This document shows positions 1 to 60,694 of a stretch of 60,694 nt of DNA, piece by piece. This DNA comes from an uncultured Thermoproteaceae archaeon. Lineage in GTDB: Archaea > Thermoproteota > Thermoprotei > Thermoproteales > Thermocladiaceae. The DNA is taken from assembly GCA_964575955.1 (NCBI GenBank), contig CAZNTG010000002.1, positions 1-60,694 on the forward strand, in the 5' to 3' direction. Made by a program: the position numbers and the translations under genes. Below the pieces are notes generated by a model. The model made no database searches. It was given only the letters and a program-made list of their open reading frames with translations, and had not been told where the DNA came from. How positions within the stretch are numbered: the first letter of the stretch is position 1; each line of letters starts with the position of its first letter.

Positions 1-152
1 TCTGTGGGTTTTTATTTTGGTTTTTTATTTCCTGTTGTCTGTCTTTATTTTCTGCATGTGTGTTTTTACGTTTTACCATTAGGAAAATGCAACAATTCAA
101 CTCTCCTGAAGAGAAACATTTCCACAAGAAACAAGTAATACGAAGATCAGTA

Positions 153-1685
153 TTATGGTGTTGTTTGTCTTATTATTTTGTGTAGTATTGCTTTTGTTAT
201 TGTTCTTAGATATGTGTCTGTTAGTATTTCGATTGTTAATGTTAGTGTTATGTATGGTGTGTATAGTAGTGCTAGGTTTATTATTGTATTTATCATGTTT
301 GTTGTTGTGAATAGTTTTGTTATGTAGTTTAGATATTTGTATAGTATTAATATGCTTGTTAGTGATATTGCTAAGAATTTTAGTGTAGGTTTTAGTAGTA
401 TATTCCATATTTTTTGTAGTGGTTCTTTCTCTATCTTTCTAAATACCATTAAGTATATTAATGATGTTTCTAGTACATTTCTTGCGACTAATAGTGATGA
501 CCATATTACTAGCGTCAACATTTTGCTGTTGTATAGTGTTGATATGGTGAGTATGCATGGTATTAGTAATACTAGGTATGTTATTGATGTTATTACTCTA
601 TAGAACTGTACTTTATATGCTGATGTCTTTGATAATTCTGATATTTGTAAAACTTCTACATCTGAAACATCTATTCCAAGGCTAAGTCCTCTTATAGTCT
701 TTAGAAATAGGAGTGTTAATCCATATATTGAAAGTATTTGAAGTATTGTTGAGTATTGAACATATTTTAAACCGTATACATATAGTACATACTTAGAGAA
801 TATTATCAAGAATATGTATGTTGGTATTGTTAATGATGCTATTATGTATGTGTATGCTTTAACCTTTTCAATATCTCTAGTTATTATTAAGAGTGAGATC
901 ATTCCCATAAATGTCGATCCAAATATTGAGAATATGTTATAAGAAATTGATAATGATAGAAAGAATCCTGAAACTACACTAAACCCAACTATATATGTTA
1001 TGAAATATGCATCTACTACATATGCAATATTTGCTAAAATACTCATTAGAGGTATTTGATATTTCTTAAACCATCTTTTCCAATCTGTAAATATGTTTGA
1101 TCTATTACTGAAGATTAATTTTCTAAACTTTAAAATTCCAACTGTTAGAGATGTTAGATAGCATACTGTTATTAATAGTATAAGATTGAATACATCTAAC
1201 AGTCTAGTCAATATTAATATTACAACTATAGATGCTTGTAAGATCTTGACTATAAATATCAATAGTTGTGCATTATGTGGTGCATATACATTACATGTCG
1301 TTAACATGAAGTCAAACAGGACAAATATTGCTGCCAATACCCCTATAACAAGAGCTAGATGTAGTTTTAATGAGTATAATGTTACTAATACTACTATAGT
1401 CACTATGTATGAGAGAGATGCTAACAATATGCTGAATAGAAGTCCACTGTACAGTACTCTATATCCATAAGATTCTTCTCTAAATATCCAAAATCTAGAA
1501 AATTCCTGTATTGTTGTGAATGTTGTTATTACTCTAGAAGTTGCAAAACTATATATTCCATATGCCTGTCTTGATATATATTCAGGAATTAGGAGAATAT
1601 TAACTATACTCGATAAGAATGCTCCTACCCTAAACAGTATACCAAGTATTACTTCTCTTACAGGTCTTCTAACTGGCCTACTCAC
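153..1685 (-). CDS. Multi-pass membrane protein, probable MATE/Wzx-like flippase or polysaccharide exporter
   Basis: 510 aa with about 12-14 hydrophobic segments; N-terminal pattern (LLIPEYISRQAYGIYSF) resembles RfbX/MurJ-like exporters. Confidence 0.6.
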   Translation of the reverse strand: MSRPVRRPVREVILGILFRVGAFLSSIVNILLIPEYISRQAYGIYSFATSRVITTFTTIQEFSRFWIFREESYGYRVLYSGLLFSILLASLSYIVTIVVLVTLYSLKLHLALVIGVLAAIFVLFDFMLTTCNVYAPHNAQLLIFIVKILQASIVVILILTRLLDVFNLILLITVCYLTSLTVGILKFRKLIFSNRSNIFTDWKRWFKKYQIPLMSILANIAYVVDAYFITYIVGFSVVSGFFLSLSISYNIFSIFGSTFMGMISLLIITRDIEKVKAYTYIIASLTIPTYIFLIIFSKYVLYVYGLKYVQYSTILQILSIYGLTLLFLKTIRGLSLGIDVSDVEVLQISELSKTSAYKVQFYRVITSITYLVLLIPCILTISTLYNSKMLTLVIWSSLLVARNVLETSLIYLMVFRKIEKEPLQKIWNILLKPTLKFLAISLTSILILYKYLNYITKLFTTTNMINTIINLALLYTPYITLTLTIEILTDTYLRTITKAILHKIIRQTTP

Positions 1686-1774
1686 TTAAGCATTTCACAA
1701 ATGTTATAACTTATTAACTATTATTTGATAAAGGTGATTAGCTTATAACCCCCCTTAACAATATTTAGAGTAGT

Positions 1775-1960
1775 ATGGAGGGTCTTAAGAGTAGGATACA
1801 TGAATTTCTACTTAAGAATAGGGGTAAGGAATTTACTGTTGAAGAAATTGCAAAAGCAATAAATGAAGAACGTATTAGTGTTGTTAAAGCACAACTTACA
1901 AGACTTGTTAAGGAAGGTAAAGTTTTGAAGGTTGGTGTAGATAAGTATAAGGTTATTTAA
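1775..1960 (+). CDS. Small winged-helix DNA-binding protein
   Basis: 61 aa, basic; FTVEEIAKAI...VKAQLTRLVKEGKV...KYKV wHTH pattern; TATA-like TTATAA about 30 nt upstream. Confidence 0.7.
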   Translation: MEGLKSRIHEFLLKNRGKEFTVEEIAKAINEERISVVKAQLTRLVKEGKVLKVGVDKYKVI

Positions 1961-1966
1961 AATACT

Positions 1967-3154
1967 GTGAATGTCAACACAGACATACTAATACTAGGTG
2001 TAGGTACTTCAGGTTCTACATTAGTAAAGTTTCTCAAAGACTTAACATCTGAAAAGACTATAGCTATATGTGACACACGTGTTAATCCATGGACACATGT
2101 AGTATGTGGTGAACTTATTCCTGACCCATCCTCGCTATCAAATATACCGAAAACACTGTTAGAATACATGTATAAAAGTCATAACATAATAATGGAGAAT
2201 ACTAAAATTATTAAAAGCTTTAAAGAGATTAGTATAAAGATATTAGATAGAGAGTTCATAGTTAGATTCAAATCATACATAATAGATAAGAGTGAACTAA
2301 TTAAAAACCTAATAGATAAGAACATTCAATATTATGAAAATTATCTAGGATTTTCAGCATTTTCATATGAAATACATAATGATGGTATTAAGATTATGTT
2401 AAGAAATCGTGATGGAGATATTAAGTATGTAAAAGCTAGATTTGTAATATGTTCAGACTCATTTCCATCAATATTATACGATTCTCAAATCTGGAATTTC
2501 TTAAAAAATTCAAAATATTTAACAATTTCATGCATATCACTTCAAGCAAGACTTTCAAATCATATTGAAAATCCTAAGATAATCATAAATCCTAAAATCG
2601 CACCAGGAGGCTATGCATGGATCTTTCCAAAAGATGAATATATTGCAAATGTTGGTCTTGGTATCAATACAGACTTCATTAATAATATTGTAGAGTACTT
2701 AGATAAATTTTTGAAGATCTACAATTTGAAACCTGTAAGTAGAGTTTTATGTAAGACCTTACCTGTTGATGGTGTCATATATTCAGATAGGTTAGATGTT
2801 GTGTATGTTGGTGATGCTGGTGGTTTTGTTATTCCTACAAATGGTGCTGGTATTAATCCTGCAATAATTTCATCATTAATATTATATGAATCTAATGTAG
2901 ATAGTGAAGTTTTCATAGAAAAATCTTATAATGTTATCGGTAACTTCATTAACAATCTTGCCAGACTTAGAAAACCTTTTGATAAAATTCTTATAGATTA
3001 TTCTAAATTTGAGAGATTTTTCAATAAGTTATTTAGAAGATCTGTGATTAGTAATCTGTCTTGTAGATTGTTATTTAGATTTGTTACTGGTTGTCTAAGC
3101 TTTCTAGATTTGCTCGGTGTTAAGTTTGTTAGTTATCTTAGTGACATTATTTAA
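1967..3154 (+). CDS. Geranylgeranyl reductase family FAD-dependent oxidoreductase
   Basis: GxGxxG (LGVGTSG), CGE, PGGYAWIFPK, VGDAGGFVIPTNGAGI motifs; next to a prenyl synthase. Confidence 0.85.
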   Translation: MNVNTDILILGVGTSGSTLVKFLKDLTSEKTIAICDTRVNPWTHVVCGELIPDPSSLSNIPKTLLEYMYKSHNIIMENTKIIKSFKEISIKILDREFIVRFKSYIIDKSELIKNLIDKNIQYYENYLGFSAFSYEIHNDGIKIMLRNRDGDIKYVKARFVICSDSFPSILYDSQIWNFLKNSKYLTISCISLQARLSNHIENPKIIINPKIAPGGYAWIFPKDEYIANVGLGINTDFINNIVEYLDKFLKIYNLKPVSRVLCKTLPVDGVIYSDRLDVVYVGDAGGFVIPTNGAGINPAIISSLILYESNVDSEVFIEKSYNVIGNFINNLARLRKPFDKILIDYSKFERFFNKLFRRSVISNLSCRLLFRFVTGCLSFLDLLGVKFVSYLSDII

Positions 3155-3186
3155 AATCTCGCTACTTTGTTAGTTTTGAGTAATCT

Positions 3187-4056
3187 GTGAGTTTAAAGCT
3201 TCCTGATGTGGTAGTTAAAGCTTTACAGGATGTTGTTAATGAGCTAGTTAAGATTTGTAAATTTAGTTATGTGTCAAACATGCTTTACAGATCTGTTTCT
3301 CACTACATCTATAATAAGGGTAAGCTAATTAGACCAACACTTACACTCTTAACATCATATCTTCTAGATGGTGATCTTAGTAAGGCTGTTAAGGCTGCTG
3401 TAGCTATTGAGTGTGTTCATATAGCTACACTACTTCAAGATGATGTTTTTGATCATCATACACATAGGAGAGGTACATATACTCCAAGATATCTATATGG
3501 TGATAACTATTCAATACTTGCAAGTAATGTATTTATTGCAAAAGCTGTTGAGTATAGTGTAGATACAGGTATAAGAGAGATTCCGATTGAAATTTCTAAA
3601 ACCGCTCTAGACTTATCTGATGGTGAAGCTTTAGAGTTAGAGTATAGAGATGGTTTTAAGAATATAAAGCTCGGAGATTATTTCACCATTATTAGAAAGA
3701 AGACTGCATCTTTAATAGAAGCTTCTATGGTTGTTGGTGCATATACAGCATATAACGTATCTAAAAGTACTATAGATAGAGTTAGAATTATTGGCAGATT
3801 GTTAGGTATGTTATATCAAATTCGTGATGACATACATGACTTTCTTGAAGATAATATGGAGTATATAAATATTGTTAATGTATTTATAAGATCTGGATTT
3901 TCTAGAGATGAAGCTTTGAGAAAATCTGTTAAGATATTTGAAAAATTGTTTAACTATGTTAAAGATTTAACATACAGAACATTTCATACTAGAGCAGAAA
4001 TCTTACACACGATACTTGACGTACATCTACGTTTACATATAGTAGACTTATTTTAG
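3187..4056 (+). CDS. Polyprenyl diphosphate (GGPP-type) synthase
   Basis: GKLIRP, first Asp-rich motif DDVFD...RRG, KKTASL, second motif QIRDDIHD. Confidence 0.9.
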   Translation: MSLKLPDVVVKALQDVVNELVKICKFSYVSNMLYRSVSHYIYNKGKLIRPTLTLLTSYLLDGDLSKAVKAAVAIECVHIATLLQDDVFDHHTHRRGTYTPRYLYGDNYSILASNVFIAKAVEYSVDTGIREIPIEISKTALDLSDGEALELEYRDGFKNIKLGDYFTIIRKKTASLIEASMVVGAYTAYNVSKSTIDRVRIIGRLLGMLYQIRDDIHDFLEDNMEYINIVNVFIRSGFSRDEALRKSVKIFEKLFNYVKDLTYRTFHTRAEILHTILDVHLRLHIVDLF

Positions 4057-4095
4057 AAAATCTAGACTTTTATAAGGTATTAAAGATAGTATGCG

Positions 4096-4653
4096 ATGGA
4101 GATTTCAAACCAGGTAATAAATGTTGAAGGTATGAAATTAAAACTTGAAGATTTGTTTAAAGCACCTGAGAAGGACGGTACTGTGATATCTGTTAGAGTT
4201 CATAGATCTGTTAAAGAAGTTTTAATGAAGCTTGCTGAGAAGGAAGGTCTTCATGGTGTTTCAGAGCTTGTTAGATATATTATTGCTGGATTCTTGATGG
4301 GTAGGTACAACATCGTTAAGCCAGATCCTAAGGTTCTTGCTCCACCCATATACTTGAATGTTAATGTTGTAAAGACGAGTAGTAGACAATCTCAAGATAG
4401 AGAAGATGGTCATGATGATATTACAATTCTAGAAGTTAAGAGTGAGATTGAGGATATTATTAGAGAAGTTGAAGATTTCATAAATAAAGCTAGGATTAGA
4501 GCTATCAGACTTCAAGGTAATGAGTATGTTAAGAAGCTTAGAACTAAAGTATTTAGAGCACTCGTAAAGGCTGTTAAGTATAATTTGAGAGATGTAGTTC
4601 CAAGACTTAAAGAACTATTCGAAGAACTTAACAACCTTCTAAGATCAGTATGA
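4096..4653 (+). CDS. Ribbon-helix-helix domain protein
   Basis: TVISVRVHRSVKEVLMKLAEKEG..GVSELVRYII matches the RHH/CopG pattern; helical C-terminus. Confidence 0.6.
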   Translation: MEISNQVINVEGMKLKLEDLFKAPEKDGTVISVRVHRSVKEVLMKLAEKEGLHGVSELVRYIIAGFLMGRYNIVKPDPKVLAPPIYLNVNVVKTSSRQSQDREDGHDDITILEVKSEIEDIIREVEDFINKARIRAIRLQGNEYVKKLRTKVFRALVKAVKYNLRDVVPRLKELFEELNNLLRSV

Positions 4654-4663
4654 TTAGATATCT

Positions 4664-5776
4664 GTGCAGTATGATAAGGTCATAGTCAAACCTACATACT
4701 CTCCAGAATATCCTGTAGTTATAGGTATCGATATAGTTGATAAAATTTCTGAAATTATTGAAGAAGAGTTAGATAATATTGATAAAATTGTTATCTTTGT
4801 TCAAAAACCTGTAAATGAGTTTGAAATGTTTAGAAACATCTTAAAAAGTCTTAAAGAGAAGTATGAAGTACATATATATGAAGTACCTCCAGGTGAGCAA
4901 TCTAAATCTCTCGATCAAGCTATAAAATGTGTAGAATTTCTACACAATATTCAAGCTACTAGAGCGACAGTAGTTGTGGGTGTTGGTGGTGGTGCTCTTG
5001 GTGATCTTGTTGGTTTTGTATCTTCAATATATTTGAGAGGTCTACCACTTGTACTAGTACCAACAACACTATTATCAATGGTTGACTCAGCTATTGGTGG
5101 TAAAAATGCTGTAAACATGTTCAATATTAAAAATGTGATTGGAACATTCTATCAACCTAGACTAGTTTTTGAAGATTTAAAATTTATAACATATCTACCA
5201 GATAGAGAAGTTAAATCAGGGCTTGCAGAGGTTGTTAAGTATGGTGTGACTATAAATCCTCAAATTATTAAGATAGTTAATGATAATTATAGGAAGATTA
5301 AGAATAGAGATCTAGACATTATTAAAGAACTTGTCAAATATTCTGTACAATGTAAAGCATGGGTTGTAAATCTTGATGAGAGAGAGGAGAGAGATATTAG
5401 ACAAATATTAAACTATGGTCACACAGTTGGTCATGGTATTGAAGCTAGCTGCGGTGGAATATTTACACATGGTGAATGTGTTATGTTAGGAATGCTTATA
5501 GAATCTGATCTAGGTTCAAGGCTTGGATATACAGATAAGTCTGTCTACACAACGTTAAACGATATTGCAAATAAGCTTAAACTTCCAACAAGAATACCTA
5601 AGAATATTGATAAGTTAAGCATTTTGAAGAAGATTGAGTATGATAAGAAGAGGGTTGGCACAATAATAAAGCTACCTGTAGTTAGAAGACTTGGAGAGTT
5701 TGAGATTATAAAGATGGAAATATCTAAACTATTAAGCTATCTAGAAAATCTACTAGATGAATATTACGAGAGATGA
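4664..5776 (+). CDS. aroB: 3-dehydroquinate synthase
   Basis: GGGALGDLVGF, PTTLLSMVDSAIGGKN, LNYGHTVGHGIE, HGECV motifs. Confidence 0.95.
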   Translation: MQYDKVIVKPTYSPEYPVVIGIDIVDKISEIIEEELDNIDKIVIFVQKPVNEFEMFRNILKSLKEKYEVHIYEVPPGEQSKSLDQAIKCVEFLHNIQATRATVVVGVGGGALGDLVGFVSSIYLRGLPLVLVPTTLLSMVDSAIGGKNAVNMFNIKNVIGTFYQPRLVFEDLKFITYLPDREVKSGLAEVVKYGVTINPQIIKIVNDNYRKIKNRDLDIIKELVKYSVQCKAWVVNLDEREERDIRQILNYGHTVGHGIEASCGGIFTHGECVMLGMLIESDLGSRLGYTDKSVYTTLNDIANKLKLPTRIPKNIDKLSILKKIEYDKKRVGTIIKLPVVRRLGEFEIIKMEISKLLSYLENLLDEYYER

Positions 5777-5829
5777 TGAGCTCCTGCCCCCACATATTTG
5801 ATAGATGAAGATTGCCGGGCCGGCACTGA
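5773..5829 (+). ncRNA. C/D-box methylation guide sRNA
   Basis: ATGATGA (C, overlapping the aroB stop), GC-rich guide, TTGA (D'), ATGAAGA (C'), GC-rich guide, CTGA (D). Confidence 0.75.
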
Positions 5830-5873
5830 TCTAAAAATTAATATATTGAAGATGTGTAGACTAGTACAGTACT

Positions 5874-6329
5874 ATGAGTCAGGAACAGTTATCTGAAATT
5901 GAGTTGAAGATATTGATACAACTATACAAATCTGGAGGATCATACATTCAGAGAAACCTATGGAAAGCTATTGGTATTGATGGTAAGACAGGTCTACCAT
6001 ATCTTCTCAAACTTGAGAAGAAGGGTCTTGTTATTAGAGAGAAGATGAGTGATACTAGAAGAGCTCAATATCTAGTTAAGTTAACTCAAGATGGTAGAAA
6101 AATTGTTGAAGAATATATTAAATCAACATCTGCAACACGTAGAGACTATGTTGAGGTCGATTATAGTTTAAAGATTTCAGAACTGTCCGATCATGAGAGA
6201 ATTTTAATAACAATACCATGCCTATACTGTCCATATTTAGAATCTTGTGGTAAAGTTAAATATCTTGATCCAAGTAAGTGCGAACTTCTCTCGAAATGGA
6301 TTTTAAGTAACTTAAAGTCTAGTAGCTAG
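5874..6329 (+). CDS. tfeB: Transcription factor E beta subunit (RPC34-like; wHTH plus Fe-S Cys cluster)
   Basis: N-terminal wHTH and C-terminal PCLYCPYLESC...DPSKCELLSKW four-Cys motif typical of archaeal C34 homologues. Confidence 0.8.
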   Translation: MSQEQLSEIELKILIQLYKSGGSYIQRNLWKAIGIDGKTGLPYLLKLEKKGLVIREKMSDTRRAQYLVKLTQDGRKIVEEYIKSTSATRRDYVEVDYSLKISELSDHERILITIPCLYCPYLESCGKVKYLDPSKCELLSKWILSNLKSSS

Positions 6330-6331
6330 TT

Positions 6332-6892
6332 ATGAATCTACTTAGAGTATTTATTGCAGTAGATATAGTAGATGAGAATATTAAGAAAAATATTGAACTT
6401 ATACAGAAAGAACTACTTAAAGGTGGTGTAGATATTAAACCTGTTGAATTAGAAAATCTACATATAACACTTAGATTTATTGGAGAAGTACCTCAACCTG
6501 TAGTTAATGAAATAATGAATAAGTTGAAGACAGTTACATATCAAAAATTTAAGATTAAAGTTAGAGGTCTTGGAGCATTTCCAAATAATTCAAATCCTAG
6601 AGTTATATGGGCAGGAATTACAGAAGGTTCTAAAGAACTATCAGAACTTCATGAAATTATCGAAAAACTTGTAGGTAAGTATGGTATTAAAGATGATAAA
6701 GAGTTTACACCACATTTAACAATAGCTAGAGTTAGATCTCAAAGAAATAAACAACACATAATTACGATACTAGAGAAGTATAGAGATTTAGAGTTTGGTG
6801 AACAATCTGTAGAATGTATAAAACTTAAGAAGAGTGTACTAACTCCTAGAGGACCGATATATAGTGATTTGTTGGAAGTGAAATTATTATGA
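6332..6892 (+). CDS. thpR: RNA 2',3'-cyclic phosphodiesterase (2H family, LigT-like)
   Basis: Two HxT motifs (LHITL, PHLTI); RVFIAVD start; upstream of cca. Confidence 0.92.
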   Translation: MNLLRVFIAVDIVDENIKKNIELIQKELLKGGVDIKPVELENLHITLRFIGEVPQPVVNEIMNKLKTVTYQKFKIKVRGLGAFPNNSNPRVIWAGITEGSKELSELHEIIEKLVGKYGIKDDKEFTPHLTIARVRSQRNKQHIITILEKYRDLEFGEQSVECIKLKKSVLTPRGPIYSDLLEVKLL

Positions 6893-8307
6893 AAAATAGT
6901 ATAGAGATTATACTTGAGGAAGCTAAAAAACTTGTAAGACCTAGTGATGAAGAGAGAGTTAGAAGATTAAGTATTGCTAATAGAATTGTTAAACTTCTAG
7001 AAGAGGAATTTAGTAGAGATAGTATTAACTGTGAAATATCGATACAGGGAAGTTTAGCTAAAGATACTTGGCTACCTGAAGGTAAGGATATTGATATATT
7101 TCTAATATTTCCAAAAGACTTTCCTAAAGAAAGGTTTGAAGATATTATTAAGAAGTTGATAATTGTAGCTCAGAAAAGTGGTATTAGATGGATCTTAAAA
7201 TATGCACAACATCCATATGTTCAATACATAGTTGACAAATATGAGATAGATATTGTACCATGCTACAGGATTGAGCCAGGTGAAAAACCATTAACTGCAG
7301 CAGATAGAACACCACTACATACAAACTATGTACTTTCAAAACTTTCAGAAAATCCTGATCTTAGAGATGATATTAGATTATTCAAAAGATTTTTGAAAGT
7401 TTTAGGTATATATGGTGCTGAGATTAAAGTTGAGGGATTTTCAGGATATTTAGCAGAACTTTTAATTCTAAATTATGGATCTTTCATAAATCTTATTAAA
7501 GATGTTGCAGAGAGATGGAAACCAAAGCATATAATTATAGACGTTGAAAAACACTACTCAGATGTTAAAACTATTAAAAAACTTTTTAAAGATAGTCCAA
7601 TAATTGTTATAGATCCTGTAGATCCTACAAGAAATGCTGCAGCTGCAGTATCTGTAGAATCTCTATCCAAACTAATACTTGCATCAAAACTATTTCTACA
7701 TAAGCCAGATATACTATTCTTCAAATATCCAGAGAAGTACTATGTGGATAGTTTAGAGAAGAGATTTTTCCCACCTATAGTTGTGATAGAATTTCCATAT
7801 CCAAAGAAGCTTGTTCCTGAAACTGTATGGGGTGAAGCTAAGAGATTGTGTAGAAGTATTTGGAATGTATTAGAGAGGTATGAATATAAGCCATATGACG
7901 TATCTGTATGGAGTGATGAAGAGAATAGAATAGTAATACTCATAATGGTTGAGAGAGATGAATTAACACCATACGAATTTCATAAAGGTCCTCCTGTCTA
8001 TAGTAATGACGTCTTAAAATTCTTATCTAAGTATGTAAATGATGAAGAATGTCTAGGTCCCTACATTATGGATTCTAGAGTTGTTGTAATTAAGAGGAGG
8101 AAGTATTATAATGTTGAAGTTCTTCTTAAAGCTCAACTCCCACTTATAGCTCCTAAGCATTTTAAGAAGCTTGTTAATAATTGTAAGATTGTTGTATTGA
8201 AGAGTGTTGATGATATATATAGACTTTATAGTGATATTAGAGATGTGTTATTGAGATTTTTACTAAAGCGTGAATTTTGGTATGTAAATTTATTAAAGAT
8301 ATCATAA
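6889..8307 (+). CDS. cca: CCA-adding enzyme (archaeal class I)
   Basis: GSLAKDTWL..KDIDIF, YAQHPYV, ADRTPLH, GFSGYLAELL, DPVDPTRNAAAA. Confidence 0.96.
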   Translation: MKNSIEIILEEAKKLVRPSDEERVRRLSIANRIVKLLEEEFSRDSINCEISIQGSLAKDTWLPEGKDIDIFLIFPKDFPKERFEDIIKKLIIVAQKSGIRWILKYAQHPYVQYIVDKYEIDIVPCYRIEPGEKPLTAADRTPLHTNYVLSKLSENPDLRDDIRLFKRFLKVLGIYGAEIKVEGFSGYLAELLILNYGSFINLIKDVAERWKPKHIIIDVEKHYSDVKTIKKLFKDSPIIVIDPVDPTRNAAAAVSVESLSKLILASKLFLHKPDILFFKYPEKYYVDSLEKRFFPPIVVIEFPYPKKLVPETVWGEAKRLCRSIWNVLERYEYKPYDVSVWSDEENRIVILIMVERDELTPYEFHKGPPVYSNDVLKFLSKYVNDEECLGPYIMDSRVVVIKRRKYYNVEVLLKAQLPLIAPKHFKKLVNNCKIVVLKSVDDIYRLYSDIRDVLLRFLLKREFWYVNLLKIS

Positions 8308-8748
8308 TACTTCATCTTTAAGAATCTCAAGGACTATTGATGGACATACTCTCTTAACGCCTGTCATTTTTGAAATTTCTTCATGCATTTTCATTAGTTC
8401 ACTCTGATCTCTAGCTACAATCTTTACCATTATGTTATGATCTCCTGATGTTATAGCTACATATTTTACATTTTCCATATTTTTCAATTTTTCAGCCACT
8501 GTAAATAGATATTCTGGTTCGACATCTATACCTGTGAGTGAGGTTAGTCTAAATCCAAGTTTTGAATAGTCTATATTTAATGTATATCCTCTAATAATTC
8601 CAAACTGTTCAAGTCTCTTAACACGTTTTAGAACTGCAACATCACTAAGTCCAAGATTTCTAGCTAGTTCTGCAAAGGGTATTCTAGCATTTCTACTTAA
8701 TGCTTTAAGAATTTGCCAGTCCTTCTCATCAAGTTCTATTGAGCTCAT
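8302..8748 (-). CDS. Lrp/AsnC family transcriptional regulator
   Basis: LDEKDWQIL..L..NARIPFAELARNLGLS HTH followed by a RAM domain. Confidence 0.92.
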   Translation of the reverse strand: MSSIELDEKDWQILKALSRNARIPFAELARNLGLSDVAVLKRVKRLEQFGIIRGYTLNIDYSKLGFRLTSLTGIDVEPEYLFTVAEKLKNMENVKYVAITSGDHNIMVKIVARDQSELMKMHEEISKMTGVKRVCPSIVLEILKDEVL

Positions 8749-10229
8749 TCTCTAGACCTGTCGTGATCCTCATTTTTGAGTTTTCCCTTAATTAATCTTT
8801 CTGTAACTCTTTTAAAATATTTATGACATTTAGATAATATATTATCAACATCTACATATTTCTCTACTAACTCATACGCAGTCTTAGTATATGTATCTAT
8901 ATCTAAATCTATTTCAGGATGTGTATACTTTGAAAATCTTATACATGGAATTACATACGTATCAACTCCATACTTATTACATAAATTCATAATAAGCTTG
9001 ACATACCTATTTTCAAGATCGTAACACTTATTCACTATTACACATATTGGTAATATATTCTTCATACTTAACAACTTTAGATATGCTTTAAGACGTATGT
9101 ATAGATCTTCAATTCCACCATACGTTGGTGAACATACCAAGATGTAGGGTATCTTGAACTTATTTATGAAATCTATAGTTGATGTAATTTGATAATTATC
9201 TACCCTATACGATATACCTGTTAGTAATCCCATAACACCTTCAACAAGAACTATATCAAATTCCTCTAATGCTCTTCTAAGAGCCTTTTCTGCAGAAGTC
9301 CAACCATAGTAATCTCTCTTACCTTTAATAATAATACAGGAATAATCTCTCACATATTCTCTCAATATGTATAGTGGAGGATGTATATCTCTAACATCAC
9401 CTCCAAGTTTTAAAACATAGACATTATATCCTCTAACCTTAAGTGCATATGAGATGCCTGTTGTTATGAAAGTTTTTCCATCGCTAGTTGCTAAAGATGC
9501 TATACATATAATAACCTTCTTAATATTTTTCAAATTATTTTGTATACAAGCTACTCCTCTACTAAGATATATGCTGTCTTTCAATTCTTTAAACACTTCC
9601 ATACTCCTCTTCTTATGTTCTTCAAAATCTTTTATACCGAGATAATTACATACATTCTCAACTACCTTATGATTATTGAAAACATTATGTGGTAGAATTC
9701 CATGAATTCTCTCATCTTTACTACATACAATTGATATTATTGGAATACCTTTTTCAAAGTAATTAACTCTTCTAGGATAACTAATTCCAACAATCTTAAC
9801 ATCTCCAATTTCTACAGGTGCGAATGTATGTGCATGAAATACATTTCTCAACTTATCAACATCTCTAAATAACCATGATCTATACTTCAATTCTACACTT
9901 ACAATATCAGTACATATTAATGGTCTAAATTTCACGTCAAGCATATCTAGACATTTTATAGTTCTCTTCTCAGTTTCTACGAATTTTGATAATAATTGAA
10001 ATCCAGAGCATACTCCAATTATTAGCCCACCATTTGTGTAGTATTTATATAATTCTCTTTTTATGAATTCTAGATCTTTTAGAGTTTCTACAATATATCC
10101 TGGAGGTATTATAACTAGATCACATGTATGTATTTCATCTAAATTTCTAATAATTCTATTTGGAAGATATCCAAATGTTTCATACGCTGGCATTGACCCC
10201 TTAACACATATGATTCCAATCTTAACCAT
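8745..10229 (-). CDS. CobB/CobQ-like amidotransferase: N-terminal GATase, C-terminal P-loop synthetase domain
   Basis: GVCSGFQLL nucleophile elbow; SLATSDGKTFIT and VEGVMG BioD/CobQ-type motifs. Confidence 0.7.
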   Translation of the reverse strand: MVKIGIICVKGSMPAYETFGYLPNRIIRNLDEIHTCDLVIIPPGYIVETLKDLEFIKRELYKYYTNGGLIIGVCSGFQLLSKFVETEKRTIKCLDMLDVKFRPLICTDIVSVELKYRSWLFRDVDKLRNVFHAHTFAPVEIGDVKIVGISYPRRVNYFEKGIPIISIVCSKDERIHGILPHNVFNNHKVVENVCNYLGIKDFEEHKKRSMEVFKELKDSIYLSRGVACIQNNLKNIKKVIICIASLATSDGKTFITTGISYALKVRGYNVYVLKLGGDVRDIHPPLYILREYVRDYSCIIIKGKRDYYGWTSAEKALRRALEEFDIVLVEGVMGLLTGISYRVDNYQITSTIDFINKFKIPYILVCSPTYGGIEDLYIRLKAYLKLLSMKNILPICVIVNKCYDLENRYVKLIMNLCNKYGVDTYVIPCIRFSKYTHPEIDLDIDTYTKTAYELVEKYVDVDNILSKCHKYFKRVTERLIKGKLKNEDHDRSRE

Positions 10230-10279
10230 CTTATCTATACAATGTATTTAACTATGTTTAAATTAACAACTCAGACATA

Positions 10280-10585
10280 ATGGCTAGATATGTACTTATC
10301 GAAGTCTATCCTCCTGAACTAGTTCAAAAAGTTGTTTCAGAAATTTTGAAGACATATGAGAACTTACTAGGAGTTAAGCTTGTTGAAGCACCAATATCTG
10401 TAGTATTAATCGATCCTCCACGTGCAATATTTAGGGTTAGGACAAGATTTTTGAAATTTCTCAGAATGGCAATCTTACTAACTAGGAGAGTTGATGATAC
10501 TGACGTACTTGTTGTAACTATTAGAGTTTCAGGTACTTTAAGGAAATGTAAAGCTCAGTTAAAATCTATACAGAAGCTTATGTAG
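10280..10585 (+). CDS. rnp2: RNase P protein Pop5/Rpp14 family
   Basis: RYVLIEV N-terminus and VSGTLRK C-terminal motif; adjacent to an Rpp30-like gene. Confidence 0.75.
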   Translation: MARYVLIEVYPPELVQKVVSEILKTYENLLGVKLVEAPISVVLIDPPRAIFRVRTRFLKFLRMAILLTRRVDDTDVLVVTIRVSGTLRKCKAQLKSIQKLM

Positions 10586-11266
10586 CTATATGATGATTTC
10601 AATACCCTTCCTATAGAATATATCTGAGAGAAATTGTAGATATCTTCTTCTAAGATCATTTATTAAATTAATATCAACATCACATAAGACTTCAACAAGG
10701 GAATATACATCATATGGATTTTTAATATCGTAAATATCTCTCACAGGTATTGATAGGAAAAAAGTTACATTATGTCTAATACAGTCTTTAAGAAAAATCT
10801 CTAATCTTCTAAGATATTTAATATTTTTCAACTCATCTAAATTCAACATTATTTCAATAGATTTGCCTTCCTGTTTTATAATCTTTAACTGACTTGAGGT
10901 TGGTATTGTCTCATTTCTAGATATATCTACACATATGATATCTACATCAAACATTCTCATGACTTTATTAAGGTAAAATCTGTTATCAGGAATTATAGAG
11001 ACTACATCATAGGTATGTATATCAATATGTCTACAATATTTACTAGTTAAAAACTGTTTAGTTAATATCAATATATCTGTATTTTCCTGAATTTTTAAGA
11101 TATTTCTAATATCTCTCCTTGAGTGAGGTACAATAAATACAACATCATATTCTAAACGTTCAGCTATACTCAATATACTTCTAATCTTAGAATTATTATG
11201 ATATTCAACATGTGTTAATATGTTAACTTTATCTTCAATAACTCTTAAATTATCTATCTTTGACAT
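10586..11266 (-). CDS. rnp3: RNase P protein Rpp30-like
   Basis: AERLEYD, IEIML, DIKNPYDV PHP-barrel-like motifs; context with Pop5 and COG1325-like genes. Confidence 0.6.
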   Translation of the reverse strand: MSKIDNLRVIEDKVNILTHVEYHNNSKIRSILSIAERLEYDVVFIVPHSRRDIRNILKIQENTDILILTKQFLTSKYCRHIDIHTYDVVSIIPDNRFYLNKVMRMFDVDIICVDISRNETIPTSSQLKIIKQEGKSIEIMLNLDELKNIKYLRRLEIFLKDCIRHNVTFFLSIPVRDIYDIKNPYDVYSLVEVLCDVDINLINDLRRRYLQFLSDIFYRKGIEIII

Positions 11267-11697
11267 ATATCTCTAATTTTATTCTCAATACCTTCCTTTA
11301 TAGCTCTTCTAATAACTCTAAATTTAACTCTAATAACATCGTCTGATACGTCATCTATAACTATCTTATTCAATATTAATTTTTGTTTATTCAATCTAAC
11401 ATATAGATTTCCAGCTTTATCAATTCTTAAATCTAGTGTCTTATATAGATTTTCAATATTTTCAGCTTTACATATCGTGTTTTTGAATATTAAGTTTGAA
11501 ATATTTTCATCTTCTGAAAATATTTTAAGTCTAATTATTCTATTTCCAAAAGTTCCCCATAATATCTCAATTATTATAGGTATTTTTATATTGTCTAGTA
11601 TGTTCTTTTTTATTGACTCAACTATCTTATCTATTGATTCTGTATTATGTATATATGTTTCTAATTCTACAAATTTAATTAAGTTTTCATCTTTCAT
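11254..11697 (-). CDS. Predicted exosome-associated RNA-binding protein (COG1325-like)
   Basis: YIHNTESIDKI, GTFGNRI, LYVRLNKQ, DDVIRV motifs. Confidence 0.75.
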   Translation of the reverse strand: MKDENLIKFVELETYIHNTESIDKIVESIKKNILDNIKIPIIIEILWGTFGNRIIRLKIFSEDENISNLIFKNTICKAENIENLYKTLDLRIDKAGNLYVRLNKQKLILNKIVIDDVSDDVIRVKFRVIRRAIKEGIENKIRDICQR

Positions 11698-12449
11698 ACT
11701 TTTGACATTAATGTCATGATGAGCTTATTAAATATATCTCTATCAGGTCTCTTCTTATATTCTCTCAATATTTCTAGAATAGTTTTAAGTTTATGATCAT
11801 CTATATTGAGTAGTCTTCTTATAATTTTACATGTTTCTGTATTTCTAAATATTAATGCATTAATTATCTGTGTCGTATTCTTACTAATTTTCTTACTTCT
11901 ATCTTTCGCACTTTCAAAATCTATTATACATACATCTCCATCTTTCTTTACTAATACATGCTCTTCTACTCTAGATAGTTCAGAATGCTCTATACCTACA
12001 TTATCAAGTCTATATGTTTGTTCTAGTATTTTCAGGATTGTCTCTATTATAGAATCTTTGTCTACATTCTTCACATATTCTTCAAGTGGTATTCCATCCA
12101 CATATTCCATAATTATTATCTTATCACCATACTTAACTACTTTAGGACCAACATTAACCTCATTTGCCTTTTTTAATATTTCTGCCTCATGTTTAAGACT
12201 TGTTCTTGATGCATCAGGTCTCAATATTTTACATGCATATTCTCTACCATCTACTCTACATATCATAACTATACTATTCTGACCTTTACCAACTACATGT
12301 ACTCCTGTGTGTAGTAGTATCTCTCCATAATCTTCAAATGTCTCTATTCCTAAATGTTCAACTTCTCTCAATACAGAATCTACATATTCTTTCGAAGGGT
12401 TGAATGCTAGGAGAGCTTTAATAAGATTTTCAAATCTATACATTTCCAA
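11694..12449 (-). CDS. RIO/Bud32-like Ser/Thr protein kinase
   Basis: VGKGQNSIV, ACKI, IMEYVDG, HSELSR, IIDFESA kinase motifs. Confidence 0.85.
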   Translation of the reverse strand: MEMYRFENLIKALLAFNPSKEYVDSVLREVEHLGIETFEDYGEILLHTGVHVVGKGQNSIVMICRVDGREYACKILRPDASRTSLKHEAEILKKANEVNVGPKVVKYGDKIIIMEYVDGIPLEEYVKNVDKDSIIETILKILEQTYRLDNVGIEHSELSRVEEHVLVKKDGDVCIIDFESAKDRSKKISKNTTQIINALIFRNTETCKIIRRLLNIDDHKLKTILEILREYKKRPDRDIFNKLIMTLMSKV

Positions 12450-12494
12450 TAGAGTGAATGGCGATATATGATATAAATAGTTTAGAATATGTCG

Positions 12495-12545
12495 ATGATG
12501 TATGTGCAGGCCTCTGAAGAAACGTGATGAGAGCCTGGGCTCTGA
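12495..12545 (+). ncRNA. C/D-box methylation guide sRNA
   Basis: ATGATGT (C, one mismatch), guide, CTGA (D'), GTGATGA (C'), GAGCCTGGGCT, CTGA (D); TATAAAT upstream. Confidence 0.7.
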
Positions 12546-12552
12546 TGTAGAT

Positions 12553-12900
12553 TTGAAATATTTAAACTACCTACTAACACTATTAGAAGATCCATACTCT
12601 CAATACTACTCTAGAGGTTATCTAAATAGTGAAGGTTTAACAATTCTATATAAAGTACTTAGAATACTATCTAGAGTTGATAAATCTCTACTAAACATGT
12701 TAAAAACATGTTTTAAAAATAGAGATTATGAACATATAGTAAATAAGATACGTATTGTAAGAGAGAGATTAGGACTTGAGTATGGAAGAGAAAGTTTTGA
12801 AGAGTATATCGCTAGCGGAGAGATGTTCAAAATATATAGACCTACTCTCAGGTACAGAGAAGGAGAGAGATTTTATAATAAAGATATTACAGGAGATTGA
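12553..12900 (+). CDS. Hypothetical protein; start probably TTG at 12553, after the sRNA
   Basis: ORF 12502-12900 begins inside a C/D sRNA and its 3' end overlaps the next gene by about 125 nt, so both ends are uncertain. Confidence 0.45.
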   Translation: MKYLNYLLTLLEDPYSQYYSRGYLNSEGLTILYKVLRILSRVDKSLLNMLKTCFKNRDYEHIVNKIRIVRERLGLEYGRESFEEYIASGEMFKIYRPTLRYREGERFYNKDITGD

Positions 12901-14254
12901 TAATCCACTTCTAACTTATCATCTACATCCTGTATCTGTAATATATTTTGAAGAGAAGTATACATATATTGAGGTAGATGGAAGAGAATATACAGCATTT
13001 GCAATGCCTTACACATATAGATCAAGTGTTGAAGGTAGACTAGTAGACAATTTAGATGAGTTGAATGAGGGAGATATATTGATTCACAAGATACCTGAAG
13101 ATGTTGATGATGCAAAATTCATACTTCTAAAAGCATACGAGAGAGGTTGTCTAGGAGTAATATTTTACGATCGAGTCAATTCTCCTAGGAGAATTGTTGT
13201 AAGTTTAGAAGAGAAATATACCTACAATACTGGTAAGTTTATAGAGATCCCAGTAGTATCAATACCCTACAGGTCTGGTATAGAACTTCTTAAGAAGGTT
13301 GGTAAGAGAGTTAGAATTGAGTGTGATGTTGATTATAGAGACTCTATCGGTTATAATTTGGAGATAATACTTTCAGAAGATGATAGAAATATTCTAGTAT
13401 CTGCACATTTTGATCATTGGTTTACAGGTTTTCTAGATAATTGTCTTGGTGTTGGTGTAGCTCTTTCAATTTTAGATGATCTATTTAAAGTTTGTGAAAA
13501 ATTTGGTGTAAGAGTAGTGCTATTTACAGCTGAGGAATTTGGAATTCCAAATATTGCTAGCCTGTACTGGGCTTGGGGTTCTAGATCATTTTTACAATAT
13601 TTAACTAGTTCAAAGTTGTTAGAAACTTTAAGATTTATATTAAATATTGATGTTGTTGGTAGGAGACCATGTGTATATACTACACGAGATATATATGAGA
13701 GTCTTAATCTTAATGTAGAATTTGTACAATCTGCACCATATTTTGATACTCTAAACTTCGAACCTGTAGGTATTCCATGTATAACTATATCGTGTTTAAA
13801 AGATTGTTGGGATATCTACCATACTCCACTTGAAGACTTCAATAATATATCTATAAGATATTTGAAGAATACTATAGAGATAGTTGAGAGTATATTAAGG
13901 AAGTTGTATGAGAATAATCTAGAGATTGATTATAGTATATACATATCTAGATGTAGAAGATATCTCGAGGAGATTGGTATACATATTCAATCACAGTATA
14001 GAGATTTTGAAGTTTATAGGAATGTTAGATCTGTATTATCTAGAAATATGTTGATTAAGAGTGTGAGAGAGTATGAGATAACATTTTCTGAAAATATATT
14101 AGAAACTCTCAAAAAGTTATCTGAAGATGGTAGTATTATTGAAGTTTCTGAGCTAGGTACTGGTCTTACTCTACTACGTAGACCTTGTAAGACTTCGTAT
14201 ATGAGATTTCTAAACTATTTTAAGGATGTTGTTAGGTATAGTATTCGTCGATGA
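12776..14254 (+). CDS. M28 family peptidase with PA domain
   Basis: SAHFDHW, DNCLG, FTAEEFG, NIDVVG, YHTPLED zinc-ligand motifs. Confidence 0.85.
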   Translation: MSMEEKVLKSISLAERCSKYIDLLSGTEKERDFIIKILQEIDNPLLTYHLHPVSVIYFEEKYTYIEVDGREYTAFAMPYTYRSSVEGRLVDNLDELNEGDILIHKIPEDVDDAKFILLKAYERGCLGVIFYDRVNSPRRIVVSLEEKYTYNTGKFIEIPVVSIPYRSGIELLKKVGKRVRIECDVDYRDSIGYNLEIILSEDDRNILVSAHFDHWFTGFLDNCLGVGVALSILDDLFKVCEKFGVRVVLFTAEEFGIPNIASLYWAWGSRSFLQYLTSSKLLETLRFILNIDVVGRRPCVYTTRDIYESLNLNVEFVQSAPYFDTLNFEPVGIPCITISCLKDCWDIYHTPLEDFNNISIRYLKNTIEIVESILRKLYENNLEIDYSIYISRCRRYLEEIGIHIQSQYRDFEVYRNVRSVLSRNMLIKSVREYEITFSENILETLKKLSEDGSIIEVSELGTGLTLLRRPCKTSYMRFLNYFKDVVRYSIRR

Positions 14255-14693
14255 GATTTCTCAAATATCTAGATGAGAATTTCTCTCCATATCCGTCTCT
14301 GATTATTGGTATTACAATTATGTGGAGAGGATTTAATCCTCTTTTCAATCTTTCAATATTTATATCAAATGCTGTTTTTAGAGTTTCAACACTTACAACT
14401 ATTAGATCCATCTCAGGATCTGATATAGCTGATCCATACTTATCTTCTAACTTTTCAAATTTTACTATCTCTCCTCTAGATAGTTGTGATACTAATATTT
14501 TTAATCTCGTTAATCTTTCAATAAATGATCTTGGAGTATATGGTTTTAATTTTCTAGCAAATTCATCACTAGTTACAGCTATTACTATAGTATTTGCTCT
14601 TCTAAGAGCTTCAGAGATTAATCTAACGTGACCTGTGTGTATTGTATCAAACGTGCCTCCAACACCTGCCTTAGTAAACAATTTACGTCTCAC
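14232..14693 (-). CDS. coaD: Phosphopantetheine adenylyltransferase (archaeal type)
   Basis: GGTFDTIHTGH, VTSDEF, IVVSVET, KFSSR. Confidence 0.9.
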   Translation of the reverse strand: MRRKLFTKAGVGGTFDTIHTGHVRLISEALRRANTIVIAVTSDEFARKLKPYTPRSFIERLTRLKILVSQLSRGEIVKFEKLEDKYGSAISDPEMDLIVVSVETLKTAFDINIERLKRGLNPLHIIVIPIIRDGYGEKFSSRYLRNLIDEYYT

Positions 14694-14751
14694 TACTACA
14701 GTATAGCTAGATTGAACAAGATTTAAAATATCTAACTAGAATTCAAACCGT

Positions 14752-14801
14752 GTGATGAAGGGTCAATGAGATGATAGATGATTAAGGAAGAGACGAGCTG
14801 A
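14752..14801 (+). ncRNA. C/D-box guide sRNA, first of a tandem pair
   Basis: GTGATGA, AGGGTCAATGAG, ATGA, ATGATTA, AGGAAGAGACGAG, CTGA; TTTAAAA about 30 nt upstream. Confidence 0.75.
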
Positions 14802-14823
14802 GACTACGATAAATCTTCTAAAG

Positions 14824-14873
14824 ATGATGAAGGGTCTATGAATGATTGATGAAGCTATCGTGGCCGCTGCTGA
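14824..14873 (+). ncRNA. C/D-box guide sRNA, second of a tandem pair
   Basis: ATGATGA, AGGGTCTATGA, ATGA, ATGAAGC, TATCGTGGCCGCTG, CTGA. Confidence 0.75.
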
Positions 14874-14874
14874 T

Positions 14875-14891
14875 AGAGAAACCTTTATAAA
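14875..14891 (+). promoter_or_regulatory. BRE/TATA promoter of the tRNA-Gln fragment
   Basis: AGAGAAACC followed by TTTATAAA, ending 31 nt before tRNA position 1. Confidence 0.7.
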
Positions 14892-14921
14892 TACATCAGA
14901 AATCTCAAAATAACAAATACA

Positions 14922-14990
14922 AGCCGGGTGGTGTAGCGGCCAAGCATGGCGGGCTCTGGACCGGTTGGGGGAGAGTCGGGCGGTCCGCGG
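14922..14990 (+). tRNA. tRNA-Gln(CUG) 5' half (positions 1-37) with GC-rich trailer; candidate split tRNA
   Basis: AGCCGGG TG GTGT AGCGGCCAA GCAT G GCGGG CT CTG G gives acceptor 5' strand, D arm, anticodon 5' strand and loop; no TTCRA T-loop or CCCGGCT follows. Confidence 0.75.
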
Positions 14991-15914
14991 CTAACACTTA
15001 CAAATTGAATTTTCAAGATTGTACAAGCTTAACATAACTGCGATATAGTCTGCTGTTGATCCTGGATTTAATCTTCTCTCTTTAAGATATTCGTGAAATT
15101 TCAATATATCGGTGTAACATTTATCAAGTCCTTCATTTTCAATTTTGTAGTATAGTCTCATAGCTATCTTTCTAATTTCTCTATACTTCTCATATCCATC
15201 TTTACGTAGTATTAATGTGTCTCCAAATCTTGCTAGTGAGTATATGTATGTTATCAATATTGCATTATCAATATTTTCATATCTTCTTAATATATTTTTG
15301 AAGAATTTTAATAATTCTAGAATATCTTCATAACATGTAACTGTCTGTCTTACACAGTTGTCAATATGTGAACAGTATTTAAATAATTTCCATAGTGTTA
15401 TATCTTCTCTAACTATCTTCTCGATATAGTATCTATCGTGTATGTCTGGTAGTGATGGTATTGGATTTATCTTCTCTACATAGCTTAATTTAATTTTTCT
15501 TAGAGCTTCATATAGTATTATTGTATCTTGACATGTTGAATATCTTTTTAATAACTCTGTAGCTTTTTGTAATATTTTCTCTAGAGTTATTTCATCTTCT
15601 ATAGATTTTAAATATCCTATTGAGACTGCTATAGGTATTAACATTATGCATGTTCCTAGACAGGTATTTTCACCTGATATTTTGTAACTTTCTTTTAAAC
15701 ATTTAGATATGTAGTATCCATACTTTATATATCCTCTATATGAATCGTATATACATTCTTCAACTATAGTACATGTTGGTATACATCCTCTTATGAATGT
15801 TCTTAATGTTATATGTGTATCAGATATTCTACATACATTTCCAGGTTTTAGATATGTTATAGGTTCTTCAAATATTCCTGAGACTAGTATATTACATATT
15901 TCTCTCAGTAGCAT
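14991..15914 (-). CDS. CitG/MdcB family triphosphoribosyl-dephospho-CoA synthase-like protein
   Basis: KPGNV, NTCLG, DTLILRK, LNPGSTAD motifs. Confidence 0.85.
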   Translation of the reverse strand: MLLREICNILVSGIFEEPITYLKPGNVCRISDTHITLRTFIRGCIPTCTIVEECIYDSYRGYIKYGYYISKCLKESYKISGENTCLGTCIMLIPIAVSIGYLKSIEDEITLEKILQKATELLKRYSTCQDTIILYEALRKIKLSYVEKINPIPSLPDIHDRYYIEKIVREDITLWKLFKYCSHIDNCVRQTVTCYEDILELLKFFKNILRRYENIDNAILITYIYSLARFGDTLILRKDGYEKYREIRKIAMRLYYKIENEGLDKCYTDILKFHEYLKERRLNPGSTADYIAVMLSLYNLENSICKC

Positions 15915-15946
15915 ATCTTATTAATCAGTCTAGTACTATATTACTA

Positions 15947-16516
15947 ATGGGTGTTTACGATATTGTTAATATGTTTAATGAGCTTGTTGATGAAGATCCG
16001 TATAAGGCTGATGCACTATACTACATATCCCTGTGTTGGGGTTGTGAAGGTGCTAGATTAAGCTATGTTATTAAGTATGGTGATGATGTTAAGTATAGTC
16101 AAGTTGTTAGAGAGTTAAATCGTAGAAAGATTATGAATATTATTAGTGATGTTTGTAGTATCATTAACAGGATTGTTAGGAATAATTCTAAATTCTTAGA
16201 GTTCTTCGAGAGAGATACTATCGAAAGATTTAAAAGATTATCTAAGAAAGCTTTAAAATTATTTAAAGTACTTTCAAAACTTGGTATTTACGAATCTCTA
16301 ATTGAGAGCGATATTGGATCTATACTATATACATCGATGATAGTTAACTCAGTATTGAGATCTATGTTTAAAGTATTTTATGAACTTAAGTGTTGTATCA
16401 TAGAGCTTGTACGTGCAGGTTTGTTAGTATTATGCTGTATTGCACCATATGAAGGATTGCCACATATGTATAGAGTACCAATATACTCACTCAAGATATG
16501 GAAAATGTTTAGTTAA
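15947..16516 (+). CDS. Hypothetical protein
   Basis: 189 aa ORF with genome-typical codon usage; no recognisable motif. Confidence 0.6.
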   Translation: MGVYDIVNMFNELVDEDPYKADALYYISLCWGCEGARLSYVIKYGDDVKYSQVVRELNRRKIMNIISDVCSIINRIVRNNSKFLEFFERDTIERFKRLSKKALKLFKVLSKLGIYESLIESDIGSILYTSMIVNSVLRSMFKVFYELKCCIIELVRAGLLVLCCIAPYEGLPHMYRVPIYSLKIWKMFS

Positions 16517-16517
16517 C

Positions 16518-16931
16518 ATGACAGGACCTGCACCGGGAAAAATACCTGTAAAATATAGTGAGGTAGTTCTAATTTGTAGAGGTAGGAGAGTAGCAATTAA
16601 TCCTGAAATTTACATACATGTTAAGGGTTGGTCTCTTGCAAGAGTAACACATATAGACATTGAGTATGAAAATCTTAATAACATTCTAAATTTAAGAATT
16701 AGAGAAATTGTTGGAGGATTATTCAGAAGGTATTATGATAAGGTTCAGATAATATCTAGAAAATTTATAATTGAGATAAAGTCGGAATTATTAAACAGTT
16801 TAATACCTAGAGGATATGAAGATAAATGTGTTATTGGTGGTAAAATTGATGGAGTGTTTATAGGTGTCAAGAAGGATATCATCAAAATATTAGAAAACTA
16901 TGCTTCAAGTCTCGGATACTTCCCAAGATAG
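16518..16931 (+). CDS. Hypothetical protein; start probably ATG 16518
   Basis: In-frame ATG immediately after the previous stop; MTGPAPGKIPVK...GGKIDGVFIG. Confidence 0.65.
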   Translation: MTGPAPGKIPVKYSEVVLICRGRRVAINPEIYIHVKGWSLARVTHIDIEYENLNNILNLRIREIVGGLFRRYYDKVQIISRKFIIEIKSELLNSLIPRGYEDKCVIGGKIDGVFIGVKKDIIKILENYASSLGYFPR

Positions 16932-17171
16932 TGAATTTCTCCATGCATACTCGTATGTTTATGTACATACACGCTTTTAAATAATCCCTCTCCCTTAACT
17001 CTATCGTGAGAGAGGTTCATAGAGTTTGTGCTCGATTAGAATTATTTGGAGAATTCTAAAGATTCATGTATAGGTATGTCTAAGAGAGGAAAATCTGCAT
17101 ATACGTTTCTACTAAACTTCCAGAGACAGAGCAGGAATATGCAAACATATTCAGGTATGTAGAGTCGGATT

Positions 17172-17261
17172 TGGCGCCGGGGGTGGGATTTGAACCCACG
17201 CCCCCTGTACGGGGACGGGCTTAGCAGGCCCGCGCCTTGGGCCTGGCTCGGCCACCCCGGC
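17172..17261 (-). tRNA. tRNA-Ser(GCU)
   Basis: Full cloverleaf: CGGGC CT GCT AA GCCCG, long variable arm, TTCAAAT T-loop, G discriminator, encoded CCA. Confidence 0.97.
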
Positions 17262-17438
17262 TTTCGTAGTCTGTTTCTTGTGGTATTATTTAAATCTTTC
17301 CTTATTTTTAATCTATGTTCTACTAATGGTTTCTATCTGTAACTTATTAATTATAGATTAGTTAGAATTAGTTATAGATAGTGATAAGTGAGCGGAAACT
17401 TCTATTAACAATAATCATCTCATCTCGGTAGGTAGCTT

Positions 17439-19802
17439 ATGAAGAGGAACTTGAGGTTTAGAATCGATGAATCTAGTATTGGTATGTTATCTTTGAAAGA
17501 TCTTGAAGTTACTATTGAGGAAGTTGTTAGAGAAGTTCAAGGTCCAACTCCAATGCCAACTCTTGGAACATTGCGAAGATGGGATATGATATTGTTGAAT
17601 AGGTATAGACCATTCTACATGCCTGCATGTGACTACTGTTGTCTATGTACTTATGGTAAGTGTGATCTTAGTGAAGGTAAGCGTGGTGCATGTGGTATAG
17701 ATATTAGAACTCAACAAGCTAGAATTGTAGCACTTGCATGTGCTATTGGTGCAGCTACACATTGTGCACATGCTAGACATCTAGTAGAGTTTCTAATACA
17801 TAAATATGGTAGAGATCACAAGCTTGATCTAGGTCCTGAAATAAATATAGTTGCTCCAAACACAATGCTGGTCACAGGTATAGTACCTAAAACACTTGGA
17901 GATTTAGAGAAAGCTCTTGAATATGTTGAACGTGAAATAACTAAAGCACTATGTTCAATACATACAGGACAGGAAGGGTACTATCTAGATTATGAAAGTA
18001 AGGCTCTACATATAGGAATGCTTGATCATGTTGCTATGGAAGTTGCAGATATTGCACAGATAGCTGCACTAAACTTTCCAAAAGGTGAAGAAGAACAACC
18101 GTTTGTCGAGCTTGGTCTAGGACTCATAGATTATACTAAAGCAACAATACTATGCATAGGTCATAATGTGTCTGATGGTGCTGAGATTGTTGAATACTTA
18201 GACAAGTCTGGTTTAAAGAAGATTGATCTAGTAGAAATTGCTGGACTATGCTGTACAGCACATGACATTAGTAGACATACACATGGAGAATCTAAGATTA
18301 TTGGACCAATATCTCACCAATTGAAGTATATTAGAATGGGATTTGCAGACACGATAGTAATAGATGAACAATGTATAAATATTAAGGTTGTTGAAGAAGC
18401 TAGAAAAGTTATGTCTCCAGTCATCGCATGTACTGACAAGGTTATGCATGGATTACCAGATTTGACGGATCTGCCGGCTGATGAAATTGTGAAACTTCTA
18501 GCATCTGGTAAATATCCTGGAGCTGCAATACTTGATGAAGAGAAGGTTGGTGAAGTTGCTGTAAAACTTGCACTTAGAATGGCAGTTATAAGAGGTAAGT
18601 ATAAGAAGATACCAACGTTAGAGGAGTTGAAGAAGGAGGTTGAAAGATGTGTACGTTGTCATAGTTGTAGAAGAAATTGTCCACAAGACTTACCTATTAG
18701 TGATGCTATATACGAATTGAAGAAGGGTAACCCTGATCTACTTAGAAAAGTCGCTGAATACTGCCTAGGGTGTGGTAGATGTGAAGATGCATGTCCAAGA
18801 CAGATACCAATAATATCTCTAATGATTGCAGTACTTGAGAGAGAACTTCCAAATGAGAGATATAGAATTAGGATTGGTAGAGGACCTATAAGAGATACAG
18901 AAATTAGAGCTGTTGGTAGAGATATAGTACTTGGACAAATACCTGGAGTAATAGCACTTGTAGGATGTGCAAATTGGCCTAGAGGTGCTAGAGAGAATGC
19001 TATAATGGCTAGAGAATTTGCTAGAAGAGGATTCATAGTCGTAGCTACTGGATGTGCTGCAATGGCTATTGGAATGATGAAAGATGAAGAAGGTAGAACA
19101 CCATATGAAGAGTTTGGTGATGCATTTGATAGAGGATGTATACTTAACATAGGTTCATGTGTAGCAAATGCTCACATATCAGGAGCATTGATAAAGATTG
19201 CAAACATCTTTGCGGGTAGAAACATAATTGGTAATTATGAGGAAATTGCAGACTACATATTGAATAGAGTTGGTGCATGCGGAATAGCTTGGGGAGCTAT
19301 GAGTCAAAAAGCTGCTTCAATAGCAACAGGATTTAATAGACTTGGGGTACCTGTAATTGTAGGTCCTCACGGCGTTAAGTATAGAAGAATGCTTCTTGGA
19401 GATGAGGAGGACTACGAGAGATGGCTTGCAATAGATATGAGAACTGGAAAGAGAATATATGTTGGTCCAGCACCACAACACCTAATCTATTCAGCAGAAA
19501 CATTGGAGGAATGTATGGTTATGGCTGTTAAGCTATGTATAAGACCTAGTGACACACCACAGGGTAGAGCTATAAAGCTTGCACATTACATAGATCTTTA
19601 CAAGAAGTTTTATGGAAAACTACCACCAGACCTACACCTATTCATTAGAAGTGAAGCTGACATACCTGTAACATATAAGCAGGAAGTTCTTGAATACTTA
19701 AGAGAGGTTGGTTGGAAACCATGGGAATACATAAGCACAGATGTAACACTTGTAGATAGGATATATGAAAAGTATAGAGGTGGTAAGAAAAGTACTGAAT
19801 AG
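17439..19802 (+). CDS. cdhA: CO dehydrogenase/acetyl-CoA synthase complex alpha subunit (archaeal Ni-CODH)
   Basis: CDYCCLCTYGKC; C-cluster ligand motifs GHN, GLCCT, DEQC, GCAN, GCAA, GSCVAN; MSQKA; inserted 2x[4Fe-4S] domain. Confidence 0.97.
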   Translation: MKRNLRFRIDESSIGMLSLKDLEVTIEEVVREVQGPTPMPTLGTLRRWDMILLNRYRPFYMPACDYCCLCTYGKCDLSEGKRGACGIDIRTQQARIVALACAIGAATHCAHARHLVEFLIHKYGRDHKLDLGPEINIVAPNTMLVTGIVPKTLGDLEKALEYVEREITKALCSIHTGQEGYYLDYESKALHIGMLDHVAMEVADIAQIAALNFPKGEEEQPFVELGLGLIDYTKATILCIGHNVSDGAEIVEYLDKSGLKKIDLVEIAGLCCTAHDISRHTHGESKIIGPISHQLKYIRMGFADTIVIDEQCINIKVVEEARKVMSPVIACTDKVMHGLPDLTDLPADEIVKLLASGKYPGAAILDEEKVGEVAVKLALRMAVIRGKYKKIPTLEELKKEVERCVRCHSCRRNCPQDLPISDAIYELKKGNPDLLRKVAEYCLGCGRCEDACPRQIPIISLMIAVLERELPNERYRIRIGRGPIRDTEIRAVGRDIVLGQIPGVIALVGCANWPRGARENAIMAREFARRGFIVVATGCAAMAIGMMKDEEGRTPYEEFGDAFDRGCILNIGSCVANAHISGALIKIANIFAGRNIIGNYEEIADYILNRVGACGIAWGAMSQKAASIATGFNRLGVPVIVGPHGVKYRRMLLGDEEDYERWLAIDMRTGKRIYVGPAPQHLIYSAETLEECMVMAVKLCIRPSDTPQGRAIKLAHYIDLYKKFYGKLPPDLHLFIRSEADIPVTYKQEVLEYLREVGWKPWEYISTDVTLVDRIYEKYRGGKKSTE

Positions 19803-19810
19803 GTGAGAAT

Positions 19811-20353
19811 ATGGCATCACAACCCTGGTTATATGGTTTTGGATTTGGAATTAGACAAGCACAGGTAGTAACACCAGAACATGCTGCTAGAATAATTGCA
19901 CAAGCACAAAATCCATTAATGATTATTGGAAGTGAGTGTGAGATAAGACTTCCAAGTGGTATGAGAATTATAGATTATGCTATTGAAATTGCAAAAATTA
20001 AGAATATTCCAATCATAGTTACGACAGGAATCATTAAGGAAGTTAGAGAAGTTTATGAAAATTGTAGACATATGTTTCTTATGGAGATATTTAGAAAGTT
20101 GATAAATCCAAATTGGAATTTAAATGGTAAACCTCACGATCTTGCAATATTTATTGGACATATATACTACATGATTTCTCACTTATTAACAGCTACGAGA
20201 CATTTTGCAAAACATTTGAAAACACTATCCCTAGATAGGTATTATCAACCGAATGTGAACTTCTCACTACAAAACCAACCTCTACTAAATGTATATGAGA
20301 TAACTTTAAAGAAGATAGTTAATACACTTAGAGGACTCGTTGGTACACAGTGA
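19811..20353 (+). CDS. cdhB: CODH/ACS complex epsilon subunit
   Basis: NPLMIIG, DLAIFIG..YY, LKTLSLDRYYQPNVNFS; directly after cdhA with GGTGA RBS. Confidence 0.9.
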   Translation: MASQPWLYGFGFGIRQAQVVTPEHAARIIAQAQNPLMIIGSECEIRLPSGMRIIDYAIEIAKIKNIPIIVTTGIIKEVREVYENCRHMFLMEIFRKLINPNWNLNGKPHDLAIFIGHIYYMISHLLTATRHFAKHLKTLSLDRYYQPNVNFSLQNQPLLNVYEITLKKIVNTLRGLVGTQ

Positions 20354-20398
20354 TGAGGGACATCCTTGCTGATTATTGATGAGGGCCTTAACAACTGA
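20350..20398 (+). ncRNA. C/D-box guide sRNA
   Basis: GTGATGA (overlaps the cdhB stop), 12-nt guide, CTGA, TTGATGA, 12-nt guide, CTGA: canonical layout. Confidence 0.85.
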
Positions 20399-20411
20399 TA
20401 CTACTCTTTTA

Positions 20412-21056
20412 CTACTCTTTCAATATTCCTCTCTCTTTCAATATCTTTACTAGATTTTCAACAATAACGTCTGGTGGTGGTGTTGAGTCTAGATCAACTA
20501 GTAGACCTTTCTGCTTGTAATACTCTATTATTGGTCTAGTCTCTTCTCTATATACTTCAAGTCTCTTTCTAATTACTTCAGGTTTATCATCCTCTCTCTG
20601 ATATAGTTCACCACCACATTCGCATCTATCAGGTTGTGGTGGTGGCATGAATTTTATATGCCAAATCTTTCCACACTTTTTACATATTCTTCTACCACTA
20701 AGTCTCTCTATAATTACCTCATCTGGACATACGAAGTTTACTGCTAAGTCAGGTTTTGCAAACTTATCTAGCTCTTCTGCCTGTTTTACAGTTCTTGGAA
20801 ATCCATCAAGTATCCAACCTTTCTGACAATCAGGTTGTGATAATCTTCTTCTAACAACCTCTATAACAATCTCATCAGGTACTAGAAGTCCCTTCTCAAC
20901 ATACTCCTTAATCTTCTTTCCTAAATCAGTCTCTTTTCTAATCTCTTCTCGAAATATATCTCCTGTAGATATGTGAGGTATTCCAAATCTCTGTGATATT
21001 CTACTAGCTATAGTTCCCTTACCTGCACCGGGTGGACCTATGAATACTAGCTTCAT
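20412..21056 (-). CDS. adk: Adenylate kinase (long-LID, Zn-binding type)
   Basis: GPPGAGKGT, HISTGDIFR, LDGFPRT, CKKC...CEC lid, QREDD. Confidence 0.96.
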   Translation of the reverse strand: MKLVFIGPPGAGKGTIASRISQRFGIPHISTGDIFREEIRKETDLGKKIKEYVEKGLLVPDEIVIEVVRRRLSQPDCQKGWILDGFPRTVKQAEELDKFAKPDLAVNFVCPDEVIIERLSGRRICKKCGKIWHIKFMPPPQPDRCECGGELYQREDDKPEVIRKRLEVYREETRPIIEYYKQKGLLVDLDSTPPPDVIVENLVKILKERGILKE

Positions 21057-21152
21057 TACTAGTACTACTCTTAGTAGGAAATTTATCTAATACCACAAAT
21101 ATCTACACTATCCAAACCTCAGATTTATATTTCAGGAATTTCTCTAAACTCT

Positions 21153-21578
21153 GTGAGTAAGGAACGTTCAATACTTGTAGCATATGACGGTTCTGAGATA
21201 GCTAAAAAAGCTGTTTTTAAAGCTATAGAACTTGCAAAAGCACTAAATGCAAAACTATACATACTATACGTAGTTAATGTACCTCCCGAAGTTAGAGCAT
21301 TTCTAACAGCAGGAACAATACTAAACGAAGCACTTAAGAGTGGTATGAAAATTTTAGAACAATTAAAATCAGAATTAGATAAAGAAAATGTAAAATACGA
21401 CCTAGTAGTTGAGATTGGAGATCCAGGAGAGAAGATTGTAGAATTTGCAGATAAGATTGATGCTGATATGATAGTTATGGGTCATAGAGGACTTAGTGGA
21501 ATTAGAAAACTACTAGTTGGATCTGTATGTGATAAAGTTATTAGATGTTCAACAAGACCAGTACTAGTAGTAAAGTAA
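21153..21578 (+). CDS. Universal stress protein
   Basis: ILVAYDGS, IVMGHRGLSG...LVGSV, PVLVV. Confidence 0.93.
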   Translation: MSKERSILVAYDGSEIAKKAVFKAIELAKALNAKLYILYVVNVPPEVRAFLTAGTILNEALKSGMKILEQLKSELDKENVKYDLVVEIGDPGEKIVEFADKIDADMIVMGHRGLSGIRKLLVGSVCDKVIRCSTRPVLVVK

Positions 21579-22531
21579 GACTTTATGAAGGTTGTCTAGT
21601 AAAGATTAGAGGAAGAGAAGAGATATTCTATATAAAGGGAATATTTGAAGAAGATGGAAAGTATATAGCATTACCAAGATATATACCACACCCTGAAGGT
21701 AATAGAGTTGATAATAAGGGTAGAAGATTCAAAGTATTGAAAACATATGAAGAACAGATAGAGTATGTATATAGTAAAGTTAGAGAAATTTTAAGATATT
21801 CAAAAATATTTAAAATGAAAATACCAATGATAGATGAAGAATATATAGAGGAAGTATATTACCCAACTGAGAAAACTAGAGAAATATTAAAAAATCAAGA
21901 ATATGAAATCGATAAGGTAATTGTAAAAATAGTTAAAGAATTACAAAAAGATGTACCAATAGAATATATAGGTATATGTGGTTCAAGATTAGCAAATCTT
22001 ACAGGACCTGAACAAGATATCGATATTGTAGTAGTAGATATGAGATATATACAACAGATATTTGAAAGATTGAGAAAATTAAAAACATGTGAGGACTATG
22101 TAATAGAAAGATTGTGTAATTACCATAAAGGATCTCTCAGAATACCATATACAATACTTTACAAGTTATTACGTAGAAGAATACTTGAAAATTCTATAGA
22201 CGGTTACCAATATTTCATAAGGATATTACCAATGATAGATATGAAGCCAATACTGAAATATCATAATGTTGAGAAAATTTGTAGATTATATACACATGTT
22301 AAAATATATGATGAATCTAAACTATCATTTACAAGTCCCTGTATATATTTTGTAGAATCTCCAATTGGAAATATACCACTAATATCTGATAGAGGTATAT
22401 TTTCAGAAACCTTACTATTACTACAAAACTTTAAGGTTAGTTGTGTCTTGGAGTGTGGTATTTTAGAAATATTTAATAATACTTTCGATAAGTGGTTTTA
22501 TCTTGATTCTAAATCATTTATAAGTTTTTGA
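21545..22531 (+). CDS. Nucleotidyltransferase-domain protein (COG1665-like)
   Basis: PRYIPHPEGNR and GICGS...DIDIVV pol-beta NTase motif; start uncertain. Confidence 0.7.
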   Translation: MFNKTSTSSKVRLYEGCLVKIRGREEIFYIKGIFEEDGKYIALPRYIPHPEGNRVDNKGRRFKVLKTYEEQIEYVYSKVREILRYSKIFKMKIPMIDEEYIEEVYYPTEKTREILKNQEYEIDKVIVKIVKELQKDVPIEYIGICGSRLANLTGPEQDIDIVVVDMRYIQQIFERLRKLKTCEDYVIERLCNYHKGSLRIPYTILYKLLRRRILENSIDGYQYFIRILPMIDMKPILKYHNVEKICRLYTHVKIYDESKLSFTSPCIYFVESPIGNIPLISDRGIFSETLLLLQNFKVSCVLECGILEIFNNTFDKWFYLDSKSFISF

Positions 22532-23172
22532 AGTTTTGGCTCTCTTTCTGATAGATGTTTACATATTCTTCTTACATATTCTTTAAATTCTTCACATATA
22601 TCAGTTTTACAATTCTTATATATCAATTCTAGACTATATTTTAGTAGTTTTAAATATCTTCTATATATCTTATACTCAGTATTTGCTATTTTTGTTAAGT
22701 ATACTGCAATATCTATCATATGGTTATATATTCTAGTTAATGGTTCTATTATTAGAAATCTACTAAATGCATCAATATACTCTATCTTCAAATCTACTTC
22801 TATCAAGTTTTTCTTAATATTCTTATTTTCAACTTTAGCTTCAATATATCCCCATATTTCATGTTCAGGTGCTATTCTTGGTGCATTTACTTTATATGCA
22901 TTTACATATCTTATATTTTCATACTCTTCTCTTAATATATCTTTGAATGCTGTTACTATGAATAGCGTTGGATTATATGTTAAGTTTATAACTATGTCAG
23001 GATTTTTATTTTGAAATACTTTAAATGTTCTAGATCCTTCATATATTCTAATCTTGACTTTATCTCTACCTTTTAATTTAAAACCTAGAGGTACTGCATG
23101 TGGAGAATCTTCTAGATAATATGTAATTATTCCTTCATAAAGTATGTCTGGAGAAAGTTTGAGAAAATACAC
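22498..23172 (-). CDS. DUF447 family protein (split-barrel)
   Basis: YEGIIT...PHAVPLG, IYEGSRT, INLTYNPTLF pattern. Confidence 0.7.
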   Translation of the reverse strand: MYFLKLSPDILYEGIITYYLEDSPHAVPLGFKLKGRDKVKIRIYEGSRTFKVFQNKNPDIVINLTYNPTLFIVTAFKDILREEYENIRYVNAYKVNAPRIAPEHEIWGYIEAKVENKNIKKNLIEVDLKIEYIDAFSRFLIIEPLTRIYNHMIDIAVYLTKIANTEYKIYRRYLKLLKYSLELIYKNCKTDICEEFKEYVRRICKHLSEREPKLQKLINDLESR

Positions 23173-23204
23173 ATTTTATATATGTGTATGTGTGTCTTAT
23201 TAGT

Positions 23205-24806
23205 TTAGTGTTCTAGGACTCCGAAGTATACTGGTATTCCACCTGCCTCTAACATCTTCTTAAATAGTCCTTCTGCAATCTCTGTACCATACTTGCGTTG
23301 GAATAGTAGTTTCCAACCCTTCAATTCTGGATTGGTGTTTAACATGTCTTGTAGTTTGTATAGTATGTTTCTTGCTTTTGTTAGATATGTCTTATTTCCT
23401 GTAACGTTGTATAGCTTTATGTATACTCCTGCAAGTCCTATAAATCCTAGGATGTAGTAGTTTCTATGTGCAACCTCTCTATTACTAAGTACTGGGTGAT
23501 TAATTAGCCATTCTAGATCTTTTATAGCTTTTGCAAATTCCTCCATTGCTTTTGCCTTATTGTGGAAGTATAGGTCTATTATAGCCATGTAGTAGTATGC
23601 TAGTGCTCTCTCATAGTATGCTGCAGGTACTTCTGCAGGATCACCAGGACACTGTATATGGTCAGTCATCTCTTCAGCGTCCTTCTCTAATGCTTTATAA
23701 GCTGTCTTTAGCATACTCATTCCAAGTTCCTTCTTTCCATGCTTAATATACCATATAGCTTCATAGAACTCTATTAAGCTCTTCAATCTACAAGCTTCAC
23801 CATAGTAGTCTGAGCTTGGTCCAAACTTTGTAATTATTTCATTACAGAACTCTGTCGCAATACCCCACCACTTCTCTACACAACTCCAAGTACCATTCTT
23901 ATAGCATGGCCATCCTATGTAGAATGCTGCTACAGCTCCTGGCATTAATCCTAGATCGCTCTCTTCTTTCCAGTGTGTTATGTAGTATTTTGACCATTTG
24001 AAGGTTTCATACCACTTTCCTAAGTCTATTAATGCCCACATTATGTGTTCTACAGCTGTGTCTATTGGGTATAGTTTAATGGACTTCTCATAATACTCTA
24101 CTGCTAGCCATGGTTCTGCCATTGCTAGATATGTTCTAGCAATATTTTGATACACTGCTGCAAGTCCATACTTTCCAGCATACTTCTCAATAACATCCTT
24201 ATACTTCAAAGCCTTGAATAAGTATGGTAGTACTAGCTTCTCTCTACATGTATAATTATCACAGTAGTCGTAGTATATTGCGCCAAGCTGTGCATAGCAT
24301 AGTGGTGCTATATTTGGAAACTTCTTAATACATAGTTCACAGTAGTATACTGCTTTTTCAAAAGCTTCTTGTGCAAGCTTCATCCAATAAGCACCACTGT
24401 AATCTGGAGCGTATGGTCCTGGAATACATTTTCCACGAGTATACTCTTCATACCATGGTATTGCCTGTGTGAATGATGTATCGTTTGGAAGTTTGTAGTA
24501 GTGATGGAAGAATCCATCATTACCATATGCTACACATAGATCGTAATATGCCATTCCTAAGTTTGGATTAAGTTCTATAGCTTTCGTCAAGTTGTTTACA
24601 GCATCGTGAAACCACATCAATGCTTCTTTAGCATTTCCATTACCAAATGCGTCAAGTTCATTATTTATAGCTGCAACTCCCTGTTCAAAATATTTCATTG
24701 CTAAGCTATATTTTGACCATGTTGATGATAGGTATGCTGCTAGTACTCCAATACCTATTATACATAGTATTCCAATAACTATGCATGCTGCAAGTTTACC
24801 TTTCAT
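23205..24806 (-). CDS. Membrane-anchored or secreted TPR-repeat protein
   Basis: N-terminal signal/TM; repeated TPR motifs (KAIELNPNLGMAYYDL, AVEYYEKSIKLYP, AYYERALAYY); Cys/aromatic-rich. Confidence 0.75.
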   Translation of the reverse strand: MKGKLAACIVIGILCIIGIGVLAAYLSSTWSKYSLAMKYFEQGVAAINNELDAFGNGNAKEALMWFHDAVNNLTKAIELNPNLGMAYYDLCVAYGNDGFFHHYYKLPNDTSFTQAIPWYEEYTRGKCIPGPYAPDYSGAYWMKLAQEAFEKAVYYCELCIKKFPNIAPLCYAQLGAIYYDYCDNYTCREKLVLPYLFKALKYKDVIEKYAGKYGLAAVYQNIARTYLAMAEPWLAVEYYEKSIKLYPIDTAVEHIMWALIDLGKWYETFKWSKYYITHWKEESDLGLMPGAVAAFYIGWPCYKNGTWSCVEKWWGIATEFCNEIITKFGPSSDYYGEACRLKSLIEFYEAIWYIKHGKKELGMSMLKTAYKALEKDAEEMTDHIQCPGDPAEVPAAYYERALAYYYMAIIDLYFHNKAKAMEEFAKAIKDLEWLINHPVLSNREVAHRNYYILGFIGLAGVYIKLYNVTGNKTYLTKARNILYKLQDMLNTNPELKGWKLLFQRKYGTEIAEGLFKKMLEAGGIPVYFGVLEH

Positions 24807-24915
24807 GTGTACCGATTTTTCAGGTATTGAGTTAATATTTATACATTACCTCATGGAATACGTATTACTTATTGTGTAGATATGTAACAACGTTTATGAA
24901 AATAATGCTAAACTT

Positions 24916-25467
24916 TTAAGAAGATTTTAAGAATCGTATTACGAATTTTGAAATACCTCTACCAGCATAGTCACCTGCAAGTCCTGATAGGAATGCTAGT
25001 ACTAGCATTACTACACATCCTATAGGCGATATGTATCTATGTATAGCTATGTAATATCCTAGCCAGTTTATTCCTACACATACAACATTTGCAACACCAC
25101 CATTAACAAGTTCTGTCAATATTCCTAATGCTATGAAAGATATCAATCCTACAACACTAAACCAAGATACCTTAACAATACCAAACCATGGACTTGCGAT
25201 TAGGCAGAATGATACTATCATCACAGCCGTTATAAGTCCATACCACCTACCTGCAATTCTATAAGCTAGGGATATCCAAAATACATACCAAAAACCTCCA
25301 AGTACTGGTAATATCTTGAATGGTACTTTAAATGGAAATACTGCATCTAGTATAGGTTTAACATCTATGTACATCGTTAACAGGAAGCTTAAATATGCAA
25401 ATACTATACACAAGACAACTTTTAGAGGTTCAGGAATCCTACCAGAAACACTTTCTACAGATTTCAT
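24916..25467 (-). CDS. Small multi-pass membrane protein, ECF S-component-like
   Basis: About 6 TM segments; GGFWYVF...SPWFG...LGILTELV pattern recalls YkoE-type S components; start overlaps the radical SAM gene end. Confidence 0.55.
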   Translation of the reverse strand: MKSVESVSGRIPEPLKVVLCIVFAYLSFLLTMYIDVKPILDAVFPFKVPFKILPVLGGFWYVFWISLAYRIAGRWYGLITAVMIVSFCLIASPWFGIVKVSWFSVVGLISFIALGILTELVNGGVANVVCVGINWLGYYIAIHRYISPIGCVVMLVLAFLSGLAGDYAGRGISKFVIRFLKSS

Positions 25468-26275
25468 ATTTTCTCATCCTCTTAACAAATTCTATATGTC
25501 TATTTAACATTGTTTTAAAATCTGTTCTAGCATCTCCAAGACATGTATCTGGTCTATCATGTAGGAATACACATGGAAATTGTTTGAAATCCCAAGTTAC
25601 GAATATTGTAAACATTACAACTCTACAAGGTGTTGTATGTTTAATAGGTAGGTATACTTTCTTACCACCAATCTCTTTAACCTTCTTAAACAACTCTTTC
25701 TCCTCTCTCTCACTTATATATTCAATATCTGGATCTACATTATATATGTTGAATAGTCTATGAAGAACTATACCATCAACACCAACATCAATACCAAATT
25801 TAACAATTTCAGGAATTTCTTCTAAACTATCTCTAAATATTGTAACATCAAGATACACTACAGGTCCTCTACCTCTTCTCCTCTTCTCCTTAATAACTTC
25901 CTCAATATTTTGTAATACTTTTTCCTTACCTTTTAATGTGTATATTCCAAATGAAAGTTCATCAAGACCACTTTCAAATATTTCATCAAGTTTCTTATCT
26001 ACAAGTATACCATTTGTACATAGACTAGCTTTCTTTCCAAGACTCTTAACATATCTTATAAAGTCGAATATTTGAGGATGTAGTAGTGGTTCTCCCCAAC
26101 CATGTAGACATATCTCATCGAAATGTTGTAGTGGAAGTTTCTTAAATTCTTCAAAATCCATATAGCCTATAGGTCTATTTAAATGTCTTCTCATACATAT
26201 TCTACATGTCATTATACAGTGATTTGTAGTCTCTACCTGAAGTATTGTTGGTCTAATAATTTTTTGAAGAAACAT
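25439..26275 (-). CDS. Radical SAM protein with C-terminal SPASM/twitch-type domain
   Basis: CIMTCRIC (CxxxCxxC), GWGEPLLHP, TNG; C-terminal C-x17-C ... CRKC. Confidence 0.9.
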   Translation of the reverse strand: MFLQKIIRPTILQVETTNHCIMTCRICMRRHLNRPIGYMDFEEFKKLPLQHFDEICLHGWGEPLLHPQIFDFIRYVKSLGKKASLCTNGILVDKKLDEIFESGLDELSFGIYTLKGKEKVLQNIEEVIKEKRRRGRGPVVYLDVTIFRDSLEEIPEIVKFGIDVGVDGIVLHRLFNIYNVDPDIEYISEREEKELFKKVKEIGGKKVYLPIKHTTPCRVVMFTIFVTWDFKQFPCVFLHDRPDTCLGDARTDFKTMLNRHIEFVKRMRKYEICRKCFW

Positions 26276-26323
26276 TGAGAAATCCCTGATTTAAGTCTGT
26301 GATGTGTATATTCTATATTTTAA

Positions 26324-26536
26324 CTATCTCACAAAGAGCTTAGCTATAGCTGTCTTTATAGCCATGGATATTCTTGGCGTTACTGTCTTAATCATGTTTA
26401 GTAGTGTTGATCTAAATCCAAGTACTAGTGCTGCAACAACTCCAAATGCTCCAAGTGTTTGACTTAGATACCATGCCTGCAGTGTACTTGCTGTTAACAC
26501 TACATGTAGTGTTGTAACTGACACTGGAGCACACAT
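26324..26536 (-). CDS. Small membrane peptide with MCAPVSVT N-terminus
   Basis: 70 aa; hydrophobic core then basic tail; immediately upstream of and co-oriented with the radical SAM gene; paralogous N-terminus in the divergent ORF. Confidence 0.65.
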   Translation of the reverse strand: MCAPVSVTTLHVVLTASTLQAWYLSQTLGAFGVVAALVLGFRSTLLNMIKTVTPRISMAIKTAIAKLFVR

Positions 26537-26676
26537 AGCTATCGACTTAGAACTATGTTAGCTGATATAAAAACTTTCCTAAATATAGAAATGTTAAGTA
26601 TTACTCAGGGTAAAATCTTTACGTAATAAGGAAGATAGAAATCCTTATTAATTAGTCAGGGTTAGACTAGGACAGT

Positions 26677-26847
26677 ATGTGTACGCCAGTATATGTCACA
26701 GTTAAGACAGCAGCATCAGCAGTACCAGTAGTACACTATATAGCAGGAATAATACTACTAGCAATAGGAGCAGCAGCAAGCTTCTTCGCAGCTTTCAGAT
26801 TAAAAAGACATATATCAGCAGTAAAGACACAAGCAGTAAAATCATAA
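26677..26847 (+). CDS. Small membrane peptide with MCTPVYVT N-terminus (not in ORF track)
   Basis: Hand translation MCTPVYVTVKTAASAVPVVHYIAGIILLAIGAAASFFAAFRLKRHISAVKTQAVKS (56 aa); strong A bias at third codon positions; TTATTAA upstream and T-rich tract downstream. Confidence 0.7.
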   Translation: MCTPVYVTVKTAASAVPVVHYIAGIILLAIGAAASFFAAFRLKRHISAVKTQAVKS

Positions 26848-27017
26848 CAGGACAAGACTAAAATAAACACCCCATAGATCAGCATAAAATAACACTTTTT
26901 CTTTTCTTTTCTCAACATCTCTAATGAAGATATTACACCCATCTAAATTCTACGCATTTCAACTTTCTAAATCTTCCCTAACCTAAGTGGGAGGTTGGTA
27001 GGCAGATTAATTATGTT

Positions 27018-27107
27018 TGGCGCCGGGGGTGGGATTTGAACCCACGCCCCCTGTACGGGGACGGGATCTCAAGTCCCGCGCCTTGGGCCTGGCTCGGCCA
27101 CCCCGGC
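27018..27107 (-). tRNA. tRNA-Ser(UGA)
   Basis: Full cloverleaf: CGGGA CT TGA GA TCCCG, long variable arm, encoded CCA. Confidence 0.97.
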
Positions 27108-27146
27108 TCTAGTCGTGTAGAGGTACTTTGTTGGTTGTTTTAAATC

Positions 27147-27305
27147 TTACTTTGCTCTATACTTCTTTGGTCTTAAATTCTTACTTTTACATCTTCTACA
27201 TTTTTCAGCTCTTGGCGGATTTCTTGCTCCACATTTTCTACATATTAAGTAGTTGAATCTGTGTTCTAGCGCTATTCTAAGCTTCTCTGGGTCTGTTATT
27301 GGCAT
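27147..27305 (-). CDS. rpl40e: 50S ribosomal protein L40e (not in ORF track)
   Basis: Hand translation [52 protein letters not shown]; [10 protein letters not shown]...CRRC...LRPKK signature. Confidence 0.95.
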
Positions 27306-27396
27306 ACTTAGCTACATGTATTAATGCTAGTTTTAAGTGTTTTTCTTTTTAACAACATGAGGAAATTGTCTTAATATCTTCACATGTCTGCATATT

Positions 27397-28137
27397 GTGC
27401 AGGCTAGATCTAGACTTAGTAGAGCATCTCTACAGTTTGAAGCTGTTGAACTTCTCAATATTGCACGTAGTCTTCTCAAACTTTCATATAGAGAGCTTAG
27501 TGAAATTACAGGTTTTCAAGAGAGTGTATTGTGTAGATATGCTAATGGTGATCTACTACCGTCACCAGAGACAGCTCTTCAAATAATTTCTAAATTAGAA
27601 CCAATACTATCTTTAGAAAATGTGTTAAAGAGACTTATAAAAATATATGAAAATTATGTAGATTTTGGAAAGATAGTTACAAATAGTGACATACTTAAAC
27701 TATATGCAAGAAGAGTACGTTCACTATTTCAAGAATATAACATAACTAAAATCTTAACAGCAGCAACAGACGGTGTACCACTTGCAGTATCTGCAGCATT
27801 AATGTTAAATGCTGATTTAGCAGTTGCAAAACAGTATAGAGATGTATTTGAAGATGACTTCTATGAAGCAACATATATAATGGAAAGTCCACCAAGAAAA
27901 GTTACACTATACGTCCCAAAGTCATTATTAAGTAAGAATGATAGAGTACTAATTGTTGATGACATAGTCAGGACAGGTAGAACAATTGGAGCATTAATAG
28001 ACATATGTAGACAAGCTGAAGCACAGATAGTTGGCATATCTATACTAATAGCATTTGGAACATCATGGCTAAGAAAGATATCTGATATTAATGCAAAAAT
28101 AGATGTTGTACTCTACTTACAAAACTATGCCATATAA
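27397..28137 (+). CDS. HTH plus phosphoribosyltransferase-domain protein (PurR/Apt-like)
   Basis: SYRELSEITG...LCRYANG..LPS HTH; VLIVDDIVRTGRT PRPP-binding motif. Confidence 0.85.
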   Translation: MQARSRLSRASLQFEAVELLNIARSLLKLSYRELSEITGFQESVLCRYANGDLLPSPETALQIISKLEPILSLENVLKRLIKIYENYVDFGKIVTNSDILKLYARRVRSLFQEYNITKILTAATDGVPLAVSAALMLNADLAVAKQYRDVFEDDFYEATYIMESPPRKVTLYVPKSLLSKNDRVLIVDDIVRTGRTIGALIDICRQAEAQIVGISILIAFGTSWLRKISDINAKIDVVLYLQNYAI

Positions 28138-29485
28138 TCTAACGATAGATATAATATTAATATTACTATCAATCTCAACATTTATAACACCAATATATCA
28201 AACGTATCTATACAATATAGGTAGAAAATTTAGAAATATATCAAACACATACGAAGATAAGTACATAATACTGCTACCAGTCAAGAAAGAACCAATTGAA
28301 ATAATAATAAACTTCTTCAAAAATAATAGAGAACTAGTTAATAGAAGTATACTAACAATACTGATAGCTGATGAGTATAGTAATGAAGAACTTAACATGA
28401 TAATAAGTAGATTATGCAAATTAAATGTTGAGAATATTCTCATAATACCATCTAGAAAATCTATAAATAAGGCATATGCATTAAACAGAGCATTAGACAT
28501 TATTAAAAATGGAGATTTCACAATAGTTGTATTTGATATAGATTCAATAATAGAATGTAAAATTCCGAAGTGTAGATCTGTAATAAGTCCTAGATGGGAA
28601 GGTTATAAAAATATAAAATCACTACTAGGTACAGGTCTTGAAGTTGGTTATAGAATATTTATGAAAATTATAGATGGTCTATACATCATAACTAGATGGA
28701 GACCAACACTTGGTTCAGGATTAGCGACATCTATAGAAGTTTTAAAAAGATTGAAATATTTTAATGAAAATGTAATACTTGAAGATGTTGATTATAGTAT
28801 TAGAAGTAGTATAGATAATATACCCATAGACTCATACAATAACTATGTAGTTAAAGTTCTTGTTCCAGCCACATACAACACACTCTTAAAGCAACAAGCT
28901 AGATGGGCATATGGTTCTGGAGAGTTAATTAGAAAGTATTTCAAATATATTATTAAGAGACCTATGATACTTCTATACTTTTATCAATACATGTCCTATC
29001 CATCTCAACTACTGTTAGCCATATTTCTATATATTGTAAATATTTTAAACATGTATATACCAATAGTACTTCAATATATGATAGTTATATTAATGATATA
29101 TACAGCATTAATATATTCAATATTTTGTATATATGAGATTGGTATTAAAGACTTTAAGGTTGTTAAAGATAGTTTAATAGCAATTAATAGAGTTAATATG
29201 GCTTATGCAGTTATGTCTCCAAGAATTTTCATATCATTCATCTTAGGAGTTTTAGGTAAGCCTTATAGATGGATTCCAACACCAAAAATTGAGAAAATAC
29301 CACCTCTACTTGTTAGAGTTAGATTGTACATAATTGAGATATTTATAAGTATTCTACTAATTGTGTTATTTTTACTATGTTTATTGTTAGGAAATATATT
29401 TCAAATATATGTTATAGATCCTGTAGCATTTACAATAACCTATGTATGGGGTACTTTTAGAGTTATTCAACGTGAGCTTACTTAG
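28127..29485 (+). CDS. Family 2 processive-type membrane glycosyltransferase
   Basis: KAYALN, FDID, LED, QQARW motifs and C-terminal TM helices; start 28103 or 28127. Confidence 0.85.
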   Translation: MPYNLTIDIILILLSISTFITPIYQTYLYNIGRKFRNISNTYEDKYIILLPVKKEPIEIIINFFKNNRELVNRSILTILIADEYSNEELNMIISRLCKLNVENILIIPSRKSINKAYALNRALDIIKNGDFTIVVFDIDSIIECKIPKCRSVISPRWEGYKNIKSLLGTGLEVGYRIFMKIIDGLYIITRWRPTLGSGLATSIEVLKRLKYFNENVILEDVDYSIRSSIDNIPIDSYNNYVVKVLVPATYNTLLKQQARWAYGSGELIRKYFKYIIKRPMILLYFYQYMSYPSQLLLAIFLYIVNILNMYIPIVLQYMIVILMIYTALIYSIFCIYEIGIKDFKVVKDSLIAINRVNMAYAVMSPRIFISFILGVLGKPYRWIPTPKIEKIPPLLVRVRLYIIEIFISILLIVLFLLCLLLGNIFQIYVIDPVAFTITYVWGTFRVIQRELT

Positions 29486-30114
29486 AGGTAGTCTAGTATG
29501 GATTTTCTCTTAATGTCAATTCTACCTGTTCTATATATTTCAACAATTTTCTTAATATCTTCATATATGTAATTTCTCAATTTTGGATTGTATAATGCTG
29601 CTGCTGGATGATATGTTGGTAGTATTGTTATATCTATTTCATTAAACATCTTTACGTTAAATATTCTACCTCTAATTTTAGATATTTGTGATACTTCTCT
29701 TTCTTTAAATCCACATAATTTTAAAATTTCTCTAGCACTATGCCTACCTAGGCATATTATTATTTTTGGTCTTATAATTCTAATCTGCCTTATTAGATAT
29801 GGTAGACAGGATCTAATTTCTTCATCTGTAGGATCTCTATTTTCTGGTGGTCTACATTTAACAACATTTGTAATATATACATCACTTCTAGATATTCCAA
29901 TTTCACTTAAAATTTTTGTCAATAAATTACCTGCTGGTCCTACAAATGGTCTACCTTGTTCATCTTCTTTCTCTCCGGGAGCTTCACCGATAATCATTAT
30001 ATCAGCATCAATCTTACCTTCACCAGGTACTGGTCTCTTCCTATACTTGTGTAGGGGACATTTTGTACATGTTAATATTTCATGTACTAGTTGCTCATAC
30101 TCTAGTTGATTCAT
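29482..30114 (-). CDS. udg: Uracil-DNA glycosylase family 4
   Basis: CTKCPLH, GEAPG, PFVGPAG, NVVKCRPPENRDP, TYHPAA. Confidence 0.95.
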   Translation of the reverse strand: MNQLEYEQLVHEILTCTKCPLHKYRKRPVPGEGKIDADIMIIGEAPGEKEDEQGRPFVGPAGNLLTKILSEIGISRSDVYITNVVKCRPPENRDPTDEEIRSCLPYLIRQIRIIRPKIIICLGRHSAREILKLCGFKEREVSQISKIRGRIFNVKMFNEIDITILPTYHPAAALYNPKLRNYIYEDIKKIVEIYRTGRIDIKRKSILDYL

Positions 30115-30156
30115 TTTGTACGATTAGTATATATAGTCTGTAGACATATAAGCTTC

Positions 30157-30846
30157 GTGATATTTAAATTTGGAAAATATAAACATTATAAGAAGATTAT
30201 AGGTCGTGTATTAGCAACGCCTGATGGTAAGGATCTTGGAAGAATAACATCTATTAAGGTTGGTAGGAAGAGTGGTCTTGTTAGAAGTATAGTATATGTA
30301 GACTCTTCAGGAAATGTTAGAGAAGTTAAAGTTCGTAGAATTATAGAAATTTCAAATGGTAAAGTTATTGCAGATGTTGAAATTCCAAAAGAAGAATCTA
30401 AAGTTAATAATGTTGGAAACTCTATTATTGGAAATATAGTTGATCTAAATATACTTGAACAATCTAAGTACGATATTAAGAAGAAGATTGAAGATATACA
30501 TACTAAATATGGTAAACTTCTTGAATTGTTGATTAATAAGGAGATAGATATTTCGATATATAGTGAAGTTAAAGATAGATTAGATAAGGAGAAAGAGGAA
30601 GTCAAGATATTGTGTGAACGTAAGATTAGAGAAATAGATGAGAAGATTAGAGATATTGATTATAGAACTGAAGATCTTAAAAGAAGGAGAAGTCAACTAT
30701 ATGTTAAGAAAGTTCTTGGTAATTTAACTCCTGAAGAAGAGAAAGAACTTCAAATTATCGATTCTATGTATAGAGAAGTTGAGGAGTGTAAGAAGAGGTT
30801 ATACTTACTCAGACAGGAGATTGTTAGTATATGTTCAAATATCTAG
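30157..30846 (+). CDS. CdvA-like protein (PRC barrel plus coiled coil)
   Basis: IIGRVLATPDGKDLGRI PRC barrel, then coiled coils with LELLINKEIDISIY and VLGNLTPEE turns; GTG start at 30157 avoids overlap with udg. Confidence 0.6.
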   Translation: MIFKFGKYKHYKKIIGRVLATPDGKDLGRITSIKVGRKSGLVRSIVYVDSSGNVREVKVRRIIEISNGKVIADVEIPKEESKVNNVGNSIIGNIVDLNILEQSKYDIKKKIEDIHTKYGKLLELLINKEIDISIYSEVKDRLDKEKEEVKILCERKIREIDEKIRDIDYRTEDLKRRRSQLYVKKVLGNLTPEEEKELQIIDSMYREVEECKKRLYLLRQEIVSICSNI

Positions 30847-31070
30847 TCAGTCTGCATACTTATTGATTTAAACTTCTCTGTTATTGCTCTATCAAATGGT
30901 ATAAACTCACCTGTATCATCATCTATATAACCAACGACTTTATGTTCTGTATTTCTTCTACATCTTGGACAGTATAGGTATAGTATACTTCCAAATGCTG
31001 TTAAATCAAAACCAACATCTAGATACATGTCAAGTCCACATTGTGTACATTTTAGTAACCACCTAGTCAT
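30843..31070 (-). CDS. Small Zn-ribbon protein
   Basis: CTQC ... YCPRCRRNTEH. Confidence 0.75.
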   Translation of the reverse strand: MTRWLLKCTQCGLDMYLDVGFDLTAFGSILYLYCPRCRRNTEHKVVGYIDDDTGEFIPFDRAITEKFKSISMQTD

Positions 31071-31076
31071 AGAACT

Positions 31077-31976
31077 CTACTTCTTGATTAGATTTATAAT
31101 AACTTCTACAAGCTTTTCTGCAGGACTTTTACCAAGTACTTGTGATAGTTCTCTCCAATCTGGAGATCCATTAACTTCTAAAACTACGAATGATCCATCT
31201 TTCTCTGCAATATCAACACCTGCATATATTAGTCCAAGTGCTTCCGTAGCTTTTATTGCAAGTTCTTCAACCTCTCTATCAATTTCATGACAAATCTCAC
31301 CTCTACCTCCCTGAGCTATATTTGTCTTCCAACTACCTTCAGGAGCTATCCTATACATGCATCCAAATATTTGACCATCTATGACTAGTACTCTTATATC
31401 TCTACCTGGCTTATTTACATACTCCTGCATGTATATTGGCTTTCTATATCCTAGTAATGTTTTCATAATTTGAAATGCAATATCTGGATCTGAAAGTCTT
31501 GTAATGCCAAATCCTCTAGATCCAGATATTGGTTTTAGCACAAAATCTTCAAGTTTTTTAGATTCTAAATATGCGTAGTATAGATCTTCTGTACATACAG
31601 TATATGGAACAGGAATTCCTCTCTTAGCAAGTTCGTAAGTTATTTCAAGCTTATTTCTAGATTTTAAGAATGGTTCTAGAGGATTTACAAGAATAACTCC
31701 AAGATCTTCAATTATTTTTAATGTTGTAACTCTCCTAAGATATTGTTCAAGATCGAGTAGAAATCCGATACTTCTGAGAAATGCTCCATCAAAATCTATC
31801 TTTCTATCTCTAATCTTAACATCAATAAAACCTTTAGAGAATGTTGTTGTTATTCTTGAAATTGGTATATAGCGAGCATTATAACCTTTCTTCTTTATAG
31901 TTTCATAAAGTTCTCTACATGGTCTATCAGGTAGTGGAGAATCTGCTATTATAGCTATCGTATACACAATGTTCAA
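31077..31976 (-). CDS. RimK/MptN-family ATP-grasp ligase
   Basis: LKPISGSRGFG, MQEYV, DIRV, WKTNIAQGG, AGVDI, LEVNGSP. Confidence 0.9.
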   Translation of the reverse strand: MNIVYTIAIIADSPLPDRPCRELYETIKKKGYNARYIPISRITTTFSKGFIDVKIRDRKIDFDGAFLRSIGFLLDLEQYLRRVTTLKIIEDLGVILVNPLEPFLKSRNKLEITYELAKRGIPVPYTVCTEDLYYAYLESKKLEDFVLKPISGSRGFGITRLSDPDIAFQIMKTLLGYRKPIYMQEYVNKPGRDIRVLVIDGQIFGCMYRIAPEGSWKTNIAQGGRGEICHEIDREVEELAIKATEALGLIYAGVDIAEKDGSFVVLEVNGSPDWRELSQVLGKSPAEKLVEVIINLIKK

Positions 31977-32035
31977 AATGGAAACTTCTTTTAATACTAT
32001 ATATACCTTACCTCACAATGATGATTTAGAAGATG

Positions 32036-33055
32036 TTACTCTACTTTAACCTCATATACTCTACCCCAAAACTCTTCATCAAACTTGTCTAACATTCTCA
32101 TTCTCTTACCAATGTCTGGATGTGTTGAGAATAATTCTTTAATCCTGTCTGTTAATGTTGGTTTTCTTCTCTTTAAGTACTCTATGAAACTATCAATATC
32201 TCTAAACTTAGTCTTAACTTCAACGAGTGGGTCTTGTATGAATAGTGTTCTAAATTGTAGTATTGATGACATCTCACTAATCTCCTCTCTACTTAATCCA
32301 TACTTAACTGCTAGTACTATCTTTGCAAGTGCTCTCTGTAGTAGTTTACCTCCACGTGGTATTAACATTACACTATGCCTATCTGCGTAGTATTCTCTAT
32401 ATCTACTAAATGCTAGTACAAATATGCTTAGTAGAAATGCAACTGCTATAAGTATTATTCCTATAAGTATCATGTATGCATATGCTGAATCTCTCTCACC
32501 CATTCCAAAGATCATAGACCAGAATCCAAGTCTATACATTAGGTCTCCAATATTCCAAATTATTGTTGGTATTAGACCTATAGCAATTATCAATGCTACA
32601 TCTCTATGCTTTAGATGTCCAATCTCATGTCCAAGTACTGCCTTTAACTCATCTTTACTCAATATGTCTAGTAGTGGTTCTGTAACTGCAACTTTAGGTC
32701 CTGTTAATGGTGATCCATATGCAAATGCGTTTGGTATTGGTATTCTAGCTATCATAACTCTCGGAATTTTCTTAAGTCCTGACTTTTCTGCAAGTTCACG
32801 TACAATATCGTACAGCTCTTTATGACGGTAAGGATCAGCTTCTCTACACATACACATCATATCTATTAGATATGGTCCAAGTAGCCATTGACCTAGTATG
32901 AATATTATTGATAATATTATTGCAATGTATAGAAACATCTGCATTGTTAACGATATTGCAAATATTCTGAAAATTATATATAGAACAGCAAGACCGCCAA
33001 GTACAGTAGCTATACCTGACAATACCATCGCTAGTCTAAGCTTCCAGAGACTCAT
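32036..33055 (-). CDS. htpX: HtpX membrane zinc protease (M48)
   Basis: PNAFAYG, HEIGH, SRYREYYAD, FSTHP. Confidence 0.93.
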   Translation of the reverse strand: MSLWKLRLAMVLSGIATVLGGLAVLYIIFRIFAISLTMQMFLYIAIILSIIFILGQWLLGPYLIDMMCMCREADPYRHKELYDIVRELAEKSGLKKIPRVMIARIPIPNAFAYGSPLTGPKVAVTEPLLDILSKDELKAVLGHEIGHLKHRDVALIIAIGLIPTIIWNIGDLMYRLGFWSMIFGMGERDSAYAYMILIGIILIAVAFLLSIFVLAFSRYREYYADRHSVMLIPRGGKLLQRALAKIVLAVKYGLSREEISEMSSILQFRTLFIQDPLVEVKTKFRDIDSFIEYLKRRKPTLTDRIKELFSTHPDIGKRMRMLDKFDEEFWGRVYEVKVE

Positions 33056-33107
33056 ACAGTAACGAAGTGTATTTTTTATGTTTAAAAAACTTGCTAGTAG
33101 ATAAACC

Positions 33108-33737
33108 GTGCACAGTGAGCATAGACTTTACAGAGTAGATACTAGATGTCCACAGTGTGGTATCTCAATGCCAAAATTACCAATGTGTAGACTAACAGGA
33201 ACATGTATTCAATGTGCTAGAAGTATGTTGTCAAATGATGTATGTGATAAATGTCCTGATAGAGATCTATGTAGTGTAGAATTGAGAGGATTAAACTACT
33301 TTAAAGAAATTGAACAAAAAATATCTATAATACTTCCAGACTTTCTAGAAGTTTTTAGAGATGAAATTATAGAATTATGCAAAACATCAAATAAGAGAAT
33401 TAATATTGAAGATATTGAAAACTTCGTCAGGGTAGTTGTAACAATATTAAATACATTACACATAGTTAAAGATATCTCTAAATGGTTGGTAATGGTGTTT
33501 AAACCTGAAGTTATTAGATGGATCATTAAAGCTCCTTTAGAACTTATAAACTTTTCAAATAAGTTTAGAAGTGCTTTAAGAGAGTATTCACTTATGTTAG
33601 AAGTTGATTATAAGATTGTTGAAAATATTGTTAAGTTGCTAACATTGAGATTCATATCATATTCTAAAAATATTAAAGATTTCATATATTCAACATTCAA
33701 GACTGAGATTGCTATACTACTTACACAGAGATTATAA
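33108..33737 (+). CDS. Hypothetical protein with Cys-rich N-terminus
   Basis: CPQC, C-x4-C-x2-C, CDKC-x4-C: likely metal-binding. Confidence 0.65.
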   Translation: MHSEHRLYRVDTRCPQCGISMPKLPMCRLTGTCIQCARSMLSNDVCDKCPDRDLCSVELRGLNYFKEIEQKISIILPDFLEVFRDEIIELCKTSNKRINIEDIENFVRVVVTILNTLHIVKDISKWLVMVFKPEVIRWIIKAPLELINFSNKFRSALREYSLMLEVDYKIVENIVKLLTLRFISYSKNIKDFIYSTFKTEIAILLTQRL

Positions 33738-34235
33738 TCTTCTATATCTAACATATCTTCTACCTTCTATAAATGACGATATTAGACATACTATTGATAT
33801 TGCTAGCGGTATAGCTCCAAATAGCATGTTTAGTATAGATATTGTATTTAGTATGTCTACACTACATTTCAAGTATAACGATTTAACTATGCTATATGTT
33901 GTATATGTTGAGTATAGTAGTAATATGCCAATTATCACACATGCAATACATAATTTAGTTAATGCTAACTTCTCTCTTCTACTAGCTGCACCTCTAATTG
34001 CTAGAAATAGTAGAAATTGAATTATCATAAATGCACAGCATATTAATGTCCATGTGAGTATTGAAGTTCCTGTAAAGCTATATTGTGCTCCAATAACATT
34101 AACATCTATACATCCTGTAGGTACTTCATGTTGTAGTTCTGTGTATAGTGTTTGAAAGTTTACTACACATATGCCAATTATAGATATTACAAGTATGACT
34201 ATGCCTAGCGTTGCTAATCCATATGTAATCTTCAT
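33732..34235 (-). CDS. Hypothetical membrane protein (about 4 TM)
   Basis: Hydrophobic segments and basic C-terminus. Confidence 0.6.
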   Translation of the reverse strand: MKITYGLATLGIVILVISIIGICVVNFQTLYTELQHEVPTGCIDVNVIGAQYSFTGTSILTWTLICCAFMIIQFLLFLAIRGAASRREKLALTKLCIACVIIGILLLYSTYTTYSIVKSLYLKCSVDILNTISILNMLFGAIPLAISIVCLISSFIEGRRYVRYRRL

Positions 34236-34241
34236 GCTTAA

Positions 34242-34481
34242 TCACATCTTCGTCATGTATATACACTGTCTAATCCTAATCTTACACTCTTTACAGGATA
34301 GTGTTCTCTCAATAATTTTAACTTTAGTTCTAGGATCTTCTCTCAGATATATTGCATCTATAGACATCATTGAGCCACAGTTTGGGCATTTTAGAAGTTG
34401 ATGATTATTCTTTACAGATTCAGGAAGATTAACATTACCTCCAATACACATTGAGACTACTCGTCTAATGATCGAGGACAC
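34242..34481 (-). CDS. Small Zn-ribbon protein
   Basis: CPNC ... CKEC; start uncertain. Confidence 0.6.
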   Translation of the reverse strand: MSSIIRRVVSMCIGGNVNLPESVKNNHQLLKCPNCGSMMSIDAIYLREDPRTKVKIIERTLSCKECKIRIRQCIYMTKM

Positions 34482-34539
34482 ATATAGAGTGTCATTGTGA
34501 GAAAAATAAAGATTTAGCTTGTGTTAAAGATTATCTAAT

Positions 34540-34746
34540 ATGAGCTTAGAAATACCTCCAGATTTAAGACAATATCTTGAAATTGTTGAAGAAGGAAATG
34601 TTAAACATATTAGATGTAAATGGAGAAGTTCTAGAGGAAATGAATGTGGATGTCTCTTCTTCTCACTTGAAGATGCTATAAGACATCTAGTAACTCACGA
34701 TCCTGAGAGACTGAGAAAGTACTTATTAAGATATTTGAAAAAGTAA
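34540..34746 (+). CDS. Small C2H2-type zinc-finger-like protein
   Basis: C-x9-C-x3-F-x8-H-x3-H (RCKW...ECGCLFFSLEDAIRHLVTH). Confidence 0.65.
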   Translation: MSLEIPPDLRQYLEIVEEGNVKHIRCKWRSSRGNECGCLFFSLEDAIRHLVTHDPERLRKYLLRYLKK

Positions 34747-34750
34747 TGTT

Positions 34751-35194
34751 GTGTCAGAGCAAGTACAGAAGTTATCTATAGATGAAGTTTTGTCAAAAGT
34801 TAGAAAGTTAGAAAATTTTGAAGTTATCAAGTATGAAGATGATAAGATAGTTGTAACACCTGTGAAAGGTATTGTCAAGATAGGCCAGGATGAAGAATTG
34901 AAGAAGTATCTAGGAGAAGCTAAGAGAAGAAGACCTAGAGGAAAACCAACAGAAAAACAATTAAAATTACTAGAAAGTATTGTTAAGAAATTGCTAGAGG
35001 AGAAGATTAATTTTAAAGTAGTATTTGAAGGTAAAGAGATAATACTAAGATTTGATATTGATCACTTCATAAAAGTTACAGATAAGGAAGTCAAAATAGC
35101 AGGATTTAAAAATGAAAATGAAAGTCCTATAGATAAGATATATAACATACTTACAGGATATGGAAAAGTACTATTTCTAAAAGTTGTCAAATAG
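34751..35194 (+). CDS. Hypothetical protein
   Basis: 147 aa, charged, typical codon usage, operon-like spacing with the previous gene. Confidence 0.7.
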   Translation: MSEQVQKLSIDEVLSKVRKLENFEVIKYEDDKIVVTPVKGIVKIGQDEELKKYLGEAKRRRPRGKPTEKQLKLLESIVKKLLEEKINFKVVFEGKEIILRFDIDHFIKVTDKEVKIAGFKNENESPIDKIYNILTGYGKVLFLKVVK

Positions 35195-35253
35195 TATATA
35201 TTCAATATCTGTCTAAACCCCTTATAAATCTTGTAGGTAATCTACGTCTCAAG

Positions 35254-36009
35254 ATGATACCTAGAATAGTACTATGTGAAGAACATCCAAAAGCTATGAT
35301 TAGAGTAAATTCATCAAAAATATTGAAATTATCAATTAGTAAAGATCTTCTACATATCGATATTGAACCAATATCAAAAAATTCAGAAGAAAGTGACTGT
35401 CTACTATACATACCTTATCGAGGTATCTACCATATGAATGATCTAGTAGAACCACTGAAAAGTGGTGATATATCATATGTAGAGATTGTATTAGAAACTA
35501 GAAGAACATTAAAAATGTATGAAATTCAAATATCTCAAAATATGATACAGATGGTCTCACATAGCTTAGATGATAGTTTCTTTAGAGGTTATGTAGTTAA
35601 TAATAGTGATAAGATTGGATTAAGAATATTGAAGAAGTTAATACATTATTATCAATCTCTAACACTACCAATATACTGCTGTCTAATAAAAACTATACCA
35701 CTTGAGAGATATCCAATAAATACATCAATATTAACAACATACATGTGTAAGAGACGTAAGAATATTGATCTATACTACTCATCTGGAAGATGTGTACTTA
35801 TTAGGAAGGTTAGTGAATCTAGATATAACATATCTCTAATATTTTCAATATCTTACAGTACAGAGTTTTTAAATATGATTCTGGAAATATTTAAGAGATC
35901 TAGACTAATACTTGATTTAAAGCTTGGTAGAGTTGATAAAGTTGAAGGTATTAAGACTATACTTGATATATTCTCTAGAGCTGAATATTCTACAATACAG
36001 GAAAATTAA
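35254..36009 (+). CDS. Hypothetical protein
   Basis: 251 aa ORF with TTATAAA upstream; no motif recognised. Confidence 0.6.
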   Translation: MIPRIVLCEEHPKAMIRVNSSKILKLSISKDLLHIDIEPISKNSEESDCLLYIPYRGIYHMNDLVEPLKSGDISYVEIVLETRRTLKMYEIQISQNMIQMVSHSLDDSFFRGYVVNNSDKIGLRILKKLIHYYQSLTLPIYCCLIKTIPLERYPINTSILTTYMCKRRKNIDLYYSSGRCVLIRKVSESRYNISLIFSISYSTEFLNMILEIFKRSRLILDLKLGRVDKVEGIKTILDIFSRAEYSTIQEN

Positions 36010-36513
36010 TTACCTACTTACCTGCTCTATAGTTTGAATAATATTTCTAACATTTTCAACATTTTTCAACTTTACATAGTTGTACCTACCTCTTCTCTCA
36101 ACTATCAATAATCCTCTCTCTGATAATCTATGAACTATCTTTGTAACTGTAGACTTAGGAAGATTTAATGTTCTATATATCTCCATCTGATAACATTCAC
36201 CTCCACGACTAATTAGAAATTTCAAGACTTTCAATTCATCCAACGTTAATTGTGCAATAATCTTTCTCATAGTATTATCCTCTCTAACAATTATAGGTTC
36301 AGGAACTGTGTCTACTCTAGACTTCTCTTCTACCTTCCCTTCTACTCTTCTCTCAGATTGTTCAACTTCTATCTTCTCAAATCTTTCAACTGTACCTCTA
36401 CGTTCTTCCACTCTTCTAGACTTGATAAGCTTCTTAACGTGAATTGAGAAGAGTGAGTATAATATTGCGAATGATGCTACGTAGAGTATTACTAGTATGA
36501 GATTAGAATCCAT
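36010..36513 (-). CDS. Membrane-anchored winged-helix protein
   Basis: N-terminal TM; C-terminal GGECYQMEIYRTLNLPKSTVTKIVHRLSERGLL wHTH. Confidence 0.8.
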   Translation of the reverse strand: MDSNLILVILYVASFAILYSLFSIHVKKLIKSRRVEERRGTVERFEKIEVEQSERRVEGKVEEKSRVDTVPEPIIVREDNTMRKIIAQLTLDELKVLKFLISRGGECYQMEIYRTLNLPKSTVTKIVHRLSERGLLIVERRGRYNYVKLKNVENVRNIIQTIEQVSR

Positions 36514-36515
36514 TA

Positions 36516-37229
36516 CTACGCTGTGGTCACCTCACTTATTAATTTATCAACCTCATCAACAACTTTATCTGTTAATCCTATACTATATACTTCCTGTTCA
36601 AGTTCTGCATATCCTAAATCTAGCATGTCATTAGTAATTTTGAATCCTCTCTCAACAAGTAGATCTACAACTCTCCTAACTATGTCTATCTTCTTTCCTA
36701 TACATGTTATCTTTATTAGAAGTTTACCAATATCATATCCATCTCTTGAAAAAATCTGCACTATAAGCCATGTATTTCCTGCTGTGCTAAATGTCTTTCT
36801 AACACTTCCAATTCTACCACTATCATAATCTACAAGCCATCCTCTCTTCAATATACTTTCCGCAATTTCTAAACTACTTCTAAAATCAGTCACGTAAGAT
36901 ACTACAAGTCTAACTATCTCAACTATCTCACGTACTCTACTAACAACCTTATCTAGAGAAGTATATACATACTCTACTGGACTTGGTGTTAAGTATACAG
37001 CTTTATCACTTGGTGAATAATCTACAGATAGTCTAAGTCTTGTAGATAGTGAAGATATTAGAGATATCTCTCCATGAGAAAATCCTACAAGTTTAATAAG
37101 TCTGAGAGTGTACATGTTAGATTTCAAGTCATGCATTACTCTAATCTCAACATTTCTATCCTGTGTTATTGGAATTCTTAAAGATAGTATTTCAAAATCT
37201 TCAGTCTTCTCTTCAACTTTCCACTCCAC
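36516..37229 (-). CDS. Hypothetical protein
   Basis: 237 aa ORF in operon-like arrangement with the wHTH gene. Confidence 0.65.
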   Translation of the reverse strand: MEWKVEEKTEDFEILSLRIPITQDRNVEIRVMHDLKSNMYTLRLIKLVGFSHGEISLISSLSTRLRLSVDYSPSDKAVYLTPSPVEYVYTSLDKVVSRVREIVEIVRLVVSYVTDFRSSLEIAESILKRGWLVDYDSGRIGSVRKTFSTAGNTWLIVQIFSRDGYDIGKLLIKITCIGKKIDIVRRVVDLLVERGFKITNDMLDLGYAELEQEVYSIGLTDKVVDEVDKLISEVTTA

Positions 37230-37284
37230 GAATATATAATCCCAGAGACGTAGTTAAATATCTAATCTTCAGGAACATTATTGA

Positions 37285-37722
37285 GTGATGAATAGAAGAT
37301 CTAGAGGTAGAGATTTCAAGAGTAGGGATAGGATTGTGGAGTTGAATTATGTTATAAGGTTTAGACCTGAATATCTAGATAGAGTCTTATCAGGAAGTAA
37401 GAGAGTAACTGTTAGATTAGGCATTGTTAGACCTAGATTTGGAGAAGTATTAATAACATGTGGAAACTTAGTATATGGTGTTGGTGAAATTGAGAGTTTC
37501 GAAATCTACCGTATTGATCAACTACCTGAAAATATAGTTAGAGAAGAAGGTTTTAAATCAAAGAGTGAACTATTAAATGCATTAAGACAACTATACCCAG
37601 AAATAAAAGATACAAGTTTTGTAACAGTTATAAGATTTAAAGTTAAGAAGATTTTTAAAAATCCAAAACCTCTAAACATGGCAGTTCAACAATTTAAAGA
37701 AGGTAAACTCAGTATTGACTAG
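37285..37722 (+). CDS. ASCH domain RNA-binding protein
   Basis: VLSGSKRVTVR, EEGF...L...Y, VTVIRF. Confidence 0.85.
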   Translation: MMNRRSRGRDFKSRDRIVELNYVIRFRPEYLDRVLSGSKRVTVRLGIVRPRFGEVLITCGNLVYGVGEIESFEIYRIDQLPENIVREEGFKSKSELLNALRQLYPEIKDTSFVTVIRFKVKKIFKNPKPLNMAVQQFKEGKLSID

Positions 37723-38805
37723 ATGAACTTTAGAAAACTTACTAGATTGAAAGAATTATTTGAAAGTAAAGACATAGATGCAGTTGTGATAAGATCAGAG
37801 AAAAATTTAGAATATTTTCTAGAAGTTGAATTTGAAACTCCAACAGCGTTATTAGTCATTTATAGAGATCTAACATATAGACTATACATATCAAAGTTAG
37901 ACTATGATAGAGTGTTAGATAGTGTGGAGAACCTAGATAGAGATAGTGTGTATAGATTATCTACAAATCCTGAAGATGTGAATGAGATAAATTATAGAGA
38001 AGTATATAAACATTCTCTAAGAGATTGTAAGAGAGTTGGTTTTGACAATTCTCTAGGAATATCTGAGAGATTGAAAAATTTAGATATAGAGATTGTAGAT
38101 TTATATAATGATATTCTGAAGATTAGGAGTATTAAAGATGAGTATGAGATAGAGATTATTAAGAAAGCTATTAAGATTTCTGAAAAATGTCTTGAAAATG
38201 TTTTAAATATTGTTAAACCTGGTGTTAGGGAAGTTGAAATATCTTCACAACTATGCAAAATAGCTATTGAACATGATTCTTGGTTTGCATTTAAGCCTAT
38301 AGTAGCTTCAGGTCCAAACTCAGCATATCCTCATCATGTTACAGGTCTTAGAAAGATAGAGAATCAGGATGTTGTTATTATAGATTTTGGTGTTAGATAT
38401 AGATGTTATTGTAGTGATATAACTAGAACAATATTTGTAGGAAATCCACCTAAAGATTTTAGAGATACATATCTAGCAGTATTAGAAGCTCATAATGAGG
38501 GAGTTAGAAATGCTAAAGATGGTGTTAGAGCATCTGAAGTTGATAAAGCTGTTAGAAATGTATTGAGAGAGTATGGTTTAGATAAGTATTTCATACATTC
38601 AACAGGTCATGGCATTGGAATTGAATGTCATGAACCTCCAAGTATAAGTTCAATATCTGAAGATGTTTTGAAGAGTGGAAATATTATAACGATAGAGCCT
38701 GGAGTTTATATAAAGTCTAGGTATGGTATTAGAATAGAGGATGATTATCTAATTAGAGAAAATTCCTGTATTAGATTAACAAGAATTCCACAATTACTCA
38801 TCTAG
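37723..38805 (+). CDS. Xaa-Pro peptidase (M24B)
   Basis: IDFG...SDITRT, HSTGHGIG..HE, TIEPGVY, GIRIED. Confidence 0.93.
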   Translation: MNFRKLTRLKELFESKDIDAVVIRSEKNLEYFLEVEFETPTALLVIYRDLTYRLYISKLDYDRVLDSVENLDRDSVYRLSTNPEDVNEINYREVYKHSLRDCKRVGFDNSLGISERLKNLDIEIVDLYNDILKIRSIKDEYEIEIIKKAIKISEKCLENVLNIVKPGVREVEISSQLCKIAIEHDSWFAFKPIVASGPNSAYPHHVTGLRKIENQDVVIIDFGVRYRCYCSDITRTIFVGNPPKDFRDTYLAVLEAHNEGVRNAKDGVRASEVDKAVRNVLREYGLDKYFIHSTGHGIGIECHEPPSISSISEDVLKSGNIITIEPGVYIKSRYGIRIEDDYLIRENSCIRLTRIPQLLI

Positions 38806-39021
38806 AATTTCAATAATAATCCTAACTTTCTTATTCTCAAGATCTCTTAAAATTTCATCAATAGTAATAACATCACTACTCTTCATCTTCTCAATCTTAG
38901 CTAGAAATTTCTCACGAGGTTTTAAATTTGAGAAATTTTGTATTTTCTCACTACATAGAATATATCCATCACCAGCATAGGGAATTATGTAGATATAACC
39001 TTCATATTCTCTCTTGTTCAT
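38794..39021 (-). CDS. Small hypothetical protein
   Basis: 75 aa; YEGYIYI ... KKVRIIIEIL; TATA-like tract upstream. Confidence 0.55.
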   Translation of the reverse strand: MNKREYEGYIYIIPYAGDGYILCSEKIQNFSNLKPREKFLAKIEKMKSSDVITIDEILRDLENKKVRIIIEILDE

Positions 39022-39065
39022 GAAAGTCTATACTCGTATAAAATATTTAAATATTTAGATATGTA

Positions 39066-39585
39066 TTATGGAAAATAGATGTAGAGACATAGAATTCCTA
39101 CAAATATTGAAACTACTTCAGGAATTGCAGCACCTGTAGGCACTTTATATGCAAGATGTGTATACCACAATATTAATTACACATATTGAGAATAGTATCA
39201 TCATAAGTATACTTCTCCTCTTAATTATGTAATACAGTACAAAACATGCAAGTGATATGAAAAATAGTACTGATATTACATAGTGATAAATTCCAAAACT
39301 TTCATTAATACACGCTACCAATGCTAGTAGTATTGATACATGCTTAAGTATCTTTGAACTTACACTATTAATATATTCATATTTTGATGCATAGGTAAAC
39401 AATATGAATGAGTATATTGTTAATCCTATATTTAATACTAATGATGAATATATTGAATATTCTGGATTACCTAAATCACTTATGGCATTACTATAAATTG
39501 ACCACCATCTATGTGATATTATGTACGATATTAATATTATTAGTATTGGCAAAAAGCAAATAACTACCTTACTAACTCTACTCAT
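39066..39585 (-). pseudogene. DUF998-like membrane protein with a frameshift near 39177
   Basis: NAISDLG and HYVISVLFF in the main frame; a shifted frame continues LILWYTHLAYKVPTGAAIPEVVSIF... to a stop at 39066. Confidence 0.65.
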
Positions 39586-39613
39586 AGAAGATTCTAAGTT
39601 GTGGCTAATTAAA

Positions 39614-39662
39614 ATGATGAAGGCACTCAGGTCTGATAAATGATTGAAACACCGGTCACTGA
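39614..39662 (+). ncRNA. C/D-box guide sRNA
   Basis: ATGATGA, AGGCACTCAGGT, CTGA, ATGATTG, AAACACCGGTCA, CTGA. Confidence 0.8.
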
Positions 39663-39663
39663 T

Positions 39664-39714
39664 TCAGTTCCCGTCCCCCATTCTTCATTTCTCTGCATCA
39701 CTAGGGTTCATCAT
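39664..39714 (-). ncRNA. C/D-box guide sRNA, convergent with the previous one
   Basis: Minus strand: ATGATGA (at the aminotransferase stop), ACCCTAGTGATG, CAGA, ATGAAGA, ATGGGGGACGGGAA, CTGA. Confidence 0.75.
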
Positions 39715-40886
39715 CATACTAGTAGTTCTTTTTCATGTATTAGTCTGAATATTTCTTCAACATTTTCAATCTCGACTTTTCTAGATAGTACTGCTATTAA
39801 TGATCCAGCCAGCAGTATTATGTCTCTTCTTGTTATCCATCCCATATTTCCAACTCTGACTATCCTACCTTTCAATTCATCCATACCATCTGCAATATCG
39901 ATACCATACTTATTGTATAGTTCTAATTTTAATTCACTAACCTTAAAATTTTCTGGAGGTTTAAATGAGAGTACTGTTATAGATCTCTTATATTCATCCT
40001 CTACAAATGTTTTCATACCGATCTTCTCAAGAATCTTAACAATGAGCTCTGCTCTACTATAATGCCACCTTATCCATCTATCAAGACCAACATTATCACA
40101 TATGTAGTGTAGTGCTTCTCTTAATGCATTTAGAACATTTACTGCAGGTGTGAATGGTGTTTCATTTCTCTCTAAAAATTTTTTACATATCTTTAAATCG
40201 AAATATGTACTTAGACATGTATTATTTCTCAATTTTCTCTCAGCTTCAACAGTCCTATAAGTTATAAATGATATTCCGGGTGGTGCTCCAAGACATTTTT
40301 GAGAACTTGAAAATGCTACATCAATACTCCATCCACTGCAGGTAAAGTAGTCACCTCCAAGTCCTGATACATTGTCAACAATTATTATTGCACCATACTC
40401 ATGTGCAAGTTTTGCAAGTGATTTTAAATCTCTAAATCTTGTTCCTGGATTTGTTTCATTGTATACAACTGTCACAACATCTAATTCTCTAATCTTATTA
40501 TATTCTAAAAATTCTCTAATTCTATCTACATTTGGAACTTCACCATAATCTACCTTGAATATGTATACATTTTCTGTAATTCTCTTAACCTGTTCTGCAA
40601 ATCTTCTTCCAAATGTTCCATATATGATACAGAGAACTTTATCATTTCTAGATATGAAATTCATTATCGATGCTTCAACAGCTCCTGTACCACTTGCTGT
40701 GAATATATATACATCACCTTCTGTATCAAAAATCTCCTTTAAATATGTTACAACATCTTTGAAAATCCTTCTAAAAATGTCTGATCTATGTCCTACATGT
40801 CTTAAAAGTGCTTTACGTACACTAGGTATGAGATTAGAAGGTCCTGGAACTAGCAGTAGAGGATCTTCATGCTCTACTATATGCAC
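39714..40886 (-). CDS. Class V PLP aminotransferase (serine-pyruvate/alanine-glyoxylate type)
   Basis: LLVPGPS, ASGTGAVEA, YNETNPG, VDNVS, SSQKCLGAPPG, RVGNMG; GTG start at 40886 likelier than 40958. Confidence 0.9.
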   Translation of the reverse strand: MHIVEHEDPLLLVPGPSNLIPSVRKALLRHVGHRSDIFRRIFKDVVTYLKEIFDTEGDVYIFTASGTGAVEASIMNFISRNDKVLCIIYGTFGRRFAEQVKRITENVYIFKVDYGEVPNVDRIREFLEYNKIRELDVVTVVYNETNPGTRFRDLKSLAKLAHEYGAIIIVDNVSGLGGDYFTCSGWSIDVAFSSSQKCLGAPPGISFITYRTVEAERKLRNNTCLSTYFDLKICKKFLERNETPFTPAVNVLNALREALHYICDNVGLDRWIRWHYSRAELIVKILEKIGMKTFVEDEYKRSITVLSFKPPENFKVSELKLELYNKYGIDIADGMDELKGRIVRVGNMGWITRRDIILLAGSLIAVLSRKVEIENVEEIFRLIHEKELLV

Positions 40887-40943
40887 TCTAGAGCTTGTGT
40901 ATAATAATTTTAAAGTATTATTACATACTAAGCCTGTAGAGAT

Positions 40944-42053
40944 GTGACTCTTAGACAATTAGAAATATCAACATCACAGGGACGTATAGATGTTGAATTT
41001 AGTAAGCTTACAGTACTTACAGGTAGTCCTAATGTAGGTAAGTCAAGTCTATTAAAGATAATTAATAAGATTTTTGAAAATATTGATAAGATATATCAAA
41101 AGGTTAAAATTACTAAAAAATCAATTATTAAGATAAGTATAGAAATACCACAAGATAAGCTTAAGATTATTAAGAGAAGATTTTCTAAGATTTGGGAAGT
41201 TGATCTATCTGACTGGGATGGTACTGTCCAAATTATATATAACATTGATAAAGATACTTATGAAACAATATTTAAGATACCTATAGTTGATGAACCAATA
41301 TTCCAAGTGTCGTATAGAGATGGTGAGAAGATTATCATTAAGAAACCTATAGAAGTTGAAATTAAGGATAAGTCTGTAAGTATTTTAGATATTATTAAAA
41401 GTATTAGAGATATGCCTCAAACACATCTATTTTCTACATATGAAGAAGAGCTTGAAATTATTCTAGGACTTATTGAGAGTATTGTAACATCTTTAAAAAG
41501 TGTTAAGATATATAGAATTGGGCCTTATATAGACTATTCATCTTGTATAGATATGAGAGATGTATGGTCTACATATAGTGATGATTATGTTGGAATTCAT
41601 GGTGAGAATACTCTAGTAGCACTGTCTAGAGCGTTTGCAGATGGTAGATTATGGCCAAATCTTGCAAAACTTCTATCATATTTAGAGAAGATCGGAATTT
41701 CGAGAGTTAGATGTGGTATTGTTAATGGTAAACTATCAATAACTTATATAAGTGATGAAGGTCTTGTAACATGTCCTGAATTGTCATGTAGTATTAGATC
41801 ATTAATAACGTACTATACACAGCTAATGCTTGCACAGAAGAATTCTATATTAATGATTGACAATTTTGACTATTGTTTAAATGAAGATACATGTAGAGTA
41901 TTAATACCAATGTTTAAAGATTGTCTATCTAGAAATGTACAGATAATACTTGAAGTACATAGTAGGGACATAGTATCAATATTAACTAGAGATGCAGGAT
42001 TTAGAGAAATTAAGATTGATAGTAGAGTACCAACATATATAAAATTTGCATAG
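40944..42053 (+). CDS. ABC/AAA_15-like P-loop ATPase (divergent)
   Basis: LTVLTGSPNVGKSS Walker A; LMIDNFD Walker B-like; ILEVHS switch. Confidence 0.7.
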   Translation: MTLRQLEISTSQGRIDVEFSKLTVLTGSPNVGKSSLLKIINKIFENIDKIYQKVKITKKSIIKISIEIPQDKLKIIKRRFSKIWEVDLSDWDGTVQIIYNIDKDTYETIFKIPIVDEPIFQVSYRDGEKIIIKKPIEVEIKDKSVSILDIIKSIRDMPQTHLFSTYEEELEIILGLIESIVTSLKSVKIYRIGPYIDYSSCIDMRDVWSTYSDDYVGIHGENTLVALSRAFADGRLWPNLAKLLSYLEKIGISRVRCGIVNGKLSITYISDEGLVTCPELSCSIRSLITYYTQLMLAQKNSILMIDNFDYCLNEDTCRVLIPMFKDCLSRNVQIILEVHSRDIVSILTRDAGFREIKIDSRVPTYIKFA

Positions 42054-42071
42054 TTTAGAAATGTATTACAA

Positions 42072-43220
42072 ATGGTTAGAGCTGTAGGTATTGACCCAGG
42101 AACATACAGTATGGATATCTACGGTTTTGATGATAAGACAGGGGAGACAATTATAGATACATCAATTTTGAGAGAAGAAATAACTAAAAATCCTGAGCTA
42201 GTATTGAGAGAGTTGGAGAAGTTGAAAGATGTGGACATCGTAGTTGGCCCATCAGGATATGGTGTACCACTTAGAGAATCTAAAGATATTACAGATATAG
42301 ATATAGCATATGCAACATTTATAACTGAGAAAGATTATGAAAGAAGACTTAGAATTGTTGGACTTAGAAAACTTATGAAAATTCTTAAGAATAGTAATTT
42401 AAAAGTATACTACTGTCCTGGAGTTATACATCTTAAGACAGTTCCAAAATATAGAAAATTGAATAAGATTGATATGGGTACTGCAGATAAGATATTTAGT
42501 GTCGTAGCTGCAATGAGAGATGAATATGAGAGAGGTGTTAAACCTAGAGACATATCTATAATTGTTGTTGAGATAGGATTTGCATATAATGCGGTTATCG
42601 CTGTGCAAAATGGTGAGATAGTTGATGGAATTGGTGGTACATATTCAACAATTAGTTACCTAGGTATGGGTGCTATGGATTCTGAAGTTGCATATGCCAT
42701 AGCTAATGTTGTTGATGATTTTTCAAAAATATTACTATTTAAGGGAGGTGTTGCATATCTAGTATTTGAAGATCCATTTAAACATACTGTTGAAGAATTT
42801 ATAGAGAGAGTTAAGGTTAGTGAGAATGGTAAGATAGCATATGAAGCATTTATTGAAGGTATTTTAAAAGATATTGCTAGAATTTTAGTATCTGTAGATA
42901 AGGTTGATAGAATATATCTAAGTGGTAGATTTATTAGAGTTGAAGAGTTTAGAAAAGATTTAGAGTATAGAATTAGAAAGATGTTAAATAAGTTTAATAT
43001 TAGATGTGAAATATGTACTATAAGTAGAAGAGCTAAAAATGCTAAAGAAGCTGCTGAAGGTGCTGCAATTATTGGTAATGGTCTTGCAGGTGGTAAATAT
43101 AGTGAACTTATAGAAACTTTAAAGTTAAATGAGAGTTCAGGAACAATATTCGACTACCTAATTATTGATAGTGATATCAAGTCTAGAATATTGGAAAAGT
43201 TTGCTAAAGTTCCAATATGA
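42072..43220 (+). CDS. DUF1464 family (ASKHA/butyrate-kinase-like) protein
   Basis: GIDPGT, GPSGYG, NKIDMGTADK, IVDGIGG, AKEAAEGAA. Confidence 0.8.
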   Translation: MVRAVGIDPGTYSMDIYGFDDKTGETIIDTSILREEITKNPELVLRELEKLKDVDIVVGPSGYGVPLRESKDITDIDIAYATFITEKDYERRLRIVGLRKLMKILKNSNLKVYYCPGVIHLKTVPKYRKLNKIDMGTADKIFSVVAAMRDEYERGVKPRDISIIVVEIGFAYNAVIAVQNGEIVDGIGGTYSTISYLGMGAMDSEVAYAIANVVDDFSKILLFKGGVAYLVFEDPFKHTVEEFIERVKVSENGKIAYEAFIEGILKDIARILVSVDKVDRIYLSGRFIRVEEFRKDLEYRIRKMLNKFNIRCEICTISRRAKNAKEAAEGAAIIGNGLAGGKYSELIETLKLNESSGTIFDYLIIDSDIKSRILEKFAKVPI

Positions 43221-44363
43221 TTATTTACCTGCAATAACTTTTAGATGATAGTATATCTCTTTTGCAAATCTTGCAGGTGTGAAGTAGTAGCTTGTTCTTA
43301 TAGCTCTTCTCCTCATCTTAATAAGCTCATCCTCACTCATCTGTAATACATGTAGTATATATTCAAGCATTTGTCTATCATTCTCATATGTAAATCCATC
43401 TTTACCATGTGTTACCAATTCTGCAAGTCCACTATCTCTAGGTATTATAGGTATAACACCTTGACTCATTGCTTCTACTGGTGCCATTCCAAAATGTTCA
43501 CCAATTCTCAGATGAACATAAACTCTAGCCTGCCTATAGTACTGTAACATCTCTTCATCTTTCAAAGATTTTGATATTAATAATACATCTGGTGTTTCTT
43601 CAGCAAGTTTCATAAGTTCCTTATAGTAGTCAGTATATCTGATATCTGGTATTCCTATAATGATCAACTGTGCATCAGGTACTTTAGGCTTTACATGTTC
43701 TCTAAACATCCTGATAAGTGTATCAAGTCTTTTATGTGGTACAAATCTTCCAACACTTATTATAGTCTTACCACGTTTTTCAGAGATGTCTGGCTCATTT
43801 TCAAAATATACCCAACTAACAGCTGGATATATGACATCAGCATCAACTTCATAATGTCTATATAGTGCATCTAGAGTATAGTGAGAATTTACAAATCTAG
43901 TATCTGTATACTTGTAATATGCATTATACACATTTGGAAATCTATAAAGTTCAAAGAATTTCAACAAGTTAACCTCAGTCAACTCTTCCTCAAATGGGTA
44001 ATGTATGTATATTGCAGTTTTAAATCCAGGTCTAACAGTTTTTAGAAGTAGACTATGTACAGGTTCCTGAATCATTATCAATGCAATATCTGGAACTTCA
44101 TCATGCAGAATCTCGTCATAAGTTATCAATAGATCTATAATCTTACTAGTTACAGGACACTTACTGTAAAGTTCCATCCTCTTAAAATAGTAGAACTTTA
44201 TCTTCTTATGCTCAGGAAATAGCTCTGTATTTCTATCACGTGTTGCAACAATAATCTCACACTCAGGACAATACTCAACCAACTCATACAGTAGTATTCG
44301 TGTAAGATTTTCACTACCACCAACTAAGTCTAAATGTGGATGTATGAGAAGTACCTTCATCAA
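43221..44363 (-). CDS. Family 4 glycosyltransferase
   Basis: GGSE, SVGRFVPHKR, EHFGMAPVEAM. Confidence 0.9.
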   Translation of the reverse strand: MMKVLLIHPHLDLVGGSENLTRILLYELVEYCPECEIIVATRDRNTELFPEHKKIKFYYFKRMELYSKCPVTSKIIDLLITYDEILHDEVPDIALIMIQEPVHSLLLKTVRPGFKTAIYIHYPFEEELTEVNLLKFFELYRFPNVYNAYYKYTDTRFVNSHYTLDALYRHYEVDADVIYPAVSWVYFENEPDISEKRGKTIISVGRFVPHKRLDTLIRMFREHVKPKVPDAQLIIIGIPDIRYTDYYKELMKLAEETPDVLLISKSLKDEEMLQYYRQARVYVHLRIGEHFGMAPVEAMSQGVIPIIPRDSGLAELVTHGKDGFTYENDRQMLEYILHVLQMSEDELIKMRRRAIRTSYYFTPARFAKEIYYHLKVIAGK

Positions 44364-44426
44364 CTTTAGAAATATCTTGAAACTAATTTAAAGGTTAGAG
44401 TAGGTATTAAATATTGCTGAGATACG

Positions 44427-44861
44427 ATGAAGATATATTGTAGAGCTGTCAGTGAGATACTTGCAGCAGCATTACTAGCATTAATAGCTGCAATTTTAGG
44501 CTTTATAATATTCTACTACGCAATAAATATATACTCAACAACACTTACATATGTATCAAAAGGACATTGTACATACAATATTATTGATGTTGAAATTAAT
44601 GAATCATTAACACTTGTAAATATTACACCTATAGTGTATGTTTTTAGTAAAGTTCCATGTAGATTTGTTAATGAATATCTACTTATAAACTACTCAGTTG
44701 TTAAAGATATGATCACGATATCAACAATAGTTAAGCCTGGACAAGTTTCAAATTTAACAACACTATCATTATCAAATCGTGTATATAATAATGCTATTAG
44801 AGTTGATGTTTGTGTTGTATCTTCTGATGGTAATGTTAAGTGTTTTAATGTTAAACGTTAA
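44427..44861 (+). CDS. Type IV pilin/archaellin-like protein
   Basis: Class III signal peptide RA|VSEILAAALLALIAAILG, followed by a beta-rich domain with several N-x-S/T sequons. Confidence 0.7.
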   Translation: MKIYCRAVSEILAAALLALIAAILGFIIFYYAINIYSTTLTYVSKGHCTYNIIDVEINESLTLVNITPIVYVFSKVPCRFVNEYLLINYSVVKDMITISTIVKPGQVSNLTTLSLSNRVYNNAIRVDVCVVSSDGNVKCFNVKR

Positions 44862-46291
44862 ATTGTAAGTCCAAGATCTCTCAATTTTCTATGAGCTATA
44901 TCTAGAAGTGTGCATAAATTCTCTAAATAATCTCTATTAAATTCAACGTTATATCTCTCAACTTCTAGCTTGAGATCAGTACCTGTGACTGCTATTGGAT
45001 CTAATCCAAGACCTGCTATTAATGTTAATAGGTCAAGTATTTGTGATGATTTTTCTCTACCAACATCTTCTTCTATAAGTTTGTAAACTATGTACATCTT
45101 TAATGCATATTCATCAACTCTTAATTCGTTTGATATCGATTTTATTGGTCTTATCTTTAGGTCTCTTAGAAAATCTTTGAATGTTGTATATCTTGTTCTA
45201 ACTCTAGAATCTATAAATTCTACTGCTAGTTCTACATATTTTGGATATATTCTTAATATATCTTCAATATTTTCTGATAATTCAACTGCAGATTTATAGG
45301 CTATTGATGCAAGCTCTACCATTATGTCTGGTGCATATCCTGATCTTGCAAGTTCTCTAAAGTCATCTCCAGCTTCTTCATATAGTGTTGCATTATTTTC
45401 TATCATTGCTCTACATATCTTACTCATTGCTCTACAAGACCTCTCCTTCAATTCTACAATTCTTCTATGTTCTTCTGGAATTCCAATCTTGCTTCTTCTA
45501 ACTTCATCACTACATAGTGTGTAGTATTTTTCTGCTTCTTCAATCATTCCATGTGTGAAGTAGTAGTTTCCTAATACTTCAAGTGCATCAGCCATGCTTA
45601 ATATGTAGTTTACATATGCTTCAGGTATTGATGTTGAACATTTTCTAAATAATGCACTAGATTCAGCATATAGTTTTGAAGCTTTCTTAATAACATTCTC
45701 TTCTTCATCATGTTTCTCCTCATCATGAAGTTTCTCTGCAACATTTTTCAACTCTTCAGCTTCTGCAATTTTTGAAAATGCTTCAACGAATATTGCTCTA
45801 TCTAGAATACCTACATCTCTATATAGTTTTGATGCTCTTCTAAATCTCTCAGCTGCTTGAGAATAGTTACCATATGCGTAGAGTAGAGTACCTATCTGCT
45901 CATTTATCTGTGCTTGTAATGATTTTGACTCATTTTCAATATCTTCCTTTAATACATGTTCATTAATTATATCTGAAAGTTCTAGTATGTTTAAATCTAT
46001 AAACATTTGTAGAAGTCTAGATATTTCAGGTAGTGATAATCTACTCAACACTTCTGGAAATATTTCTCGAATTATATTTACATAGTCTTTTAATATGTTT
46101 TGAAAATCTTCATCTGAGATATCTATACTACAATTATCGTCAATACATCTTGAATATTCTAAAATACATGTATCTTCTAGATCTCTTCTAGATACTACAC
46201 CTCTAGCCTTATATATTAGTATTGTTGATAGTGTTTTTGTTAATTTAGTAAGATTCCAACCACATTTTTCAGCAATTACCTCACTCTTCAT
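44858..46291 (-). CDS. Alpha-solenoid (TPR/SNAP-like) protein
   Basis: GNYSQAAERFRRASKLY, GMIEEAEKYY, YEEAGDDF helical repeats. Confidence 0.65.
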   Translation of the reverse strand: MKSEVIAEKCGWNLTKLTKTLSTILIYKARGVVSRRDLEDTCILEYSRCIDDNCSIDISDEDFQNILKDYVNIIREIFPEVLSRLSLPEISRLLQMFIDLNILELSDIINEHVLKEDIENESKSLQAQINEQIGTLLYAYGNYSQAAERFRRASKLYRDVGILDRAIFVEAFSKIAEAEELKNVAEKLHDEEKHDEEENVIKKASKLYAESSALFRKCSTSIPEAYVNYILSMADALEVLGNYYFTHGMIEEAEKYYTLCSDEVRRSKIGIPEEHRRIVELKERSCRAMSKICRAMIENNATLYEEAGDDFRELARSGYAPDIMVELASIAYKSAVELSENIEDILRIYPKYVELAVEFIDSRVRTRYTTFKDFLRDLKIRPIKSISNELRVDEYALKMYIVYKLIEEDVGREKSSQILDLLTLIAGLGLDPIAVTGTDLKLEVERYNVEFNRDYLENLCTLLDIAHRKLRDLGLTI

Positions 46292-46301
46292 TATCTCTTA
46301 A

Positions 46302-46592
46302 CTACACTTTCTCTCCACGTCCAAGTCTTTTATATATCTCTCTAATTCTAGCAATCTCTTCCTGTATTAGACCTATGTGGAATTTTAATTCAGGAATTTC
46401 ATACTTATCAGCAACTTCAAGACCATACTTAACAAGCTCTTCTGCAAGCTTCAATTCCTTATCTCTGACAAGACTCCAAAGTGAGTAAACTATACATTCA
46501 ACAAGCTTCTCCTTAAATTCAAGAGCCTTCTCACGATTACCTGACTGTAATGCATGTTGATAAAGCCTCTCCCATCTACTACACCTAGCCAT
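46302..46592 (-). CDS. Small helical hypothetical protein
   Basis: ORF 46302-46607, probable start at MARCSRW; operon-like with neighbours. Confidence 0.6.
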   Translation of the reverse strand: MARCSRWERLYQHALQSGNREKALEFKEKLVECIVYSLWSLVRDKELKLAEELVKYGLEVADKYEIPELKFHIGLIQEEIARIREIYKRLGRGEKV

Positions 46593-46603
46593 ATCAACAC
46601 AGG

Positions 46604-46870
46604 TCAAGAACCACCACTTTTAAACTTCTCCTTCATCATTTTAATCCTCCTCTCCTCAATAATACGCTTAATCTTCCTAACAAGAGGAATAAAACATCTA
46701 TCAAGACCATACTTCCTAGCCTCACCAATAACACTCTTCAACTCCTGATAAACAACCTTAGGATCTTCACTAGAAGCCCTCCTCTCAATATCCCTCAACC
46801 TCACAACAATCTCCCTAGCCTTACTCTCAACCTCCTCACTAGAAATAGAAACACTACCAGACTCAGACAT
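46604..46870 (-). CDS. Small helical hypothetical protein
   Basis: ORF 46604-46903, probable start at MSESGS (46870); charged helical sequence. Confidence 0.55.
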   Translation of the reverse strand: MSESGSVSISSEEVESKAREIVVRLRDIERRASSEDPKVVYQELKSVIGEARKYGLDRCFIPLVRKIKRIIEERRIKMMKEKFKSGGS

Positions 46871-46934
46871 CAAACAAACAAAAAACAAACACATTAAAAA
46901 CATTGCCTCATAAACAAGAGTTAGAATATTTCAA

Positions 46935-47855
46935 TCAGGATATTATGCACATTTTAATAAAGCCTTTACCTACAGTCTCCTTCCCCCCTACAGCCATGAT
47001 AGGCTCTGCTCTTATGAGATCTTCTAGCCTTTTCAATGAAGATTCACTACAATCATTTTCATCATTTTTAGCTATCATACTTAAATCTTTGAAGAGTATA
47101 GCTCCTACAAATATAGTTCCAGTAGGTACATACTCCTCTCTCCATAAAGCTCCTGACTTTGCAGTCTTAGTAGTATACTCTAGCGAAACTCTTGTCTGAA
47201 TAATTAGAATTTTATTCACCAAACTTCTAAAAATATCATCTTTAACTATTAATATCCTCTCAAAAACCTCACTAGATGGATATGGCATATTCTTAACTAC
47301 TTCTACAACTTCGCTAGGAATATCGATATCAATGTAAGATTTAGATATATCAATTCTAAAATCTTCCACGAATAAAGATTCTAGGTCTCTCAAATACTTA
47401 CTACTCTCCTTTAATGGTATTGCATGACACTTTGAATCTTCATGTAGAAGTTTATTAGATTCTTCAAATAGTTTCTTAATAAAGTTGTAGAAAACCTTTA
47501 CTCTACTACTCTCTGATAAACTTAGAATTTTTTGAATTCTCCATAGCAAGTATGGACATGTTACATAGATAACTAGCCTATCCTCATAATGTGTGGGAAT
47601 AGCTAGCATAAATGCGTCAGTAAATATAACAAAGCTTTCACGTGCACTATCTACATCATCTCCTAAACACTTTTCTAACCCCCTACTAACTTTATGCACT
47701 AATGACTTAAATGTACCTTTTAATGAAGATGAAAATATCATTGGAATACCGAGAGAATCTCTTTGAACTACAAGATCAACCTTCATACTACGACCAAAAC
47801 CAGCATGTATAGGAGTGATAGCACAATAGGCAGATATAACCACACCCTTAAACAT
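46935..47855 (-). CDS. cmr4: Second Cmr4-like (Cas7 group) RAMP
   Basis: TPIHAGFG, VDLVVQRD..GIP, SSLKG, GALWREEYVP, VGGKETVGKG; start likely at MFKG. Confidence 0.85.
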   Translation of the reverse strand: MFKGVVISAYCAITPIHAGFGRSMKVDLVVQRDSLGIPMIFSSSLKGTFKSLVHKVSRGLEKCLGDDVDSARESFVIFTDAFMLAIPTHYEDRLVIYVTCPYLLWRIQKILSLSESSRVKVFYNFIKKLFEESNKLLHEDSKCHAIPLKESSKYLRDLESLFVEDFRIDISKSYIDIDIPSEVVEVVKNMPYPSSEVFERILIVKDDIFRSLVNKILIIQTRVSLEYTTKTAKSGALWREEYVPTGTIFVGAILFKDLSMIAKNDENDCSESSLKRLEDLIRAEPIMAVGGKETVGKGFIKMCIIS

Positions 47856-47947
47856 GACATAATACCCATATGTACAATATATACGAATTACCCCAATCTC
47901 ATGACTACAATACACTATAGAGAGAAATTAGAATACAAAAGCAAACT

Positions 47948-48616
47948 CTAACGCAACATTATCAGCATATCACCCTCTCTACAAACATTCTCTCTACAAT
48001 TAAACTCCCTCAGAACATTAACAATCTCATTCACATCAAGTTGAGTAATGTCGCGAACATCAATGGGCAGTCCTATAACGGCAAGTTTTCTATTAATGAT
48101 TGTTCTAAATAAGTTCATGGCGTAACTAGATTTATGAAGCGTCATAAGCAGAGATTGGGGTGATGTTATGTAAATGAGTTTTGTTGAGGTAAGTATATCA
48201 TACTCGTCGCTTAACACTATGAACTCCTTCTTGGATGGTTCAAATACGTTTGCTCCAAATAATATAAGGTTTATTTCAAATTTACTTACTAGGCTACATA
48301 TTAATCTCTTTATAATCGCATTTGTGCTTCCATTTTCATATTTTAGTATGTTATTTAGCATGTTATCAATATCGCTTAAATTATAAAATCCAAGTCCTTT
48401 ATATGCAACACATGGAATCAACGATATACAGTCATTATTCCATTCCATGTATATAAACGGTATGTCCAGACTATTCTTAAGCACACAGATTTCCTTGTAA
48501 TCTTCTTCACAAGCCTCTTTACAAATCATTCTGTAATTCTCACAATTTACTCTAGCTAATGCCTCTTTTTTAAATAAGTCCAATGAACTACTGTCTCTGA
48601 AACATAGGTATAGCAT
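47948..48616 (-). CDS. Hypothetical protein within the Cmr locus
   Basis: 222 aa; GTGA RBS-like sequence upstream; co-oriented with cmr genes. Confidence 0.65.
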   Translation of the reverse strand: MLYLCFRDSSSLDLFKKEALARVNCENYRMICKEACEEDYKEICVLKNSLDIPFIYMEWNNDCISLIPCVAYKGLGFYNLSDIDNMLNNILKYENGSTNAIIKRLICSLVSKFEINLILFGANVFEPSKKEFIVLSDEYDILTSTKLIYITSPQSLLMTLHKSSYAMNLFRTIINRKLAVIGLPIDVRDITQLDVNEIVNVLREFNCRENVCREGDMLIMLR

Positions 48617-48627
48617 GGTTTCACTTA

Positions 48628-49185
48628 TTACCTACTACAGGATTCCACTATTACAATTTTATCAGCAACGTTCCTATATTTTCTACGTAATTCATGCCTA
48701 GCCTTAATGGCATTTCTTGCGGGTAACAACACTATTATCTTCCCTAAGGTATTACAGTTGCATAGTCCACAAAGAATATTACATCTAGTTAATAAGATTT
48801 GTAACTTGTCTGTTAGTTTAGATACATCTAGTGCATTTGCATTGCATTTGCACTCAATGCAAAGACAAACTTTACGCGATCCATAACATGCTTTTATAAA
48901 TAAATCAAACGTACTTTGCTGAGGACTACTTTGACAGTAACATATGCTAGATCCACCTTGACTAATATCATCTCTACATACGCATATGGCTAAAGGATTA
49001 ATAACATCTTTTACAATACTTCTTAGAATCGATACTATCTTACTTACCAGATCATTGCAATTATTGATTCTGCACTCTCTATCATAAACATAATTCAGGT
49101 TATCTTGACATTGACATAGATCAGCAGTCACTCTTAATCCCTTAACCTGCACTCTATTTACTTGCATACTAGGTCGCCATAACAT
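48628..49185 (-). CDS. Cys-rich putative PD-(D/E)xK nuclease
   Basis: FDLFI...LCIECK pattern; unusually many Cys; overlaps the ATPase stop. Confidence 0.5.
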   Translation of the reverse strand: MLWRPSMQVNRVQVKGLRVTADLCQCQDNLNYVYDRECRINNCNDLVSKIVSILRSIVKDVINPLAICVCRDDISQGGSSICYCQSSPQQSTFDLFIKACYGSRKVCLCIECKCNANALDVSKLTDKLQILLTRCNILCGLCNCNTLGKIIVLLPARNAIKARHELRRKYRNVADKIVIVESCSR

Positions 49186-50488
49186 CCTGGTAAGCTCTTA
49201 ATTCTCTCTCGAATAATTCTAATGTTCGTTTAGTAAGATGGTCTCTTGACACTTTATTCGCCACTATATCATTACCTTTAGGCTTTAAGTAATAGACATT
49301 GCACATATTCTTTATAGCCCATCCAATTATCATGCCATTATGTGTTTCAACTATGACTTGGACATAATCTATACTGTATAGCGTATCCATCAACCTTACA
49401 AGCCAATCTACATGTATGTTAAAATCGGGATTCTCTATCATTAACAAACTTGAAGGTAATTCGATACCTAAATCTTTGAAGACCTTTATGTACATTTTTG
49501 CTAAATGTGCAGCTAGCAATATTCTCATTACATTAAGAATACCTTCACTAAGTTGATTTAGTCTTAATATTGATTTGCCGGATGTGATATATATAAGATC
49601 TTCCTTAATTACTATATCGTCTATATAGAAGTCGTCGCCATATACGTAATTAAGGTCATCTAGTAGATCCTGAATTAAGCTGCTTTTAAGTCCAAACGCT
49701 ATTAACTTCTTCACATTATCACTTACTTCTCTTATCAAACTACTCTTATCTTTAACTGTAATCACACGTACGATACTTTTCTTCACTAAAGTATCAATGG
49801 TAGTATCAGTGGTTAATATCTCGCTTTTGACTTCGTCAAGTGTGTTCACGTATCTTTCTACAATTTTATACACGCAATTTAACTTATCCAACCCTCCTAT
49901 CTTTCTATCAGAGAGTTCTTGTATGATTTCTAGAAAGCCATCCCTTCTTAGTACGTCTTTTGACATTAGGGGTAGGAAAGAATCATTATATGGTGGTATA
50001 GGAGCATATATATTATCTCTTTCGCAGATCAGATTTCCATTCTGGTTAATCTTAAACCCACTAGCTTCTACTACAACTTCTACGTCTTCTATTCTAAACC
50101 ATCTTCTAGTTGGTATTTTTATGGTACCAATATTGCTCTGTATAGTCTTGATTTGTGATCCTATTTCGACGAATATACTCATACCATCGTTATGGTATGG
50201 TAATCTGACTTTTCCTCCTATTTTCACAGTTGAACTTGCATCGTTTGTATAGCAGTGTATGTATTCGATTGATTTTAAGTACATAACACTTTGTTCCTCA
50301 ATTTCTACACCATAAATGTATCTCAACAGAGTAAGAATTGCGTACAGTATTGATGATTTTCCAGATGAATTTGGACCGTATAACACTGTAACCTTACTAG
50401 CTAAATTTAGCTCATTTTCCGCTTCATTGCGTACTTCCAACTTTCCTATTCTTCTATAACCCTCAACTTGTATAGATTCTATTAACAT
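49169..50488 (-). CDS. ABC-type (AAA_15/AAA_21-like) ATPase
   Basis: IQVEGYR, YGPNSSGKSS, LSEG signature, LMIENPD, VETHN. Confidence 0.85.
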   Translation of the reverse strand: MLIESIQVEGYRRIGKLEVRNEAENELNLASKVTVLYGPNSSGKSSILYAILTLLRYIYGVEIEEQSVMYLKSIEYIHCYTNDASSTVKIGGKVRLPYHNDGMSIFVEIGSQIKTIQSNIGTIKIPTRRWFRIEDVEVVVEASGFKINQNGNLICERDNIYAPIPPYNDSFLPLMSKDVLRRDGFLEIIQELSDRKIGGLDKLNCVYKIVERYVNTLDEVKSEILTTDTTIDTLVKKSIVRVITVKDKSSLIREVSDNVKKLIAFGLKSSLIQDLLDDLNYVYGDDFYIDDIVIKEDLIYITSGKSILRLNQLSEGILNVMRILLAAHLAKMYIKVFKDLGIELPSSLLMIENPDFNIHVDWLVRLMDTLYSIDYVQVIVETHNGMIIGWAIKNMCNVYYLKPKGNDIVANKVSRDHLTKRTLELFERELRAYQDVMAT

Positions 50489-50540
50489 GTATGCTCACTA
50501 TATCAAACTTTTTAGGTAGCAGTATATAAATGATGCTAAG

Positions 50541-51389
50541 TTATACAACTGTTAGTTGTCCATATCCTAGCATTGTTTTTGCTCCTATGCCCTCTCTTAA
50601 TGTTTCTGATATAAATCTGAGGAGCTCCCCTTTGAGTCTATTTATATCTACCGTACCAATTTTGTCTTCTATTCTCTTATTTATACCTACTATTATTCTG
50701 AATCTAACTCCAGTATTTATAGCAGGGTATATCACTGGTACTGGTTGTGCATATGTTTCCTGAATTTTACCTTCAATCTCGCTGTATATCGGTGTTGTTA
50801 CTTCAGGTATTAGTAGTGTACTTCTACAACCTATTGGGTAGGAGTCTAAAAACATTATACAAGATACACCATCCTTTGGACTTCCAAGGATCTTGTCAAC
50901 ATCTTGTTCTGCAATTCTAATACCTCTCAACTCTAGATATGCTCTAAATGCACCTTTGAGAGAACTTCCAGGTATGTATGGCAGATTTAGATATGGATCC
51001 CACATAAGACCAACCTCGAATATTGGTTTACTAAACGTCTCTTCACTAATGCCAATTAGGAGTTTTGTTTTAGTCTCTGCAACCGTATCTATTACCTCGT
51101 ATCCTAATGCTTTAAGAGCTTCCTTAGCCTTATCCATGAGTAGTCTAGCTCTATCAAATAGTTCTTTAAGGTTCTCATATTTGTAGAACAACGTACAAAT
51201 GTCTTGAAGTAGAGTTCTCTTAAAGAGATCGAGATCATTAAACTTTCTGCCTCTATAGATTATCTGAATCTTTTTGCCACCTTTAGCCCTCTCTATCATG
51301 TATGTAAGTGCTACATATTTCATATACGTCGTAAAGTTATACTCACTCGGATTCGGCTCTACCTTTGCTATGATATCTCTCCAGCTCAT
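50541..51389 (-). CDS. cmr6: Type III-B RAMP Cmr6
   Basis: LPYIPGSSLKGAFR, FLDSYP, GIGAKTMLGYG. Confidence 0.92.
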   Translation of the reverse strand: MSWRDIIAKVEPNPSEYNFTTYMKYVALTYMIERAKGGKKIQIIYRGRKFNDLDLFKRTLLQDICTLFYKYENLKELFDRARLLMDKAKEALKALGYEVIDTVAETKTKLLIGISEETFSKPIFEVGLMWDPYLNLPYIPGSSLKGAFRAYLELRGIRIAEQDVDKILGSPKDGVSCIMFLDSYPIGCRSTLLIPEVTTPIYSEIEGKIQETYAQPVPVIYPAINTGVRFRIIVGINKRIEDKIGTVDINRLKGELLRFISETLREGIGAKTMLGYGQLTVV

Positions 51390-52690
51390 GGAAATATCAC
51401 CTTGAAATTGTATCCTAGTTTTCTAAGGTACGTTTCTAAATATGCTAAAACTCTCATACTTGTACTAATTATCTCATCTCTATTAATATTTATCGTACGA
51501 CTACCAGCACCTGTCCATACTATCTGTGTAGGCCAGTCTAGGGATAGGAATATTGTGAAATATGCTCTATCTCTGTGAACTGCTAGATGTATAGGTGATG
51601 CTCTTCTCTCAATATCCTGTACATTATATCCAGTCCCTTTCTGGTTTCGAGGTAGTCCTAGAAACCATGATAGTTTATTAGAAGATATGTAGCACTGCCA
51701 ATGTCCGTAAGGCGTATTTGCTCCTCCATAGAGATTTTTAATCCTTCCAGGTCTGTAGAAAAAGTCTTGTAATTCTCTTAAAACATGGCTTATAACCTTT
51801 CCACTCCACCTAACTTCGTATATTGCAAATATCGGCATCCTGTTATTACGCACTATTGAGAGACTAGGATGTGTATTAGGTACTTCAATTTCTTTTTTAA
51901 TATCAACTTTTATTCCTGAGATATCTACAAAGTTGTCAGATATTAAATCACATGGAGGAAGATCAGATGGATAGTTCACTTTAGGCAGATCTTTTATACA
52001 CTTACTTGATAAAACGTACTCATCTGCTATCTTCATGGTACTTCGTATGATATGTTGTAGATTATCCAGGTTTATCGTTCCAGCTTTAACCCAATCTCTA
52101 GGTAGATCTAGTGAGTGGACTACTCTTACAGTGAAGGTTCCTACACCTCTACGACCCATCTTTCCAATACCGTTAAGCGTTAATGCTGTTAGTAGAGATC
52201 CTATTGCTAAGATTTGCTCATCATGACTTAACCTTACTCCCGGCCTTAGCGATAATTCTACCTCCAATGTCTCTCCAGTGATGTAGTTTACTCTGCGTCC
52301 ACCAACTGTTAACAATCTTACCCTCTGTAGATTACAGTGTGGATCTCCATATGAAGGACAGCTAGATATAGGTCTATATGGATACTTTTTAATAGTCGCC
52401 TTTAGAACTATCTTAGATGCTTGGTTAGTACCTCCAAGAATATTTGAGGTTAAGCAATTAATTGTATTTAAGACCTTTCTATTAAGTTCGGCAAGTCTCT
52501 TATGACTTAACCTATATCCTAGGTATCCAGCTCTATACAATGCACCAAGTATGTATGCTCTAAGCCACCATCTCCATAATCCTTTGAGTGATTGTGTTCT
52601 AAATAGGTCCCATTCGTGTGATTGTGTATCAAAGCTTCCTAAGAATATTGGTGTGTCAGATTCTAACTCTAGTCTGAGTATTGTGCTCAT
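51386..52690 (-). CDS. cmr1: Type III-B RAMP Cmr1
   Basis: TPIFLG, SLKGLWRWWLR, GIGKMGRRGVG, LGLPR, RRASP. Confidence 0.92.
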   Translation of the reverse strand: MSTILRLELESDTPIFLGSFDTQSHEWDLFRTQSLKGLWRWWLRAYILGALYRAGYLGYRLSHKRLAELNRKVLNTINCLTSNILGGTNQASKIVLKATIKKYPYRPISSCPSYGDPHCNLQRVRLLTVGGRRVNYITGETLEVELSLRPGVRLSHDEQILAIGSLLTALTLNGIGKMGRRGVGTFTVRVVHSLDLPRDWVKAGTINLDNLQHIIRSTMKIADEYVLSSKCIKDLPKVNYPSDLPPCDLISDNFVDISGIKVDIKKEIEVPNTHPSLSIVRNNRMPIFAIYEVRWSGKVISHVLRELQDFFYRPGRIKNLYGGANTPYGHWQCYISSNKLSWFLGLPRNQKGTGYNVQDIERRASPIHLAVHRDRAYFTIFLSLDWPTQIVWTGAGSRTININRDEIISTSMRVLAYLETYLRKLGYNFKVIFP

Positions 52691-52699
52691 ACCTTATCA

Positions 52700-53191
52700 C
52701 TATTCTTCAAGTTTTGCCTCAGCGAAAAATTTTAACCATTTAACAATTTCATACGATAATCTATAAACAACCTTATTAAACCCATACTCCTCTATAAGCT
52801 TCTCAATACTGATATCAAACTTCTTATTCATAACTTTAGATAATATTGATAAGAATGATGCACCATAGAGTCCGTATGATGCATCCTCTCGAGACATATT
52901 TTTTATCTTATCTGCCAATTCTGACGCTACGGCAATAGGTTGCGAAAACGTATCTAAATTTTTGAAGAATACTTCATAAAGTTCTCTAAGCTTTCTTTCA
53001 CTAGCCTTACCACCAATATATGCTAGAAAATATGGAAGACCTTGATACACTAGAACTTCATAGAGTTGTCTTGAACGAGTTCTAACTCCACGAACAATAT
53101 CTTCATACTGTTGAGATTTCTCTACTAGCGCAGCTATACAACTTATGCAGTATGCTGAGTATCTTACGACATCTTTAGTATGGAGACTCAT
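52700..53191 (-). CDS. cmr5: Type III-B small subunit Cmr5 (Cas11)
   Basis: Helical; QGL...AYI..K and WLKFFAEA motifs; lies between cmr4 and cmr1. Confidence 0.85.
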   Translation of the reverse strand: MSLHTKDVVRYSAYCISCIAALVEKSQQYEDIVRGVRTRSRQLYEVLVYQGLPYFLAYIGGKASERKLRELYEVFFKNLDTFSQPIAVASELADKIKNMSREDASYGLYGASFLSILSKVMNKKFDISIEKLIEEYGFNKVVYRLSYEIVKWLKFFAEAKLEE

Positions 53192-54216
53192 ATTCTCACG
53201 ACCTGTACTATTCCTTTACCAATAGTTTCATGTCCTCCAAGTATTAAGTAATCCCTAGGATCAACATAGTTATTCCACAATTCATCTATATTTTTAGCGT
53301 ATTTCATAATAATCTCACATACTTTCTTACTATCCTCATTTTTAAATTCTCCTTCCCTACATTTCTCGAGGATTCTTGGAAATGAGAGGAGTAGTGCAGA
53401 TACGAGAATTGTATTAGATGGAAGATATTCTTCAGACCATAATGCACCACGCTTAACAGTTTTAGTCTCATAATCTATGCGAACCCTAGTGATAACTTGC
53501 ATACTTCTCATACATACATCATATATATCTTCATCGGATATTACAAATATCTTATCTAATTCGGAATCGTCTAAAATTTCTTCTGGAACAATCTTTCTAA
53601 AGAGAAGTTTAAGTTGATTATCTATTTGAACGTTAAATGGAATTTCGTTAAGTATAACCTTCCTGTTACCCTCAAGGTCAACTATACACTTATCAGATGT
53701 TGCAAATGCATAGCCCTCTCTTATATTCTTAACTTTATCAATAATCTTCGTGAGTGCTTCTAAAATTTCGTTTAGTACTGTGCTATGCTTTTTACAACAC
53801 TTAGAAATTATTCTAATATAGTTCTCGAGATGATGTAGAAGATGTGGAGATGTGACATAGGCGTATACTCCTCTTAAGGATCTTGCCGGTATGAGTAAAA
53901 GTCGAGCGTCAAGTATTGATATAGAGGATGCAGACTCTATAATCTTGCCTGTATCACTCTCATCTGGGCCAAATAATGCTTTAATTATAATGGACTCATC
54001 TTTCTTAGACTTAAAAATACGCTCCTTTTGTGCTCTTATTGTGCCTTTTAGACTACTTCCCCATATTACTGGTATTCCAAATTCATCTCTCTGTACTGGT
54101 AGATCGACAGCTTCACCATACGTCCTACCAATACCAACGTGAACAGGTGTCACGGCTTTGAGAAATATCAACTTACCCATGTCGTAAAATGCTAGGTTAT
54201 TGCTAGGTAGACTCAC
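53188..54216 (-). CDS. cmr4: Type III-B RAMP Cmr4
   Basis: TPVHVGIG, VDLPVQRD, GSSLKG, GALWSEEYLP, LGGHETIGKG. Confidence 0.95.
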   Translation of the reverse strand: MSLPSNNLAFYDMGKLIFLKAVTPVHVGIGRTYGEAVDLPVQRDEFGIPVIWGSSLKGTIRAQKERIFKSKKDESIIIKALFGPDESDTGKIIESASSISILDARLLLIPARSLRGVYAYVTSPHLLHHLENYIRIISKCCKKHSTVLNEILEALTKIIDKVKNIREGYAFATSDKCIVDLEGNRKVILNEIPFNVQIDNQLKLLFRKIVPEEILDDSELDKIFVISDEDIYDVCMRSMQVITRVRIDYETKTVKRGALWSEEYLPSNTILVSALLLSFPRILEKCREGEFKNEDSKKVCEIIMKYAKNIDELWNNYVDPRDYLILGGHETIGKGIVQVVRI

Positions 54217-54275
54217 ACATATCTGTTCGTTAGATTACTTTAAAATACTACTTTACATACACATTGTCTAAAATC

Positions 54276-55421
54276 TCACAGATTGATTATTTTGTATAAT
54301 GCGTTTCTAATGTCGTTAGGCAATCTCTTTAGTGGTAGTATAATGACTGTATTGTACCCAATCTTATTACATTCTACACCATCGCAATATGCTCCACTAT
54401 CAATACCTTTATAACAAAGTTCCTGTAGATATTGCGTAGATATTTTTCGTCCATTTAGAATCATTAAAGTTCCTGGAGGTATAGAATATTTTAGTGGTCT
54501 TCTACATTTACAGACTTCATTGAAGCCCAAACTAGTTACGCTTAAAACCTCTTTACCAAACTTTCCAATACATGCGATTAGAATATTACGATCTTTAAAT
54601 AGTAATTTACTTAGATCTTCTATCGATATATAGTAATTGTTAGTATGTATGTCTAAGATAATTGGGGTAATGTTAATAGCGAGATAATAATCATCCTCCT
54701 CAATATACTTAGAGCATAGGTCTAGAAATCTTGAACTTTCAGTAATTTCTAGTAAAGCTATTCTAGATTCTCCTCCAAGTCTAACTATCCTTCTCTCCTC
54801 AATAGTCTTCTTAAATCTTTCAAGAATCTCACTATCTCTATCAGCAGAGCCACATGTTATATCTACACAAATGCTTAAGTCTACACATTTCATAGAGGCA
54901 TCATAATCTACATACTCTTCAAGATAGAGCAATCCTCTATCTTCATCAGGAACCTTAACATCTCTATTAAGTCCTATTCCTAAAAATCGAATTATTTTCA
55001 TACCACATTTACTATAATCAATAGGATATTTATTTTCTAGATATTCAAATTTTGGAGATATATTTGCAATACAGTTTGCAATATACCTAAATACATTACA
55101 ACTATGATCTAATCTTCCTAAATTTATAACTATATTATCAATCGTAATGTAAACTTCTTCACCAACTGTAAAATACGGTCCTCTTATATATAGATCTTCA
55201 ATACCGATACTTTTCTTAAGCTCAACATAGTTATCTCCTAAAGTGCCTCCTTTCTGTATATACTTGCCACGTATTAGTAATGTTAATACTCCTAGGATGG
55301 TGCTTGGCAGAGGAGTAGATGATACTCTTCCTAATGCTGCTGGTCCTCTTGCGGTTGGTGAGAATTCTCCATAAGATCCAAAGTGTAGAGGTTCTACAGT
55401 TTTGAAGAGTATTGAGGGCAT
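54276..55421 (-). CDS. cmr3: Type III-B Cmr3 (Cas5 group)
   Basis: EPLHFG, PLPSTILG, RLGGESR, IPPGT, IGYN. Confidence 0.9.
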   Translation of the reverse strand: MPSILFKTVEPLHFGSYGEFSPTARGPAALGRVSSTPLPSTILGVLTLLIRGKYIQKGGTLGDNYVELKKSIGIEDLYIRGPYFTVGEEVYITIDNIVINLGRLDHSCNVFRYIANCIANISPKFEYLENKYPIDYSKCGMKIIRFLGIGLNRDVKVPDEDRGLLYLEEYVDYDASMKCVDLSICVDITCGSADRDSEILERFKKTIEERRIVRLGGESRIALLEITESSRFLDLCSKYIEEDDYYLAINITPIILDIHTNNYYISIEDLSKLLFKDRNILIACIGKFGKEVLSVTSLGFNEVCKCRRPLKYSIPPGTLMILNGRKISTQYLQELCYKGIDSGAYCDGVECNKIGYNTVIILPLKRLPNDIRNALYKIINL

Positions 55422-55461
55422 ACGTACTATATTGCTTTAGGACAGTTATTAAGACTAACCT

Positions 55462-58461
55462 CTATCTTGGTAGATTTCTCAGAAATCTCAAGCCTCTCAT
55501 AATGTGTGTAAGTAAGGTCTCTCTACTACACTCATCTATAATTCTAGTAGAAGCTCTTAGGGCATCTAATACATCGTTCATATGAACTTCAGTACTTACC
55601 TTAATATTTCTCTCTAGAAGTCTGGAGATGGCTTTATTAATTATTTCATGCATATTTTTATCATAATACAATGTTTCTACAGTATCCCTATACATATTCT
55701 CATAGTCTATAGCTAGACCATGACTAATAATGTCGTTTAGAGTATATTTCCACAATTTATGTAGTAATTCTACAAATACACCAATACTACATCCAGACCT
55801 GAGTGGTATTTTTGCTTCCTCTACCACCTCTCCTATAGAAGTTCTACCGTAAGATATTGTTAATGTATCTTTACTAAACTTCTCAGAACATAAGTCCCAC
55901 TTTGTATCTTTTGAATCTTCTAACAACTTCGTAGCAATATCAATCTCAGTTTGCATAGGATCCATTACATGAGCAATTCTAACACCATAACTACGACCAT
56001 ATGCTACAAGTGCAGGAACTACTAAACCACCACTATCATATCTATGGAAGTAGCCTGTATCTACAGCCCAATAGTTCTTACGTGTTTCTACAACTATCAT
56101 CAATGCAGTCTCGACAGGTGTAAGAGCTACAATATCATCACCACCAGCATAGACAACAGTACCACGGCGTTCTGCTACGATCATAGCATCTTTAACAGCT
56201 GTAACCATCATAGCAGCAGATAGACTAGCATGATAGACAGGAGAGATAATAATGCTAGTATCTAATGCATCAGCTATTTCAGCCATGAAATCCAGGATAT
56301 TTGAATACTTACTTGCTATCTTCTGCTTGACGTATTTATACACTATATCTTTAATACGTTCAGCGTATTCACATGCTTTTAGAGGTAGCTTACCTATAAG
56401 TAAGTCACCCATCGAGTCACCATCACCTTTAACAATAGCATAGTACATTCTCAATTGAGGTCTCTTCTCAATAAATATCCCATAATCAGCATCAATTAAG
56501 CCTTTAGACCTAACTTCTTCGAAAATATTCCTAATCTTACTATTCAACTGTCTCCTTAACTCGTTCGTAGACATGTTGAATATATTACCGAGATCGTATG
56601 AGAATGTACCATCGACTAATCTGCATAAAAGCCAGTCAAGACGGTCAAATATTTCCTCATACCCCTCCTTCTCTTTTTTACATCTATCTTCTAATGCTGG
56701 ACGAAGTATGTAATCTATTATAAGTCTATTTGAGAGAACTTCAGTACTCTCAGTTTTTAAATGTGATGTATCTATCATGAATTTATTTGTTCTCTCTATT
56801 AAAAATCTTAATGCTCTCTTTACGAGACATATAGGACATACATATTCTCCACATTTAAAGTATATCATTATTTTCTCAATTTTCTCAATATCTCTATCAC
56901 TAACATCTTCTGTAGATTCACTTAAAATTTCCTTAATCTTCTCCCTACACTCGGACAAATCTCTAGGAAGGTGTAGTATACTTGGCCTTATACCACAGGT
57001 AGTACAGTATCTCCATGTTTCTTCTTTCTCTTCTATACATTGTCTATACTTGTCTTCCGTTATTTTCGAGAGTCTCTCTGATAGAGGTATATTGTAGGGT
57101 CCTCTAGACTTTAATTTAAGTATTTCTTGTGAAAGTATATTTGAAAAAAGTATGTGATAAAACATTTTTCTTATGACTTCTAATTTATCTATCTTCAATT
57201 CATCTAACAATTCTTTATACTTCTTGAATATCTCTTCAATTTTATGAATTTTCTCTTCGTCTATGTATTTTTTGATGTCGTTGATATAATTGTTATAGAC
57301 CTCTTCTATATCTATGATAACTATTCTTGGATGTTGTGGATATGAGTATTTAATTATGTTCTCATGCTTTTCAAATATTATACCTATAAACCTTTCTAAT
57401 ACATCTTTAGAATTTTTAAGTTCTTTTCCACAGTCGACTAGTCTTTCCCAACCTTCTCTATACTTCTGTATGAGATATTCTTTCAATTTTTCAGAATTTC
57501 TAATCTTATCTATCAATTCTATATTTAGAGTAACTTTATCGAATTTTGGAATTAATAGGCTTAATGTTGCTGGTATTACAGGATGTGGTGCCTTAGTAAA
57601 CCAGCTACCCCATACACTCCTTATAGTCTCTATAATGTCTGTTACTTTTTTATCTGTCTTTACATGTTGTTCAATTAGCTTTAATAACCACTGTTTGTAC
57701 ATTAGGTTGTGCCTTGCTGTAGGTAGTATGAGAATGTCTGGACCGAGATATAGTACTAGTTCTTCAACTGTAGACCATGCCAGGTATGATATTAACCAAC
57801 TACCTGCCCAATAGTCTGCTGTTTTTCTTGCAGCATTTACAAATTGTTGTATTCCTGGAATATCTATATATATCAAGTATCCTCTAGGTGTTTCACTATC
57901 TTCAAAGTATCTGTGTATAAATAGGTTTGATATTGTAGCTGTAGCATAGACATGGTCAAATACTGTGTGTGTTGGAAATCTTGTATCAGCTGGACAGGAG
58001 AAAGGCCAACATTTTGCCCATACATACTCCAGAATTGCATATAGGGTGTGATATCTCAATTTTGCATCATCTACGCTCTGTATTATTTCTCTAATTTTAT
58101 TTGTAAAGTTTTCTACAACATCATTGCTAGGCTTCTCAGTCTTAGCGTTATTGTACGCTCTTTTACTAGGGTCGAAAATGTTCAAAATGTCGTAGAATTC
58201 TACAAAATGTCTAGACAATTCTTCTGAGTGTAGAATCAGCCATCTATCAAATGATGAAGCCCATATGTCTGCCGTCTTTACAACTTTAATAACATTCTCA
58301 CTAGGAACACCACCTCCAAACTCTGTTCCACGAAATATTTCTTGAAATATTGATTTTGCTCTTTCTTCATGGTTTTGAATATTCCACGCCTTATCAGGAG
58401 GGTCATGAAGCAGAGACCACGCCTTAATTACTAGAAATTCTGTATAGTCTAAAGTAGGCAC
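55462..58461 (-). CDS. cas10: Cas10/Cmr2 with HD domain and GGDD palm
   Basis: LLHDPPDK, PADTRFP, DYWAGSWLISYL, Zn motifs CTTC/CPIC, KGDGDSMG, VYAGGDD. Confidence 0.96.
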   Translation of the reverse strand: MPTLDYTEFLVIKAWSLLHDPPDKAWNIQNHEERAKSIFQEIFRGTEFGGGVPSENVIKVVKTADIWASSFDRWLILHSEELSRHFVEFYDILNIFDPSKRAYNNAKTEKPSNDVVENFTNKIREIIQSVDDAKLRYHTLYAILEYVWAKCWPFSCPADTRFPTHTVFDHVYATATISNLFIHRYFEDSETPRGYLIYIDIPGIQQFVNAARKTADYWAGSWLISYLAWSTVEELVLYLGPDILILPTARHNLMYKQWLLKLIEQHVKTDKKVTDIIETIRSVWGSWFTKAPHPVIPATLSLLIPKFDKVTLNIELIDKIRNSEKLKEYLIQKYREGWERLVDCGKELKNSKDVLERFIGIIFEKHENIIKYSYPQHPRIVIIDIEEVYNNYINDIKKYIDEEKIHKIEEIFKKYKELLDELKIDKLEVIRKMFYHILFSNILSQEILKLKSRGPYNIPLSERLSKITEDKYRQCIEEKEETWRYCTTCGIRPSILHLPRDLSECREKIKEILSESTEDVSDRDIEKIEKIMIYFKCGEYVCPICLVKRALRFLIERTNKFMIDTSHLKTESTEVLSNRLIIDYILRPALEDRCKKEKEGYEEIFDRLDWLLCRLVDGTFSYDLGNIFNMSTNELRRQLNSKIRNIFEEVRSKGLIDADYGIFIEKRPQLRMYYAIVKGDGDSMGDLLIGKLPLKACEYAERIKDIVYKYVKQKIASKYSNILDFMAEIADALDTSIIISPVYHASLSAAMMVTAVKDAMIVAERRGTVVYAGGDDIVALTPVETALMIVVETRKNYWAVDTGYFHRYDSGGLVVPALVAYGRSYGVRIAHVMDPMQTEIDIATKLLEDSKDTKWDLCSEKFSKDTLTISYGRTSIGEVVEEAKIPLRSGCSIGVFVELLHKLWKYTLNDIISHGLAIDYENMYRDTVETLYYDKNMHEIINKAISRLLERNIKVSTEVHMNDVLDALRASTRIIDECSRETLLTHIMRGLRFLRNLPR

Positions 58462-58591
58462 GTATATATATGATGTGAGTAGTTAATAACAATTACTCAG
58501 AACGTATCACACAATTGTAAAATCTTTTACAAACTCTCATTTATGGTATAGACCTCTATTTCAATTTACTACTATAGTGATCATGTTTTAA

Positions 58592-59461
58592 TCACAGCGT
58601 TTCTCTAGCTTTAACAATCTTAACTAGCCATTCAGCTACTCTATAAGCACCATCTTTTTCTTCTAATACTCCAAGCTCTTTCCAATAATCTACATCTATG
58701 CCTGCTGATTCAAGTGCGTGTTTTGGATATGTTCCATAACCTATCTTATCTACAAGTGCTTTAACTTCTGCATTTATGTCAATTGGTATGCGGGGAAGTT
58801 CTACGTAGTATCTAAATGCTTCGTGTATATATACTATCTTGTCAACACCTGCTAAAAGACCAATTATTACAGCATATGTTACTTCTGGTTTAAAACCTCC
58901 AGAGGCTATTAATATGACTTTACGTTTTTGTTTCTTCTGACTTATTATATATCTCGCATACTTGTCTAGAAGTTCATCTATTCCCTCTACAAAGAACTTC
59001 TCACTCACTCCAAAGCCCTTAAGTTCAACTACGTCGCAAGTGATTCTGCAGTCTGGCTTCAACTCTGTCAACATTTTAAATTGTTCCTGCATCTGTTCTA
59101 CATAGTTCTTTATAGCGTAGGCACAGAATATGCTTGTTCCCGTGTCTGTAGGATAGAGTCTAATATGCATTTCGTCAATATATGTAGTGTTTGGTTTCCA
59201 AGATCGTAGAAATTTTATCATTGTATTAAGCTCGGCAGACATGAGTTCTGGATTTTGCGAAATAACATCTACAATAAACCTCATCAACTTATCTGATGCG
59301 TGAATCCTCCTCCTAAACAAATCTTGCTTCGGATCATCTATTGGAAGTCTTCCAGCATTCTTAAGTATAGACTCAAACTCAGAAGGAATACTACCAGCCA
59401 ACCTATCTAAGTTAATCAATATTGAAGTCCCAACAGTTGCTAACAGCGTCACCTTCATCAA
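58592..59461 (-). CDS. crn1: CARF protein of the APE2256/Sso1393 (Crn1-like ring nuclease) family
   Basis: TVGTS, SAELN, PTDT, SGGFKPE, YIHE motifs and short C-terminal wHTH; no HEPN domain recognised. Confidence 0.75.
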   Translation of the reverse strand: MMKVTLLATVGTSILINLDRLAGSIPSEFESILKNAGRLPIDDPKQDLFRRRIHASDKLMRFIVDVISQNPELMSAELNTMIKFLRSWKPNTTYIDEMHIRLYPTDTGTSIFCAYAIKNYVEQMQEQFKMLTELKPDCRITCDVVELKGFGVSEKFFVEGIDELLDKYARYIISQKKQKRKVILIASGGFKPEVTYAVIIGLLAGVDKIVYIHEAFRYYVELPRIPIDINAEVKALVDKIGYGTYPKHALESAGIDVDYWKELGVLEEKDGAYRVAEWLVKIVKARETL

Positions 59462-59748
59462 TACTAAACTAACAGGTGGCTTAATTAAGAATTATCAAAA
59501 CATGTTAATACATCTCACAAAACACGCAAACCAACATCACATCTCTCATCTCAGAACATAGGTCTGTTATTCATATTGTGGCGTATTGCGTCTCTCCTAC
59601 CCCTCCCCCTCATAGATATGTAATGCATGATATGGACTTGAGAGTAGTGTTGATAAAGTCCACATCTATCACATACCACACCCAACCTAATAACCACAAC
59701 CTACTATCATCACACTCATATTACCACCTGATAATCACATCTTTCCTA

Positions 59749-60694
59749 CTTTCGATTCTTTTCTAGATTTTTCTTATACAAAACGGCTGAGGGCTATATA
59801 TATCCAGAAGACTGTGTTAACTTTCGATTCTTTTCTAGATTTTTCAAGTTAAGGAGGTGGAAAGGAGGTGTTTTGGTTTTATGCTCTTTCGATTCTTTTC
59901 TAGATTTTTCAGAAGCAAGAAAGGATGTTGAAACGCTTCTTAATATCGTCTTTCGATTCTTTTCTAGATTTTTCATATACAAAAATTGAAAAATAACAAA
60001 ATAGCCTTTATATAAGTCTTTCGATTCTTTTGTAGATTTTTCTTAAATGAAAAGAAAAAAGAGTTTGTAATAGAATTAAATCCTTTCGATTCTTTTGTAG
60101 ATTTTTCTGGAGTTTCCTAACCGCAAGAATGTTTGAGAGAATAAAGTGGTCTTTCGATTCTTTTGTAGATTTTTCCGTCAGACATACTCGAAATGTGGGC
60201 ATGGACACCAAAAAATGCCTTTCGATTCTTTTGTAGATTTTTCAATATATACATTAATACTTGAAAAATCGTTAATACTAGCAAACTTTCGATTCTTTTG
60301 TAGATTTTTCGTACAAGATCTGGTTAGTCAACCTGTTAACCAGACCAGAATCTTTCGATTCTTTTGTAGATTTTTCATAATCGTCATTTCAATGCTTATC
60401 CGCTTTCTAGCACATACGACTTTCGATTCTTTTGTAGATTTTTCTTAAGTACTTTGTTGAAGGTCAAGGTAGATCTATAACCACTTTCGATTCTTTTGTA
60501 GATTTTTCGCGGAAAAATGAGACAACGCATGACACAAAAAATTGGTGTCAAAACTTTCGATTCTTTTGTAGATTTTTGCAAACCATACCACCTCCTCTAT
60601 AGGTACACCATACATCTCCTTTCGATTCTTTTGTAGATTTTTGAGAGAGTTTTGAAAATTAGGTACATCAACTATCCATATCCAGCTTTCGATT
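59749..60694 (-). CRISPR. CRISPR array, 14 full repeats and 1 partial, truncated by the window end
   Basis: 25-bp repeat CTTTCGATTCTTTT(C/G)TAGATTTTT(C/G) at 59749, 59821, 59886, 59950, 60018, 60083, 60151, 60219, 60286, 60352, 60420, 60484, 60554, 60619, 60686; unique 39-47 nt spacers; minus strand inferred from the ...ATCGAAAG 3' end. Confidence 0.98.

Follow-up and report, generated by a model that had tools for sequence, protein, structure and literature searches.

The 60,694-nt stretch of DNA analysed here in full (the window, contig C2 of its genome) comes from an uncultured hot-vent archaeon and carries what reads as the front half of a tRNA-Gln gene. Is this half a working gene whose product is completed in trans, or what is left of a broken tRNA gene? 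Our analysis indicates that positions 14922–14992 are very probably the 5' half gene of a trans-spliced (split) tRNA-Gln(CUG), one of a set of three genes predicted to serve both glutamine isoacceptors.

The 5' half gene in the window

An intact 5' exon of tRNA-Gln was identified at 14922–14959 on the plus strand (AGCCGGG...GGCGGGCTCTGG, anticodon CTG). Its 38 physical nucleotides correspond to tRNA positions 1–37, from A1 to G37, as the initial annotation had described. A perfect TTTATAAA box starts at 14884, 38 nt upstream of nucleotide 1; the initial annotation had recognised this clear TATA box, and the distance of 31 nt that it gave depends on the point from which one counts. A TTTAWAWA box with at most one mismatch precedes 34 of the 44 contiguous tRNA genes in this genome, mostly 36–40 nt upstream. 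The exon is followed, as had also been noted, by 31 GC-rich nucleotides, the trailer ACCGGTTGGGGGAGAGTCGGGCGGTCCGCGG (14960–14990), and then by the convergent ORF 14991–15914 (minus strand; Pfam CitG, 1e-36), whose stop codon overlaps the trailer end. The G+C content is 73% over 14922–14992 vs 32% for the window. The features of the locus are listed below.

14875–14893, plus strand: promoter, composed of a purine-rich BRE-like stretch (read by eye) and the TATA box TTTATAAA (TTTAWAWA match)
14922–14959, plus strand: 5' exon of tRNA-Gln(CUG), positions 1–37 (sequence and cross-genome exon comparison)
14960–14975, plus strand: retained intron-like segment (cis-helix scoring in 13/13 5' halves; layout as in whole introns of relatives)
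14976–14992, plus strand: trailer strand of the trans helix, TCGGGCGGTCCGCGGCT (17/17 Watson–Crick pairs with C6:502253–502269)
14993–15011, plus strand: downstream flank common to the C13 5' half (AACACTTACAAATT), overlapping the 3' end of the CitG-like ORF

The transcript end probably falls within the last of these segments, at a predicted position. A loose contig end at 15011 runs on into C13 sequence.

We found no 3' half in the window, in agreement with the earlier reading: the only tRNA genes that ARAGORN and Rfam detect there are two for tRNA-Ser, and scanning the genome for T arms placed no Gln 3' half on this contig. The two exons do not lie on one transcript, as the trailer leads into the convergent ORF and the contig runs 45 kb further without a 3' half.

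Partner genes and the predicted joined tRNA

The initial annotation had proposed a split tRNA and a search for the reverse complement of the trailer next to a 3' half. Across the whole 1.52-Mb genome, k-mers of this reverse complement match contigs C6 and C13 only, and the search located the complementary 3' half at C6:502253–502309. This gene consists of a 17-nt leader (AGCCGCGGACCGCCCGA), the sequence AACAG and 35 nt corresponding to positions 38–73, including the T arm and an acceptor strand, CCCGGCT, complementary to AGCCGGG. The leader (C6:502253–502269) is the exact complement of window positions 14976–14992, with 17 of 17 positions paired and about 1.3e-6 such matches expected by chance in the genome. 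Pairing with the partner, which the initial annotation had assigned to the proximal trailer (CCGGTTGGGGG), is in fact confined to the distal 17 nt.

The C13 match is a second 5' half, for tRNA-Gln(UUG), at C13:13368–13297 on the minus strand. It ends in the same trailer as the CUG half, so the two 5' halves would use one 3' half, an arrangement that the initial annotation had not foreseen. The three pieces therefore occupy separate contigs: C2, C13 and C6. The 3' half leader, too, is preceded by a TATA box (one mismatch) at a distance of 38 nt, which is usual for tRNA genes in this genome. TATA-like boxes were likewise recognised by eye before all 13 5' halves and six 3' halves of the genus, the box of the C13 copy being weaker on the same inspection. 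When the exons were joined in silico, ARAGORN called tRNA-Gln(CUG) or tRNA-Gln(UUG) for every one of the 13 5' halves in six genomes. Compared with the contiguous gene of the sister genus (G008), the joined exons differ at 1/38 and 0/35 positions.

The tRNA inventory lacks a contiguous tRNA-Gln gene

The genome is 94.7% complete and contains 44 contiguous tRNA genes (43 Rfam hits and one more intron-bearing gene), which cover all amino acids but glutamine, the anticodons of intron-bearing genes having been read by eye. tRNA-Ala(CGC) was not found in this bin either. No contiguous tRNA-Gln gene was detected in this genome (G000) or in the five other genomes with the split set, all of them incomplete bins, and the same query recovered a contiguous Gln gene in every other genus examined. 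Because the genomes are metagenome bins of 69–95% completeness, a contiguous gene in an unassembled part is formally possible.

Orphan T arms other than that of the Gln 3' half comprised only an Ala fragment and an AT-rich chance match. The former is a degenerate 3' copy of tRNA-Ala(GGC), 2.1 kb from its gene, and apart from the Gln 3' half it was the sole find of a blastn-short search with all tRNA halves. Since the known Gln halves were absent from the 34 hits of an nhmmer profile built on 5' halves, that profile is uninformative about other split tRNAs.

Conservation and origin of the split

The three-piece set is present in six of the seven genomes (species) of the genus, at syntenic loci where flanks are available. 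Across these six genomes there are only two distinct 5' exons, which differ at nucleotide 34 alone, and a single 3' exon, so that the Gln(CUG) 5' exon is identical throughout except for nucleotide 34, whereas the flanks and the hairpin loop of the intron-like segment vary. The trans helix has 15–17 bp in all six, with two compensatory pair changes: in the innermost pair, U-A in G000 corresponds to G-C in G003 and G006, and in the outermost, G006 has C-G where most genomes have U-A. In three genomes the helix is 15 bp long and a C·A mismatch occupies its inner end. The covariation thus comprises two base pairs in three lineages.

The seventh species, G005, carries a Gln(CUG) gene that is contiguous and interrupted at 37/38 by a 19-nt intron, which ends in GGAGAG and forms a perfect bulge-helix-bulge (H 4/4, h 5/5, h' 3/3). 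Its exon 1 equals the split 5' exon at every aligned position (the contiguous gene of G008 has 1/38 mismatches with the window exon) and its 3' exon differs at 1/35. With the split 5' halves, G005 has in common the 5' bulge, GGAG as central strand and an A-N dinucleotide; in contrast to the split set, both exons form one gene, and the anticodon stem, lying on the same strand, closes the 3' bulge. It lies on a contig of about 1.9 kb, where one neighbouring gene resembles window positions 10280–10585 at 44% identity. RtcB of G000 shows 94% identity to that of G003, 93% to G006, 87–92% to G004 (in pieces), 86% to G005 (first 195 residues only) and 80–85% to G008; the protein had no match in G001 or G002. 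These identities hint that G005 may be the most divergent congener.

Outside the genus, we found contiguous Gln genes at 20 loci in 13 genomes, and three of these genes have a 37/38 intron laid out in the same way. One other genus, the sister genus, also has an independent split of tRNA-Gln at another position. By this comparison, the split arrangement is derived from an intron-containing tRNA-Gln gene. A metagenome scan returned 47 stretches, of which three are split-type and identical, over the printed stretch, to the 5' halves of G003, G004 and G006; it yielded no new split variants, the remainder being contiguous intron-bearing archaeal genes or chance matches. A 14-mer scan of genome contigs with the short GC-rich query gave at least 120 stretches; among the matches listed, nearly all were from high-GC bacteria and one from a bin labelled uncultured Thermoproteaceae.

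This evidence bears on two readings in which the window would hold no working split gene. According to one, a rearrangement or an integrating mobile element broke a tRNA-Gln gene and left these pieces behind as non-functional relics, while the working copy is hidden where the genome is unassembled. Partial copies of tRNA genes are indeed found here, such as the degenerate tRNA-Ala(GGC) 3' copy, and a bin at 94.7% completeness is not closed. Relics would not be expected to keep exons invariant over six species while their flanks diverge, to show compensatory changes in a trans helix or to have a promoter on each of three pieces, and the search of the six bins yielded no contiguous Gln gene of the kind that the same query found in every other genus examined; we consider this reading very improbable. 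Nor does the locus resemble an att-type relic, which would have an intact copy elsewhere and no promoter of its own: it has a promoter, no intact Gln gene was found, and it is conserved, with covarying partners. The pseudogene that the initial annotation had envisaged, with an intact tRNA-Gln(CUG) elsewhere and no 3' half, fails on the same grounds, no contiguous Gln gene having been found and the complementary half being present. That an assembler broke a contiguous tRNA gene, a concern raised earlier for the region near 14961, is extremely improbable. Unitigs of the probable source run do break inside the repeated 5' half. Against this, the exon–trailer junction is no misassembly, because a 208-nt contig from a different study's run spans 14911–15118 with one differing letter; the same junction was assembled in five other bins, and the 5' and 3' halves lie well inside their contigs (14.9 kb into 60.7 kb and 502 kb into 621 kb, respectively).

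The intron-like segment and the splice sites

Between exon and trans helix, the segment 14960–14975 shares its layout with the whole introns of relatives. A14960 is the third nucleotide of the 5' bulge, CC (14961–14962) and GG form a mini-hairpin (h'), GGAG (14970–14973) pairs with C32–U35, and AG follows at 14974–14975. A helix-bulge-helix can form in cis at the 5' site in all 13 5' halves, with 4/4 pairs in the central helix and at least 2/3 in h'. CC/GG and GGAGA are invariant in these 13, and the hairpin loop between them varies in sequence and length. The split at 37/38 with a G36-G37-A bulge, proposed in the initial annotation, fits this conserved structure (G36-G37-N). By these features, the 5' halves evidently keep the whole ancestral 37/38 intron, and the break is at the 3' splice site rather than in the intron loop, because the trans helix emerges at the position of the former 3' bulge.

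The initial annotation had also supposed that GC-rich leader and trailer form a bulge-helix-bulge in trans. Among junctions that give the expected tRNA, none has a canonical trans hBHBh'; in all 13 cases, no more than 1–3 of 4 pairs form in the trans central helix at 37|38. As a positive control, the same test finds a canonical motif in the split gene of G008. The proximal trailer would instead be retained intron, paired with the anticodon loop of the same RNA. For the 3' splice site, which has the conserved context C-A-N|A38, there is no 4-bp helix on the same strand; 5–7 unpaired nucleotides separate the site from the trans helix.

Several other arrangements were rejected. A brute-force search for a canonical trans motif over all pairs of cut sites gave a lone full-scoring hit, between the trailer and the variable region, which would compete with the 17-bp helix and gives no cloverleaf. 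A junction in the variable region, with the 5' half supplying the 3' strand of the anticodon stem, would leave a G·G mismatch in the anticodon stem of the CUG halves. Pairing of a leader CAG with the anticodon is not a conserved feature, as three of the six genomes have CAC or CAA.

A model for trans-splicing

We propose that three separately promoted genes serve both glutamine isoacceptors: the CUG 5' half, the UUG 5' half and the single 3' half. The 17-nt trailer of either 5' half would anneal to the 17-nt leader of the 3' half, and the acceptor and anticodon stems would likewise form in trans. The GGAG of the retained intron would form the central 4-bp helix in cis with C32–U35, with G36-G37-N as the 5' bulge and the CC/GG mini-hairpin as the outer helix. 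A two-subunit splicing endonuclease would then cut after G37 and before A38, and RtcB would join the exons. Expression, exon joining and presentation of the 3' site are predictions from sequence.

The genome encodes what should be a broad-specificity splicing endonuclease, represented by two EndA paralogues (catalytic chain, 2zyz_B match, 2e-66; structural chain, 2zyz_A match, 2.9e-7), together with an RtcB ligase (2.9e-178). The two endonuclease genes are located at C9:45073–45306 and C6:175188–175445. Two-subunit endonucleases are described as cleaving relaxed motifs (PMC4090602, PMC12397907). The two halves may meet in a three-way junction, in which the cis helix and the anticodon stem stack on each other and the position of the 3' bulge is taken by A(−2)-N(−1)-A38 from the 3' half; we prefer this reading but put it forward tentatively, at somewhat less than an even chance. 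That the endonuclease cuts a 3' site without any covalent link to the bulge-helix-bulge's central helix is a little more doubtful still.

The splice-site data can be read in two further ways. In a two-step pathway, the endonuclease would first excise the retained intron by cuts that follow G37 and GGAGAN, the trans helix serving as outer helix; the anticodon loop would then adjoin the trans helix, and a second relaxed motif with canonical spacing would present the 3' site. The spacing without the 16-nt segment is indeed exactly canonical in all six genomes: the 7 nt between CCGCCC and A38 equal one helix pair, a 4-nt central strand and the first two bulge nucleotides, and the opposite strand has C32–U35 and G36-G37-N before the helix. 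An 'A-N' dinucleotide also follows GGAG in 13/13 5' halves and precedes A38 in 6/6 3' halves. We nevertheless judge the pathway unlikely, as the second central helix would have only 1–3 of 4 pairs, re-ligation followed by re-cutting of the same phosphate would be pointless, and no precedent appeared in the portions of the literature covered. To our knowledge, excision followed by re-cutting at the same phosphate has no precedent.

At 70 °C the cis helix is not the fold preferred by the nearest-neighbour model. Of the 12 complexes folded and parsed by eye, eight have a minimum-energy form in which loop nucleotides 33–37 pair with the last leader nucleotides (CAGA or CCA), three pair in cis (at least two of these outside the canonical register) and one is mixed. 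The whole-half cofold of the CUG complex at 37 °C misfolded. Such slipped pairing in trans, of loop nucleotides 33–37 with C-A-N and A38, might itself be the functional substrate, leaving the GGAG segment as an unselected relic; C(−3) and A(−2), which can pair with G36 and U35, are invariant in all six 3' halves. We find this quite improbable: both splice sites would fall at or inside a helix and not in bulges, and N(−1) pairs with nucleotide 34 in three genomes only, since the other three have CAC or CAA. GGAGA and the CC/GG flanks are invariant in 13/13 halves even though the intervening loop differs in sequence and length, which argues that selection acts on the cis fold.

Comparison with known split tRNAs and implications

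A 2014 review counted 29 split tRNA genes with 12 anticodons in seven genomes (PMC4033280). In PMC3218864 (Table 1), Nanoarchaeum equitans is the only organism with a known split tRNA-Gln, divided at 32/33. That tRNA-Gln(UUG) is not split at 37/38, involves a single isoacceptor and belongs to an unrelated lineage (PMC3218864 Table 1; PMC4390854). Our literature search, which covered article texts, found no report of a split tRNA-Gln in Thermoproteota, where the initial annotation knew of none.

The closest parallel in organisation is N. equitans tRNA-Glu(UUC)/(CUC), described as two 5' halves with synonymous anticodons that share one 3' half at 37/38 (PMC4033280, PMC4390854, PMC3218864). There, too, each piece is described with its own promoter, a GC-rich trailer pairs with the leader, and a two-subunit endonuclease acts on a non-canonical motif, as we infer here. 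The phylum and the amino acid differ, and the Glu hybrids are said to resemble a pre-tRNA cut in the intron loop (PMC4090602), whereas here the intron would be whole on the 5' half. [quoted passage not shown] In our case, the halves are on separate contigs, the split affects both isoacceptors, and the test for a canonical trans motif was negative. Caldivirga maquilingensis, of the same order, has split and tri-split tRNAs (Gly, Glu, Ala) with common pieces used combinatorially, among which these accounts name no tRNA-Gln (PMC4390854, PMC4090602).

Split tRNAs are rare and central to the debate over whether tRNA halves are ancient or recently derived. With a congener that retains an intron-containing gene and a sister genus with an independent split, this genus offers a clear series for the "recent, derived" view. 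Unusually, the ancestral intron would be kept whole on the 5' halves; if so, breakage at the splice site itself, as opposed to within the intron loop, would be a new route to a split tRNA gene. The cis-helix architecture, if true, would widen the substrate range of the two-subunit endonuclease, and a 3' site unlinked to the central helix would represent a substrate geometry new to archaeal tRNA splicing. Standard annotators see such genomes as having no tRNA-Gln; both glutamine isoacceptors of the whole genus are predicted to depend on trans-splicing.

The 5′ half in the window

The candidate 5′ half of a split tRNA-Gln(CUG) was read from the sequence as an exon followed by a trailer, and the corresponding features are as follows.

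Start 38 nt upstream of the exon, +: perfect TATA box TTTATAAA
14922–14959, +: 5′ exon, tRNA positions 1–37 (38 physical nt)
14960–14975, +: post-exon segment ACCGGTTGGGGGAGAG
14976–14992, +: trailer strand TCGGGCGGTCCGCGGCT
14991–15914, convergent: CitG-family ORF, whose stop codon overlaps the end of the 5′ half
Upstream of the 5′ half: cytidylyltransferase-like ORF

The exon is composed of the acceptor strand AGCCGGG, the D arm, the anticodon-stem strand GCGGG and the loop CTCTGG with anticodon CTG. The G+C content is 73% for 14922–14992 vs 32% for the window. Boxes of the same type, with at most one mismatch, precede 34 of the 44 contiguous tRNA genes of this genome (G000), mostly by 36–40 nt. 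ARAGORN and Rfam identified two tRNA-Ser genes in the window and nothing else. The initial annotation named a misassembly near 14961 as one way in which its reading would fail; a 208-nt contig from a different study's run spans 14911–15118 with one differing letter, so the exon–trailer junction is not an assembly error. Elsewhere in the window, a 999-aa ORF (55462–58461, − strand) contains Cmr2 N-terminal and Cas10 palm domains and represents a type III CRISPR effector subunit.

Partner pieces and product

The G000 bin, to which the window belongs as contig C2, comprises 1.52 Mb in 15 contigs (94.7% complete, 0.5% contaminated). The reverse complement of the trailer was searched as 10-mers against this whole genome; only two other places contained more than a single 10-mer, and two more contigs each carried one isolated 10-mer. 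This search located the complementary 3′ half that had been predicted to lie elsewhere in the genome, at C6:502253–502309, with a chance expectation of ~1.3e-6 for the leader match. The pieces on contigs C6 and C13 are as follows.

C6, 38 nt upstream of the 3′-half leader: box TATATAAA
C6:502253–502269: 3′-half leader AGCCGCGGACCGCCCGA, exact complement of 14976–14992
C6:502275–502309: 3′ exon, 35 nt, preceded by AACAG after the leader
C13:13368–13297, −: second 5′ half, anticodon TTG

The 3′ exon is organised as A38, CCCGC, a 4-nt variable region, the T arm (CCCGG TTCGAAT CCGGG), the acceptor strand CCCGGCT and A73. The exon of the C13 5′ half is identical to that in the window save for T at nt 34; the 8 nt right after G37 differ between the copies. 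Because the C13 copy bears the same 17-nt trailer, followed by ~14 further shared nt, the two 5′ halves have one common 3′ half.

The Rfam tRNA model identified 43 genes in G000, and ARAGORN with introns added one real gene (C9:28574–28720), giving 44; two further ARAGORN intron calls, in AT-rich sequence, were spurious. According to anticodons read from sequence, the 44 contiguous genes cover all amino acids except Gln. tRNA-Ala(CGC) was not among them, and four genes carry a CAT anticodon. BLAST of the window 5′ half against G000 returned the three Gln pieces only, and apart from the Gln 3′ half, a genome-wide T-arm scan outside known tRNAs picked up just two places, an AT-rich sequence matching by chance and a truncated, degenerate tRNA-Ala(GGC). 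This Ala copy (C10 ~19895–19945, −) comprises ~46 nt from the gene's 3′ part and is separated by 2.1 kb from the intact C10:22034–22107, an arrangement such as integration of an element into a tRNA gene leaves behind. The initial annotation had also considered a pseudogene, to be recognised by the lack of a 3′ half together with an intact tRNA-Gln(CUG) elsewhere; the complementary 3′ half is present and no contiguous Gln gene occurs among the 44 of this 94.7% complete bin, which speaks against that reading.

After in silico ligation at G37|A38 to the 3′ half of the same genome, all 13 5′ halves from six genomes were called by ARAGORN as tRNA-Gln(CUG) or (UUG). In comparison with the contiguous Gln(CUG) gene of G008, a genome from a sister genus, the G000 exons show 1/38 differences in the 5′ part and 0/35 in the 3′ part.

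Conservation and relatives

The comparison covered 41 genomes of the order, including G000, all of them bins. The split set was identified in six of the seven species genomes of the genus (G000–G004 and G006), each encoding CUG and UUG 5′ halves plus a single leader-bearing 3′ half; G006 contains three 5′ halves. Across these six there are two distinct 5′ exons, with nt 34 as the only difference, and one distinct 3′ exon. The 3′ CCA encoding varies among the split 3′ halves (ACCT in G000, C6:502310–502312; ACCA in G003 and G006; ACCG in G001 and G002; AATT in G004). CCA is encoded in all seven G000 intron-containing tRNA genes whose 3′ ends were inspected.

The trans helix spans 17 bp in G000, G003 and G006 and 15 bp in G001, G002 and G004, where a C·A mismatch occupies the inner end. 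The covariation comes from three lineages: at the inner end of the helix, U-A in G000 corresponds to G-C in G003 and G006, and at the outer end the U-A pair of most genomes is replaced by C-G in G006, both sides being changed in each case. One of the three G006 copies (a CUG copy) has a C·A mismatch mid-helix. Where flanks are present, synteny is preserved for the 3′ half in G003 and G006 and for the 5′ halves in G001–G004 and G006. The CitG-adjacent locus encodes CUG in G000 vs UUG in G002 and G004, whereas the C13-type locus encodes UUG in G000 vs CUG in all five other split genomes; anticodon and retained-intron modules are thus exchanged between the two 5′ loci in G000 as compared with the remaining split genomes that were examined. 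The C13 copy also carries ~14 nt of the CitG-gene end, common to the window locus. This exchange suggests recombination or gene conversion between paralogues. The G006 loci (L007, L026, L027) have mosaic flanks, one CUG copy being common upstream with the UUG copy and the other downstream, which could reflect strain mixture or recombination. Of 47 matches in a metagenome scan, three were split-type, all being 5′ halves known from G003, G004 and G006; no new variants appeared.

In the seventh genome, G005, Gln(CUG) is encoded contiguously, and its gene is interrupted at 37/38 by a 19-nt intron (AGCGGGGCTCCGCGGAGAG) that forms a perfect bulge-helix-bulge motif (hBHBh′, H being the central and h and h′ the outer helices; 4/4, 5/5, 3/3); no leader-type match was identified in G005. 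The elements GCGGG...TCCGCGG of trailer 14976–14992 also occur in the hairpin of this intron (L009), and CCGCGGA is common to intron and leader. The trans helix may have descended from the old intron hairpin, on the basis of a match short and GC-rich enough to be due to chance.

Outside the genus, the 20 loci that were read, in 13 genomes, are contiguous, three with 37/38 introns ending GGAGAA or GTAGAA. The exception is G008: its CUG gene is contiguous, but its UUG gene consists of two same-strand pieces separated by 1.27 kb (L168, G008:C3:35287–38324; ~201–231 and 1468–1538). A 14-bp helix joins them, and at physical nt 25|26 they make up a canonical trans motif (H 4/4, h 2/3, h′ 3/3), which served as the positive control for the motif test; this split is an event independent of that in the genus. 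A 317-aa ORF without Pfam match lies between the pieces on the opposite strand. In a further relative (G021, L018), the 46-nt tRNA-Gln(CUG) intron includes TCTAGCGGGCTTTGGAC, which resembles a portion of the UUG isoacceptor's D and anticodon arms and so looks like a tRNA fragment within a tRNA intron.

Splice sites and proposed processing

In all 13 5′ halves, G37 is followed by one nt, CC-loop-GG with a loop of varying length, GGAG, A plus one nt, and the trans-helix strand. GGAG pairs in cis with C32-U33-N34-U35 (4/4, with U34·G in UUG halves), and CC/GG constitutes the outer helix with at least 2/3 pairs. This layout is that of the whole intron in G005 and other genera. By the textbook rule as given in PMC4090602, the central 4-bp helix includes the first two bases of the anticodon, and cuts follow the second nt of each 3-nt bulge. 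Based on the shared layout and this rule, the 5′ halves therefore keep the complete ancestral intron, with the chain break at the old 3′ bulge. The 3′ halves always have 7 nt from CCGCCC to A38 (GAAACAG, GCAACAG, GCGACAG, AAACCAC or AAACCAA), in which C(-3) and A(-2), counted back from A38, are invariant.

The canonical trans motif at 37|38 has a central helix of only 1–3 of 4 pairs in 13/13 cases, and no alternative junction giving the same product scores better. The three genes have promoters and a strong trans helix, the 5′ site is a helix-bulge-helix in cis, and the acceptor and anticodon stems can form only in trans. The genome encodes RtcB and a two-subunit endonuclease, the catalytic chain of which resembles 2zyz_B (2e-66) and the structural chain 2zyz_A (2.9e-7). 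Endonucleases of this type are described as accepting motifs of relaxed form, as well as hBH or HBh′ sites on their own (PMC4090602; PMC12397907). The RtcB open frames of G004:C43 (L186, L190) and G008:C6 (L185, L189) span 789 and 973 aa vs 485 aa in G000 and match in two blocks, which suggests an intein-like insert.

We tentatively propose that the complex is a three-way junction, in which the anticodon stem would join the cis helix without linker, the cis and trans helices would be linked by two nt (A-N), and six to eight nt would connect the trans helix to the anticodon stem. A(-2)-N(-1)-A38 of the 3′ half would occupy the 3′ bulge site, held by the anticodon stem, and be cut there; an extra cut after GGAGAN of the 5′ half would be possible and harmless. 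A two-step course, with the retained intron removed first and a second, relaxed motif processed afterwards, has exactly canonical spacing but leaves a weak central helix in that second motif, and we consider it unlikely. Still more doubtful is a slipped pairing of loop nt 33–37 with the leader end; the energy model favours this fold for 8 of the 12 complexes at 70 °C, but the splice sites then fall inside a helix or at one.

Comparison with known split tRNAs

Split tRNAs as such are known from N. equitans, Caldivirga and Desulfurococcales. Table 1 of PMC3218864 gives split tRNA-Gln only for N. equitans, at 32/33, and a full-text literature search returned no record of tRNA-Gln being split in Thermoproteota, nor of any split tRNA whose 5′ half retains the intron. 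The use of one common 3′ half by two 5′ halves is shared with N. equitans tRNA-Glu, as described in PMC4033280 and PMC4390854. Other split tRNAs are described in PMC4090602 as resembling a pre-tRNA cut in the intron loop, whereas the break here lies at the old 3′ bulge. The canonical trans motif, usually cited as defining split tRNAs, was tested and is not formed by these halves. As judged from the genomic data, loci, promoters, complementarity, product and enzymes all support their membership among split tRNAs.

Follow-up and report, generated by a model that had tools for sequence, protein, structure and literature searches.

A stretch of DNA of 60,694 nucleotides from an uncultured Thermoproteaceae archaeon (contig CAZNTG010000002.1; the whole stretch is called the window below) carries a strongly conserved five-gene module that appears to be undescribed: two short membrane peptides with a Met-Cys N-terminus (pepA and pepB), a radical SAM (rSAM) enzyme, a 183-aa membrane protein and a 533-aa TPR protein. 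The peptides are probably the substrate of the enzyme, and we see the case for a role of the module in metal acquisition as evenly poised; the complete reading, in which an enzyme-modified Cys2 motif of membrane-tethered peptides serves extracytoplasmic metal acquisition, is put forward tentatively. Many anaerobes, archaeal and bacterial alike, have this set of genes, and we found no description of the unit in the literature searched or among curated families (Pfam, NCBIfam), in keeping with an earlier sequence-only reading of this DNA that had put it forward as a candidate for a new cluster. The features are as follows:

26677 to 26847, plus strand: pepB, open reading frame for a 56-aa single-pass membrane peptide (MCTPVYVTVK...)
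26624 to 26650, no strand: palindrome TAATAAGGA-N9-TCCTTATTA in the divergent pepA/pepB promoter region
26324 to 26536, minus strand: pepA, open reading frame that heads the operon and encodes a single-pass membrane peptide of 70 aa (MCAPVSVTT...)
25439 to 26275, minus strand: radical SAM enzyme, 278 aa
24916 to 25467, minus strand: polytopic membrane protein, 183 aa
23205 to 24806, minus strand: TPR protein, 533 aa

The minus-strand operon runs in the order pepA, rSAM enzyme, membrane protein, TPR protein, with pepB divergent on the plus strand. The sequence-only reading had described four co-oriented genes headed by a Cys-peptide: the 533-, 183- and 278-aa genes do share the minus strand, but the Cys-peptide that it placed at the head, ending at 26847, has its stop codon on the plus strand and is divergent. 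The operon is indeed headed by a Cys-peptide; this is pepA, a second peptide that had been missed, which lies upstream of the rSAM start across a 48-nt gap, so that co-oriented pepA and divergent pepB together make a five-gene unit. Other details of the layout held up: the rSAM and membrane-protein genes overlap by exactly 29 nt (25439-25467); the cluster lies 170 nt from the 3' end of tRNA-Ser(tga) (27018-27107, minus strand), among housekeeping genes (adenylate kinase, USP, L40e, APRT and UDG); and Pfam/NCBIfam-type searches reveal neither an RRE nor a protease at the locus. For the suggested tRNA-linked islet there is no direct support: no att-like repeat of the tRNA-Ser was found, the ORF list for 21000-29500 shows no obvious integrase (nine ORFs were run against the family library), and at a same-genus locus, L013, the same cluster adjoins a 1400-aa gene in place of the tRNA. 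G+C is slightly higher in the cluster (0.32-0.36) than in its flanks (0.26-0.31).

Sequence comparison indicates that pepA and pepB are real genes and not chance ORFs, because substitutions among six same-genus loci are concentrated at third codon positions, pN/pS for pepA is low at those loci (0.06-0.59, which points to purifying selection), and gene callers elsewhere chose the same Met-Cys start in 50/54 profile hits. The 1.52-Mb genome has no further ORF of this kind; pepB is conserved in the six same-genus loci and in Archaeoglobaceae (L015, L019, L023). The relatedness of pepA to pepB is seen by profile search only, pairwise BLASTP giving no alignment. Across the family the peptides are single-pass membrane proteins of 37-75 aa, predicted to lie N-out, and a module has one to three of these tiny paralogues. 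[M/V]-C-x-P is present in 91 of 93 hits, the remaining two being cut by contig ends; position 2 is Cys in 80/80 unique peptides, 51 of which contain no other Cys. Pro4 is not universal, as MCTTIAAN and MCTAIATN at two other Thermoproteota loci illustrate. The extreme N-terminus is constant while the remainder drifts, and the hydrophobic helix and basic tail are kept in every complete member (79/79), with K+R commoner after the helix than before it in all 79 (mean 4.1 vs 0.4). In a library of 1.84 billion proteins, 53 of the 54 profile hits are 37-75 aa long and 50 begin exactly MCxP; none of the 54 is a fused form.

A further result concerns the company that the enzyme keeps. A rapid tree built from 83 rSAM rows separates a module clade (60 rows, SH-aLRT 91) from an outgroup (23 rows). 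At 50 of the 53 in-clade loci that have at least 300 nt of upstream DNA, the rSAM gene is preceded on its own strand, within 400 nt, by an M-C-x-P gene, and the membrane protein is found at 29 of the 40 with at least 600 nt downstream; the TPR protein (25/60), an FmdE protein (17/60) and a TonB receptor (8/60) follow. The outgroup scores 0/20 for the peptide, 0/18 for the membrane protein and 0 for TPR, FmdE and TonB receptor. All of these counts overstate independence, because related genomes are not independent samples. The sequence-only reading had named, as the outcome that would count against it, an enzyme that clusters with a characterised non-peptide family in a neighbourhood that is not conserved; the opposite was found, with peptide, rSAM enzyme, S-component-like protein and membrane-anchored TPR protein forming a unit conserved across phyla. 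Nor is this unit confined to archaea, as had been supposed: its bacterial carriers include Desulfobacterales, Thermodesulfobacteriota, Spirochaetales and Ca. Desulfofervidus, and in bacteria the module adjoins TonB receptor, FeoB, CbiMQO, ZnuABC and CobN-type genes. In the bacterial TonB-type loci (L044, L058, L065, L067, L070) the peptide, enzyme and TPR protein are kept and the membrane protein is often absent, so the peptide goes with the enzyme and not with the transporter. The distribution is patchy: 3/401 genomes in the window's phylum vs 23/301 in another.

The 278-aa enzyme matches PF04055 at 52.1 bits and SPASM at 18 bits, under the 21.5 cut-off; its C-terminal domain is short, with four Cys, and is twitch-like or a partial SPASM, and there is no RRE. 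The Cys residues invariant in 29 rSAM sequences are C20, C24 and C27, plus C217, C235, C273 and C276. An AF2 model (pLDDT 91.2) has as its closest solved folds SuiB (5v1t) and SkfB (6efn), both at TMq 0.76, CteB (5wgg/5why; 0.70) and anSME/AtsB (4k36; 0.69), at identities of 12-18% overall (14-17% for the first three, 15% for anSME); the top Foldseek E-value goes to BlsE, a small-molecule enzyme. When the peptide is docked on the enzyme, the result passes its controls and suggests an association, weakly by the tool's own grading: the score is 0.46 (runs of 0.46, 0.46 and 0.02) against 0.04 for the best of three controls, with contact agreement between runs of at least 26% and partner pLDDT of at least 37, in a setting (own alignments, riding ligands) outside the tool's calibration. 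The docking mark is reached by 116/157 solved complexes and 2/215 mismatched pairs, but scores of 0.60 or below comprise just 18 of the 157 solved complexes and both passing mismatches.

The S-component resemblance that had been proposed for the 183-aa protein is borne out at the level of fold: in a structure search with its AF2 model (pLDDT 91.6), the top 13 matches are all ECF S components (Z 12.4 to 8.7), and on this modelling the protein has the S-component fold. The shared fold covers about 150 residues of ThiT (4tkr/3rlb), RibU (5kbw), YkoE-type (5edl), PanT, FolT and BioY proteins, ThiT being the best match (Z 12.4, rmsd 3.2, 152 residues aligned); these vitamin S components are matched better than the metal S components NikM (4m5c; Z 9.5) and CbiM (5x3x; Z 6.8). 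No S-component sequence family is matched in Pfam, NCBIfam or PDB profiles, and no EcfT/EcfA genes occur at the locus in the window. Among 41 relatives, the 183-aa protein is found in this genome and in 5/6 of the same genus, and in 0/34 elsewhere. We know of no S component coupled to an rSAM enzyme. The 533-aa protein matches TPR_1 at 27.3 bits, marginally below the 27.8 cut-off, and has homologues (400-590 bits) at 33 loci; in 23/23 aligned members a basic N-terminus precedes a TM helix, and R224, H254, R400 and D430 are conserved. It is predicted to have an N-terminal membrane anchor, with its bulk extracytoplasmic. FmdE-domain proteins with signal peptides occur at 21 loci; the FmdE gene of this genome is unlinked, on another contig, and its long form is shared with 5/6 of the same genus.

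The link to metals rests on neighbours in other genomes, those in the window being housekeeping genes. TonB receptors are encoded at L043, L044, L054, L063, L065, L067, L070 and L072, with DUF2162, ExbB-like, DUF2149 and CobN genes also at L070 and Peripla_BP_2 at L063 and L065. Elsewhere we find FeoA/B (L058), FeoB with a DtxR-type repressor (L046), CbiM-CbiQ-ATPase (L051), ZnuABC (L053), DUF364 'heavy-metal chelation' genes (L026, L027, L079), a NifX-like gene (L047) and MoaC with AOR (L035). No single metal is indicated, because these systems serve different metals; the candidates include nickel as well as iron, cobalt, zinc and tungsten/molybdenum. The NikR box consensus is GTGTTAC-N13/14-GTAACAC (PMC545781). 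A NikR-like box with at most two mismatches lies immediately ahead of the L074 peptide gene, another 71 nt upstream of an FmdE-led operon in L047/L048, and a third just beyond the rSAM gene end in L061; overall there are 10 such sites, several inside coding sequence, which is modestly more than in shuffles (mean 4.35, maximum 9).

We hypothesize a process in which a small cytoplasmic rSAM enzyme, which carries an rSAM cluster and, probably, a single auxiliary cluster, would modify the peptides, here pepA and pepB, within their invariant N-terminal M-C-x-P-(V/I)-x-V-(T/S), most likely at Cys2 or with its participation. The peptide would then sit in the membrane, its modified N-terminus of about 20 residues outside and its basic tail inside, and would partner the S-component-fold protein, the membrane-anchored TPR protein and the secreted, anchored FmdE-domain protein (in bacteria, also the TonB-dependent receptor) at the cell surface, where together they would capture a transition metal or metal cofactor or hand it over. 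Candidate chemistries, by analogy, are a Cys2 thioether cross-link as in sactipeptides and ranthipeptides, or an anSME-like oxidation of Cys2.

The enzyme of the module can be likened to anSME, also an RRE-less rSAM enzyme of the SPASM/twitch group, whose target in the cytoplasm is a Cys with Pro two residues on, in a protein that is then extracytoplasmic. The anSME substrate motif is C/S-x-P/A-x-R; position +4 of our 80 peptides is never Arg (S 54, Y 10, A 8, T 7, V 1), and the motif is placed at residue 2 in membrane peptides that are 37-75 aa long, whereas that of anSME lies inside a sulfatase. Our rSAM family also has four auxiliary Cys, in contrast to the SPASM set of anSME. The twitch/SPASM thioether-forming maturases SkfB and CteB, and also SuiB, have a Cys-containing peptide substrate encoded beside the enzyme, as is probable here, but their products are released whereas the module peptide keeps its anchor. 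CteB and SuiB have N-terminal peptide-binding domains; known maturases span 380-440 aa, whereas the enzyme here, at 278 aa, starts directly with the rSAM core. Methanobactin works with a TonB receptor. Methanobactins and bufferins depend on MNIO, not rSAM, enzymes, and are soluble with signal or leader peptides, unlike the N-terminal motif and membrane anchor here. Bufferins (PMC12452194), like methanobactins, are nevertheless Cys-based modified ribosomal peptides that act on metals outside the cytoplasm. The twitch domain of SkfB holds a single cluster (PMC6231123). In Methanococcus voltae Crp, the archaeal rSAM/SPASM enzyme CrpC modifies Cys in the product of the neighbouring gene, CrpA; CrpC differs in having three clusters and an RRE, and a large Cys-rich substrate, family and substrate both being unrelated to those of the module (PMC13692751).

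An unlikely, though still substantial, alternative is that the enzyme acts on a metallophore, lipid or metal cofactor, the peptides being unmodified subunits of a transport complex around the S-component-like protein, by analogy with CbiN/NikN and CbiM/NikM, and the free N-terminal Met-Cys a metal ligand. The missing RRE, the rank of BlsE and the small-molecule importer fold of the membrane protein are consistent with this, as are the best curated matches, to presumed cofactor or metalloenzyme maturases (TIGR04317, TIGR04311 at 69 bits); Ni/Co ECF systems have small accessory membrane proteins with their S components (PMC545781), and L035, L042 and L069, in-clade loci whose upstream DNA is long enough, have the enzyme and no detectable peptide. 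The oriented peptide-enzyme adjacency is, however, steadier than the enzyme-transporter pairing (50/53 vs 29/40), TonB-type loci dispense with the membrane protein sooner than with the peptide, and the docking, weakly, favours a peptide substrate. That the enzyme is a tungsten AOR maturase of the 'cmo' type, beside which the small ORFs are incidental, is very improbable: TIGR04317, the tungsten cofactor oxidoreductase radical SAM maturase family, is the best curated match both here (106.3 bits, 1.7e-30, model positions 6-272 of 349) and in bacterial members (106-118 bits), L035 has AOR and MoaC nearby and the genome has three AOR genes, but the score falls far under the 380-bit cut-off, and it is a 351-aa paralogue elsewhere in the genome (250.8 bits over the full model), not the module's gene, that directly adjoins an AOR gene. 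The outgroup rSAM clades also lack peptides, and the small ORFs are under selection.

We regard as improbable, too, a classical RiPP pathway that modifies and cleaves the peptide and releases it as an antimicrobial or signal, with the 183-aa protein for export or for immunity, the latter a role that the sequence-only reading had entertained. The peptide-rSAM layout, multiple paralogues per locus, patchy distribution and nearest folds (RiPP maturases) fit such a pathway, but protease, ABC exporter and RRE were not detected in the window and do not recur in 70 loci, the helix and basic tail are retained throughout, and the neighbours are uptake, not conflict, systems. A hypervariable core is usual in many released peptides; none was seen in ours, in which conservation lies at the N-terminus.

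Returning to the membrane-tethered peptides, their divergent promoter region holds the perfect palindrome listed above, which is the sole perfect copy in the genome. It agrees with the delta-proteobacterial NikR box at 9/14 positions and fails the scan at up to two mismatches, which detected no NikR-type box in the window. It is a candidate operator and/or pair of TATA boxes, and the core TAATAA...TTATTA is kept in six same-genus loci.

The module in the window comprises two small peptide genes, pepA and pepB, together with genes for a radical SAM enzyme, a membrane protein and a TPR protein:

Genes of the module and the adjacent tRNA in the window.
23205–24806, minus strand: ORF for the TPR protein, 533 aa
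24916–25467, minus strand: ORF for the hydrophobic membrane protein, 183 aa
25439–26275, minus strand: ORF for the radical SAM protein, 278 aa
26324–26536, minus strand: ORF for pepA, 70 aa (MCAPVSVTT...), 48 nt upstream of the enzyme gene's start
26677–26847, plus strand: ORF for pepB, 56 aa (MCTPVYVTVK...), divergent from pepA across a 140-nt spacer
27018–27107, minus strand: tRNA-Ser(tga)

The sequence-only reading had placed a peptide at the head of co-oriented genes reaching to position 26847. An operon peptide does exist, namely pepA, which had been overlooked, but 26847 is the stop codon of plus-strand pepB, the peptide that had in fact been seen and had been assigned to the wrong strand. 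The ORF coordinates confirm the 29-nt overlap of the membrane-protein and radical SAM genes, and the flanking ORFs are housekeeping genes, as had been described. That reading had also proposed an islet at the 3' end of the tRNA. There is no att-like repeat (no direct repeat of the tRNA end was found within 20000–27200 of the window), and a locus of the same genus (L013) has the cluster without a neighbouring tRNA; the islet idea is therefore unsupported. A scan with bacterial sigma-70 and terminator models, which are not applicable to an archaeal host, returned matches at the level of shuffled sequence.

On the sequence evidence, pepA and pepB are both real genes. Among six same-genus loci, differences concentrate at the third position of codons (13/11/32 and 2/2/18 are two counts for pepA), and pN/pS for pepA is 0.06–0.59. 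The two are the sole ORFs of their type in the genome; BLASTP gives no alignment between them, and iterated profile searches begun from each converge on one set (85 hits from pepA, 74 from pepB, union 93). The motif [M/V]-C-x-P is present in 91 of the 93 hits, including all complete ones, and the two exceptions are truncated at contig ends. Across 80 unique peptides the first eight positions read M, C, A/V/T, P, V/I, S/Y/A/T, V, T/S; Cys2 is the sole cysteine in 51 of these, and a subgroup has an extra G-C-T-G-x-C stretch. A profile of 29 pepA-type sequences (A2), searched against 1.84 billion representative proteins at E ≤ 0.001, gave 54 matches, of which 53 are 37–75 aa long. The exact M-C-x-P start is seen in 50; in two the motif is preceded by one to five additional residues, a further one begins MCTT, and one 160-aa match is unrelated. 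Fusion of the peptide to another domain was not seen among these matches. Two other Thermoproteota loci (L103 and L104) hold a peptide–enzyme–membrane protein trio plus a convergent FmdE gene; their peptides (L103:441–602 and L104:458–619) start MCTTIAAN and MCTAIATN, and their enzymes terminate CSRCII and CSRCTL, not CxxCxW. Because these peptides keep Cys2 but not Pro4, we regard Cys2 as constant and Pro4 as nearly so.

The peptides share a build of about 19 mostly uncharged residues, then one hydrophobic helix, then a basic tail. The C-terminal flank of the helix has more Lys and Arg than the N-terminal flank in 79 of 79 peptides (mean 4.1 versus 0.4) and thus, by the positive-inside rule for membrane protein topology, the N-terminus is predicted to face outward. 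A 68-aa Cys-containing ORF (26736–26942, minus strand) lies antisense to pepB; since its conservation in relatives is confined to the pepB overlap, it is probably a shadow ORF and not a gene.

We gathered 100 loci (L-numbers) from this and other genomes and searched their six-frame ORFs for the module families. A quick maximum-likelihood tree was built from 83 near-full-length enzyme rows, excluding L001 (a copy of the window) and matches that span fewer than 230 positions of the model; removal of identical sequences took the set from 88 rows to 83. The enzymes that bear the module form a clade of 60 rows (SH-aLRT 91); the other 23 rows serve as outgroup.

Module families in the enzyme clade and the outgroup.
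Same-strand M-C-x-P peptide at most 400 nt upstream (loci with at least 300 nt upstream): in-clade 50/53, outgroup 0/20
183-aa protein family (loci with at least 600 nt downstream): in-clade 29/40, outgroup 0/18
TPR family (all rows, whatever the flank length): in-clade 25/60, outgroup 0 of 23 rows
FmdE family (all rows, whatever the flank length): in-clade 17/60, outgroup 0 of 23 rows
TonB receptors (all rows, whatever the flank length): in-clade 8/60, outgroup 0 of 23 rows

The neighbourhood of the radical SAM gene is thus conserved, most plainly in the upstream peptide, which went undetected in three in-clade loci with sufficient upstream DNA (L035, L042 and L069). Enzyme relatives labelled Methanocaldococcus, Methanothermococcus, Nanoarchaeota and Methanophagales show 41–55% identity, and those in MAGs labelled Archaeoglobaceae, Archaeoglobi, Baldrarchaeota and Micrarchaeota 51–64%. 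The module had been thought archaeal, but bacterial MAGs carry enzyme relatives too; these are labelled Desulfobacterium, Desulfobacterales, Thermodesulfobacteriota, Spirochaetales and Ca. Desulfofervidus auxilii.

The enzyme matches Radical_SAM (PF04055) over residues 14–160 at 52.1 bits against a cut-off of 29.5. Across 29 diverse members the CxxxCxxC cysteines (C20, C24, C27) are invariant, as are just four further cysteines (C217, C235, C273, C276), and the protein ends in CxxCxW. The radical SAM half of the earlier radical SAM/SPASM label therefore stands, but the SPASM half does not: PF13186 scores 18 bits over residues 217–276, under its cut-off of 21.5, and the enzyme has too few cysteines to hold two auxiliary clusters. 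The PF13186 cut-off is exceeded by some family members from bacteria and of ANME type. The four invariant C-terminal cysteines, together with fold matches to SkfB and BtrN, fit a single auxiliary Fe-S cluster of the twitch type. Searched by sequence against solved structures, the family profile finds only distant ones (BlsE, NifB, Tes, BtrN, MoaA, SkfB and YydG). The nearest solved folds to the AF2 model (pLDDT 91.2) are, by TMq, SuiB and SkfB (0.76), CteB (0.70), viperin (0.70) and anSME (0.69), at 12–18% identity; BlsE has the best structural E-value (4.4e-14).

We weighed several known radical SAM systems as the home of this enzyme. The best curated family is TIGR04317, the maturase of W-cofactor oxidoreductases, and two other, bacterial, members of the enzyme family score 116.8–118.3 bits against it; the enzyme itself reaches 106.3 bits, far below the cut-off of 380, and the window's cluster contains no gene for AOR (tungsten-containing aldehyde:ferredoxin oxidoreductase), which argues against membership. 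A 351-aa radical SAM paralogue matches TIGR04317 along the full model at 250.8 bits (still under the cut-off) and directly adjoins one of three AOR genes (contig C6:17955–20596 of this genome, equivalent to L106:956–3597); it appears to be the true AOR-linked gene of 'cmo' type in this genome. The PqqD-like peptide-binding domain (RRE) that marks sactipeptide and ranthipeptide maturases is absent here. Pfam finds only Radical_SAM and weak SPASM on the enzyme, whose core begins near residue 12 and so leaves no space for an RRE, and the recurrent neighbours of the module loci include no PqqD-like gene; the sequence-only reading had likewise seen no RRE.

There is a parallel with anSME, with which the module shares the C-x-P spacing, an RRE-less enzyme and a substrate that is exported afterwards. 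The anSME substrate motif is C/S-x-P/A-x-R, however, and Arg at +4 occurs in 0 of the 80 unique peptides, so that the motif itself does not apply. A released RiPP, with leader or follower removal and export, is also disfavoured: a survey of 70 loci found no recurrent protease or exporter, the one M24 peptidase being confined to L034, and the earlier remark that no protease is evident holds across this larger set. We infer that the module serves radical SAM-dependent maturation of a peptide or protein, the substrate being, unusually, the N-terminus of a membrane-tethered molecule.

Docking of the enzyme against residues 1–45 of pepA, each supplied as an alignment and accompanied by SAM and two 4Fe-4S clusters, gave a score of 0.46 (runs 0.46, 0.46 and 0.02) against 0.04 for the best of three controls, a result graded 'weak support' and obtained with alignments and ligands outside the tool's calibration. 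Contact agreement between runs was at least 26% and partner pLDDT at least 37. Among 157 solved complexes, 116 attain the mark, compared with 2 among 215 mismatched pairs; scores of 0.60 or less account for just 18 of the solved complexes that attain it and for both passing mismatches. The models thus give a small nudge in favour of enzyme–peptide contact.

The 183-aa membrane protein had been described as S-component-like. By sequence it belongs to none of the S-component families (PF12822, PF09819, PF07155 and similar): it has no Pfam or NCBIfam match at E ≤ 0.01, PF09819 is found in 0 of 41 relatives, and its family profile returns no PDB sequence at E ≤ 10. The likeness does hold for the predicted fold. 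The AF2 model (pLDDT 91.6) has seven helices; Foldseek alone is weak (best match an S component, E 0.035, TMq 0.53, none at E ≤ 0.001), and the ESM Atlas leads are S-component clusters at TM ~0.65. In a full structural alignment against 48,161 chains, the top 13 are all ECF S components. ThiT leads with Z 12.4 (rmsd 3.2, 152 residues aligned), ahead of RibU (10.7), YkoE-type (10.6), PanT (10.6), FolT (10.0), truncated NikM (9.5) and BioY (8.7); CbiM has Z 6.8 and unrelated chains Z ≤ 6.1. Helical bundles may score in this way by arrangement alone, but we accept an ECF S-component fold for the model because one family forms an unbroken run over about 150 of the 183 residues. Conserved residues include W64, P93-W94-x-G96, a membrane-embedded E119, G123-G124 and W135. 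The locus encodes no EcfT or EcfA; one CbiQ/EcfT-like gene lies on another contig of the genome.

Among 41 relatives, the 183-aa protein is restricted to this genus (the present genome and 5 of 6 congeners; 0 of 34 elsewhere). Of 401 genomes sampled from the window's phylum, 3 have a match to its profile, versus 23 of 301 from the phylum that holds the Archaeoglobaceae genome, a distribution that fits acquisition by transfer. In two genomes of the latter phylum the membrane-protein gene has in-frame stops, two TGA and one TAG in one genome and one TAA in the other (G676:C27:1101–1589 and G537:C5:11642–12169); these may be decay or assembly errors.

The earlier description of an extracellular TPR protein agrees with the predicted location; as to family, TPR_1 scores 27.3 bits, just below its cut-off of 27.8. 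A homologue (L065:2064–3554) matches many TPR models, all under their family-specific cut-offs. Basic residues and a TM helix begin all 23 of 23 aligned members, and the bulk of the protein is therefore predicted to lie outside. R224, H254, R400 and D430 are conserved. A tblastn impression that the protein is genus-specific was overturned by a profile search, which found homologues of 400–590 bits in 33 loci.

Clustering of neighbours brought out a further partner in 21 loci, a family of about 400 aa whose members combine a signal peptide with the FmdE domain (PF02663, 58.7–82.8 bits). The present genome has an unlinked FmdE protein of 457 aa (contig C9:100098–101468; L101:844–2217) that scores 35.7 bits against a cut-off of 22.9; its hydrophobic segments at both termini suggest a signal and an anchor, and the HNHICPG and CKDD motifs of the locus-linked forms recur in it. 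Judged by sequence, it is an orthologue of the module-linked FmdE genes. Its N-terminal half (~170 aa) has no family match. Among the 41 relatives the long form is found in this genome and 5 of 6 of the same genus, and one other genus has shorter, weaker forms in 3 of 9 genomes.

The remaining neighbours at module loci are, repeatedly, metal-uptake genes:

Metal-related neighbours of the module.
L070 (358–8817, bacterial contig): TonB receptor, TPR, peptide, enzyme, DUF2162, ExbB-like, DUF2149, CobN-like
L063 and L065: TonB receptor, Slp, Peripla_BP_2
L058: FeoA/FeoB, DUF4198
L046: DtxR-type repressor, FeoB
L051: CbiM-CbiQ-ATPase adjoining the module
L053: ZnuA, ABC-3, ATPase
L026, L027 and L079: DUF364 / DUF4213
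L047: NifX-like gene
L035: MoaC, AOR

We take the L070 gene set to resemble the Hmu heme-uptake operon of Porphyromonas. Since the neighbouring systems serve different metals, they connect the module with metal handling as a whole. A stand-alone TrmO/TsaA-type SAM-binding domain gene of about 130 aa is also found in or beside the module at two unrelated loci (L047:2958–3350 and L068:1279–1683).

The genome encodes NikR. With the published delta-proteobacterial box, GTGTTAC-N13/14-GTAACAC (PMC545781), from which an archaeal consensus may differ, and at most two mismatches, we found 10 NikR-like sites in 72 module loci (327,646 nt); shuffles averaged 4.35 and never exceeded 9, and 30 other loci (150,794 nt) gave none. 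Some sites are well placed: L074 has two immediately before its peptide gene, of which one differs from the box at a single position; another is 71 nt upstream of an FmdE-led operon (L047/L048), and one is directly past the enzyme gene in L061. Several of the remainder fall within coding sequence. The window's locus has no box at this threshold. Nickel is accordingly a candidate for the metal and not a conclusion. The pepA/pepB spacer contains a perfect 9+9 palindrome (26624–26650) whose core is conserved within the genus, and which could be an operator or no more than a pair of TATA boxes; it is the sole copy in the genome, so that no second copy ties it to a regulon. The 9-mer GTAATACTT, common to the pepA promoter and the region upstream of the unlinked FmdE gene, was set aside as frequent genome-wide (59 copies versus 39 expected).

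The gene set, its conservation, the peptide motif, the predicted topology, the folds and the gene neighbourhoods are findings of this analysis; beyond them, we hypothesize that the cytoplasmic enzyme would act on the motif at Cys2, after which the short N-terminus would cross the membrane. The modification might be a thioether linking Cys2 with a residue close by, of the kind that SkfB and CteB form, or an anSME-style oxidation of Cys2; by analogy, either would fit an RRE-less enzyme with one auxiliary cluster and the Cys-x-Pro context. The tethered, modified tip would then work extracellularly with the TPR and FmdE proteins, to which bacteria would add a TonB receptor, and the S-component-fold protein would bind the tip or carry cargo inward. 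In HypC, Ni-superoxide dismutase and NikM/CbiM the metal ligands include N-terminal Cys or amine groups, and a metal-binding tip is for that reason plausible by analogy.

A role for the module in metal acquisition is probable. A more particular proposal, which we advance tentatively and consider rather doubtful, is that the radical SAM-modified Met-Cys tip is a protein-anchored metallophore in an unrecognised route by which strict anaerobes acquire a transition metal or metal cofactor. The Met-Cys N-terminus of these membrane-tethered mini-proteins would become a surface-exposed metal-binding or cofactor-carrying group, and cargo would be relayed among the FmdE protein or TonB receptor, the TPR scaffold and the S-component-fold channel. 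Such a system would be common to ANME-1 archaea, their Desulfofervidus partners, Methanocaldococcus, Archaeoglobi and vent Thermoproteota.

The cluster had been put forward as undescribed, and this agrees with our searches: the module family is absent from Pfam, NCBIfam and PDB, and the literature searched yielded nothing describing it (gene tables in supplements could name its genes). The searched text of PMC11672702 and PMC11247825 makes no mention of FmdE or radical SAM. Radical SAM peptide maturation is itself known; what has no counterpart in the family libraries and literature searched is a family whose would-be substrate is the extreme N-terminus of a membrane-anchored mini-protein, and which is coupled to a protein of S-component fold and to secreted partners of the FmdE and TPR kinds. 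The carriers are of wide interest, among them methane-oxidising ANME-1 archaea, their sulfate-reducing partner, hyperthermophilic methanogens and Archaeoglobi, whose metabolism is believed to rely heavily on Ni, Fe, Co and W/Mo enzymes. We know of no function for FmdE-domain proteins; if the metal link is true, they would gain a concrete role and anaerobic metal uptake a new element.

Beyond the TPR gene, a USP gene (21153–21578, plus strand) overlaps by 34 nt the start of a gene for a 328-aa nucleotidyltransferase-like protein (21545–22531, plus strand), which in turn overlaps by 34 nt the end of a convergent DUF447 gene (22498–23172, minus strand). This order (window 21153–23172) is maintained in same-genus genomes.

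Follow-up and report, generated by a model that had tools for sequence, protein, structure and literature searches.

Paired small membrane peptides with a conserved N-terminal Cys-x-Pro tip, and the predicted radical SAM cassette to which they belong in anaerobic archaea and bacteria

The window analyzed here, a stretch of 60,694 nucleotides from an uncultured Thermoproteaceae archaeon (assembly GCA_964575955.1, contig CAZNTG010000002.1), carries two small genes, pepA and pepB, that diverge from a common promoter region, pepA being followed on its own strand by genes for a radical SAM enzyme and two membrane proteins. The features are as follows:

23205..24806, minus strand: TPR protein of 533 aa with one N-terminal membrane anchor and TPR Pfam matches
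24916..25467, minus strand: polytopic membrane protein of 183 aa with a predicted ECF S-component fold; 29 nt are shared between its start and the end of the radical SAM gene
25439..26275, minus strand: radical SAM enzyme of 278 aa, with CX3CX2C at C20/C24/C27 and four invariant C-terminal cysteines, C217, C235, C273 and C276
26324..26536 including the stop, minus strand: pepA, type-A peptide of 70 aa, with an MCAPVSVT motif, an uncharged linker, one membrane segment, FR and a basic tail
26537..26676, both directions: divergent promoter region of 140 nt
26677..26847 including the stop, plus strand: pepB, type-B peptide of 56 aa, with an MCTPVYVT motif, a Pro-containing linker, one membrane segment, FR and a basic tail

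The two peptides begin MCAPVSVTTLH... (pepA) and MCTPVYVTVKTA... (pepB), share 6 of their first 8 residues and are encoded head to head with an ATG-to-ATG gap of exactly 140 nt (26537-26676). The hydrophobic segment reaches a best 19-residue Kyte-Doolittle window of 1.86 from residue 28 in pepA and 2.37 from residue 22 in pepB; C-terminal of it each peptide has an FR dipeptide and 5 K/R with no D/E, against 0-1 K/R on the N-terminal side. No ATG, GTG or TTG lies in frame upstream of either Met back to the preceding stop, the frames there reading 'DS' and 'HSSKSIA'. In the 1.52 Mb genome, pepA and pepB are the only open frames starting with M-C-x-P-V-x-V-T, the strict start motif having 2 matches in the genome and 0 in the reversed sequence. 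A looser pattern, C-x-P-[VIL]-x-[VIL]-[TS], gave 16 matches in the six frames of the 1,521,267-base genome, of which only those at pepA and pepB have a Met before them and a membrane segment after. Neither Pfam nor NCBIfam has a model for the peptides. Direct BLASTP of pepA against pepB returned no alignment; this is superseded by the profile-profile comparison of types A and B (96.9% probability, E 1.4e-10, 41 columns), because of which we regard the two, on their profiles, as paralogues rather than unrelated peptides with a common tag.

Both frames are short and flank a promoter region, and pepB falls below the usual 60-aa cut-off, as might be expected of chance ORFs or of conserved non-coding DNA belonging to the divergent promoter. 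Orthologues of each peptide were found in five of six congeners (64-84% identity for pepB), with a diverged copy of each in the congener G005, and the congener frames of both stay open throughout, at 51-70 aa. For six congeneric orthologues (15 pairs), codons 2-12 were compared with the remainder of the gene. In pepA these codons hold 62 synonymous and 8 non-synonymous differences (pN/pS 0.055) and in pepB 51 and 0, while pN/pS outside them is 0.44 and 0.49, respectively, which indicates near-absolute selection on codons 2-12, acting on the protein and not on the DNA. Synonymous changes thus accumulate where the residues are fixed; moreover, the family is present in archaea as well as bacteria, and reversed DNA yields 0 matches. 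The chance or non-coding reading is refuted as far as sequence data allow, by the open congener frames, the codon pattern and the reversed-DNA control, and we attach a negligible probability to it. In G005, the genes have been rearranged into one co-linear string, pepA-enzyme-membrane protein-pepB; the linkage therefore outlasts rearrangement. Judged by these comparisons, pepA and pepB are real, selected and linked genes, and the pN/pS values support the extreme N-terminus as the functional, selected part of the peptides. The first-pass annotation had described paired ORFs with an MCxPVxVT start, one hydrophobic segment, FR and a basic tail, and these proved to be real and the only two such frames of the genome. 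Its further wording, a conserved motif in otherwise diverged peptides, stands as regards the motif, which is the part under selection, but not as regards the rest, the peptides being two paralogous types of one family in the profile comparison.

Within the intergenic region, the pepB ATG is preceded at a distance of 26-32 nt by TTATTAA (26645-26651), which is invariant in the alignment of six congeners, and the pepA ATG at 30-37 nt by TTTTTATA (minus strand, 26566-26573), an A/T box that is partly conserved in the same six. From the promoter geometry of archaea, both may be putative TATA boxes giving near-leaderless transcripts. Across the wider family described below, an SD-like core was found 4-17 nt upstream of the start in 81 of 111 peptides, compared with 13.6% for the ATGs of those loci overall, and the Thermoproteota copies have conserved A/T boxes at TATA distance instead.

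That peptides of the MC.PV.VT type should accompany homologous radical SAM genes elsewhere had been put forward as a check, and they do. We collected 80 loci (65 archaeal and 15 bacterial, as read from record titles) through homologues of the adjacent radical SAM gene only, and 75 of them encode 1-3 such peptides (112 peptides, 111 unique). The strict motif matched 110 times in these loci and 0 times in the reversed-DNA control, and in 73 of the 80 a peptide starts less than 700 nt upstream of the enzyme on the same strand, pepA being likewise directly upstream. As the enzyme served as bait, dependence of the peptides on the enzyme and on the membrane protein are not separable from this census. 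The other five loci are L058 and L066, with the enzyme and no peptide within the locus DNA scanned; L084, whose contig begins inside the peptide; L087, where the peptide runs into masked N; and L092, where the motif occurs only on a non-membrane ORF adjoining the TPR gene. One of the 111 unique peptides, that at 8171 in L081 (KD 1.21), is probably a false match.

The family comprises single-pass peptides of 45-76 aa, which a rule-of-thumb criterion sorted into types A and B. Neither type alignment shows any variation at C2 or P4, and the consensus tip is M-C-[A/T]-P-[V/I]-x-V-[T/S]; such frequencies are partly built in, since the pattern used for collection required C2 and P4 and allowed a limited choice at positions 3 and 5-7. 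Over the 111 peptides, position 6 is S/A/Y/T/E, position 7 V/A/I/T and position 8 T/A/S; the eight-residue motif stays nearly the same from Thermoproteota to Dehalococcoidia, and the bacterial peptides have an added G-C-x-G-x-C motif. Mean net charge is +0.17 for the first 20 residues and +3.07 for the last 15, from which an N-out, C-in topology is predicted, in keeping with the outer-face location initially assigned to the N-terminus. Searched against 5.8 billion called proteins, the family profile found 38 matches only, although 75 of 80 loci encode such peptides; coding sequences this short (45-76 residues) routinely go unnoticed.

The adjacent enzyme belongs to the radical SAM superfamily, with a PF04055 score of 52.1 bits (cut-off 29.5) and C20, C24 and C27 invariant in 23 sequences. 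C217, C235, C273 and C276 are invariant in the same number, and these four C-terminal cysteines would suffice for one auxiliary cluster, which fits a twitch-like enzyme. The SPASM model PF13186 reaches 18 bits on the window's protein, below its 21.5 cut-off, and is precomputed on many homologues. The best NCBIfam match, and nearest curated HMM, is TIGR04317 (E 1.7e-30, residues 12-251), a tungsten cofactor oxidoreductase radical SAM maturase and hence a cofactor rather than a peptide maturase; with 106.3 bits against a cut-off of 380 membership was rejected, and no aldehyde oxidoreductase gene adjoins the enzyme in the window. Against the PDB, the enzyme's sequence gave core matches only (BlsE, NifB, Tes, BtrN, MoaA and SkfB). 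Its model (pLDDT 91.5) has structural neighbours that are generic for the SPASM/twitch group, namely BlsE, CteB, SkfB, SuiB, anSME, BtrN and MoaA, with TM-scores of 0.75 for CteB and SkfB, SkfB being the best match, and 0.71 for anSME (4k36). The core starts at about residue 10, with the first strand at 11-14 and the cluster motif at 20-27, leaving no room for an N-terminal peptide-binding or leader-recognition domain, which the enzyme, by sequence and model, therefore appears to lack.

RiPP systems usually have a small ORF immediately ahead of a SPASM/twitch radical SAM gene, and RiPP maturases are among the enzyme's structural neighbours, so that classical secreted RiPP or bacteriocin precursors, with release of the product, come to mind. 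SkfB and CteB/SCIFF, makers of Cys thioethers, do resemble the present case in that a small Cys-containing ORF adjoins the enzyme, and SkfB is itself a twitch enzyme. In the passages of PMC6231123 devoted to them, SkfB- and CteB-type maturases bind the leader peptide through an N-terminal recognition domain. The present system has no leader and no such domain: what is conserved is the very N-terminus, a place at which RiPPs have a variable leader, and neither a PqqD-like gene nor a protease or exporter recurs in the loci. The peptide would stay anchored in the membrane, the membrane segment and basic tail being retained throughout (KD window of at least 1.6 in 104 of 111), and its motif is nearly constant across phyla, unlike the cores of natural products. 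A precursor paired with a maturase that carries a recognition element was rejected, as the motif begins at residue 1-2 and the enzyme is without an RRE domain, and we hold the RiPP explanation as a whole to be very unlikely.

Another parallel is the anaerobic sulfatase-maturating enzyme (anSME), for which the sulfatase motif is Cys/Ser-x-Pro/Ala-x-Arg and which has 7-8 C-terminal cysteines. Like the enzyme described here, it has no separate leader-binding domain, and its target, like the one proposed here, is a short motif starting with Cys-x-Pro. It is placed in the SPASM/twitch group of radical SAM enzymes (PMC5682303, PMC6231123) and credited with two auxiliary clusters (PMC5682303), in the sections of those articles that concern it. 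However, anSME has about 370 aa and two clusters, compared with 278 aa and cysteines enough for one; its target has Arg at +4, which none of the 111 peptides has at that place, position 6; and the target is an internal residue of an enzyme, not, as proposed here, residue 2 of a membrane peptide of 50-70 aa. Membership in the sulfatase-maturating group was rejected on the four invariant C-terminal cysteines and the missing Arg.

With moderate confidence, we propose that the radical SAM enzyme, predicted to be of the twitch type, has the N-terminal Cys-x-Pro as its direct target, and that the peptides, lying N-out, subsequently function at the outer membrane face in concert with the S-component-like (S-like) protein. 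Each peptide would be translated from the Met directly before the Cys. In the central step, the cytoplasmic enzyme would take the Cys-x-Pro N-terminus into its active-site barrel without the help of a leader or recognition domain, on the model of anSME and Cys-x-Pro-x-Arg, and would then modify the Cys or a neighbouring residue; candidate chemistries include oxidation of the Cys, an intramolecular thioether, and epimerisation of the flanking Val/Ile. As the enzyme is cytoplasmic and the motif is predicted to end up outside, modification would have to precede insertion. The short uncharged N-terminus would then be translocated (N-out, C-in), as the charges suggest, and, going by gene linkage and fold, the tips may serve at the outer face, alongside the S-like, TPR and FmdE proteins, as a binding site built on the thiol or on a modified Cys. 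The presence of Cys-directed peptide maturases (CteB, SkfB and also anSME) among the structural neighbours speaks for the enzyme-substrate reading, and the lack of a fixed acceptor residue for a crosslink beyond the invariant C2 and P4 speaks against it, as do the generic character of those neighbours and the fact that the nearest curated HMM describes a cofactor maturase. A complex prediction of the enzyme with two 4Fe-4S clusters, SAM and residues 1-30 of pepA (scores 0.69, 0.02 and 0.03) was counted neither for nor against binding. As for the auxiliary cluster, four cysteines can fully ligate a twitch cluster, as BtrN shows, and the clusters of BtrN and anSME are thought to oxidise a radical intermediate, according to the relevant passages of PMC6231123.

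The N-terminal Cys could instead be a site of lipid attachment or of a covalent cofactor, making the peptide doubly anchored or cofactor-carrying. Met removal is expected before Cys under the MetAP rule, and Cys2 would then become N-terminal; the S-component fold binds small organic ligands; and the enzyme has weak matches, far below cut-off, to the HMMs of lipid-acting Tes (E 6.3e-5) and of tetrapyrrole NirJ, AhbD and AhbC (E 1e-9 to 6e-4). By their profile ranges, however, these matches span only the shared radical SAM core, neither a signal peptide nor a lipobox precedes the Cys, and Methanocaldococcus, which is not known to make haem, carries the cassette. A lipobox lipoprotein cysteine was rejected outright, the Cys being residue 2 with no in-frame start upstream. 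All in all, we find this explanation unlikely.

Directly downstream of the enzyme, 57 of the 80 loci (58 by clustering) encode a homologue of the 183-aa protein. Its model (pLDDT 93.2, six core helices) shows the S-component fold, with a VIA-align Z of 14.6 to 5edl (rmsd 3.4, 155 aligned); over 48,161 chains the 14 best were all ECF S components, and unrelated chains followed from Z 7.2 downward. Foldseek likewise placed 5edl first (E 0.015, TM 0.55), and Atlas structure rows had TM 0.63-0.67. Among S components it most resembles the vitamin type (YkoE, ThiT and PanT), not NikM/CbiM; alignments to NikM2 (4m5c, Z 9.3) begin at chain residue 29 and to CbiM (5x3x_M, Z 7.2) at residue 32, omitting the extra first helix of both. 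No Pfam or NCBIfam match was found for the window's protein, PF09819 touches 2 of 36 family members at E 0.66, and NikM/CbiM (PF01891) membership was rejected, that group being defined by seven helices and a conserved Met-His N-terminal loop and the 183-aa protein having six core helices and no PF01891 match. When 61 further genomes from the order were examined, 5 had the protein, each belonging to the window's own genus, which suggested a genus-specific protein; we dropped this idea when a wide scan revealed a patchy distribution across phyla. The window's cassette holds no T or A component; a CbiQ gene lies elsewhere in the genome, on another contig (C10).

The TPR protein has homologues in 37 of the 80 loci. 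The TPR match of the window's own copy is weak (TPR_1 27.3 bits vs 27.8) and that of the family strong (TPR_1 E 1.8e-30 in L098). The flank N-terminal of the anchor is more positive than the C-terminal one in 28 of 32 family members, and the TPR domain is predicted to face outward. Neighbours in both the Atlas and the PDB were TPR proteins only, on which a LanC/LanM reading (Pfam/NCBIfam E 0.013-0.015) was rejected. In many lineages the set also includes an FmdE-domain protein, predicted to be secreted, which occurs in 34 loci. Instead of the pair of peptides initially taken as the unit, the gene order thus defines a cassette of 4-5 genes: peptide(s), radical SAM enzyme, S-component-fold protein and anchored TPR protein, often with FmdE.

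Beyond the core genes, we counted 264 ORFs of at least 110 aa, 230 of them within 3 kb, and scanned 139 of the nearest 150, 11 having been dropped by hand (antisense to core genes, very long, or near-duplicates). The commonest extra Pfam families among the 139 were DUF4198 (6), ABC_tran (4) and CbiM (3), with ArsR-type HTH_5 (3, tied with several other families) and FUR (2) also present. In 4 of the 80 loci, which represent two or more lineages (L045; L071/L078/L091) and include some close kin, the cassette is directly followed by DUF4198 and CbiM genes; L071 additionally has a CbiQ gene on that side, with NifH-family and CbiX genes ahead of the cassette. This gene context hints weakly at a link to nickel or cobalt.

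A split metal site, in which the peptides are trans-acting subunits of the S-like protein and not substrates of the enzyme, the latter acting elsewhere (on an imported species or a cofactor), is a tentative alternative, possible yet well short of probable. Each peptide would contribute its conserved N-terminal loop from outside, and the amino group and the Cys2 thiolate would bind a thiophilic metal, nickel or cobalt being suggested, in a vitamin-type ligand pocket, much as the extra N-terminal helix and the Met1-His2 loop do in NikM/CbiM, but on separate chains. According to PMC3945884, an additional N-terminal helix places the N-terminus of NikM outside the cell; the first 9 residues, which are conserved, reach into the centre of the protein, where the Met1 amine and His2 bind Ni, and NikM depends for its function on further small membrane proteins. 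NikM/CbiM with their small partners NikN or NikK/L (PMC3945884) are like the present system in combining an S-component fold with small membrane proteins and in having an extracellular conserved loop on a transmembrane helix, the side being predicted for the peptides. The 183-aa fold aligns without precisely that first helix; the peptides match the NikM N-terminus in topology and in their conserved first 8 residues; and the DUF4198-CbiM, CbiQ, CbiX and NifH-family neighbours, the Pfam families listed above and the extra G-C-x-G-x-C of the bacterial peptides all point the same way. On the other hand, helix and loop would here be separate polypeptides with Met-Cys and not Met-His, and no fusion of peptide and S-like protein was found among 36 family representatives (from 1.84 billion proteins), seven longer ones that were inspected all lacking a motif start. 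Moreover, the S-like protein is nearest the vitamin type and its family has no invariant His or Cys, the metal context is confined to the few partly related loci above, and the radical SAM enzyme, the most tightly linked gene and one foreign to NikM/CbiM, would be left without a role. Met1, in addition, is probably removed before Cys, unlike that of NikM.

The cassette is apparently undescribed so far, though widespread in anaerobic archaea and bacteria; a full-text word search of the main articles found no description of the peptides or the cassette, which other wording might conceal. Carriers include methane-cycling archaea (ANME-1, Methanocaldococcus), sulfate reducers and Dehalococcoidia, so that the role of the cassette may bear on the trace-metal or cofactor economy of anoxic sediments and vents. 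Its S-component fold, known from vitamin and metal uptake, together with peptide partners and a radical enzyme is a combination found in no curated family or in the literature searched. Under the favoured enzyme-substrate reading, it offers a clean and testable radical SAM case: a short enzyme with one predicted auxiliary cluster and no recognition domain, and a candidate substrate whose conserved part is just eight N-terminal residues, easy to synthesise and to assay. Perhaps, though we consider this doubtful, the cassette forms an extracytoplasmic metal or cofactor site from separate parts, the N-terminal cysteines of two peptides reaching into the S-like protein and offering amine and thiolate, possibly tailored by the radical SAM enzyme, as a thiolate analogue of the NikM Met1-His2 site fed by the outward-facing FmdE and TPR proteins. 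If this is true, the site would take up nickel, cobalt or some similar thiophilic species with high affinity where the habitat is hot, sulfidic and anoxic, and it would account for the retention of two peptides that share a tip and for the extra cysteines of those bacterial versions that have a single peptide.

The first-pass annotation had described two small head-to-head open reading frames, and both are present as described, with 140 nt between their ATG codons and 6 of their first 8 residues identical. We call them pepA and pepB, and their conserved N-terminus, beginning Met-Cys-x-Pro, the tip. Together with the three genes downstream of pepA (the radical SAM protein is hereafter the enzyme) they form a cassette:

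26536..26324, minus strand: pepA, 70 aa, MCAPVSVTTLH...
26677..26847, plus strand: pepB, 56 aa, MCTPVYVTVKTA...
26-32 nt before the pepB ATG: TTATTAA, invariant in the intergenic alignment
30-37 nt ahead of the pepA ATG, opposite strand to the pepB box: A/T box, from the same alignment
25439-26275, minus strand: radical SAM protein, 278 aa, first of the three genes downstream of pepA
24916-25467, minus strand: membrane protein, 183 aa, its start overlapping the stop of the enzyme by 29 nt
23205-24806, minus strand: TPR protein, 533 aa, with a single N-terminal anchor, third gene downstream of pepA

Each peptide has a single hydrophobic segment followed by an FR dipeptide and then a basic tail, and neither frame holds an alternative upstream start. 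The strict start pattern matched twice in the window's genome (1.52 Mb, 33% G+C, 15 contigs) against 0 times in the reversed genome sequence, and that genome contains no Met-Cys-x-Pro-Val-x-Val-Thr frame besides these two. Going by archaeal promoter geometry, both A/T-rich boxes may be TATA boxes of near-leaderless transcripts. The flanks look unrelated to the cassette: a 52-aa zinc-ribbon protein, by eye like ribosomal protein L40e (27147-27305, minus), an HTH-plus-phosphoribosyltransferase protein (27397-28137, plus) and a DUF447 protein common only to three close relatives (22498-23172, minus).

In whole-genome searches of 40 relatives, the same divergent pair was kept in 5 of the 6 genomes of the window's genus (identity to the window's copies 64-84% for pepB and 53-74% for pepA), and no convincing match was seen in the order's other genera. 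In the sixth congener, G005, both peptides have diverged and the genes are re-ordered into a single run of pepA-like gene, enzyme, membrane protein and pepB-like gene. The six orthologues compared keep their N-terminal 11-12 residues fixed and vary in their tails; codons 2-12 hold 62 synonymous versus 8 non-synonymous differences in pepA (pN/pS 0.055) and 51 versus 0 in pepB, against a pN/pS of 0.44 and 0.49, respectively, over the remaining codons. Since synonymous changes do accumulate in codons 2-12, it is the tip's amino acids, not overlapping promoter DNA, that are constrained. Judged by their sequences, pepA and pepB are genes, and this concentration of selection on the tip codons supports the earlier proposal that the shared motif is a functional site.

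Homologues of the enzyme at E ≤1e-10 number 201 in a set of 5.8 billion proteins, including Methanocaldococcus (51-55% identity), Methanothermococcus, ANME-1 and Nanoarchaeota. A one-genome-per-species scan with the enzyme, from which the best 80 of 105 relatives were kept (L028-L107), thus yielded loci picked without reference to the peptides. By their record titles, 65 are archaeal (Thermoproteota, Archaeoglobaceae, Methanocaldococcus, ANME-1/Methanophagales, Methanosarcinales, Altiarchaeota, Hydrothermarchaeota, Bathyarchaeota, Thermoplasmata and others) and 15 bacterial (Dehalococcoidia, Desulfobacteraceae/Thermodesulfobacteriota, Latescibacterota, Thermacetogenium and one more). The check suggested with the first observation, a search for such peptides beside homologous radical SAM genes, found them in 75 of the 80 loci, which encode 1-3 peptides each, 45-76 aa long and starting M-C-[AVTSL]-P (112 in total, 111 unique); in 73 loci one peptide starts on the enzyme's strand, within 700 nt upstream of it. 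Family matches numbered 110 in true DNA and 0 in reversed DNA. The consensus is M-C-A-P-[V/I]-S-V-T, where C and P were required by the collecting pattern itself. An SD-like core precedes 81 of the 111 starts, versus 13.6% of all ATGs in those loci, which places initiation at the Met preceding Cys. A clear membrane segment is found in 104 of the 111, and the mean charge rises from +0.17 over the first 20 residues to +3.07 over the last 15, a distribution in favor of the earlier view that the tip faces out.

The peptides fall into two paralogous types whose profiles match at 96.9% probability. Type A, to which pepA belongs, usually adjoins the enzyme. Type B, that of pepB, has a Pro in the linker and lies in tandem upstream in Methanocaldococcus and divergently in Thermoproteota and Archaeoglobaceae. 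Bacterial peptides are usually the sole peptide of their locus and have two extra Cys, in G-C-x-G-x-C between tip and membrane segment (L068, L075, L077, L089, L090, L094, L098, L099, L101, L103 and L106). In the window pepB adjoins a tRNA-Ser(TGA) gene (27018-27107, minus), and G005 has a second, slightly different pepB-like copy on another contig, away from the cassette (L018, G005:C120, ~6074-6576), adjacent to a sequence resembling a tRNA gene by eye; together these suggest that the type-B gene is able to move or duplicate independently.

Some loci depart from this pattern. No peptide was found upstream of the enzyme in the ANME-1-type L058 and L066, whose upstream regions have similar stretches in common at the translation level; in the related L060, L073 and L079 the peptides lie 2.5-4.5 kb downstream, each after a TPR gene. 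No membrane peptide was found in L092 (a Thermacetogenium record), where an 84-aa ORF reading MISVCVPISVAIQ... (2811-3065) groups with the TPR family, lies ahead of the TPR gene and may be a remnant or fusion of the motif. In Methanocaldococcus sp. 28A (L038, 3473-3652 and 3687-3854) both frames can be read from a TTG five codons further upstream, yet the added codons correspond to the ribosome-binding site GGAGGTGA, which lies 5-12 nt ahead of the real ATG and is identical in front of both genes, so ORF callers may assign a wrong N-terminus to these peptides.

The enzyme has CX3CX2C at residues 20-27 and four more invariant Cys (C217, C235, C273, C276), which would be enough for one auxiliary cluster. 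Its best curated model, TIGR04317, reaches 106 bits where 380 are required, which puts the enzyme outside that family. The structural neighbours of its predicted model (pLDDT 91.5) are BlsE, CteB, SkfB (TM 0.75), DesII, SuiB, viperin, PqqE, anSME (TM 0.71), MoaA, BtrN and EpeE, a likeness that places it, at the level of models, in the SPASM/twitch group, and there is no space for a recognition domain at its N-terminus. Within this group, function is not readable from similarity (PMC6231123).

A homologue of the 183-aa protein follows the enzyme in 57 of the 80 loci (58 by clustering). The family is small, with 36 representatives at E ≤0.001 among 1.84 billion proteins. Its AlphaFold model (pLDDT 93.2) shows the fold known from ECF-transporter S components: in VIA-align it scores Z 14.6 against 5edl and 11.9 against ThiT, followed by PanT, FolT, RibU, BioY and NikM2 (9.3), with unrelated chains only below these, and Foldseek and ESM Atlas agree. 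In the Methanosarcinales/Methanophagales loci L091 and L100, the gene directly after the radical SAM gene encodes a SpoIIM-family membrane protein (L091, 2034-2630, PF01944, E 3e-21; L100, 4828-5310, an ORF 86% identical to that of L091); in L100 the S-component-like gene sits elsewhere in the locus. The TPR protein is present in 37 of the 80 loci, its domain predicted by flanking charge to face out in 28 of 32 members, and an FmdE-domain (PF02663) protein with a signal-like N-terminus in 34, looking exported by the same measure in 28 of 28. The window's genome encodes its FmdE-domain protein (457 aa, hydrophobic anchors at both ends) far from the cassette (G000:C9, L108 844-2217).

The S-component fold raises the main alternative, in which the peptides would serve as subunits and not as substrates, supplying this S-like protein with a missing helix and loop as in NikM. 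In NikM an additional N-terminal helix, absent from vitamin S components, carries a conserved loop to the outer side of the membrane and into the binding pocket, where nickel is held by the Met1 amine and His2; NikM also depends on small membrane partners (PMC3945884). Alignment of the six-helix S-like protein with NikM and CbiM begins only beyond their extra N-terminal helix, and the predicted topology of the peptides is that of the piece missing. DUF4198-CbiM nickel/cobalt uptake genes directly follow the cassette in 4 of the 80 loci, from at least two lineages (in L071 CbiQ also follows, and NifH-family and CbiX genes precede), and both families are among the commonest extras in a census of 139 neighbouring proteins. 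Nonetheless, the fold is nearer to vitamin-type S components, the S-like protein lacks any invariant His or Cys, no fusion with a peptide was found among the 183-aa family representatives examined, and the radical SAM enzyme is left without a role; we therefore consider this alternative rather unlikely. This and the substrate reading can be combined, in which case the tailored tips would form the binding site.

Neither peptide type had a meaningful match in scans of 38 type-A members (Pfam and NCBIfam) and 27 type-B members (NCBIfam), only scattered ones at E ≥0.0026, nor had the 183-aa protein (window's copy in both databases, 36 family members in Pfam; best E 0.0083). The few called proteins of the peptide family are annotated 'hypothetical', and a word-matching literature search found no description of either peptide type or the 183-aa protein. 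The cassette follows the known arrangement in which a small peptide gene adjoins that of a radical SAM enzyme, but differs from such systems in that its functional motif starts at residue 2 with no leader, its peptide stays a membrane protein, and its partners are an S-component fold and TPR and FmdE proteins predicted to face outward.

We give an even chance to a composite reading in which the enzyme targets and modifies the tip, which then acts outside. The tip is taken as the target because the linkage of peptide and enzyme is tight and rearrangement-proof, the tip is the only strongly selected part of the peptide, and enzymes of this class tailor Cys-containing peptides. With leader and recognition domain both absent, the enzyme would bind the tip directly, as does the anaerobic sulfatase-maturating enzyme (anSME), whose motif likewise begins Cys-x-Pro. 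Candidate modifications are Cys oxidation, a thioether to a backbone carbon and epimerisation of the flanking Val/Ile, among which we do not choose because no acceptor position is invariant. The core of the first-pass interpretation, a functional motif and an outward tip, is supported at the sequence level, and its chemistry stands as a candidate. As BtrN shows, four Cys can be enough to ligate a twitch cluster in full, and the auxiliary clusters of BtrN and anSME are thought to take up an electron from the radical intermediate (PMC6231123); such uptake would fit either oxidation or thioether closure. Once modified, the uncharged tip would pass through the membrane, to work on the outer side together with the S-component-like protein and with the TPR and FmdE proteins, which are predicted to face outward.
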